In this document: positions 1 to 10,595 of the stretch, piece after piece
Layout: the number at the start of each line of letters is the position of its first letter
How positions within the stretch are numbered: position 1 is the first letter of the stretch
Position numbers and translations under genes: made by a program
Notes under the pieces: model-generated
Databases searched by the model: none
Seen by the model: only the letters and a program-made list of their open reading frames with translations
Told to the model about the DNA's origin: nothing
Source of the DNA: a virus
Taxonomy: Duplodnaviria; Heunggongvirae; Uroviricota; Caudoviricetes
IMG/VR virus record: IMGVR_UViG_2740892219_000002
Reading direction: 5' to 3' (one strand)
Length of the DNA stretch: 10,595 nt

Positions 1-19
1 ACATCGCTGACTCTCCGGA

Positions 20-760
20 TTAACTGGCGGTGACGTTGATTTCTGCAACCGCAGCAAACTCACCATTACCGGATACAACCGGAATGTTGACCTTACCTGC
101 AGCAACGCCCTTCACGGTGATGGTCATACCACTGACCGACACGGTGGCTTTTGTTTTATCCGCAGACACCGCCCGGAAGCTCTTGTCGGTTGCACCTTCC
201 GGCTGGAATGCCACGGTCAGCGTGGTGCTCTGCCCTTTCACTACGGAAGCACTGGCGGGTGTCACCGTCATGCCGGTTGCCGCCGTCACCGTGCTGCGAT
301 CTTCTGCCATTGACGGACGGCCCACATTGGTGACCTTCACCGTGCGGGTGATCGCTTCCTTCGCCGTTACTGCCTTACCGATACTGCTGACCCAGCCACG
401 GAACACATCAACCGTACCGTTCGGGAAGCGGATTTTATAGGCCCGGACATCCCCCTCATTAAACCACGCCAGCAGCGCCTGCTGCCCCTGCTCTCCGGGC
501 ATCCACGCCAGCGTAAAGCTGGTATCTCCGGCTGACTTCTGCCCCTGTCCGGTCGCGGTCCAGTCCGCATCTTCATCATCGAGATAACTGTCGTCATAGG
601 ACTCAGCGGTCAGTTCGCCGGGCGTCAGGTCTTTAACTTTAGCCAGACGCGACCAGTCAACGTCTGAAAGCGGGTTCGCATAAGGGTCACCGTTCCCCTT
701 ATAAACCCACAGTGTGGTCCCGGCCCCTTTCACCGGCATTGTAGGATTTGGTACAGGCAT
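20..760 (-). CDS. V: Major tail tube protein, lambda gpV-like, with an Ala/Thr/Val/Ser-rich C-terminal region consistent with an Ig-like domain. Start placed at the ATG at 760-758, not the upstream ATG at 790.
   Basis: ORF-track protein from its 11th residue ([22 protein letters not shown]...) matches my recollection of lambda gpV nearly residue for residue. GAGGA lies 5 nt upstream of the ATG at 760. Stop TAA at 22-20. Sits directly downstream of the U homologue as in lambda. Confidence 0.9.
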
Positions 761-767
761 ATCGTCC

Positions 768-1163
768 TCACATTTCATAGGTAATGACATAAGTCAGATC
801 GGCTGAACTCCACAGGCCCGCATCATCGTCGCGCCGGTAGTCATAGCCACTGGCCACCATACTGGTGATCAAATCTGACAGTGCCGGGATATCGCTCATC
901 ACCGGATAAATCCGGGACTCCATCCACGAATCCAGCTCTGAATCCGGCACCTGAGCAGGCAGGAAAACTTCGATATGCAGCTCTGCCTGCCAGGTATCGC
1001 TGTCCAGCTCTTCGCCCGTGTATTCAGCGCCGGTGAGATAAACGGCAACTGCCGGAAAATCCGCCTCATCAAAAACAGCGGGGCGACCATCAAAAAACGT
1101 CGCCCCGGTGTCATGCTTCTCCAGTGCATCCAGTACGGCTGCACGGAGTTCAGTATGTTTCAT
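768..1163 (-). CDS. U: Tail terminator protein, lambda gpU-like (131 aa)
   Basis: 131-aa ORF ([33 protein letters not shown]...), same length as lambda gpU and near-identical to it as I recall it. Its ATG overlaps the Z stop (ATGA at 1163-1160). Confidence 0.9.
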
Positions 1164-1738
1164 CGCTTTATTACCATCCTCAGCTGATGCTGCAGCGCAT
1201 AGCCCAGCTCTTTCGGAAGACGCTCACGCCGTATCCGTTCAATATTCTGTTTAAACGCCGTGGTCAGCGGCACCGCCATCGGAATTTTCACCACATCAAT
1301 GGGGTAACGGTTTTTCCCGGCCACACGCTGCATGACATGCCACCGGCCATTTTTCAGTTGCTGAATAAACGCGCCGGGAATACGACGGTTTCCCACCACA
1401 AGCACGCTGCCGCCACCTTTCAGGGATGAACGCTGCCCCTTTTTACGACGCCTGCGGCGGGACAGGACAACCCGCGCATTCCCCAGCCTGATTACGGGCA
1501 AATCCCCCCGGTTAACTTTGATTCTGGCCTGCGGATTTTTGACCGTGGCCCTTTTCAGCCTGGCCCTTTCCTTTACCAGTTTCCGGCGTACCTTTGTCTC
1601 ACGGGCAACCTGTGATGAAGACTGATTAATCGCCGTTGTAGCCACGCGGTTAATGGCCATTGCGGCGGCACCAGGCACCGCCGTTTTGCTGATACGGCTG
1701 AGGTTTTCAACGGCCTGCTCAAGACCCTGTATGGCCAT
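1160..1738 (-). CDS. Z: Tail completion protein, lambda gpZ-like (192 aa). Start placed at the internal ATG at 1738, not the ORF-track start at 1804.
   Basis: Protein from MAIQGLEQAVENLSRISKTAVPGAAAMAINRV... matches lambda gpZ closely by recollection, including the RRRRRKKGQRSSLKGGG basic stretch. AAGGGGG lies 5 nt upstream of the ATG at 1738. Length from this start equals lambda gpZ. Confidence 0.88.
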   Translation of the reverse strand: MAIQGLEQAVENLSRISKTAVPGAAAMAINRVATTAINQSSSQVARETKVRRKLVKERARLKRATVKNPQARIKVNRGDLPVIRLGNARVVLSRRRRRKKGQRSSLKGGGSVLVVGNRRIPGAFIQQLKNGRWHVMQRVAGKNRYPIDVVKIPMAVPLTTAFKQNIERIRRERLPKELGYALQHQLRMVIKR

Positions 1739-1749
1739 ATATCCCCCTT

Positions 1750-2103
1750 TCAGCGACGACGGCTGGCGGCAGGTGGTTGCCCCCGGTTGAGCCAGAGATA
1801 ACAACTCCCTCCGTCATCCGGAGAAACACGATCCACCCAGAATATCTCGCCGTTAATGGTCAGCGTGTCACCACGCCGTACAGCACAAACCGTATCCGTA
1901 AGCACAAATAATGACGGGTTGCTTCCTTCAATACGGATCCCACTACTGGCAAAACCCAGCGACTCCGGATCGTCAAAAACGCCATGAACCTCGCCGCCAC
2001 GCTGTGCACCGGAGGTGAACTGCGCACTGATGCCCATCACTTCAACAATCGTACTGTCCACCCCGGCAAGGGCGGCATCAAAGGCATTCTGAAAATCACG
2101 CAT
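1750..2103 (-). CDS. FII: Head-tail joining (head completion) protein, lambda gpFII-like (117 aa). Start placed at the ATG at 2103.
   Basis: From MRDFQNAFDAALAG... the protein is 117 aa, as in lambda FII. C-terminal half (GVFDDPE...SPSLFV...RRGDTLTI...FWVDRVSPDDGGSC.LWL.RG.PPA..RRR) is strongly conserved; N-terminal half is more divergent. The ATG overlaps the FI stop by 8 nt (ATGCGTGA). Confidence 0.85.
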   Translation of the reverse strand: MRDFQNAFDAALAGVDSTIVEVMGISAQFTSGAQRGGEVHGVFDDPESLGFASSGIRIEGSNPSLFVLTDTVCAVRRGDTLTINGEIFWVDRVSPDDGGSCYLWLNRGQPPAASRRR

Positions 2104-2470
2104 AAACAGCCATTCCGCCATCAACGTGTGTTTTTGCATCTGAGGACATAATCAGAATCACCCGACCAACATCCGCAAGCTCAACGGATTCCCCCGTTTC
2201 ACCATCAATGCCACAGAGATGGAGGCAGGTCAGAACTCTGATGCGCGTTAACGCGCCGGATGTTTCCTCACGAACATCATGAGCCGCGGTTTCCTGCTCC
2301 CGGATATCCATATTCATAACCTGTACATCATCGCCGGATGACTGCATTTCCTCTTCCCATTCCGCCACCCGCTGCGCTATCTCTGCGGCACTCCCGGATA
2401 TATCCGGCTCACGCCCCAGAATCAGGGCCAGTTCATCAAGCCGTTTCAGATTTTGCTCTTTCGTTGCCAT
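2096..2470 (-). CDS. FI: DNA-packaging / head assembly protein, lambda gpFI-like (124 aa). Start placed at the ATG at 2470.
   Basis: Position between E and FII. Acidic protein whose N-terminus (MATKEQNLKRLDELALILGRE...) aligns with the start of lambda FI as I recall it. AGGGGG lies 5 nt upstream of the ATG. The longer ORF-track version begins with GTG at 2518, inside the E-FI hairpin. Confidence 0.72.
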   Translation of the reverse strand: MATKEQNLKRLDELALILGREPDISGSAAEIAQRVAEWEEEMQSSGDDVQVMNMDIREQETAAHDVREETSGALTRIRVLTCLHLCGIDGETGESVELADVGRVILIMSSDAKTHVDGGMAVYA

Positions 2471-2484
2471 ATCAGCCCCCTGTG

Positions 2485-2512
2485 AAAAAAGACACGGGGG
2501 CATTTCGCCCCC
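2485..2512 (-). terminator. Putative intrinsic terminator or attenuator hairpin between E and FI: stem GGGGGC / GCCCCC with a 5-nt loop (2512-2496), a 5-nt spacer, then T6 on the transcribed strand (2490-2485).
   Basis: Seen directly: plus strand 2496-2512 gggggcatttcgccccc, plus aaaaaa at 2485-2490. Lies in the 51-nt gap between the E stop (2524-2522) and the FI start (2470). An alternative pairing (cccccgtg...cacaggggg) would sequester the T-run and the FI ribosome-binding site. Confidence 0.4.
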
Positions 2513-2521
2513 GCTCACGGA

Positions 2522-3550
2522 TTATTTCACCTGTACCACCACAAACTCATCCGGGTCCGGCAACACCATCAGCGGCGCGGACTGCGTCATGGTAAATTCA
2601 CGGGCGGGATCCCCCACCGTCAGCCAGTGTTTCGGATAACGGGAAGAGGCCACCACACCTTCGGACAACGCCTGAGCATCCTGAATGGCACCGTAACAAC
2701 GGATCCCATCTGCAGCAGTATTCCCCAGAACCAGCATGCCATCTGGAAGATAACGTTTTTCGATACCGTCTTCTGCTATATAAGACGTTTTCGCCACCAC
2801 AATGGCCAGATCGCCGTAATACCCCTTGAAGGACACCACTGCGCCCAGATCTTTCACTGCCGTTTCGAGTTGAGAATTTGAACCGCGACGGGTATCCAGT
2901 TTTTCGCGGAACAGCTTAAAACCATTCAGAAGACGCCAGACGGTACCGTCCATAATGGCAATATTCACAAGACCGCTGGCTTGGTCGCAGTAGAGGTCAA
3001 TATCATGTGTAGGATCGAACGTGTCACGATCCTGTTTTGACCACTCCTTACCACTACCCTGAGTGATGTTATTCTTCGTCGACCTGCCAAAATCGACCTC
3101 AATTTTCTCGAACTGGTCTCCTTCCATAGTGTATTTGCCATACAACACAGCATTTACCGCCTGCATTTCTTCCACCTGGACAATCGCGTGCTCTTCCTGT
3201 TTGAGGTTATCGGTAATGATACGCAGACGGCGGTAAGCCGGATCATTCAGTTGAGATGGATCTTCACCAGGAAGGCGCTCAACCGCCTGCTGGTAATTAA
3301 ATTCGTGTTTCGGCTTGACGTAGCCCGGACGCAACACGCGGGTTTCACCACCACGATGACGCAGCACTTTTCCTTCAACAACCGGGGAGACATAGGCCGC
3401 CACCGGCGTTTTTCCGGTAATTTTGTCCAGCATCACCTCTTCGGTATGGAAATTCACCGTACGGCGGAAAAACAGCTCCAGAAACAGCGCACGAAATTTA
3501 ACTTTTTGTTCGGTATAACCGAGTAACTGGCGGGTCGTAAACAATCCCAT
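2522..3550 (-). CDS. E: Major capsid protein, lambda gpE-like (342 aa)
   Basis: 342-aa ORF (lambda gpE is 341 aa) with conserved blocks such as PGYVKPKHE, DPAYRR.RII, QVEEMQAV, GKYTM.G, DTRRGSNS.LETAVKDLG, GDPAREFTM.QSAPLM. AAGGA lies 8 nt upstream of the ATG at 3550. Follows the D homologue as in lambda. Confidence 0.92.
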   Translation of the reverse strand: MGLFTTRQLLGYTEQKVKFRALFLELFFRRTVNFHTEEVMLDKITGKTPVAAYVSPVVEGKVLRHRGGETRVLRPGYVKPKHEFNYQQAVERLPGEDPSQLNDPAYRRLRIITDNLKQEEHAIVQVEEMQAVNAVLYGKYTMEGDQFEKIEVDFGRSTKNNITQGSGKEWSKQDRDTFDPTHDIDLYCDQASGLVNIAIMDGTVWRLLNGFKLFREKLDTRRGSNSQLETAVKDLGAVVSFKGYYGDLAIVVAKTSYIAEDGIEKRYLPDGMLVLGNTAADGIRCYGAIQDAQALSEGVVASSRYPKHWLTVGDPAREFTMTQSAPLMVLPDPDEFVVVQVK

Positions 3551-3578
3551 AAATCAGTTCCTTTCATTCAGAAATCAG

Positions 3579-3600
3579 TCAGGCCACCGCGGTGGCCTGA
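3579..3600. other. 22-bp perfect palindrome TCAGGCCACCGCGGTGGCCTGA in the D-E intercistronic region; predicted GC-rich RNA hairpin (9-bp stem, 4-nt loop).
   Basis: Seen directly. Lies 8 nt past the D stop (3610-3608) and about 14 nt before the E ribosome-binding site. No U-run follows on the mRNA, so it is not a classic terminator. Confidence 0.6.
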
Positions 3601-3607
3601 TAACGTG

Positions 3608-3955
3608 TTACGGCAGCGCCGCGTGACTCAGGGCACTGCCAGCAAAGGCGTTGGCCTTTTTGTGTTCATCCACACTTTCAGGCCAGTGGATTGCCTCCGT
3701 CGCAAAGGTTCCCGACTTGTAATACGTCAGCGCCGTCTCTGTGCCTTCAAGCGGCAGTACCAGTATGCCAACCGCACTACCGGCTTTCTGTCCGTCCCAG
3801 ACCACCAGTTTCCCGGTGGCTTCATCCAGCATCAGGGGCGTCAGTGCCGGTGTTGGCGAGGAAATCCCGCTGCTGCCTGTGGCGGTATGAGCCGGATCAT
3901 TACCGGCAAAAATACGTACTTCCGCACGCTGTTCAGTGATGGTTTTCGTCACCAT
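3608..3955 (-). CDS. D: Head decoration protein, lambda gpD-like (115 aa)
   Basis: 115-aa ORF (lambda gpD is 110 aa) with conserved DPAHTAT, TPLMLD, KLV.WDG, AVGIL, YKSGTF and AFAG motifs. AGGAGA lies 10 nt upstream of the ATG at 3955. Sits between C and E as in lambda. Confidence 0.9.
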   Translation of the reverse strand: MVTKTITEQRAEVRIFAGNDPAHTATGSSGISSPTPALTPLMLDEATGKLVVWDGQKAGSAVGILVLPLEGTETALTYYKSGTFATEAIHWPESVDEHKKANAFAGSALSHAALP

Positions 3956-3991
3956 ATTGTAAAAATCTCCTATTGATGGTCAGCACTGGCT

Positions 3992-4543
3992 TCATGGCAT
4001 GGCCATGAGCATTTTCACGTCCGCATCACCGTCTGCTGACGTCTGTGGCACGCCACCCTGTACCGCTGCCGGTGAATGGTTCGCCATGAAATGTTCAAAC
4101 ATGGCGGTTGTGGATGCAGAGACCGGTTCTGCCTTACCTGATCCCGCAGCCAGCACAGCCCGGGCGCTCTCCACAGTCATTCCCAGGCAGGCAGCCAGCT
4201 GTTCAGCCTGCGCCTCAGCCCCTTTTGCCTCATCCAGTGCCATGATCTGATCACGGAGTGAGGGTCCGGCATCCGCCTGCGGTGAAGCAGCCAGGATCGG
4301 GCGGGCTTTTTCCACCGTCATCTCCGGCATCGCCGCCAGCGTTGCCGCCAGTTGTTCACGACCTTTCGCTTCTTCACACGCCATAATGCGATCGGCTTCA
4401 CTCTGCGCGGGTACCACCGGCTGCTGTGGTGCCGCCGCGGCCAGAATCGCCCGGGCCTGTTCAACGCTCATGCCCTGTTGTCCTGCCAGCATCGTGGCAA
4501 GCTGTTCACGTCCTTTCGCTTCCTGGCATGTCAGGATCCCCAT
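3992..4543 (-). CDS. Possible nested in-frame scaffold protein (lambda Nu3 analogue), starting at the internal ATG at 4543 (residue M319 of C).
   Basis: Lambda expresses its scaffold Nu3 from an internal in-frame start inside C (established knowledge). Here AGGAGA lies 11 nt upstream of the internal ATG at 4543-4541 (seen), immediately before the repeat region. The exact start is inference. Confidence 0.35.
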   Translation of the reverse strand: MGILTCQEAKGREQLATMLAGQQGMSVEQARAILAAAAPQQPVVPAQSEADRIMACEEAKGREQLAATLAAMPEMTVEKARPILAASPQADAGPSLRDQIMALDEAKGAEAQAEQLAACLGMTVESARAVLAAGSGKAEPVSASTTAMFEHFMANHSPAAVQGGVPQTSADGDADVKMLMAMP

Positions 4544-5497
4544 AACTCGCTGGTTCTCCTGCGCGGCGGCTTCCGTTGCAGTTAATTGCGGCATAGTGCC
4601 TCCTCTGACATTACTGTTCAGCGCCGTGGCCATCACACTGATGGCATCCGACGCATTGACTAATTCATCCGCCAGCCCGGCATCAATGCCGGACTGACCT
4701 TCAAAAACGGCGGCCTCTGTTCCCGTGACGGCATCAACAGACAGGCCGGTAAACATCGCCACTTTTTCGGCAAACATCCGGCGCGCCGCATCAATCCGCT
4801 GCTGCATGTCCTGGCGAACCTCTGCCGGCAACGCTTCAAACTGATTGCCATCCACCTTGTGCGCCCCTGAGTAAATCAGCGTGATATCCACACCGGCCTG
4901 CGCCAGATGACCGGCATAGCTGACATGGCTCATCATCACGCCAATGGAGCCGATACGGGATGTCTGGGTAACCAGCCGTCGGGAGCAGGCCGACGCCAGC
5001 AGCATGGCTGCAGAACAGGCCGTGTCATTGCACAGTGCCCAGACCGGCTTCTGCTGACGGAGGCGGTAAATCATGTCAGCGCAGTCAAACGCTCCGGCGG
5101 CCTGCCCGCCCGGACTGTCAATGTCCAGCAGTACGCCCCGCACCTGGCTATCCGCCATTGCCTGCTGAAGACAGGCGACAATGCCGTCATAGCCTGTCAT
5201 TCCGGAAAATGGCCGCATACCACCCAGCCGGTGCACCAGCGTGCCGGTCACCGGCAGTACAGCAATACCGTTCACCACCCGGTAAACACGGGCCGGTCGT
5301 TTACCTCCGGCCATATACTCGTCCGTTTCAGCCAGCATTCCGGGAGCATCAAGCTGTACCTGTTGTTGTGGTACCGAAAGACTTGCTGCCCCCATCTCGC
5401 GCCCGAGCGCGCAAAAGAAAACCCGCGCATAGGCGGGCTCCAGAAGCAGCGGTTCATTGAATGCTGCGGCAATAATGTGTGAAAGATTACGTCTCAC
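3992..5497 (-). CDS. C: Capsid assembly (prohead) protease, lambda gpC-like (S49/ClpP-like family), with a C-terminal scaffold-type repeat region. GTG start at 5497.
   Basis: 501-aa ORF. N-terminal two-thirds align with lambda gpC as I recall it (AFNEPL.LEPAYARVFFCAL, NGIAVLPV.GTLV, SGMTGY.GI, GG.AAGAFDCAD.I, KPVWAL.ND..CSA..LLASA.SRRLVTQT.R.GSIGVMM.H, ITLIYSG.HKVDGN, TEAAV..GQ..IDAGLADELVN). AGAGGAGA lies about 9 nt upstream of the GTG. Start overlaps the portal stop by 11 nt. Confidence 0.9.
   Translation of the reverse strand: MRRNLSHIIAAAFNEPLLLEPAYARVFFCALGREMGAASLSVPQQQVQLDAPGMLAETDEYMAGGKRPARVYRVVNGIAVLPVTGTLVHRLGGMRPFSGMTGYDGIVACLQQAMADSQVRGVLLDIDSPGGQAAGAFDCADMIYRLRQQKPVWALCNDTACSAAMLLASACSRRLVTQTSRIGSIGVMMSHVSYAGHLAQAGVDITLIYSGAHKVDGNQFEALPAEVRQDMQQRIDAARRMFAEKVAMFTGLSVDAVTGTEAAVFEGQSGIDAGLADELVNASDAISVMATALNSNVRGGTMPQLTATEAAAQENQRVMGILTCQEAKGREQLATMLAGQQGMSVEQARAILAAAAPQQPVVPAQSEADRIMACEEAKGREQLAATLAAMPEMTVEKARPILAASPQADAGPSLRDQIMALDEAKGAEAQAEQLAACLGMTVESARAVLAAGSGKAEPVSASTTAMFEHFMANHSPAAVQGGVPQTSADGDADVKMLMAMP
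4142..4549 (-). repeat. Three tandem in-frame copies (about 36-40 aa each, roughly 150-nt period) of a scaffold-type motif within the C/Nu3 coding region.
   Basis: Protein copies: RVMGILTCQEAKGREQLATMLAGQQGMSVEQARAILAAA, RIMACEEAKGREQLAATLAAMPEMTVEKARPILAAS, QIMALDEAKGAEAQAEQLAACLGMTVESARAVLAAG. DNA-level echoes such as gttcacgNcctttcgcttc at 4355-4372 and about 4504-4521. Confidence 0.7.
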
Positions 5498-7079
5498 GTG
5501 GTGTTGTCTCCTCTTCCGGCCTGCGACTCTCCGCTATCTGCTGCTGATACGCCTGCGCTATCCACACCGGACGTGAGAGTCCGGCTTTTTCCCGCTCTGC
5601 AGATTCCCTGACCTGCTGGCGGAAAATGTCCTGATAATCCTCGCCCATCAGCGCCAGCTCTTTCTCATACGTGCTCAGTCCGGCCTCAATGCGCATCACT
5701 GATTCCTGGACTTCCTTGAGCCCATCAATGGTCATTCTTCCGGCTCCAATCCACTCTGCCCGTGACCAGGCTGATCGCGCCTGATAAAAATCAAAACGTG
5801 CCCGTGGCGGACGAATAATCCCCCGAAGAAGTGCCTCTTCCAGCCAGCAGGAAAACATCTGCGTGGCCAGCCGGGCCGCAATAAATTTTCGCCGCCCCAT
5901 AAAATAGCGCCACGACTCATTGGCGGAGGCGCGGGCACTTGAGTAACTGACCTTCGAGTAATCACGGGACAACTGTTCGTAGGAAACGCCAAGACCGGCG
6001 GCGATATACCGCAGCAACGCCTGTTCAAGCGCAGAAAATCCATTGTCTGAATCCTGCGCAGTCTGTAGTTTCAGATCATCACCAGGGAAAAGGTGCGGAA
6101 TTTTGACACCGCCCAGTGTCACGTTATTCGTGTCATACCAGCTGGAGAACTTCTCCAGAATATTAATAAGCGGATTATCCTTCTGCTCCTGTGGCGCGCC
6201 GGCGATATATTCAAAGGCCTTTTCGGTATCAAGTTCACTTTCAATCGTCGCTGCATACATCGCCTTCACTATGGCCGACTGAAGCTGTGTTGCCTGCAGG
6301 GAATCGAGCATCTTCAGCCGTTCCATGACGCTGTAAAACTGATTAGCCCCACGAGTCTGCCCGTCCTCCACCGGCTCGAAAATATGCAGCATGGCCGGAC
6401 GCCCGGTGGCAAGTTCACGCGGGATCCGTTCCCATCGTCCACTACCAGAGAACGGAAAATCATCCTCACAGATATGGTACGCAACGGCACGGCCATATCG
6501 ATCGACCTCCACACCGGCCCGCAGAAAGCGGTTCCCCATACCGTGTCCTGGCGTGTCCACCCGTTTCGGACTCACGGCTTTAAAACGCGTACGAAATAAC
6601 TGCGTGGTTTCCGTATCCCAGACCGGCTGCACAAAGATTTCGCCGTTAAACGCATGAACGCCCACACCTTCACGGATAAATTCCGTAAATGTGCGTTTTC
6701 CTTCCACGTCGATCTCGCCAAACATCCCTTCTGCGTATTCCGACCAGGCCGCCTCCACCTCATCGACAAAGCTTTTTGCTGCGGTCTCCCGCATCCCCAG
6801 CCAGCGCCAGTTCGGACGGTAGCTGATCAGAAACATATGCCCGACAATGTGATCCTTATGCAGGGCCACCGCATTAGCCGCTATTCCGTTATTGCGCACC
6901 AGATCATCTGCCCGGGCATTCCCCAGACGCAACGCGGGCAGCAGGGCCGCATCGACACTCTGCGCCGGTGGCAACCACTCCGCCATTTGCCCGCCAAATC
7001 CTGCGCCGCCCCCGTTGTAGCTGAGACTCTCACGAAGCGGAACGCCGTTCACATCAATCAGGACAGGCGTTCGTTTCAT
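5487..7079 (-). CDS. B: Portal protein, lambda gpB-like (530 aa)
   Basis: 530-aa ORF (lambda gpB is 533 aa) with long conserved blocks (DAALLP, GNARADDLVRNNG, KRTFT..IREGV..HAFNGE.FVQ..WDT, LFRT.F..VSPKR, EPVEDGQTRGAN.FYSVME..KMLD.LQ.TQLQSAIVKAMYAATIESELDT, LLRYIAAGLGVSYEQLSR, ARASANESW.YFMGRRKF, GRM.IDGLKEVQE.VM.IEAGLSTYEKE). Start ATG at 7079 overlaps the W stop (ATGA). Confidence 0.93.
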   Translation of the reverse strand: MKRTPVLIDVNGVPLRESLSYNGGGAGFGGQMAEWLPPAQSVDAALLPALRLGNARADDLVRNNGIAANAVALHKDHIVGHMFLISYRPNWRWLGMRETAAKSFVDEVEAAWSEYAEGMFGEIDVEGKRTFTEFIREGVGVHAFNGEIFVQPVWDTETTQLFRTRFKAVSPKRVDTPGHGMGNRFLRAGVEVDRYGRAVAYHICEDDFPFSGSGRWERIPRELATGRPAMLHIFEPVEDGQTRGANQFYSVMERLKMLDSLQATQLQSAIVKAMYAATIESELDTEKAFEYIAGAPQEQKDNPLINILEKFSSWYDTNNVTLGGVKIPHLFPGDDLKLQTAQDSDNGFSALEQALLRYIAAGLGVSYEQLSRDYSKVSYSSARASANESWRYFMGRRKFIAARLATQMFSCWLEEALLRGIIRPPRARFDFYQARSAWSRAEWIGAGRMTIDGLKEVQESVMRIEAGLSTYEKELALMGEDYQDIFRQQVRESAEREKAGLSRPVWIAQAYQQQIAESRRPEEETTPRET

Positions 7080-7282
7080 AACCTCACTCCCAGCGGACGA
7101 CGGCGACGTCGGGTTGTCCCCAGTACCGACTCCGCATCATTGATCGCCCGGTTAAGCTCATCCAGAGAAGCCGCCGTATATTCAATTCTGCGACCATCTT
7201 TCTGGACAGACACCACCCGTTTACCGGTTAATAAATCAAGGCGCGCCTGACGCAGCGCCTGCAGTTCAGCGACTGTAACCAT
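7076..7282 (-). CDS. W: Head-tail joining / head completion protein, lambda gpW-like (68 aa)
   Basis: 68-aa ORF, same length as lambda gpW, with the conserved core TGKRV..VQKDGRR.E.TA.S and a C-terminal RRRRP.G motif. GGAGGAG lies upstream of the ATG at 7282. Sits between the large terminase and portal genes as in lambda. Confidence 0.85.
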   Translation of the reverse strand: MVTVAELQALRQARLDLLTGKRVVSVQKDGRRIEYTAASLDELNRAINDAESVLGTTRRRRRPLGVRL

Positions 7283-9194
7283 TCACTCCTCCGGACAGCT
7301 TCGCTGCCAGTTCTTTCAGGGTTGGCCGGGTCGTCTCTTCTTCCCGGGATTTTGCCAGTACAGCCAGATCAAGCTGCCAGCGTTGCACGGACACACGTAA
7401 TGCCGCGTAGGCATACACCAGGCAGTCCAGCGCTTCGTTACGCCGCTTTTTGTTATCCCACAGCAGACGCATCTTTCCTTTTTCCCACTTCTCCACAAGC
7501 TCTTCCGCGACCAGTTGCTGCGCCTCTGTCTGCGAAAAAATCTCCGGATCATCAGGAAAACGGATGGCATACGACGTGGATTCATCCGCAGGCGTGGGAG
7601 CGGCTTTCATACGGGCATAGAGAATTTCTTTTGCGGTGTCTGTCCCCACTTCACACAGATACACACCCCGCTGATTGCGGGTTTTTGGCATGGTGATCAC
7701 CGGCTTGCCATAGACAGATGCGCCTTTTACCGGCAGCACCCGGAAAACACCGTGTTTTTTTGACCTCTGATAAACGATTTCGCCATCGATCCCCCCGATG
7801 TCCCAGCAGACACGGGAAATGGTCATTTCGGTTCCGTCTGCATGGCGGTATTTTTTGTTGATCGCCGCATCCACACGTAACAGCGTCTCTTCCTCATCGG
7901 GACGTCCCATAATGATGATTTTATCCACCAGAAAGGCTTCCTCTCCCGGAGCCCATCCCCAGACATACATCTCAAAACGGTTTCGCTGCGAGTCAATGCC
8001 CGCCGTCAGATAAACCACCCGGGCTGGCACCGCCGCCGTGTAATGCACAACCTTATCCATCAGTACCTGGTGATCGAGTTTTTCGCCCACGGCCTCTTCC
8101 CAGGTCTCGCCCAGCGTGGTGTTAACAAAAGTTTTCAGACCGTTGGGATCTTTCAGTGCATCCAGCCAGTCATAGACAATCTGTACCCAGGTGGTGAACG
8201 GACTGTACGCCGTCCAGATATGGAAAGTGATGGAGCGCGGCGGCGGAATTTCATCCCCCCGGGCGCTGAAAAACATCAGGCCGTCACGGGTCCACATGCT
8301 CGTGTTTTCACAGATCCACCGCCCGTTACTCTGGTCAAGCTCAGACTGATGGATCACACAGCCATGATGCTCACAAAGGTAGAAAACACTTTCTGGCTTA
8401 TTCTTCTCCCACTTAAGACCGAAAGGCGAGGCATCATCGCCAAATTTCAGATACTGCGCCTCCCCACAGTGCGGACAGGGCACGTAAAAACGCATGAAAT
8501 GTGCCGACTCGTTAGCGGCTTTTTCGATCTGGCAGGAGCCTTTGATTTTAGGCGTCGAGCCGCGAATGGATTTTGGCCATACAGAGCCCTCAATACGTTT
8601 ATCCCCCAGCAGGGTTGGCGACCCCTCTTTTTCAACATCCGGTTCGAACGAGGAAAGCTCGTCATAACAGACCACATCCACGGATTTTTCACGGTAGTTT
8701 TTGGCGGCAGCGCCGCCCAGGCACCAGAAGCCCACACCCGATGAAAAGCGTTTCAGCGTGAGAGTATTGTCACGATGTTTACGACCCAGCCATGGGGAAA
8801 GGTCTTTCAGGCATGGCACGTCCCGAATCGTCGCCTCCACGTGAGACTTCATAAAATCTTCAGCGGCAGAATCCGTGGGCTGAAAAAGCAGACTGTTTCG
8901 GGATTTATGCTCAATAAAATACCCGACCACCCCCAGCAACATCTTTGTATAGCCAACACGGGCAGATTTAATCAGATTAACAGTGCGGATCTGATCATTC
9001 CCCATACTGTTCATGATGGCGATCTGGAATGGCAGCGTTTTCCATTCGCCGTCACCGTATGAGGATTCTTTAGGCAGATAATAATTTTGATCAGCCCATT
9101 CAACTGCCGTCATCGGTACAACCCTGACCAGAGGCTGCAGCGCAACCGAAACGGCAGCCATCATATTATTCAGTTGTTGCTCTGATATATTCAT
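7266..9194 (-). CDS. A: Terminase large subunit, lambda gpA-like (642 aa). Start placed at the ATG at 9194.
   Basis: Extensive conservation with lambda gpA as I recall it (TAVEWADQNYYLPKESSY, KSARVGYTKMLLG, HVE.TIRD, KHRDNTLT.KRF, FWCLGG.AAKNYREKSVDV, FLGDKRIEGSVWPKSIRGSTPK, HFMRF.V.CPHCGE.QYLKFGD, YLCEH..CVI.Q.ELD, FHIWTAYSPFTTWVQIV, FVNTTLGETWE, YLTAGIDSQ, GKPV..MP, KKRRNEALDC.VYA.AALR). Length from 9194 is 642 aa against 641 for lambda. Overlaps the end of the Nu1 homologue by 29 nt, as lambda Nu1/A overlap. Confidence 0.93.
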   Translation of the reverse strand: MNISEQQLNNMMAAVSVALQPLVRVVPMTAVEWADQNYYLPKESSYGDGEWKTLPFQIAIMNSMGNDQIRTVNLIKSARVGYTKMLLGVVGYFIEHKSRNSLLFQPTDSAAEDFMKSHVEATIRDVPCLKDLSPWLGRKHRDNTLTLKRFSSGVGFWCLGGAAAKNYREKSVDVVCYDELSSFEPDVEKEGSPTLLGDKRIEGSVWPKSIRGSTPKIKGSCQIEKAANESAHFMRFYVPCPHCGEAQYLKFGDDASPFGLKWEKNKPESVFYLCEHHGCVIHQSELDQSNGRWICENTSMWTRDGLMFFSARGDEIPPPRSITFHIWTAYSPFTTWVQIVYDWLDALKDPNGLKTFVNTTLGETWEEAVGEKLDHQVLMDKVVHYTAAVPARVVYLTAGIDSQRNRFEMYVWGWAPGEEAFLVDKIIIMGRPDEEETLLRVDAAINKKYRHADGTEMTISRVCWDIGGIDGEIVYQRSKKHGVFRVLPVKGASVYGKPVITMPKTRNQRGVYLCEVGTDTAKEILYARMKAAPTPADESTSYAIRFPDDPEIFSQTEAQQLVAEELVEKWEKGKMRLLWDNKKRRNEALDCLVYAYAALRVSVQRWQLDLAVLAKSREEETTRPTLKELAAKLSGGVNGYSR

Positions 9195-9675
9195 CGAGTA
9201 AATCCGGTAATTTATCCCCTGCCCGCGCACACTGATTTGCCCCCTTCGCAATAAGGGTTTTCAGATGGTCAAGATGGCGCGGTGTTAAATCAGGAAACTG
9301 TCGCTGCATGGATAAAGGGATGGAATCAAGCGTACTGGATAACGCCATTGCCAGCTTACTGAGGGCAAAAATACAGAATCCGGTGTCAATAAGCTTTCCT
9401 TCGGACGCCTGATTTTTTAATTGCTGGGCGATTGCCTGTTCTTCGATCAACTTCCATCTGGCAATGAGTAACTTTTCTTCATAGTCGTCTTCGCTATCGC
9501 CATCAGGCACATCGTTTTTACTTCTCCTCAGATACGATATGTAAAAATCACGCCAGGCATCCAGATCCAGTTGTCCTCGCTTATTCGAGACCGGAGCACC
9601 CGGCAATTTCTGCAATCTGCGAAGCTGGCGATCGGTCAGACTCAAATGCCTGGCAACTTCAGTCTGCGTAGCCAC
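9166..9675 (-). CDS. Nu1: Terminase small subunit, lambda gpNu1-like (169 aa). Apparent GTG start at 9675.
   Basis: C-terminal half aligns with lambda Nu1 as I recall it (ETAFC.F.LS...IAS.LD.IPLS.QR.FP.L..RH.D.LK, then ..LP.LL.EYI). The N-terminus has a helix-turn-helix-like segment (EVARHLSLTDRQLRRL). The ORF begins 195 nt from the cos end (lambda: 191). GAGG lies 6 nt upstream of the GTG. The N-terminal region is diverged from lambda. Confidence 0.82.
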   Translation of the reverse strand: MATQTEVARHLSLTDRQLRRLQKLPGAPVSNKRGQLDLDAWRDFYISYLRRSKNDVPDGDSEDDYEEKLLIARWKLIEEQAIAQQLKNQASEGKLIDTGFCIFALSKLAMALSSTLDSIPLSMQRQFPDLTPRHLDHLKTLIAKGANQCARAGDKLPDLLDEYIRATTE

Positions 9676-9722
9676 TCCTCACCTCGCAAAAACTCTTACC
9701 TCACAATCAGCACAAAACCGGT

Positions 9723-9821
9723 CATGTCCGGTTTATATGTCTATTTTTTGCGCATGTCCGGTTCACGGAAAACCTGTTTTTATATTTTTTATGTAGTTAA
9801 CTTGCAGAGAAACCGGACATG
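9723..9821 (-). promoter_or_regulatory. cosB-like region containing three copies of an 11-bp element, CATGTCCGGTT: direct at 9723-9733 and 9753-9763, inverted at 9811-9821. Candidate small-terminase binding sites, analogous to lambda R1, R2 and R3. The A/T-rich stretch between the second and third copies may be an IHF bending site.
   Basis: Repeats seen directly. Arrangement (one inverted copy nearest cosN, A/T-rich spacer, two direct copies, then the Nu1 start) mirrors the lambda cosB layout (established knowledge). I did not find a clean IHF consensus (WATCAANNNNTTR) by eye. Confidence 0.55.
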
Positions 9822-9858
9822 GTTCCCGGAAAATTTTCATAAATAGCGAAAAACCGCG

Positions 9859-9870
9859 AGGTCGCCGCCC
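9859..9870 (-). other. cosN cohesive-end sequence. On the minus strand this reads GGGCGGCGACCT, identical to the 12-nt single-stranded end of lambda DNA.
   Basis: Plus strand 9859-9870 is aggtcgccgccc (seen). The reverse complement of 9826-9870 reads GGGCGGCGACCTCGCGGTTTTTCGCTATTTATGAAAATTTTCCGG, matching the beginning of the lambda genome as I recall it over about 45 nt with one difference. Located 184-195 nt upstream of the Nu1 start, as in lambda. Confidence 0.85.
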
Positions 9871-9945
9871 CGTAGCCTGCCGGATCGCTGGAAAGGACCC
9901 AGCTACTAGCGAATGCCAGTAGCCAAGGTGGGCTGCGGGCTTAAT

Positions 9946-10191
9946 TTAAAGCGGTGTGATTTGCAACCATTCAGACGCACTAATCTCAAAGCGACGTCCG
10001 TTAGACAACTCGATAATCACGGGTAATTCACCTAGCTCCAGCCAGGCGTTTTTTTCCGTTGGAAAACTAACAGTAGAGATCTGGTAATCCAATACGCTTT
10101 CAGCCAGTCGGCAACTTTTAAACACATCACCAAGGGCGGACGCGAAGAATACATTTAGCTCATATTCAATCTGCTCTTTAGCAGCTGTCAT
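9946..10191 (-). CDS. Hypothetical 81-aa protein, the last gene before cos (phage right end). Function unknown; not recognised.
   Basis: Uninterrupted 81-aa ORF with protein-like, acidic composition and no obvious transmembrane segment. Same strand as the late genes. Ribosome-binding site is weak (GAG about 9 nt upstream). The segment looks AT-richer than the structural genes by eye. Confidence 0.5.
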   Translation of the reverse strand: MTAAKEQIEYELNVFFASALGDVFKSCRLAESVLDYQISTVSFPTEKNAWLELGELPVIIELSNGRRFEISASEWLQITPL

Positions 10192-10323
10192 GTTTCTGTC
10201 TCATCAACTTGAATAGGGTAATCAGGAATGGATGCGAACTACAGGTCGTCTGCACCATCTTTCAGATTAAAGCAGCGCCACATTTCGTCAGGGTCAGTAT
10301 TAGCCGACATCTCGTGCACCTGA

Positions 10324-10434
10324 TTAATGTTTGGCGATATTACAACAGGCGTTCAATGAATGCATATTGTAAGCCTCTCGCTCAGGAGAACAGAATCGTT
10401 CCATTATTGAATTAAATTTCTGCGACTCTTTCAT
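10324..10434 (-). CDS. Hypothetical small protein (36 aa, MKESQKFNSIMERFCSPEREAYNMHSLNACCNIAKH) with a near-consensus ribosome-binding site.
   Basis: AGGAGG at 10445-10440 lies 5 nt upstream of the ATG at 10434-10432. The ATG overlaps the TGA of an upstream ORF (TGATG), a typical translational-coupling junction. Too short to judge on composition. Confidence 0.3.
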   Translation of the reverse strand: MKESQKFNSIMERFCSPEREAYNMHSLNACCNIAKH

Positions 10435-10595
10435 CACAACCTCCTGACAAATATACCGTGCGACCGTGGTCGCACGCTCCTGAATACATGCCCTGTTTCT
10501 TCCACCCTCGCACAGGACTGGCGAGCATGAGGGACAAACCCGCGAATCATTAGCGCGGTAAAAACCCGGTGTGCATCGTTTTTGATTATTTCCGC
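10434..10595 (-). CDS. 3' end of an ORF that enters from beyond the window edge (C-terminus ...AEIIKNDAHRVFTALMIRGFVPHARQSCARVEETGHVFRSVRPRSHGIFVRRL), stop TGA at 10436-10434. Identity unknown.
   Basis: Minus-strand frame is open from the window edge to the TGA that overlaps the start of the 36-aa ORF. Coding status is uncertain: the composition is Arg-rich and could be a chance open frame. Confidence 0.2.
   Translation of the reverse strand, partial: AEIIKNDAHRVFTALMIRGFVPHARQSCARVEETGHVFRSVRPRSHGIFVRRL
10458..10475. promoter_or_regulatory. Perfect 8-bp inverted repeat with a 2-bp spacer (GTGCGACC-GT-GGTCGCAC), immediately upstream of a TATATT -10-like hexamer (minus strand, 10455-10450) and the AGGAGG site. 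Operator-like.
   Basis: Palindrome and -10-like hexamer seen directly. No good -35 hexamer at 17-bp spacing. Function is inference. Confidence 0.3.

What the first reader, a model, noticed from the sequence alone, without database searches (positions are those of the whole stretch)
3579..3600. 22-bp perfect palindrome between the decoration (D) and major capsid (E) genes
TCAGGCCACCGCGGTGGCCTGA is a perfect palindrome placed exactly in the short D-E gap. On the mRNA it would form a very stable GC-rich hairpin (9-bp stem, CGCG loop) 8 nt after the D stop and just before the E ribosome-binding site. Possible roles are an mRNA-stabilising or processing (RNase III) element, a device to balance D:E translation, or a protein-binding site. 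No U-tract follows, so it is not an obvious terminator.
Basis: seen in the sequence. Interest (0 to 1): 0.45.

Follow-up and report, generated by a model that had tools for sequence, protein, structure and literature searches.

The report
Conserved mRNA hairpin between capsid genes
The 22-bp palindrome is real and is phage 21's version of a GC-rich RNA hairpin that nearly all lambda-like phages carry between their head-decoration and major-capsid genes; in phage 21 it has lost the U-run that makes its relatives look like transcription terminators. It is an ordinary but untested piece of late-operon mRNA architecture.

Summary
TCAGGCCACCGCGGTGGCCTGA lies at 3579-3600, in the 57-nt gap between shp (gpD homologue, 3608-3955, minus strand) and gene 7 (gpE homologue, 2522-3550, minus strand). 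This stretch is 100% identical to phage 21.

A palindrome this long anywhere in the window arose in 4 of 1000 dinucleotide shuffles. The gap folds with z = -3.15.

The exact 22-mer occurs essentially only in this context (118 of 119 viral contigs). The locus is present in 1865 of 5426 complete E. coli genomes.

About 70 distinct D-E upstream regions from diverse lineages almost all carry a GC-rich hairpin at this position. Stem sequences differ, with compensatory changes in 4 of 9 pairs.

In lambda, Gifsy-1 and most other lineages a T-run follows, so the element looks like an intrinsic terminator. In the phage 21 clade the T-run is degenerate and the terminator score is negative.

Within that clade the outer 8 stem pairs are about 5-fold less diverse than synonymous sites. 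The loop varies freely, and only 40% of loci keep the perfect palindrome.

A second conserved hairpin follows the capsid gene.

Best reading: an RNA-level element of the Q-antiterminated late mRNA, acting as a 3' exonuclease barrier or processing boundary with at most weak termination. RNase III and protein-binding readings are unlikely. It is a new member of a known kind, of low to moderate interest.

The parts
3579..3600 (-). 22-nt perfect palindrome; on the late mRNA a 9-bp stem (UCAGGCCAC/GUGGCCUGA) with a CGCG loop
   Evidence: stem conserved, loop variable within the clade; compensatory changes across lineages
3574..3604 (-). Extended hairpin: 4 further pairs (GUUA with UGAU) across a bulged C3578. 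Predicted only.
   Evidence: MFE and centroid structures
3608..3955 (-). shp, the head-decoration protein gene (lambda gpD homologue). Its stop codon lies 7 nt upstream of the hairpin.
   Evidence: Pfam HDPD E 1e-24; annotation of M81255.1 and OL657228.1
3551..3578 (-). Spacer plus translation-initiation region of gene 7 (SD AGGA at 3559-3562). Strongly conserved in the clade. Provides only a degenerate U-tract (CUGAUUUCUG).
   Evidence: nucleotide diversity 0.0096 against 0.075 at third codon positions
2522..3550 (-). Gene 7, the major capsid protein gene (lambda gpE homologue)
   Evidence: Pfam Phage_cap_E E 5e-64
2484..2514 (-). Second hairpin, just after the gene 7 stop: GCGGGGGC-GAAAU-GCCCCCGU followed by GUCUUUUUU. 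Together with the palindrome it brackets the capsid gene.
   Evidence: terminator-like scan; a hairpin at this position in essentially every lineage examined

Best explanation
The palindrome is the phage 21 clade's version of a stem-loop that lambda-like head operons conserve between the decoration gene (D/shp) and the major capsid gene (E/7). It acts as RNA, not as a DNA site.

In most lineages the element is a GC stem followed by a U-run, which is the form of an intrinsic terminator. In the phage 21 clade the stem was kept, and is even stronger (about -17 kcal/mol), while the U-run was lost.

The late operon is transcribed by Q-loaded, terminator-resistant RNA polymerase. That is established knowledge for lambdoid phages, including Q21. 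The hairpin therefore cannot be there to stop the productive late transcript.

The most likely mechanism is inferred, not shown. After read-through the hairpin forms on the polycistronic mRNA and blocks 3'-to-5' exonucleases (PNPase, RNase II), as REP and terminator hairpins do. It would thereby define a stable 3' boundary for the upstream ...-shp segment. Together with the second hairpin after gene 7, it would give the two high-copy head cistrons longer-lived message.

Any termination or pausing of polymerase that lacks Q is at most weak in phage 21.
For: Shown:
- Identity and position: 100% match to phage 21; gene identities.
- Almost every distinct D-E gap from lambda-type, Gifsy-type, Serratia, Buttiauxella, Trabulsiella and alphaproteobacterial lineages has a significant GC hairpin there. 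This includes non-homologous replacement hairpins in front of the same gene 7 ribosome-binding region (L043, L350).
- On an alignment of 23 hairpins, 94.7% of cells pair. Four of 9 pairs change on both sides. The covariation score is 0.451 against 0.219 in shuffles (0 of 500), and it collapses when the partners are slid.
- L300-type CAGGCCGC-ACA-GCGGCCUG plus UUCUGUUUUU links the phage 21 stem to the Gifsy-1 and lambda terminator-like stems.
- The terminator score is positive for lambda, Gifsy-1, L300, L350, L091 and L348, and -21 to -33 for phage 21.
- Within the clade (65 haplotypes), nucleotide diversity of the outer 8 pairs is 0.011-0.015 against 0.075 at third codon positions (resampling p = 0.018). 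The loop plus inner pair reach 0.17.
- The 22-mer is not a dispersed repeat: 118 of 119 occurrences are in the same context.
- A hairpin also follows the capsid gene in essentially all lineages.

Against: - No transcript-level data (3' ends, half-lives) were available, so the stabiliser mechanism is inferred.
- The whole 57-nt gap is conserved in the clade, not just the stem. Stem conservation alone is therefore not specific.
- There are no double compensatory changes inside the clade. A few loci carry uncompensated mismatches: L040, L051, L070, L075, L086.
- The near-universal U-run in other lineages argues that termination itself, not only the hairpin, is usually selected.
- One lineage (Providencia, L088/L089) has a 26-nt gap with no hairpin, so the element is dispensable.
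- A 3' barrier after shp would also stabilise the low-copy upstream cistrons.
Confidence: 0.5

Rival explanations
1. It is a weak intrinsic terminator or pause hairpin that acts as an insulator. It stops RNA polymerase that lacks Q (read-in or cryptic-promoter transcription in a lysogen) before the capsid and downstream genes, while Q21-loaded polymerase reads through.
For: Homologous hairpins in most lineages have canonical U-runs and positive terminator scores. The lenient scan lists the phage 21 site as terminator-like, with 5 T in 8 starting 2 nt after the stem. The same idea is offered for intra-late-operon terminators of P22-like phages in PMC8022706.
Against: In phage 21 the proximal tail is CUGAUUUC, with scores of -21 to -33. 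The clade that lost the U-run is very successful, occurring in a third of complete E. coli genomes, and still conserves the stem.
Confidence: 0.22
2. It is a translational device. A stable hairpin 7 nt after the shp stop codon hinders terminating ribosomes, as reported from memory for REP elements within 15 nt of a stop codon (Liang, Rudd and Deutscher 2015). Alternatively, it uncouples D and E translation and keeps the gene 7 initiation region unpaired, tuning the D:E ratio.
For: The hairpin starts 7 nt after the stop in phage 21, 3 nt in Gifsy-1 and 4-8 nt in L043, L303, L138 and L139. The region downstream of the hairpin is very conserved and largely unpaired.
Against: The distance from the stop codon is not conserved. 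It is about 17 nt in lambda and 20-32 nt in Kluyvera-, Trabulsiella- and Serratia-type gaps. D and E are needed in roughly equal, very high copy number, so down-tuning D is not obviously useful.
Confidence: 0.1
3. It is a non-functional relic of an ancestral terminator. Its stem persists through short divergence time or hitch-hiking with the conserved gap.
For: Uncompensated mismatches and a 1-nt deletion occur in some loci. The innermost pair is lost in a third of loci. Providencia lacks the element altogether.
Against: The outer stem is about 5-fold less diverse than adjacent synonymous sites (p = 0.018), while the loop is hypervariable. Independent lineages maintain or replace the hairpin.
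Confidence: 0.08
4. It is a DNA-level palindromic binding site for a dimeric protein, or a cruciform or recombination signal at the D/E module junction.
For: It is a perfect 22-bp dyad including the centre. The common CGCG-to-CATG variant keeps perfect symmetry. Mosaic junctions fall just downstream of the hairpin in L043, L350 and L150.
Against: Only 44 of 109 unbiased clade loci are perfect palindromes. A CACG intermediate exists, so the symmetric variant arose stepwise. Across lineages, pairing is kept while the sequence changes. There is a single copy per phage and no second site in the window even with 3 mismatches.
Confidence: 0.05
5. It is an RNase III processing site that separates the D and E messages.
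For: It is a stable intercistronic helix in a phage polycistronic mRNA. This is an analogy to the T7 and lambda N-leader sites, recalled from memory.
Against: The helix is 9 bp, or 13 bp with a bulge. Known substrates have about 20 bp. Homologues in other lineages have stems of only 5-9 bp.
Confidence: 0.03

Closest known systems
Lambda D-E intercistronic terminator-like hairpin (AAAGGCCGC-CUGU-GCGGCUUUUUUU, about lambda 6097-6120) and its counterparts in Gifsy-1 and other lambda-like prophages
   Same: It has the same position, between the gpD-family and gpE-family genes. It shares a GGCC/GCCGC-type GC-rich stem of 5-10 bp with a 3-6 nt loop. It aligns with the phage 21 stem, with compensatory A-U/G-C and C-G/A-U exchanges.
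   Different: Lambda-type and most other versions are followed at once by a run of 5-8 U and score as intrinsic terminators. Phage 21 has CUGAUUUCUG and scores negative. The phage 21 stem is longer and stronger, and in 40% of loci it is a perfect palindrome.
Intra-operon intrinsic terminators of lambdoid late operons (for example in P22/L-like phages; PMC8022706)
   Same: A hairpin element inside a single-promoter, antiterminated late operon at the edge of the procapsid gene module. Its function is acknowledged as unknown. The proposed roles are partial termination or blocking spurious non-antiterminated transcription.
   Different: The phage 21 element lacks the U-tract, so the terminator label does not strictly apply.
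REP/BIME extragenic palindromes and other U-less mRNA hairpins that block 3' exonucleases (malE-malF paradigm; established knowledge, not re-read here)
   Same: A stable GC-rich intercistronic hairpin without a U-run. The expected effect is protection of the upstream message.
   Different: It is not a REP. It does not match the REP consensus (compared from memory), it is single-copy, and it is found only in this phage context.

Membership tests
Conserved D-E intercistronic hairpin of lambda-like head operons | Located in the gap between a gpD-family and a gpE-family gene on the late strand | tested here: met
   Pfam HDPD and Phage_cap_E on the flanking ORFs; gap 3551-3607
Conserved D-E intercistronic hairpin of lambda-like head operons | GC-rich stem whose pairing is maintained across lineages by compensatory change | tested here: met
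   94.7% of cells paired, 4 of 9 pairs changed on both sides, 0 of 500 shuffles reach the observed score, slid controls collapse. Caveat: the rows are phylogenetically related.
Rho-independent (intrinsic) terminator | GC-rich stem-loop (stem of at least 5 bp, loop of 3-8 nt) | tested here: met
   9-bp stem, 6 G-C pairs, 4-nt loop, -16.8 kcal/mol
Rho-independent (intrinsic) terminator | U-rich tract (typically at least 4-6 U in 7-9 nt) immediately 3' of the stem | tested here: not met
   The tail is CUGAUUUCUG. The d'Aubenton-Carafa-type score (formula from memory) is -21 to -33, against +7 to +30 for homologues. It passes only the lenient scan rule.
Rho-independent (intrinsic) terminator | RNA 3' ends generated at the site by RNAP | not testable with these tools
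   No transcript data; needs Term-seq or in vitro transcription
REP/BIME elements | Dispersed multi-copy family with a conserved consensus in extragenic regions of the host chromosome | tested here: not met
   The exact 22-mer sits in the same shp-gene 7 context in 118 of 119 viral contigs. There is one copy in the window even with 3 mismatches.
RNase III processing site | About two turns (roughly 20 bp) of mostly continuous dsRNA | tested here: not met
   9 bp, or 13 bp with a bulge
Rfam RNA families | Match to any curated covariance model | tested here: not met
   Only a chance-level lncRNA hit (E = 5.1) in 3300-3900
Palindromic protein-binding operator | Sequence-specific half-sites conserved among relatives, usually several sites per genome | tested here: not met
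   Half-site sequences differ between lineages while complementarity is kept. There is a single site. Actual protein binding is not testable here.

The most novel reading that the evidence does not exclude
The two conserved hairpins, one just upstream and one just downstream of the major capsid gene, work as a pair. They would define a hairpin-capped, long-lived capsid message (5' protection from RNase E entry, 3' protection from exonucleases) carved out of the 20-kb late transcript. Head-protein stoichiometry in lambda-like phages would then be set partly by segmental mRNA stability. The phage 21 clade, which kept the stem and discarded the U-run, would be the natural experiment showing that the hairpin is selected independently of transcription termination.
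Probability: 0.2. Interest if true: 0.45.

Novelty: new member of a known kind. Interest (0 to 1): 0.22.

Why it matters
Hairpins and terminators inside antiterminated phage late operons are seen routinely in sequence, and their roles are still described as unknown (PMC8022706). This case contributes three things:
- It shows that the D-E hairpin is conserved by compensatory change across lambda-like phages.
- It shows that a second hairpin follows the capsid gene.
- It identifies one very widespread clade (a third of complete E. coli genomes) that keeps the stem without the U-run.

That contrast gives a clean handle for separating termination from RNA-stability functions experimentally. It does not overturn anything, and a specialist would not be surprised.

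Tried and rejected
1. Canonical terminator: rejected for phage 21 because of the tail, although its homologues qualify.
2. RNase III site: the helix is too short.
3. REP or mobile palindrome: the exact 22-mer is confined to this locus.
4. Rfam: nothing found.
5. DNA operator: there is a single copy, half-sites are not conserved, and perfect symmetry holds in only 40% of clade loci.
6. L035 as an apparent precise deletion of the palindrome: this was an artefact. A frameshift in its D gene fooled my stop-codon finder, and the palindrome is present.
7. My first within-clade diversity runs used a bad reference or included non-homologous D alleles. I redid them with the window as reference.
8. Literature: seven searches found no paper held in the library that analyses the lambda or phage 21 D-E hairpin. 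An eighth search looked for the REP/trans-translation paper. Liu et al. 2013 (ribosome profiling of lambda) is not held. My recollection that Sanger et al. 1982 and Smith and Feiss 1993 may have noted such dyads could not be checked.
9. The annotated 'Tri boxes' in gene 6 were not recovered as DNA direct repeats.

Full report
**What the window is.** The region 3400-3800 is 100% identical to the phage 21 head operon (M81255.1, OL657228.1) and to several 21-like coliphages. All head genes run on the minus strand. ORF 3608-3955(-) is shp, the gpD-family decoration protein (Pfam HDPD, E 1e-24). ORF 2522-3550(-) is gene 7, the gpE-family major capsid protein (Pfam Phage_cap_E, E 5e-64). Upstream lie the S49 protease/scaffold gene and the lambda-type portal gene. 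Neither GenBank record annotates anything in the shp-7 gap except the gene 7 ribosome-binding site.

**The observation.**
- TCAGGCCACCGCGGTGGCCTGA occupies 3579-3600, as two perfectly complementary 11-nt arms with no spacer.
- On the late strand, 7 nt separate it from the shp stop codon, 16 nt from the annotated SD (3559-3562) and 28 nt from the ATG.
- As RNA it folds into a 9-bp stem with a CGCG loop. An optional bulged 4-bp extension can be added. The hairpin appears in the MFE and centroid structures of the 57-, 81- and 221-nt contexts.
- A palindrome with arms of at least 11 nt appeared anywhere in the window in 4 of 1000 dinucleotide shuffles.
- The gap folds with z = -3.15, and 0 of 200 shuffles fold as well.
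- On energy alone the hairpin is only about the 8th best 36-nt window on this GC-rich strand. Its perfection and non-coding position, not its energy, make it stand out.
- Rfam has no match.

**Is it a dispersed element?** No. In 118 of them the flanks are the same shp-gene 7 context. The one exception, L150, is a junction into unrelated DNA 6 nt after the palindrome. The 121-nt locus occurs in 1865 of 5426 complete E. coli genomes, up to five times per genome. It is a very common prophage feature, not a REP-like repeat.

**Comparative anatomy.**
- I collected loci encoding relatives of the capsid protein from viral contigs and from one genome per species. From these I extracted the region upstream of the capsid gene start, giving 339 loci and 70 distinct sequences.
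- Almost every lineage has a GC-rich hairpin in the D-E gap:
  - lambda: AAAGGCCGC-CUGU-GCGGCUUUUUUU
  - Gifsy-1: GAAGGCCGC-GAA-GCGGCCUUUAU
  - Salmonella L300-type: CAGGCCGC-ACA-GCGGCCUG followed by UUCUGUUUUU
  - Serratia: GGCUGCC-AAUU-GGCGGCC followed by UUUUU
  - Kluyvera, Enterobacter, Klebsiella and Citrobacter types: AGCCGC-N4-GCGGCU followed by U6-7
  - two alphaproteobacterial relatives with only 31% capsid identity: AGGGCGCC-UCG-GGCGCCCU followed by UUCCUUUU
- Two close relatives of the phage 21 capsid gene carry other hairpins in front of the same ribosome-binding segment. In L350, with capsid 95% and D 74% identical, it is GAGCCGC-AUU-GCGGCUUUUGUUUUUU. In L043 it is a non-homologous CCUCCGGC-UAU-GCCGGAGG. 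The hairpin therefore travels with the 3' end of the upstream module and is replaced rather than lost.
- The only hairpin-less gap is the 26-nt gap of a Providencia prophage (L088/L089). An apparent second exception, L035, was my artefact.
- On a MAFFT alignment of 23 distinct hairpins, the 9-pair helix is paired in 94.7% of cells. Four pairs change on both sides (A-U/U-A, A-U/C-G, G-C/A-U, G-C/A-U). The covariation score is 0.451 against 0.219 for shuffles (0 of 500), and all measures collapse when the 3' partners are slid. The rows are related, and one (L092) is misaligned by a column, so this is good but not phylogeny-corrected evidence.

**Terminator or not.**
- A terminator discriminant, with the formula recalled from d'Aubenton-Carafa et al. 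1990 and therefore rough, is positive for lambda, Gifsy-1, L300, L350, L091 and L348 (+7 to +30). It is -21 to -33 for phage 21 however the stem is delimited, because the tail is CUGAUUUCUG.
- The lenient scan still lists the site as the second-best terminator-like site on the late strand.
- The element is therefore best described as a terminator-type hairpin that has lost its U-tract.

**Selection within the phage 21 clade.**
- Among 65 distinct 540-nt haplotypes (109 loci sampled by capsid similarity, not by the palindrome), nucleotide diversity varies sharply by position:

| Position class | Nucleotide diversity |
|---|---|
| Outer 8 stem pairs | 0.011-0.015 |
| Rest of the gap | about 0.009 |
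| Third codon positions of shp and gene 7 | 0.073-0.076 |
| Loop | 0.15 |
| Innermost pair | 0.21 |

- Resampling third positions gives p = 0.018 for the low diversity of the outer stem.
- Only 44 of 109 loci keep the perfect palindrome. In 36 loci G14 is changed to U, giving an 8-bp stem and a 6-nt loop. Eighteen have the symmetric centre CAUG, and one has the intermediate CACG.
- A few loci carry single uncompensated mismatches. Two carry wobble-preserving changes.
- An 8-bp stem is what is conserved, not the dyad symmetry. This favours an RNA hairpin over a symmetric protein-binding site. The caveat is that the whole gap is constrained, not just the stem.

**A second hairpin.** Directly after the gene 7 stop lies GCGGGGGC-GAAAU-GCCCCCGU followed by GUCUUUUUU (2484-2514). 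Essentially every lineage examined has a GC hairpin at that position too. Lambda has GGCCC-UUCG-GGGCC, Gifsy-1 has AAAGGCCUG-AUU-CAGGCCUUU, and even Providencia has one. The major capsid gene is thus bracketed by conserved hairpins, and each of the two high-copy head genes is followed by one.

**Mechanism.**
- It is established that lambdoid late operons are transcribed from one promoter by Q-modified polymerase that ignores terminators, and that Q21 is the structurally characterised example (cited in PMC8022706). The productive late transcript must therefore run through this site. The hairpin can then act only on polymerase lacking Q, or after transcription.
- The phage 21 clade has dropped the U-run yet conserves the stem. 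I therefore favour a post-transcriptional role: a barrier to 3'-to-5' exonucleases and a boundary of decay intermediates, as shown for REP and terminator hairpins in E. coli operons (established knowledge).
- This step is inferred. No transcript data exist here.
- The main rival is a weak terminator or pause that insulates the capsid and tail genes from Q-independent transcription. That is probably the primary role of the U-run-bearing homologues.
- Translational effects are possible. A hairpin 7 nt after a stop codon could hinder terminating ribosomes, as I recall being reported for REPs within 15 nt of a stop. However, the stop-to-hairpin distance ranges from about 3 to about 32 nt across lineages.
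- RNase III is unlikely because the helix is 9-13 bp. A DNA-binding site is unlikely for the reasons given above.

**Novelty and verdict.**
- The feature is real, non-random and evolutionarily maintained. It is a member of a known kind, the intra-operon terminator-like hairpins of lambdoid late operons, whose roles are explicitly described as unknown (PMC8022706).
- I found no paper in the held library that analyses this particular hairpin.
- What is mildly new is the comparative picture: compensatory conservation, bracketing of the capsid gene, and a natural U-less variant in a very widespread clade.
- Interest is low to moderate.

Noticed in passing
window 2484-2514 (-): There is a strong hairpin plus T-run (GCGGGGGC-GAAAT-GCCCCCGT GTCTTTTTT) in the 51-nt gap after the capsid gene 7 stop. 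A GC hairpin sits at this position in essentially every lambda-like lineage examined, including lambda's GGCCC-UUCG-GGGCC.
   Followed up: partly
L150 1-150 (IMGVR_UViG_2648501784_000004): This is the only occurrence of the exact palindrome outside the normal context. The shp 3' end and the palindrome are intact, but 6 nt downstream the sequence switches to unrelated DNA carrying another hairpin (AACCCCCAGCTAGGCTGGGGGTT). It is a deletion or mosaic junction right after the palindrome.
   Followed up: no
loci L022, L065, L320 and others; window equivalent 3588-3591: The centre of the palindrome varies as CGCG, CACG (one locus) and CATG (18 loci). The common double change keeps perfect dyad symmetry, but a one-step intermediate exists. 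L302 and L304 carry a partial duplication inside their hairpin (CAGGCTACAGGCCGCACAGCGGCAGCGGCCTG), suggesting slippage or template switching at these palindromes.
   Followed up: partly
L093-L108, L126-L134, L137, L142, L143 (genome contigs): D and E genes 97-100% identical to lambda (most of them 100%) sit on short, low-coverage contigs of unrelated organisms (Kitasatospora, Bradyrhizobium, Paenibacillus, Akkermansia, Prevotella, Enterococcus and others). This is almost certainly lambda DNA contamination of those assemblies.
   Followed up: no
MT713136.1 (Aeromonas phage AP1) 250152-250303: A 254-kb Aeromonas phage record carries 152 bp that are 99.3% identical to the start of phage 21 gene 7, with no annotated feature there. 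This is likely a chimeric or contaminated stretch.
   Followed up: no
window 3638-3659 (+): On the antisense strand inside the 3' end of shp there is a terminator-like hairpin (AAAGGCGTTGGCCTTT followed by TTGTGTTCAT). Overall the window has 23 terminator-like hits against 10.1 +/- 2.9 in shuffles.
   Followed up: no
window about 4133-4527 (-): M81255.1 annotates three 'Tri boxes' of about 110 bp (function unknown) inside scaffold gene 6. A direct-repeat search at DNA level found none, so any repeat there is weak or exists only at protein level.
   Followed up: partly
L088/L089 (Providencia alcalifaciens) upstream of the capsid gene: This is the only lineage with no D-E hairpin (26-nt gap). 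It keeps the post-capsid hairpin (GGCGGGG-AAA-CCCGCC followed by GATTTTTAT). It is a natural deletion variant that would be useful for testing function.
   Followed up: no

Follow-up and report, generated by a model that had tools for sequence, protein, structure and literature searches.

How did the scaffold part of a lambda-like prohead protease gene come to hold three tandem copies of a module that occurs once in phage lambda, and what might the extra copies do? The question is raised by a 10,595-nucleotide stretch of viral DNA (IMGVR_UViG_2740892219_000002), called here the window, whose large open reading frames (ORFs) are all on the minus strand and make up a head and proximal tail operon of the lambda type. 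In sequence, these encode the small terminase (9166–9675), the large terminase (about 7266–9251), a W-like protein (7076–7282), the portal (5487–7079), a D-like decoration protein (3608–3955), and an E-like major capsid protein (2522–3550), followed by FI, FII/Hc1, Z-like, and U-like proteins and the major tail protein (20–790). The ORF of interest (3992–5497, minus strand) lies between the portal gene and the decoration and major capsid genes, as in lambda-like head operons.

Between a point within the large terminase gene and the tail gene, the window is collinear with phage 21 at ~97% identity. Collinearity with phage 21, 4A7, ev017, and similar phages ends at about position 9112, and the terS/cos-proximal segment at 9112–10595 departs from them. 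The window is therefore a prophage relative of phage 21 rather than phage 21 itself. Phages PhiR57_1 and PhiR63_2 give two-piece matches across this same segment. These matches point to a mosaic junction within the terminase genes or beside them, and the terS/cos-proximal end possibly confers a different packaging specificity. An 81-amino acid ORF in this segment (9946–10191, minus strand) had no matches in a PHROG search. A 12-nucleotide tandem repeat (AAACAGCGCAAG, 2.2 copies, score 33) occurs at 3470–3496, near the 5' end of the major capsid gene, and is probably trivial.

The ORF at 3992–5497 encodes 501 amino acids from a GTG start and corresponds to gene 5 of phage 21 and gene C of lambda, in which an S49 prohead protease is fused in frame to a scaffold region. 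It is 98.7% identical in nucleotide sequence to phage 21 gene 5 over the whole gene, with no gaps, and 54% identical in amino acid sequence to lambda C over the protease and the first repeat unit (E 4e-142). The ORF also matches the head maturation protease family phrog_53 (E 3e-227). A Peptidase_S49 (SppA-like) catalytic domain is predicted at amino acids 146–293 (4619–5062, minus strand) by Pfam PF01343, at 120.7 bits against a cut-off of 24.9, and the SppA chains 3rst and 4kwb of the PDB match amino acids 77–290 (E ~5e-16). The predicted S49 domain lies within the N-terminal two thirds of the ORF, as expected of the lambda C/Nu3 type. The original prediction that this ORF is a lambda C/Nu3 homologue is borne out by the identity to lambda C and by the Pfam score; indeed, the gene pair is a textbook member of this class.

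The C-terminal third of the ORF consists of three tandem, in-frame units, R1, R2, and R3, which together span 4112–4552 on the minus strand. Self-alignment places R1 (QRVMGILTCQEAKGREQLATMLAGQQGMSVEQARAILAAAAPQQPVVPAQSEA) at amino acids 316–368 (4394–4552), R2 (DRIMACEEAKGREQLAATLAAMPEMTVEKARPILAASPQADAGPSLR) at 369–415 (4253–4393), and R3 (DQIMALDEAKGAEAQAEQLAACLGMTVESARAVLAAGSGKAEPVSAS) at 416–462 (4112–4252). R1 is the orthologue of the single unit of lambda, with a first helix that is long and 'GIL' as additional residues, and R3 is the most diverged unit (EAKGAEAQAEQLA). Beyond R3 lies a C-terminal tail (amino acids 463–501; 3995–4111, minus strand) that is conserved in an alignment of three-copy relatives, finishes with a conserved ...LMxMP, and is predicted to form one short helix (TTAMFEHFMANH).

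Pairwise BLOSUM62 local scores between the units are 109, 88, and 92 (z = 16.5, 11.9, and 13.1), as compared with composition-preserving shuffles having a mean of ~26 (sd 5) and a maximum of at most 53. The units are 44–55% identical in protein sequence and share 17 invariant columns, and PHROG scaffold profiles match the ORF in three to four separate stretches. The three consecutive motif copies that had been predicted are thus present, and the interval proposed for them, 4142–4549, spans the conserved cores of all three units. The same prediction held that there were matching DNA-level repeats with a period of ~150 nucleotides. The DNA similarity is real but weak, with 64 of 88 nucleotides identical between R1 and R2, 76 of 111 between R2 and R3, and 31 of 42 between R1 and R3 (68–73%), and the periods are 159 and 141 nucleotides. 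A direct-repeat search of the array found seeds of only 12–19 nucleotides, and Tandem Repeats Finder reported no array at 4100–4600, even at a minimum score of 30. Since the similarity at the DNA level is weak and Tandem Repeats Finder is silent, the array is best described as a diverged protein-level repeat instead of a tandem DNA array; at 68–73% identity, its units differ from the near-identical head-to-tail copies of a VNTR-type contingency array.

The three units have been annotated before. The 1993 GenBank entry M81255 ('Bacteriophage 21 head gene operon') contains repeat_region features named 'Tri1 box', 'Tri box', and 'Tri3 box' inside gene 6, labeled 'function unknown; putative'. These map to window positions 4424–4527, 4277–4387, and 4133–4246, respectively, and coincide with the cores of R1, R2, and R3, making the present finding a rediscovery of an annotated feature. 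The ORF of the window thus has its three tandem, in-frame units at the positions annotated in phage 21. The triplication is real and has been known since that annotation. The ungapped three-unit sequence is shared by the phage 21 record of 1993, the complete phage 21 genome of 2021, and ~17 other phage records, and the phage 21 sequences, obtained independently by Sanger and modern methods, are identical. Of 5426 complete E. coli genomes, 1865 contain the array in one piece and without gaps, and the exact 501-amino acid protein occurs in 74 blocks of the assembly collection. Assembly error is excluded for the three-unit form by these independent records and genomes.

The scaffold is probably encoded by a nested gene, gene 6 in phage 21 and Nu3 in lambda, which shares the frame and stop codon of gene 5. 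Its start had been predicted at M319, giving a product of ~183 amino acids. The evidence favors M302 instead. Among in-frame starts between amino acids 225 and 335, M302 (MPQLTATE) has by far the best anti-Shine-Dalgarno pairing (-12.0 kcal/mol, by GAGGAGG at 4599–4605 on the minus strand), whereas M319 has a pairing of -7.4 kcal/mol and a long spacer. M302 aligns with M309 of lambda C, which is itself preceded by a strong Shine-Dalgarno sequence (-10.8 kcal/mol), and this methionine is conserved in Gifsy-1 and in the homologues P0121, P0123, and P0125, the last of which has been called as a separate protein beginning at the equivalent residue. M302 is also the annotated gene 6 start in both phage 21 records (M81255 and OL657228), and GAGGAGG is the annotated ribosome-binding site in both. 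From sequence signals, conservation, and annotation, then, the nested scaffold most likely starts at M302 and is 200 amino acids in length (3992–4594, minus strand). The lambda RefSeq record (NC_001416, 2333–2938) annotates nu3 from Met239 of C (201 amino acids), which has a weak Shine-Dalgarno sequence (-6.9 kcal/mol), in disagreement with the strong signal before M309. Two matches to a 'CII binding site' pattern (ttgynnnnnnttgy), by pattern only, are annotated on the opposite strand inside gene 6 of OL657228, the 2021 record, one at the gene 6 start (2409–2422; window ~4585–4598) and the other in R2 (2643–2656; window ~4351–4364).

Lambda C has one unit, at about amino acids 360–407 of 439. 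Alignment to lambda, which had been proposed as a means of counting copies, therefore gives one copy in lambda and three in the ORF. The extra length of the ORF (501 versus 439 amino acids) had been attributed to repeat expansion. The two extra units do account for it, but the arithmetic is only partial: they contribute ~100 amino acids, and the net difference is 62 because the lambda linker between the Nu3 start (M309) and the unit is ~36 amino acids longer. In a tblastn search of gp6 against 50,697 phage records, 20 phage-21-type records matched with full query coverage, and ~98 records matched a single stretch of ~45–50 amino acids only. The latter include lambda, 434, N15, phi80, HK225, HK629/630, mEp237, and Stx1a phages. 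A three-unit profile searched against 1.84 billion representative proteins found 487 at E ≤ 0.001 (representatives at 50% identity). One unit is present in 135 of the best 150 of these 487, and in 58 of 60 diverse full-length homologues (at least 380 amino acids, within the best 150). Given these single-stretch phage records and single-unit representatives, one unit is the usual state and, as judged from this distribution, probably the ancestral one. Three units are present in every isolated phage of the phage-21 type in the collection.

The same three units occur in the same order in STM2605 of Gifsy-1 (498 amino acids, ~71% nucleotide identity) and in P0123 (505 amino acids, 58% identity), P0121 (57%), and P0125 (50%). 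R1 orthologues from these lineages are 65–80% identical to one another, as compared with 41–57% to R2 and R3 paralogues. Because R1 orthologues are closer to each other than to the paralogues, the triplication predates the split of these lineages and has been kept since. R2 and R3, which evolve faster than R1, are both without the three-residue 'GIL' found in R1 and in the lambda unit, and both begin with D(R/Q)IMA, a shared derived architecture that fits serial internal duplication. Taken together, the array is very probably an ancient and already known triplication (the Tri boxes) of a ~47–53-amino acid module in the scaffold part of the phage-21-type gp5/gp6 gene pair, homologous to lambda C/Nu3.

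Alternatively, the extra units could have been captured when the gene recombined, illegitimately or homologously, with scaffold genes of other phages. For R2 and R3, identity to R1 (44–55%) is about the same as identity to single units from other phages (43–58%), so identity values by themselves are no proof of an internal origin; moreover, lambdoid head genes are mosaic, and the window itself leaves phage 21 at its terS/cos end. Against such mosaic acquisition, the units are head-to-tail, in frame, and within the same gene, the derived architecture of R2 and R3 fits serial duplication, and the module is known to have undergone internal duplication repeatedly, as shown by independent two-unit proteins in unrelated lineages (P0144, P0203, and P0235). 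We consider capture unlikely.

Ancient as it is, the array still recombines, and alleles of E. coli prophages provide examples. We classed the 120 best-scoring homologue clusters by internal insertions or deletions of at least five residues relative to the window protein. Among the classes that concern the array itself, the largest (66 clusters, 482 amino acids) has a 19-amino acid deletion inside R2. One-unit deletions remove amino acids 326–375 in 12 clusters (451 amino acids, one of 435), amino acids 348–397 in eight (451 amino acids, with one more at 351–400), and amino acids 357–405 in four (452 amino acids). A further cluster (472 amino acids) has a 29-amino acid deletion, two (551 amino acids) have a 50-amino acid insertion, and nine (439–501 amino acids) have no internal insertion or deletion, the 439/440-amino acid entries among these being partial sequences. 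There are at least three distinct one-unit deletions, each between R1 and R2, and loss of R3 was found in none of the variant alleles examined.

In one of these deletion alleles (P0080, locus L004; 451 amino acids), the gene has no mismatches to the window ORF over 1356 nucleotides apart from a clean 150-nucleotide deletion. The crossover site is an 11-nucleotide sequence in R1, GAAGCGAAAGG (4512–4522, minus strand), that is identical to R2 at 4362–4372. By this identity, P0080 is evidently a very recent derivative of exactly the allele in the window. Short identical stretches such as this one evidently still support unequal recombination or slippage, despite a unit identity of ~70%, and account for the several natural two-unit and partly deleted alleles of E. 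coli prophages. The suggestion that the repeats are a substrate for recombination is upheld by these natural one-unit deletions, whose junctions are in shared sequence.

Such variation invites the reading that the array is a recent, unstable expansion specific to this element, in which a single lambda-like unit was lately amplified by slippage and has no selected role. Close relatives do vary in copy number (451/452-, 482-, and 657-amino acid alleles), and one of the deletion alleles shows no other difference from the window. However, the units are only 68–73% identical in DNA and 44–55% in protein, and Tandem Repeats Finder sees no array; the same units occur in the same order in Gifsy-1 (71% nucleotide identity) and in proteins of 50–58% identity; and R1 orthologues cluster together, with all isolated phage-21-type phages having three units. 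We regard a recent expansion as highly improbable. The original prediction had proposed repeat expansion, and a new or recent expansion is contradicted by Gifsy-1 and the relatives at 50–58% identity, by the ~70% DNA identity between units, and by M81255.

Alleles longer than the window's require separate comment. The 551-amino acid 'four-unit' genes (L006 and L014, from GCA_900537015.1 and GCA_900536945.1; L014:1274-2929) contain two 150-nucleotide copies that are 100% identical, have N at both junction positions, and come from one sequencing project. On these sequence features, they are probably assembly or consensus artefacts and not a real expansion. That the three units themselves are an assembly artefact, or a chance similarity in an Ala-rich low-complexity region, has a negligible probability: the region is rich in Ala, Gln, and Glu and the two 551-amino acid proteins do look artefactual, but the units resemble each other at z values of 12–16 over composition-preserving shuffles, independent phage 21 sequences are identical, and the array is ungapped in 1865 complete genomes, with the exact protein in many assemblies.

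Several rearranged alleles were also observed. A complete E. coli genome (CP007136.1, gene 1501–3474) has a 657-amino acid allele with a 468-nucleotide internal duplication that begins where the protease domain ends and reaches as far as the start of R3, its junction lying in a short GGCTG-like similarity. This allele could be real, or could reflect misassembly in a strain with many similar prophages. In E. coli O157:H7 (CP038421.1), the prophage with a 452-amino acid two-unit allele has a truncated major capsid gene (88 amino acids) that abuts a tail gene, implying that at least some shortened alleles reside in decayed prophages. Proteins P0081 (721 amino acids) and P0089/P0090 (577 amino acids) continue, immediately past R3, into fused and unrelated sequence that resembles tail fibre or side tail fibre; they are rearranged prophage remnants annotated plainly as 'S49 family peptidase'. 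In CP025907.1 ('Escherichia phage 204576'), the units are spread over three reading frames within R2, and the frameshifts are sequencing errors or mark a pseudogene.

The structure of the units was modeled with AlphaFold2. In the model of gp6, three blocks (pLDDT about 80), each made up of three short helices, are joined by linkers having pLDDT values below 60, and the tail has a helix at residues 161–172, after which pLDDT falls below 50 and the chain is largely disordered. A single-unit model built from a 60-sequence unit alignment had a pLDDT of 90.7 and a pTM of 0.74, with helices at residues 2–17, 26–33, and 40–49. The models thus predict with confidence that each unit folds into a small bundle of three helices, with flexible linkers rich in Pro, Ala, and Gln between neighboring units. 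In Foldseek searches against predicted viral structures, further S49 prohead proteases had this module (TM 0.88–0.90). None of the Pfam and NCBIfam models covers the unit; PHROG scaffold families do.

The likely role of the unit is suggested by lambda, in which Nu3 is needed for prohead assembly and for portal incorporation, is degraded by the protease, and interacts with C, B, E, and itself (PMC3224144). Because the module is common to gp5 and gp6, as it is to lambda C and Nu3, and because of these interactions of Nu3, we infer that the unit is a binding module. Both the protease gp5 and the nested scaffold gp6 (from M302) would carry the module, and each unit may act independently in binding protein, either the inner face of the major capsid protein, the portal, or other scaffold molecules through self-association. 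In this scheme, gp6 would be trivalent as compared with the monovalent Nu3 of lambda, and gp5 would be carried into the prohead by the modules it has in common with gp6. The originally suggested effect of repeat number on scaffold stoichiometry is speculative. Lambda gpNu3 is reportedly intrinsically disordered, according to the title of a paper in reference lists. This title and the commonness of two-unit and R2-damaged prophage alleles count against a simple picture of trivalent modules.

More broadly, it is possible, and we propose this tentatively, that the Tri unit is an uncurated but widespread three-helix domain of S49 prohead protease/scaffold proteins (487 representatives), and that its copy number constitutes a naturally tunable scaffold valency, kept at three in viable phages of the phage-21/Gifsy-1 type and repeatedly cut to two or damaged by unequal recombination in resident E. 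coli prophages. If so, a ready-made allelic series exists for relating scaffold valency to prohead nucleation, to portal and protease incorporation, and to prophage decay. The age and conservation of the three-unit state, against a norm of one unit, argue that the extra units do something. The natural two-unit and R2-damaged alleles, one of which is isogenic with the window, offer a simple genetic handle on scaffold valency. The value of the triplication as a discovery is small, as public records of phage 21 have listed it since the early 1990s; a modest value lies in the natural allelic series and in a widespread scaffold module that has no curated domain family. For annotators, there is also a warning that length variants of the 'S49 family peptidase' come from recombination within the array.

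The closest known system is phage 21 itself (M81255 and OL657228), which has the same gene length of 501 amino acids, the same three units, and the same gene 6 start and ribosome-binding site as the window, and from which the ORF differs by 20 nucleotide substitutions (11 non-synonymous), half being within amino acids 318–441. STM2605 of the Salmonella phage Gifsy-1, also a lambda gpC homologue, is similar in its three units, their order, and the M...L(S/T)A... context of the nested start, and differs in that its R3 keeps the canonical EAKGREELA where R3 of the window has EAKGAEAQAEQLA. Lambda C/Nu3 shares the location between the portal (B) and D/E, the nested-gene logic, and the module sequence (RIMGILNCEEAHGREEQARVLAETPGMTVKTARRILAAAP), and differs in having one unit instead of three and a linker before the unit that is ~36 amino acids longer. 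Scaffolds of the P22 gp8 type, which bind coat protein through a C-terminal helix-turn-helix domain, likewise contain a small helical module, and that domain is a plausible analogy for docking of the Tri unit on the capsid protein (PMC10275583, PMC12005531). In a comparison of sequence and fold, the P22 coat-binding domain had no sequence or specific fold match to the Tri unit; unlike the Tri modules, which are internal, triplicated, and followed by a separate tail, it is a single domain at the extreme C-terminus. A further near system is provided by the tandem three-helix-bundle binding modules of bacterial surface proteins, such as those of protein A/affibody, the GA albumin-binding module, and the Ebh/Embp repeats.

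What the first reader, a model, noticed from the sequence alone, without database searches (positions are those of the whole stretch)
9676..9870. Lambda-identical cosN paired with a distinct set of cosB repeats
The 12-nt cohesive-end sequence and about 45 nt of flanking sequence match lambda as I recall it. Where lambda has its R3/R2/R1 Nu1-binding elements, this sequence has three copies of a different 11-bp element (CATGTCCGGTT; one inverted near cosN, two direct near the Nu1 start). The N-terminal DNA-binding region of the Nu1 homologue is likewise diverged from lambda. This is consistent with co-evolved packaging specificity (small terminase plus cosB) on a conserved nicking site, as described for lambda versus phage 21.
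Basis: partly seen in the sequence, partly recalled or inferred. Interest (0 to 1): 0.45.

Follow-up and report, generated by a model that had tools for sequence, protein, structure and literature searches.

The report
Fourth lambda-type packaging-specificity cos site
This is the DNA-packaging start site (cos) of a lambda-like prophage: it keeps lambda's exact cutting site but pairs it with its own recognition repeats and a matching small-terminase DNA-binding domain, a common pairing nobody appears to have characterised, and one that pathogenicity-island satellites have copied.

Summary
On the minus strand the window carries cosQ, a lambda-identical 12-nt cosN, and 31 of 32 identical bases to its right. 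It then has three exact copies of CATGTCCGGTT at cos positions 50, 108 (inverted) and 138 (inverted). A fourth copy with one mismatch lies at 145.

The layout matches the R3–R2–R1 arrangement of lambda and phage 21. The element is not one of theirs, but it shares a core with both (C-R-T-K-T-C-S-G).

The small terminase is only 23–26% identical to lambda and 21 in its N-terminal winged helix-turn-helix. It belongs to a separate, widespread "MATQ…" DNA-binding-domain family. Every relative I examined has an ATGTCCGGTT or ATTTCCGGTT element 50–53 bp from the cos end.

The cassette (cosB, terS and the 5' end of terL) is grafted onto 97% phage-21-like head genes. It occurs in about 21% of complete E. 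coli genomes and in the PhiR12 phages.

The best reading is a predicted fourth specificity class, after lambda, 21 and N15/Monarch. Specificity itself is untested.

One unexpected result: the same cosQ-to-R1 block is one of the two cos sites, probably "cos2", of the EcCICFT073 pathogenicity island. The purpose of that island's two cos sites is an open published question.

The parts
9894..9900 (-). cosQ-like heptamer GGGTCCT, 30 nt upstream of cosN
   Evidence: Identical to lambda, 21 and PhiR12 in the alignment. It lies inside the stretch the phage 21 record annotates as R4, the putative signal for terminal cos cleavage. It is also the left boundary of the block shared with the PICI cos.
9859..9870 (-). 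cosN, the 12-nt cohesive-end sequence GGGCGGCGACCT
   Evidence: Single exact match in the window. 12/12 with lambda and with 21. Invariant in 43 variants.
9827..9858 (-). Conserved right flank of cosN (cos positions 13-44), covering the position that phage 21 annotates as the I2 IHF site
   Evidence: 31/32 identical to lambda and 29/32 to 21. Only 3 variable columns in 43 variants. The 21 record annotates I2 at the equivalent place.
9811..9821 (-). R3-like box CATGTCCGGTT (cos positions 50-60)
   Evidence: Exact copy. Invariant in 43 variants. The same element lies at positions 50-53 in all distant relatives of this small-terminase family.
9764..9810 (-). A/T-rich spacer between R3 and R2 (70% A+T, with A6 and A5 tracts); presumed bend or IHF region
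   Evidence: Composition comparable to the lambda and 21 spacers. No WATCAANNNNTTR match at 2 mismatches or fewer, unlike lambda and 21.
9753..9763 (+). R2-like box, inverted relative to R3 (cos positions 108-118)
   Evidence: Exact copy. Exact at this offset in 105 of 115 scanned sites. An inverted copy lies at 108-109 in distant relatives L091 and L093.
9723..9733 (+). R1-like box, exact copy, inverted (cos positions 138-148)
   Evidence: It is the last element inside the block shared with the PICI cos; homology stops at position 148.
9716..9726 (-). R1-like box in direct orientation, one mismatch (CATGACCGGTT, cos positions 145-155). It overlaps the previous box to form a near-palindrome.
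   Evidence: Present in 91 of 115 scanned sites. Its orientation matches R1 of lambda and 21, at 147 against 155-156.
9166..9675 (-). Small terminase (Nu1 homologue), 169 aa, GTG start 195 nt after the first base of cosN
   Evidence: Pfam Phage_Nu1 at 1.7e-19 over residues 49-150. PHROG 57 'terminase small subunit' over the full length. RefSeq annotates the same gene as terminase small subunit.
9514..9675 (-). N-terminal DNA-binding domain (residues 1-54). The helix-turn-helix spans residues 3-23, with recognition helix TDRQLRRLQK.
   Evidence: Not covered by the Phage_Nu1 profile. AlphaFold2 model, pLDDT 79, shows helix 4-10, helix 15-22, short strands, then helix 38-54. Best Foldseek matches are MerR/excisionase-type winged HTH domains, including terminase DNA-binding domains, 6hn7 and 1j9i, all at weak E-values. 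43 family members found among 1.8 billion representative proteins.
7266..9197 (-). Large terminase (gpA homologue), ATG at 9197. The first ~30-70 codons belong to the specificity cassette; the rest is phage 21-like.
   Evidence: Translation. 97% nucleotide identity to phage 21 begins at window position 9112 and runs downward. N-terminal comparison and sliding identity.

Best explanation
The region 9716-9900 (minus strand) is a complete lambda-type cos site. Its cosB consists of binding sites for the prophage's own small terminase.

Proposed mechanism:
1. The winged helix-turn-helix of the small terminase (recognition helix TDRQLRRLQK) reads the CATGTCCGGTT boxes.
2. A dimer docks on the oppositely oriented R3 (position 50) and R2 (position 108) boxes across a bent, A/T-rich 47-bp spacer.
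3. This positions the large terminase to nick the lambda-identical cosN about 50 bp away. The large terminase is held through its N-terminal segment, which co-travels with the small terminase.
4. The R1 near-palindrome helps stabilise the post-cleavage complex.

Because both the boxes and the recognition helix differ from lambda, 21 and N15/Monarch, the cassette (cosB, terS and the 5' end of terL) most likely defines a fourth packaging specificity on a shared nicking site.

Shown here: the anatomy, its conservation, the co-variation of boxes with domain type, and the mosaic boundaries. Inferred: binding, bending, and lack of cross-packaging with other classes.
For: - Exact repeats far above chance, and a cosN identical to lambda.
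- Box positions and orientations match lambda and 21. Core starts are 52/111/147 here, 54/114/156 in lambda and 55/112/155 in 21.
- Boxes are conserved and spacers variable in 43 variants: 9 of 40 box columns vary against 53 of 110 non-box columns, Fisher p = 0.005, not corrected for phylogeny.
- 103 of 115 sites with cosN plus this box are followed by this small-terminase type, with an invariant recognition helix.
- Different classes carry different boxes on the same cosN: lambda, 21, N15, and Monarch-like L005/L006.
- Distant family members keep the box at positions 50-53 with unrelated flanks. One is Aeromonas phage phiARM81ld, whose GenBank record begins with a cosN-like 12-mer (GGGCGTTAGACC). 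Two others have an inverted copy exactly 58 bp further on.
- The N-terminal domain models as a MerR-like winged HTH resembling lambda gpNu1 and the Rpp/TerS domains.
- The cassette boundary falls inside the N-terminus of terL. By established lambda/21 genetics, that is where the large terminase binds the small one.
- The cassette is present in the PhiR12_1 to PhiR12_5 phage records, which list K-12 or E. coli C as host.
- EcCICFT073-family islands carry exactly the cosQ-to-R1 block. An allele at the same slot carries an N15/Monarch-type cosB instead.
Against: - There is no binding, end-mapping or packaging data for this class.
- No IHF consensus was found in the R3-R2 spacer at 2 mismatches or fewer, though lambda and 21 have one at 1 mismatch.
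- R3 lies about 3 bp closer to cosN than in lambda and 21. In lambda this spacing is critical (PMC4669245).
- The box shares CATGTC..GG with the phage 21 boxes, so some cross-recognition with 21 cannot be excluded.
- The structure matches are all statistically weak, E > 0.1.
- Most copies are in prophages, which may be defective.
- The sequences used in the conservation test are closely related.
Confidence: 0.8

Rival explanations
1. The boxes are small-terminase sites, but the class is not functionally separate. Because its core resembles the phage 21 and lambda R boxes, this terminase and the 21 (or lambda) terminase cross-package each other's DNA. N15 terminase, for example, packages lambda DNA.
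For: The shared core: CATGTCCG against CGTGTCGG (21) and CGTTTCCG (lambda), 6 of 8 each. Arginine sits at the equivalent recognition-helix position in both 21 (R21) and this protein (R20). A published precedent for asymmetric cross-packaging exists, N15 on lambda DNA (PMC4669245).
Against: The recognition helix differs at nearly every position. The DNA-binding domain is 23-26% identical. The wing is 11 residues shorter. The register is shifted by 3 bp. Lambda and 21 discriminate more than 1000-fold with far smaller differences (PMC4669245). The PICI keeps a dedicated copy of this cosB as an alternative to a Monarch-type one.
Confidence: 0.13
2. The repeats bind a protein other than the small terminase, such as a host factor, a regulator of late genes, or an Rpp-like redirecting protein. 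The co-occurrence with this small-terminase type would then reflect only linkage.
For: No direct binding data exist. The boxes also occur next to an rpp gene in PICIs.
Against: The box stays at a fixed distance from the cos end across relatives whose only shared feature is the small-terminase DNA-binding domain. In the 'simple cosB' relatives it lies only about 10-15 nt upstream of the terS start codon. Published swaps show that Rpp-dependent recognition maps to the other PICI cos (PMC6739421). No candidate regulator gene is linked to the boxes.
Confidence: 0.04
3. The inverted repeats act at the RNA level on the late transcript, as a hairpin or terminator-like element affecting Nu1 translation, or they are chance or relic repeats.
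For: The inverted arms can pair. One terminator-like hairpin overlaps R3.
Against: RNA folding is no better than shuffled sequence, z = -1.29. Terminator-like hits are near the chance level, 3 found against 1.1 +/- 1.0 expected. Three exact 11-mers in 100 bp cannot be chance. In PICIs the block is conserved in a different transcriptional context.
Confidence: 0.03

Closest known systems
Phage 21 cos / gp1 (21 packaging specificity)
   Same: Identical cosQ and cosN. Three R boxes with R2 inverted, at nearly the same coordinates. The box begins CATGTC. Arginine at the equivalent recognition-helix position. The head genes of this window downstream of terL codon ~30-70 are 97% identical to phage 21.
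   Different: The box is CATGTCCGGTT, not CATGTCGG(A/G)CC. The small terminase is 23% identical in the N-terminal domain and 35% elsewhere. The wing is 11 residues shorter. R3 lies 3 bp closer to cosN. There is an extra inverted R1 copy. No 1-mismatch IHF consensus.
Lambda cos / gpNu1
   Same: cosN 12/12 and the next 32 bp 31/32 identical. Same cosQ, R3 - bend region - R2 - R1 architecture. Nu1-type C-terminal domain (Pfam PF07471). terS overlaps terL.
   Different: R boxes are CGTTTCC(G/T)TT in lambda. The N-terminal domain is not matched by the Nu1 profile and is 26% identical.
N15 / Monarch packaging class (Feiss et al. 2015, PMC4669245)
   Same: A precedent for a further specificity class on a lambda-like cosN, existing in both 'simple' (single R3) and 'complex' (three R) forms. 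The MATQ family found here shows the same simple/complex dichotomy.
   Different: The N15/Monarch box is GGTTGTTGTT and its helix is SVQAFDKW. That class is experimentally documented; this one is not.
EcCICFT073 PICI cos sites (Fillol-Salom 2018 and 2019; Murialdo & Feiss 2022)
   Same: One of the island's two cos sites is the same cosQ-cosN-R3-R2-R1 block as in this window and PhiR12, with boxes at positions 50, 108 and 138.
   Different: The island has no terminase genes. Its other cos, next to rppA, has no repeats and is read by the Rpp-TerS heterodimer. Homology with the phage cos ends at position 148, and the direct R1 copy is absent.

Membership tests
Lambda-type cos site (cosQ-cosN-cosB) | 12-nt cohesive-end sequence matching lambda-like phages | tested here: met
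   GGGCGGCGACCT at 9859-9870 (-), 12/12 with lambda and 21.
Lambda-type cos site (cosQ-cosN-cosB) | Conserved cosQ heptamer about 30 bp upstream of cosN | tested here: met
   GGGTCCT at 9894-9900 (-), identical in lambda, 21 and PhiR12.
Lambda-type cos site (cosQ-cosN-cosB) | Complex cosB: three R boxes between cosN and terS, with R2 opposite in orientation to R3 and R1 | tested here: met
   Boxes at positions 50 (direct), 108 (inverted) and 145 (direct, 1 mismatch), plus an extra exact inverted copy at 138.
Lambda-type cos site (cosQ-cosN-cosB) | IHF site (I1) between R3 and R2 | tested here: inconclusive
   No WATCAANNNNTTR match at 2 mismatches or fewer in the spacer, whereas lambda and 21 match at 1 mismatch. 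The spacer is 70% A+T with A-tracts.
Lambda-type cos site (cosQ-cosN-cosB) | Immediately followed by terS (Nu1-type) and terL (gpA-type) genes | tested here: met
   Nu1 homologue at 9166-9675 and gpA homologue at 7266-9197.
Lambda-type cos site (cosQ-cosN-cosB) | Virion DNA ends are 5' 12-nt overhangs generated at cosN | not testable with these tools
   This needs end sequencing of virion DNA. The only indirect support is that the record of a distant family member, phiARM81ld, begins with a cosN-like 12-mer.
Lambda packaging specificity | R boxes with the core CGTTTCC and the gpNu1 recognition helix (RTIQNWQEQ) | tested here: not met
   The boxes are CATGTCCGGTT and the helix is DRQLRRLQK. The N-terminal domain is 26% identical.
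Phage 21 packaging specificity | R boxes with C(A/G)TGTCGG and the gp1 recognition helix (RTIERWQSQ) | tested here: not met
   The boxes differ (CCGGTT against GG(A/G)CC after CATGTC). The N-terminal domain is 23% identical.
N15/Monarch packaging specificity | R box GGTTGTTGTT and a small-terminase N-terminus MAxLLNKSDMASSxGISVQAFDKWG | tested here: not met
   Both are absent from the window. They are present in L005/L006 and in N15.
Pfam PF07471 Phage_Nu1 | Score above the gathering threshold | tested here: met
   70.5 bits against a cutoff of 30, but only residues 49-150 align, to profile positions 62-163.
MerR/excisionase-like winged HTH (the fold of the gpNu1 DNA-binding domain) | Helix-turn-helix plus beta wing plus a long third helix; structural similarity to 1J9I or 6HN7 | tested here: inconclusive
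   The AF2 model (pLDDT 79) has the expected elements. Top Foldseek hits are RdfS, RacA, the terminase DNA-binding domain 7lw0, 6hn7_B (TM 0.65) and 1j9i (TM 0.59), but every E-value exceeds 0.1. Relatives give sub-threshold HTH_17/MerR_1 hits.

The most novel reading that the evidence does not exclude
The window-type cosB marks a fourth, functionally separate packaging class of lambda-like phages. The second cos site (probably 'cos2') of EcCICFT073-family pathogenicity islands would be a faithful copy of that class's packaging signal. In other island alleles the same slot is swapped for a Monarch/N15-type cosB.

The island would then have two routes into capsids: Rpp-mediated redirection of lambda-, 80- and 21-type terminases at cos1, and direct mimicry at cos2 for helpers whose diverged small terminase Rpp may not be able to bind. 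[quoted passage not shown]' (PMC6739421).
Probability: 0.5. Interest if true: 0.65.

Novelty: new member of a known kind. Interest (0 to 1): 0.5.

Why it matters
Only three cosB/small-terminase specificities are documented for lambda-like phages: lambda, 21 and N15. The field itself has noted how little diversity has been sampled (PMC4669245).

This cassette is in about one in five complete E. coli genomes and is often present in several copies per genome, O157:H7 included. It therefore probably determines which prophages, defective prophages and satellites can be co-packaged in pathogenic strains.

It also supplies natural box/helix variant pairs for working out the recognition code. Arg20 goes with ATGTCCGG, and Asn, Asp or Thr at that position goes with ATTTCCGG, paralleling R21/G56 in phage 21 and N21/T56 in lambda.

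Finally, it gives a concrete, testable explanation for the second cos site of EcCICFT073-type pathogenicity islands, using phages (PhiR12 series) whose records list laboratory E. coli hosts.

Tried and rejected
- A word-indexed homologue search with the N-terminal 68 aa returned only E. coli fragments and no diversity. The exhaustive HMMER search was needed.
- The genome-contig scan gave only 4 loci. Two were IS-truncated remnants (L007, L008) and were not informative.
- Foldseek on the full-length, single-sequence AF2 model returned helical-bundle artefacts. Only the domain model built from an alignment was usable.
- phmmer of the whole protein against PDB found nothing relevant. The profile search found only generic HTH matches.
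- A literature search for the 11-mer returned unrelated papers.
- RNA-structure and promoter/terminator explanations were tested and rejected.
- The IHF consensus scan was negative at 2 mismatches or fewer.
- Automatic cosN detection in distant relatives was unreliable, so anchors were set by hand from the cosQ and TTATGAAAA landmarks.
- L156, with two window-type cos sites 5.5 kb apart, looks like two adjacent or misjoined prophage fragments and was not pursued.
- I could not find the paper describing the PhiR12 phages.

Full report
**Orientation and anatomy**

The window is a lambda-like head-gene region read backwards, so the genes lie on the minus strand. In gene orientation the order is as follows.
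- cosQ: GGGTCCT, 9900-9894.
- cosN: the 12-nt GGGCGGCGACCT, 9870-9859, the only copy in the window.
- A conserved right flank of cosN.
- Four copies of an 11-bp element.
- A GTG-initiated 169-aa Nu1 homologue, 9675-9166.
- A gpA homologue starting at 9197.

Compared with lambda, cosN is 12/12, cos positions 13-44 are 31/32 and positions -31 to -1 are 26/31. Beyond position 44 identity is random, 19/77.

**The repeats**

CATGTCCGGTT occurs exactly three times in 10.6 kb, all within 100 bp.
- Cos positions 50-60, direct in gene orientation (window 9821-9811).
- Cos positions 108-118, inverted (9763-9753).
- Cos positions 138-148, inverted (9733-9723).

A fourth, direct copy with one mismatch lies at 145-155 (9726-9716). 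It overlaps the third copy to give the near-palindrome AAACCGGACATGACCGGTTT. An exact 11-mer is expected about 0.005 times by chance in this window (my arithmetic).

**Comparison with lambda and phage 21**

The phage 21 GenBank record annotates R3, I1, R2 and R1. The 6-bp cores compare as follows.

| Phage | R3 (direct) | R2 (inverted) | R1 (direct) |
|---|---|---|---|
| Lambda | 54 | 114 | 156 |
| 21 | 55 | 112 | 155 |
| This window | 52 | 111 | 147, plus an extra inverted copy at 141 |

The architecture is therefore the "complex cosB" described for lambda-like phages (PMC4669245).

The element is related to the known boxes. With a 3-bp shift, CATGTCCG matches 6 of 8 bases of both the lambda core CGTTTCCG and the 21 core CGTGTCGG. 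At the two base pairs that discriminate lambda from 21 (56 and 59; PMC4669245), it carries the 21 base at one and the lambda base at the other. That last point follows from my alignment and is an inference.

A canonical IHF consensus is present at 1 mismatch in the lambda and 21 spacers. It is absent here at 2 mismatches or fewer. The spacer is 70% A+T with A-tracts.

**The small terminase**

- Pfam Phage_Nu1 matches only residues 49-150. PHROG 57 'terminase small subunit' covers the whole protein.
- The N-terminal 48 residues are 26% identical to lambda and 23% to 21. The remainder is 38% and 35% identical. Lambda and 21 are 51-54% identical to each other.
- The wing region is 11 residues shorter than in lambda.
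- An exhaustive HMMER search with residues 1-67 found 43 relatives. They share the signature MATQxEIAxHLxLSxRQxRxL..G.P...GRG..DLDA.R..YI.YLR, fused either to Nu1-type or to other C-terminal domains.
- An AF2 model of the domain (pLDDT 79) shows helix, turn, helix, a short wing, then a long helix.
- Its best structural matches are MerR/excisionase-type winged HTH domains. They include small-terminase DNA-binding domains, the TerS/RppC complex 6HN7 and lambda gpNu1 1J9I, all at weak E-values.

**Conservation and co-variation**

*Close relatives.* In 43 distinct IMG/VR variants of this locus the boxes stay at offsets 50, 108 and 138. R3 is invariant, and substitutions concentrate in the spacers.

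*Reverse scan.* Scanning IMG/VR for cosN followed 37 nt later by the box gave 115 usable sites. Of these, 103 are followed by this small-terminase type with an invariant recognition helix.

*Other classes.* Lambda, 21 and N15 lack the box. Two Escherichia loci (L005, L006) have the same cosN and a 71%-identical small-terminase C-terminus. Their N-terminus is N15/Monarch-type, and they carry GGTTGTTGTT boxes in the direct-inverted-direct layout.

*Distant members of the MATQ family.* Their flanks cannot be aligned with the window, yet all keep the element 50-53 bp from the cos end.
- L091 has an N15-like cosN, GATGTCCGGTT at position 50 and an inverted copy at 108.
- L093 has a different cohesive end, with CATTTCCGGTT at 51, an inverted copy at 109 and a direct copy at 142.
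- Four 'simple cosB' relatives have a single box immediately upstream of terS. In three of them (L097, L099, L101) it can be placed at positions 52-53. One of these is Aeromonas phage phiARM81ld, whose record begins with a cosN-like 12-mer.

*A box/helix pairing.* Where helix residue 20 is Arg, the box reads ATGTCCGG (the window and PhiR12 lineage, and L091). Where it is Asn, Asp or Thr, the box reads ATTTCCGG or GATTCCGG (six lineages). This parallels 21 (R21, G at bp 56) and lambda (N21, T at bp 56). It is suggestive only, because few lineages are independent.

**Mosaic structure and distribution**

Head genes from window position 9112 downward are 97% identical to phage 21. cosB, terS and the first ~30-70 codons of terL are not, and instead match the PhiR12_1 to PhiR12_5 phages at about 92-93% identity. 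That boundary fits established lambda/21 genetics, in which the C-terminus of the small terminase binds the N-terminus of the large terminase.

The cassette is present at 80% coverage or more in 1141 of 5426 complete E. coli genomes, with up to 8 places per genome. O157:H7 strains typically have 3-5. The PhiR12 records list K-12 MG1655 or E. coli C as host, which implies infectious virions that use this cassette. That is an inference from record metadata.

**Literature**

Feiss et al. 2015 state that three specificities (lambda, 21, N15) are documented and that diversity is under-sampled. I found no paper in the held library that describes this box or class. The library covers open-access papers only.

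**The satellite link**

The 12 reverse-scan sites that lack the small terminase are EcCICFT073-family PICIs.
- Gene content: integrase, primase, a gpE-like capsid protein, a gpD-like decoration protein, and a 144-aa protein with E = 5e-31 to RppC, PDB 6HLK.
- In these elements, and in E. coli CFT073 itself, rppA is flanked by two convergent cos sites.
- The first cos has its cosN at NC_004431.1:1387558, with the rpp start 102 nt downstream and no repeats. This fits the published description of the Rpp-dependent cos1.
- The second cos has its cosN at 1388308. It carries CATGTCCGGTT at position 50, an inverted copy at 108 and an inverted copy with one mismatch at 138.
- Homology with the PhiR12/window cos runs exactly from cosQ to position 148 and stops on both sides.
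- In strain 300709 the same slot holds an N15/Monarch-type cosB instead.

The Penadés group reported two functional cos sites. They could not identify a phage cosB in them, found that cos2 is not required for transfer by lambda or phage 80, and asked why some PICIs have two cos sites.

My inference is that the second site, probably cos2, mimics the packaging signal of this fourth class, or of the Monarch class in other alleles. The assignment of the names cos1 and cos2 rests on the published descriptions, not on their figures.

**Verdict**

This is a new, unusually common member of a known kind of system. Functional specificity remains to be shown by experiment.

Noticed in passing
L222 (NC_004431.1 1385005-1390855, reverse complement), cosN at locus 2548 (+) and 3298 (-); also L102, L103, L110, L111, L125, L144, L174, L214, L224: EcCICFT073-family PICIs carry two convergent cos sites flanking rppA. 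One has the same cosQ-cosN-R3-R2-R1 block as this window, with boxes at positions 50, 108 and 138. The double-cos arrangement is present in 53 of 5426 complete E. coli genomes, including CFT073 and 042.
   Followed up: partly
L223 (NZ_CP025903.1 1895743-1897814), cosN at locus 648 (+): An allelic PICI has the same rpp and Rpp-dependent cos, but its second cos carries N15/Monarch-type boxes (GGTTGTTGTT, with an inverted ACAACAACC) instead of CATGTCCGGTT. The slot behaves like a swappable cassette that mimics a helper phage.
   Followed up: partly
window 9607-9669 (-) and the R boxes; loci L091, L093, L097-L101: Recognition-helix residue 20 co-varies with box position 4. Arg goes with ATGTCCGG, and Asn, Asp or Thr goes with ATTTCCGG. 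This parallels 21 (R21, G56) and lambda (N21, T56). Few lineages are independent.
   Followed up: partly
window ~9000-9197 (-), junction near 9112: There is a mosaic junction inside the 5' end of terL. Upstream of it the sequence is PhiR12-like. Downstream, the whole head operon is 97% identical to phage 21.
   Followed up: yes
L005, L006 (E. albertii NBRC 107761; Escherichia sp. MOD1-EC7003): These are Monarch-like loci. They have a lambda-identical cosN, three GGTTGTTGTT boxes in direct-inverted-direct order, and an N15-type small-terminase N-terminus fused to a C-terminus close to that of this window.
   Followed up: partly
L097, L098, L099 (Aeromonas phage phiARM81ld), L100 (Pseudomonas phage LPPA33), L101 (Escherichia phage vB_EcoM-705R4): In the same DNA-binding-domain family these are 'simple cosB' forms. 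A single box, ATTTCCGGTTCCGGT, contains a 6-bp tandem duplication. Where cosN can be placed (L097, L099, L101), terS starts only 78-80 nt from the cos end. This mirrors the N15 versus Monarch dichotomy.
   Followed up: partly
window 9901-9960 and 9946-10191 (-), 10457-10476 (-): Immediately outside cosQ the window differs from almost all relatives. Most have ...GATAATTATTATC... there. An 81-aa ORF with no Pfam, PHROG or NCBIfam hit follows, and further out a strong terminator-like hairpin (8 bp, 6 of them GC). Only 2 complete E. coli genomes share this right-end segment.
   Followed up: partly
L029 (IMG/VR): In this variant the R1 region is replaced or interrupted by an insertion of about 26 bp (…GGACATGATGCCGTGC…), while R3 and R2 are kept. 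It may be a degenerate prophage copy.
   Followed up: no
L007, L008 (Shigella flexneri SFBU1023; E. coli ECMA0423): The small-terminase gene of this type is truncated at residue ~68 by an upstream IS3-family transposase. cos is lost, so these are defective remnants.
   Followed up: no

What the first reader, a model, noticed from the sequence alone, without database searches (positions are those of the whole stretch)
9871..10595. Small-ORF segment at the phage right end, next to cos: candidate moron or accessory cargo
Everything from cos downward is a conventional head-tail module, but the roughly 725 bp on the other side of cosN looks different. It appears AT-richer by eye and carries same-strand small ORFs I cannot place in any family: an 81-aa acidic protein (9946-10191), a 36-aa ORF with a near-perfect ribosome-binding site (10324-10434), and an ORF entering from beyond the window. 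A 23-aa ORF (MSANTDPDEMWRCFNLKDGADDL, 10239-10310) in the gap is probably noise. In lambdoid phages the region between the lysis cassette and cos commonly holds morons (lysogenic-conversion, exclusion or defence-type cargo), so this is where an undescribed function is most likely to sit. I cannot assign one from sequence alone.
Basis: partly seen in the sequence, partly recalled or inferred. Interest (0 to 1): 0.6.

Follow-up and report, generated by a model that had tools for sequence, protein, structure and literature searches.

The report
Rare small phage gene beside cos
The last 725 bases of this lambda-like phage genome are a patchwork of swapped-in DNA that holds one real gene, for a small acidic protein of unknown function that moves between unrelated temperate phages, while the other small reading frames are leftovers of a truncated gene and of two non-coding elements.

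Summary
Window 9871-10595 is the right end of a lambda-type genome: late genes are on the minus strand, the cosN 12-mer is at 9859-9870, and GC is 47% against 55% in the head-tail module.

The 81-aa acidic ORF (9946-10191, minus) is under purifying selection (dN/dS 0.13-0.31) and belongs to a tiny family with no Pfam, PHROG, NCBIfam, PADLOC or fold match. It travels with a terminator hairpin. In about ten phage contexts with five terminase types it lies between the lysis genes and the small terminase gene.

- The 36-aa ORF is the retained start of a truncated 286-aa gene (phrog_2571).
- The 23-aa ORF lies inside a decayed tRNA-like element.
- The "entering ORF" is a widespread non-coding linker.

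No promoter was found, so this is cargo of the late operon rather than a strict moron. Its function is unknown; an anti-defence or host-takeover binder is my best guess (about 0.3).

This is a new member of a known kind, of modest interest. The intact tRNA-like RNA family found in related phages is the more unusual by-product.

The parts
9859..9870 (-). cosN cohesive-end 12-mer (GGGCGGCGACCT). It lies just outside the finding and defines the genome end at 9871.
   Evidence: Exact match on the minus strand.
9871..9900 (-). Right arm of cos, with the 7-mer GGGTCCT (9894-9900) that I take to be cosQ. This is the last block shared with lambda-type phages.
   Evidence: blastn shows 9826-9900 shared with lambda-type loci, and homology ends exactly at 9900. 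The lambda right end reads ...GGGTCCTTTCCGGTGATCCGACAGGTTACG. cosQ is a conserved 7-bp site needed to terminate packaging (PMC4669245). That this 7-mer is cosQ rests on my memory.
9902..9923 (-). Nine-pair hairpin (GCTACTGGC-ATTC-GCTAGTAGC). It is the stem of the cassette's intrinsic terminator, with the T-tract replaced by cosQ.
   Evidence: Homologs carry the same hairpin followed by a T-run and score as terminators. The window stem is kept by a compensatory C-G to T-A change. It is not scored as a terminator in the window.
9946..10191 (-). The only real gene: an 81-aa acidic protein with no signal peptide or membrane segment seen by eye. Its family is undescribed.
   Evidence: dN/dS is 0.13-0.31 against loci at 72-74% identity and 0.16 within the E. 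coli group. NCBI's pipeline annotates it as WP_000122986.1. There are 18 clusters in 5.8 billion proteins. The AF2 model has pLDDT 83. No family or fold match was found.
10216..10325 (-). Decayed copy of a roughly 125-nt tRNA-like element. Both acceptor strands survive; a 15-nt deletion removes half of the T stem. The 23-aa ORF (10239-10310) lies inside it.
   Evidence: Alignment with the intact copy at L012 6846-6970. The window copy folds no better than shuffles, z = -0.8. The 23-aa ORF stops after 10 codons in L012, L021 and L023.
10324..10434 (-). 36-aa stub ORF. Codons 1-19 (10378-10434) are the start of a phrog_2571 gene; the rest is read-through into unrelated DNA.
   Evidence: Window 10379-10595 matches L003 2501-2717, where a 286-aa gene starts at the corresponding ATG. 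PHROG match to positions 1-23 of 291; the full gene scores 6.7e-164. pN/pS is 0.67, with variable sites spread 4:3:3.
10440..10476 (-). Leader left over from the truncated cassette: Shine-Dalgarno AGGAGG (10440-10445) and an 8-pair palindromic hairpin (10457-10476).
   Evidence: It is shared only with loci that carry the phrog_2571 start.
10481..10595 (-). The 3' 115 nt of a roughly 190-nt conserved non-coding linker that continues beyond the window.
   Evidence: Found in 3424 of 5426 E. coli genomes. Found in 591 phage records, including lambda 46868-46974 and Stx phages. Copies differ by 1-2-nt indels and the ATG is not conserved. The consensus fold favours the late strand.

Best explanation
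The segment is a stack of recombination products in the accessory slot between the lysis genes and cos of a lambda-type temperate phage.

Reading in the direction of late transcription, it contains:
1. the tail of a widespread non-coding linker;
2. the leader, ribosome-binding site and first 19 codons of a truncated cargo gene (phrog_2571);
3. a decayed tRNA-like element;
4. an intact compact cassette, consisting of a gene for an 81-aa acidic cytoplasmic protein plus its terminator hairpin, joined directly to cosQ.

Shown: the mosaic boundaries; that the 81-aa ORF is a gene under purifying selection; that its family is rare and moves between phages with different packaging machinery; and that the other ORFs are not conserved as coding sequence.

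Inferred:
- The gene has no detectable promoter of its own and lies on the late strand. It is most likely expressed late, by antiterminated read-through from the late promoter (about 0.6).
- Its terminator would keep it silent or insulated otherwise.
- Its product most likely acts as a small stoichiometric binder of a host or competitor protein, that is, as a counter-defence or host-takeover factor rather than a virion or packaging part (about 0.3).
For: Anatomy:
- blastn boundaries: 9826-9900 is the cos core; 9901-10207 is shared with L006 and L007 at 76-79% identity; 9901-10363 with L012 at 72%; 10379-10595 with L003.

The 81-aa ORF is a gene:
- dN/dS is 0.13-0.31, with differences biased to third codon positions.
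- Within the E. coli group pN/pS is 0.16. The ORF is the least diverged block: 1.4% against 2-4.7% in the flanks.
- Homologs are 79-87 aa long and share invariant motifs.
- The structure model is confident: pLDDT 83, pTM 0.71.

The cassette is mobile:
- It sits between the lysis cassette and the small terminase gene, on the same strand, next to Nu1/GpA, DUF1441/GpA, Terminase_4/TerL with or without HNH, Terminase_2/3 and Sf6_terminase modules.
- Only 2 of 5426 complete E. coli genomes hold the whole 725-bp segment.
- A hairpin or terminator follows the gene in the homolog loci examined.

Late expression:
- The gene is on the late strand, and no sigma-70-like promoter was found upstream in five loci.

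Binder or anti-defence role:
- The protein is acidic and I see no signal peptide or membrane segment in it.
- It occurs with many different virion modules.
- An Acb2/Tad1 anti-defence gene lies two genes upstream in L006 and L007.
Against: - The anti-defence link is thin. Acb2 is present only in L006 and L007, whose Acb2 copies are 95% identical, so this is effectively one independent context out of about ten.
- Three distant homologs (38-45% identity) sit inside head-tail modules, between the capsid and tail-terminator genes. That leaves room for an assembly-related role.
- The promoter scan is a simple consensus search and could miss a weak or non-sigma-70 promoter.
- The window's ribosome-binding site is weak (GAG only) compared with homologs.
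- A frameshifted 52-aa variant exists on 6 contigs, so the gene is dispensable in some hosts.
- No expression data were available.
Confidence: 0.6

Rival explanations
1. The 81-aa gene is a classical moron. It would be transcribed from its own promoter in the lysogen and would benefit the host, for example through exclusion of other phages or lysogenic conversion.
For: - The segment is AT-richer than the structural genes.
- It occupies the slot where bor-type morons sit in lambda and DLP12-like prophages.
- Homologs have a dedicated terminator.
- A non-coding spacer of at least 100 nt precedes the gene in most loci.
Against: - No sigma-70-like promoter was found upstream in the window, L006, L012, L013 or L015.
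- I see no signal peptide, lipobox or membrane segment, unlike bor, lom and cor (from my knowledge of those proteins).
- It matches none of the PADLOC defence models.
Confidence: 0.15
2. The protein is a dispensable helper of DNA packaging or head-tail assembly, which would explain why it sits beside terminase or connector genes.
For: - It lies directly upstream of the small terminase gene in L197, with a 34-nt gap.
- It lies inside head-tail modules in L016, L198 and L200.
- It is always on the late strand.
Against: - It occurs with five terminase types and three portal families. Near-identical proteins (96-100%) sit next to different Nu1 alleles.
- It is absent from nearly all lambdoid prophages: 2 of 5426 E. 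coli genomes carry it.
- Other genes often separate it from the terminase genes.
- It has no fold similarity to known connector or packaging proteins.
Confidence: 0.15
3. The 81-aa ORF is a chance open frame in non-coding right-end DNA.
For: An ATG-started ORF of at least 81 aa arises in 15% of shuffles of the segment. No family match was found.
Against: - Full-length homologs reach down to about 40% identity, with conserved length and motifs.
- dN/dS is well below 1, with saturated synonymous sites.
- The structure model is confident.
Confidence: 0.02

Closest known systems
Morons of lambdoid phages (the Hendrix/Juhala sense; for example lambda bor and lom, HK97 gp15)
   Same: - An extra gene inserted between conserved late-operon modules.
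- Lower GC than its neighbours.
- A dedicated intrinsic terminator in homologs.
- Patchy distribution among otherwise related phages.
- The same slot between the lysis genes and cos as bor.
   Different: - No promoter of its own was detected.
- It is on the same strand as late transcription, whereas bor is antisense.
- The product appears cytoplasmic rather than an envelope protein.
- The window copy has lost the terminator T-tract.
Small phage anti-defence proteins found in accessory regions (for example Acb2/Tad1 sponges and anti-CRISPRs)
   Same: A small acidic soluble protein from a rare, fast-moving family. It is carried in a variable accessory region, and once lies two genes from an Acb2/Tad1 homolog.
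   Different: It has no sequence or fold similarity to Acb2, Tad1 or any solved structure. No activity has been tested. The neighbourhood association rests on one independent context.
phrog_2571 (286-291 aa phage protein of unknown function, for example XSB42772.1 of Escherichia phage PhiR46_1)
   Same: The 36-aa ORF shares its leader, Shine-Dalgarno sequence, ATG and first 19 codons with this gene.
   Different: It is truncated after codon 19 and continues into unrelated DNA. It cannot be a functional member of the family.
tRNA genes (Rfam RF00005)
   Same: The intact relatives of window 10216-10325 have a 7-bp acceptor stem, a canonical T arm (GGTTCGAATCC) and a 3' ACCA.
   Different: They are about 125 nt long, with no standard D or anticodon arm. 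ARAGORN at default settings does not call them, and the Rfam tRNA model matches the T arm only (12.5 bits against a threshold of 29). The window copy lacks half of the T stem.

Membership tests
Moron (an autonomous promoter-gene-terminator unit inserted in a phage operon) | An extra gene present in some phages and absent in other, closely related ones, at a module junction | tested here: met
   The whole segment is in 2 of 5426 E. coli genomes, while its flanks (cos core and linker) are widespread.
Moron (an autonomous promoter-gene-terminator unit inserted in a phage operon) | An intrinsic terminator directly downstream | tested here: inconclusive
   Canonical terminators follow the gene in L006, L012 and L013. 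In the window only the hairpin remains (9902-9923); the T-tract is replaced by cosQ.
Moron (an autonomous promoter-gene-terminator unit inserted in a phage operon) | Own promoter directly upstream | tested here: not met
   No sigma-70-like site on the gene's strand in the window, L006, L012, L013 or L015. This was a consensus scan only.
Moron (an autonomous promoter-gene-terminator unit inserted in a phage operon) | Expression from the repressed prophage | not testable with these tools
   This needs RNA-seq or Ribo-seq of a lysogen.
Acb2/Tad1-type anti-defence sponges (PF24729) | Sequence or profile match to the family | tested here: not met
   No Pfam hit at E <= 1. The neighbouring 97-aa gene in L006 scores 4.8e-18 against PF24729; the 81-aa protein does not match it.
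Acb2/Tad1-type anti-defence sponges (PF24729) | Fold similarity to solved anti-defence proteins | tested here: not met
Known anti-phage defence proteins (PADLOC models) | Profile match | tested here: not met
   No match for the 81-aa protein or for seven neighbouring cargo proteins.
phrog_2571 (for the 36-aa ORF) | Full-length match to the 291-position profile | tested here: not met
   Only profile positions 1-23 match, at E = 0.04. The intact gene scores 6.7e-164. DNA homology ends at 10379.
tRNA (for 10216-10325) | Cloverleaf recognised by ARAGORN or the Rfam tRNA model | tested here: not met
   No call in the window. The intact L012 copy is called only with relaxed thresholds plus a 30-nt intron. 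Rfam matches the T arm only.

The most novel reading that the evidence does not exclude
The 81-aa protein founds a new family of phage counter-defence or host-takeover factors. It would be made late in infection and would neutralise, by direct binding, a host immunity protein common to Enterobacterales. That would explain why it moves as a self-contained cassette between phages with unrelated virion and packaging modules. Its invariant but poorly modelled C-terminal peptide (ASEW-QIT) would be the binding motif.
Probability: 0.25. Interest if true: 0.6.

Novelty: new member of a known kind. Interest (0 to 1): 0.38.

Why it matters
The slot between the lysis genes and the terminase genes is a known cargo site in temperate phages. 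This window shows it in layers: one live gene on top of the remains of earlier cargo, pushed right up against cosQ.

The live gene belongs to a small family that no database describes. The family is under purifying selection and moves between phages of Escherichia, Enterobacter and Edwardsiella. That makes it a reasonable, low-cost candidate for anti-defence screens.

Work on the flanks also turned up two conserved RNA-like elements in late operons: a roughly 190-nt linker present in most E. coli genomes, and a roughly 125-nt tRNA-like RNA. Neither is in Rfam. Both may be of wider interest than the gene itself.

Tried and rejected
- Family searches for all the small ORFs in Pfam, PHROGs, NCBIfam and PADLOC gave nothing. 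The exceptions were the stub's match to phrog_2571 and a sub-threshold GlgB_N hit on the frame-1 fragment (E = 0.0076, 16.8 bits against a cut-off of 27), which I dismissed.
- tblastn of the 81-aa protein against the phage and plasmid collections found no match.
- An HMMER profile search of 1.84 billion representative proteins found only four true clusters. Two further hits (P0014, P0015) are repeat or TPR proteins, which I judged spurious.
- A PDB sequence-profile search gave nothing below E = 0.1.
- Rfam scans of the window, L001 and L012 found no family.
- I tested whether the 289-aa gene downstream of the homolog in L012 is the same family as the stub's parent gene. It is not.
- Literature searches for the protein accession, for anti-defence genes in this slot and for a tRNA-like RNA in this position found nothing relevant.
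- I considered whether the tRNA-like 3' end is an attachment-site remnant and rejected it, because the matching 5' acceptor strand is also present and conserved.

Full report
**Where the segment sits.** The window is a lambda-type head-tail module read on the minus strand. It contains Nu1 (9166-9675), gpA, W, portal, the C protease, D, E, FII and the tail tube protein. Its GC content is 0.473, against 0.553 for the structural genes, and this is lower than any 725-bp window within them. The 81-aa product is acidic (pI 4.4), and the 36-aa ORF has AGGAGG 5 nt upstream of its ATG. One caveat: an ORF of this length arises in 15% of shuffles of the segment, so it means nothing by itself.

**Mosaic structure.** Only 2 of 5426 complete E. 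coli genomes hold the whole 725 bp, while parts of it are in thousands of genomes. blastn against the fetched loci splits the segment into blocks:
- 9826-9900 is the cos core shared with lambda-type phages. It ends exactly at the 7-mer GGGTCCT (9894-9900), where lambda's own right-end homology also begins.
  - cosQ is a conserved 7-bp site needed to terminate packaging (PMC4669245).
  - That this 7-mer is cosQ is from my memory.
- 9901-10207 is shared at 76-79% identity with two metagenomic phage contigs (L006, L007). 9901-10363 is shared at 72% with an Enterobacter soli prophage (L012).
- 10379-10595 is shared with Escherichia phage PhiR46_1 (L003) and many others.

To the left of 9826 none of the relatives matches. 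The window's cosB and the N-terminal part of its Nu1 belong to a different specificity type.

**The 81-aa ORF is a gene.**
- NCBI's pipeline annotates it as hypothetical protein WP_000122986.1 in both matching E. coli genomes.
- Searches of 5.8 billion protein clusters give 18 clusters, all 79-87 aa except one truncated copy, reaching down to about 40% identity. They share invariant motifs: FGD-F-S, LE-G, IEL-NG--F, ASEW-QIT.
- A profile search without a word index over 1.84 billion representatives adds nothing beyond four clusters.
- Against homologs at 72-74% identity, dN/dS is 0.13-0.31, with differences concentrated at third codon positions.
- Among nine E. coli-type copies pN/pS is 0.16. 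The ORF is also the least diverged block of the segment.
- AlphaFold gives a confident small alpha+beta model: pLDDT 83, pTM 0.71, with an N-terminal helix packed on short strands. The invariant C-terminal peptide is the least confident part.

**How the gene travels.**
- In the window, L001/L002, L006, L012, L013, L014, L015, L017, L022, L196 and L197, the gene lies on the late strand between the lysis cassette and the small terminase gene.
- Those terminase modules are of five types: Nu1/GpA, DUF1441/GpA, Terminase_4/TerL with or without HNH, Terminase_2/Terminase_3, and Sf6_terminase/Terminase_3.
- Hosts include Escherichia, Enterobacter and Edwardsiella.
- Three distant homologs sit inside head-tail modules instead.
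- A hairpin follows the gene in every homolog locus examined for this. It is a canonical intrinsic terminator in L006, L012 and L013.
- In the window the nine-pair stem survives at 9902-9923, maintained by a compensatory C-G to T-A change. Its T-tract has been replaced by cosQ, so the cassette was joined as close to cos as function allows.
- No sigma-70-like promoter precedes the gene in any of five loci scanned.

This fits cargo of the late operon that is read through under antitermination. It does not fit a strict promoter-gene-terminator moron.

**The other ORFs are not genes.**
- *The 36-aa ORF.* It shares its leader, Shine-Dalgarno sequence, ATG and first 19 codons with a 286-aa gene of PhiR46_1, a full-length member of phrog_2571.
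  - Homology stops at 10379, and the frame runs on until the TAA at 10324-10326.
  - Its ten variable sites fall 4:3:3 over codon positions, with pN/pS 0.67. It is a stub of earlier cargo.
- *The 23-aa ORF.* It lies inside the decayed tRNA-like element and is cut to 10 codons in L012, L021 and L023.
- *The frames open to the window edge.* They lie in a roughly 190-nt linker, of which the window holds 10481-10595.
  - It is present in 3424 of 5426 E. coli genomes and in 591 phage records, including lambda 46868-46974, HK022 and Stx phages.
  - It is always between the lysis or bor genes and the terminase genes.
  - Conserved copies differ by 1-2-nt indels, the candidate ATG is not conserved, and the genome annotations are inconsistent. 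It is therefore non-coding.

**Function.** What can be said is by exclusion and context.
- The protein is soluble, acidic, rare, dispensable in some hosts (a frameshifted copy exists), and independent of the type of virion module. That argues for a target in the host rather than in the phage.
- An Acb2/Tad1 anti-defence gene lies two genes upstream in L006 and L007. The two Acb2 copies are 95% identical and no other locus has one, so this is weak evidence.

I commit to late expression by read-through (about 0.6) and a role as a binder for counter-defence or host takeover (about 0.3). The alternatives are a lysogen-expressed moron (0.15) and a dispensable assembly helper (0.15).

**By-products.**
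- *tRNA-like RNA.* Upstream of the homolog in L012 is an intact element of about 125 nt, with a 7-bp acceptor stem, a canonical T arm and a 3' ACCA.
  - The same element occurs in at least 30 viral contigs, as 13 intact variants.
  - It is always on the late strand, downstream of the endolysin gene and upstream of the small terminase gene.
  - 96.6% of cells pair, against 29-47% when partners are slid. Five pairs show changes on both sides, against 1.3 in shuffles.
  - ARAGORN calls it only with relaxed thresholds and a 30-nt intron, and Rfam sees only the T arm.
  - The copies were retrieved with a fixed 16-mer, so the invariance of the acceptor and T arms is partly by construction.
- *Linker.* It also folds better on the late strand, with many G-U pairs and five pairs changed on both sides.

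**Verdict.** The gene is a new member of a known kind (cargo of the late operon) with unknown function. Interest is modest.

Noticed in passing
L012 6846-6970 (intact); window 10216-10325 (decayed); also L148, L150, L152, L159, L162, L163, L167, L169, L177, L178, L180, L195: A conserved tRNA-like RNA of about 125 nt, with a 7-bp acceptor stem, a canonical T arm, a 3' ACCA and a long covarying hairpin. It lies on the late strand between the endolysin and small terminase genes of many temperate enterobacterial phages. It is not in Rfam, and ARAGORN at default settings does not call it. It could be an odd tRNA, a decoy or an RNA-processing signal in the late transcript.
   Followed up: partly
window 10481-10595, continuing beyond the window (L001 6612-6800; lambda 46868-46974): A non-coding linker of about 190 nt, found in 3424 of 5426 E. 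coli genomes and in 591 phage records with unrelated terminases. It always lies between the lysis or bor genes and the packaging genes. Its consensus fold is much better on the late strand, with G-U pairs and some covariation. It is duplicated on both sides of the cargo in PhiR46_1 (L003 835-933 and 2619-2717), as expected for a recombination anchor.
   Followed up: partly
window 9676-9858 and 9166-9675: The cosB side differs from lambda. There are three copies of a CCGGACATG-type motif at about 9725-9830, and the Nu1 protein matches the Pfam Nu1 model only in its C-terminal part. None of the loci sharing the right end shares this side, so the recombination point lies inside cos, near 9826.
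   Followed up: no
window 10457-10476: A perfect 8-pair palindrome (CGTGCGACC-ACGG-TCGCACG) in the leader of the truncated phrog_2571 cassette. Other copies carry the reverse-complement centre (GTGG). It could be a terminator remnant or an operator.
   Followed up: no
L006 8407-9060 and L012 7408-8277: Downstream of the 81-aa homolog, just before the terminase genes, L006 and L012 carry proteins of 217 and 289 aa. Both have a domain like the lambda tail-tip protein J (PF09327), far from any tail module. L188 and L195, which have the tRNA-like element but no 81-aa homolog, carry a relative of the L012 protein just downstream of that element.
   Followed up: no
P0010 (52 aa, 6 contigs): A frameshifted, truncated copy of the 81-aa gene, identical to the window protein for 46 residues. 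Some carriers have therefore lost the gene's function.
   Followed up: no
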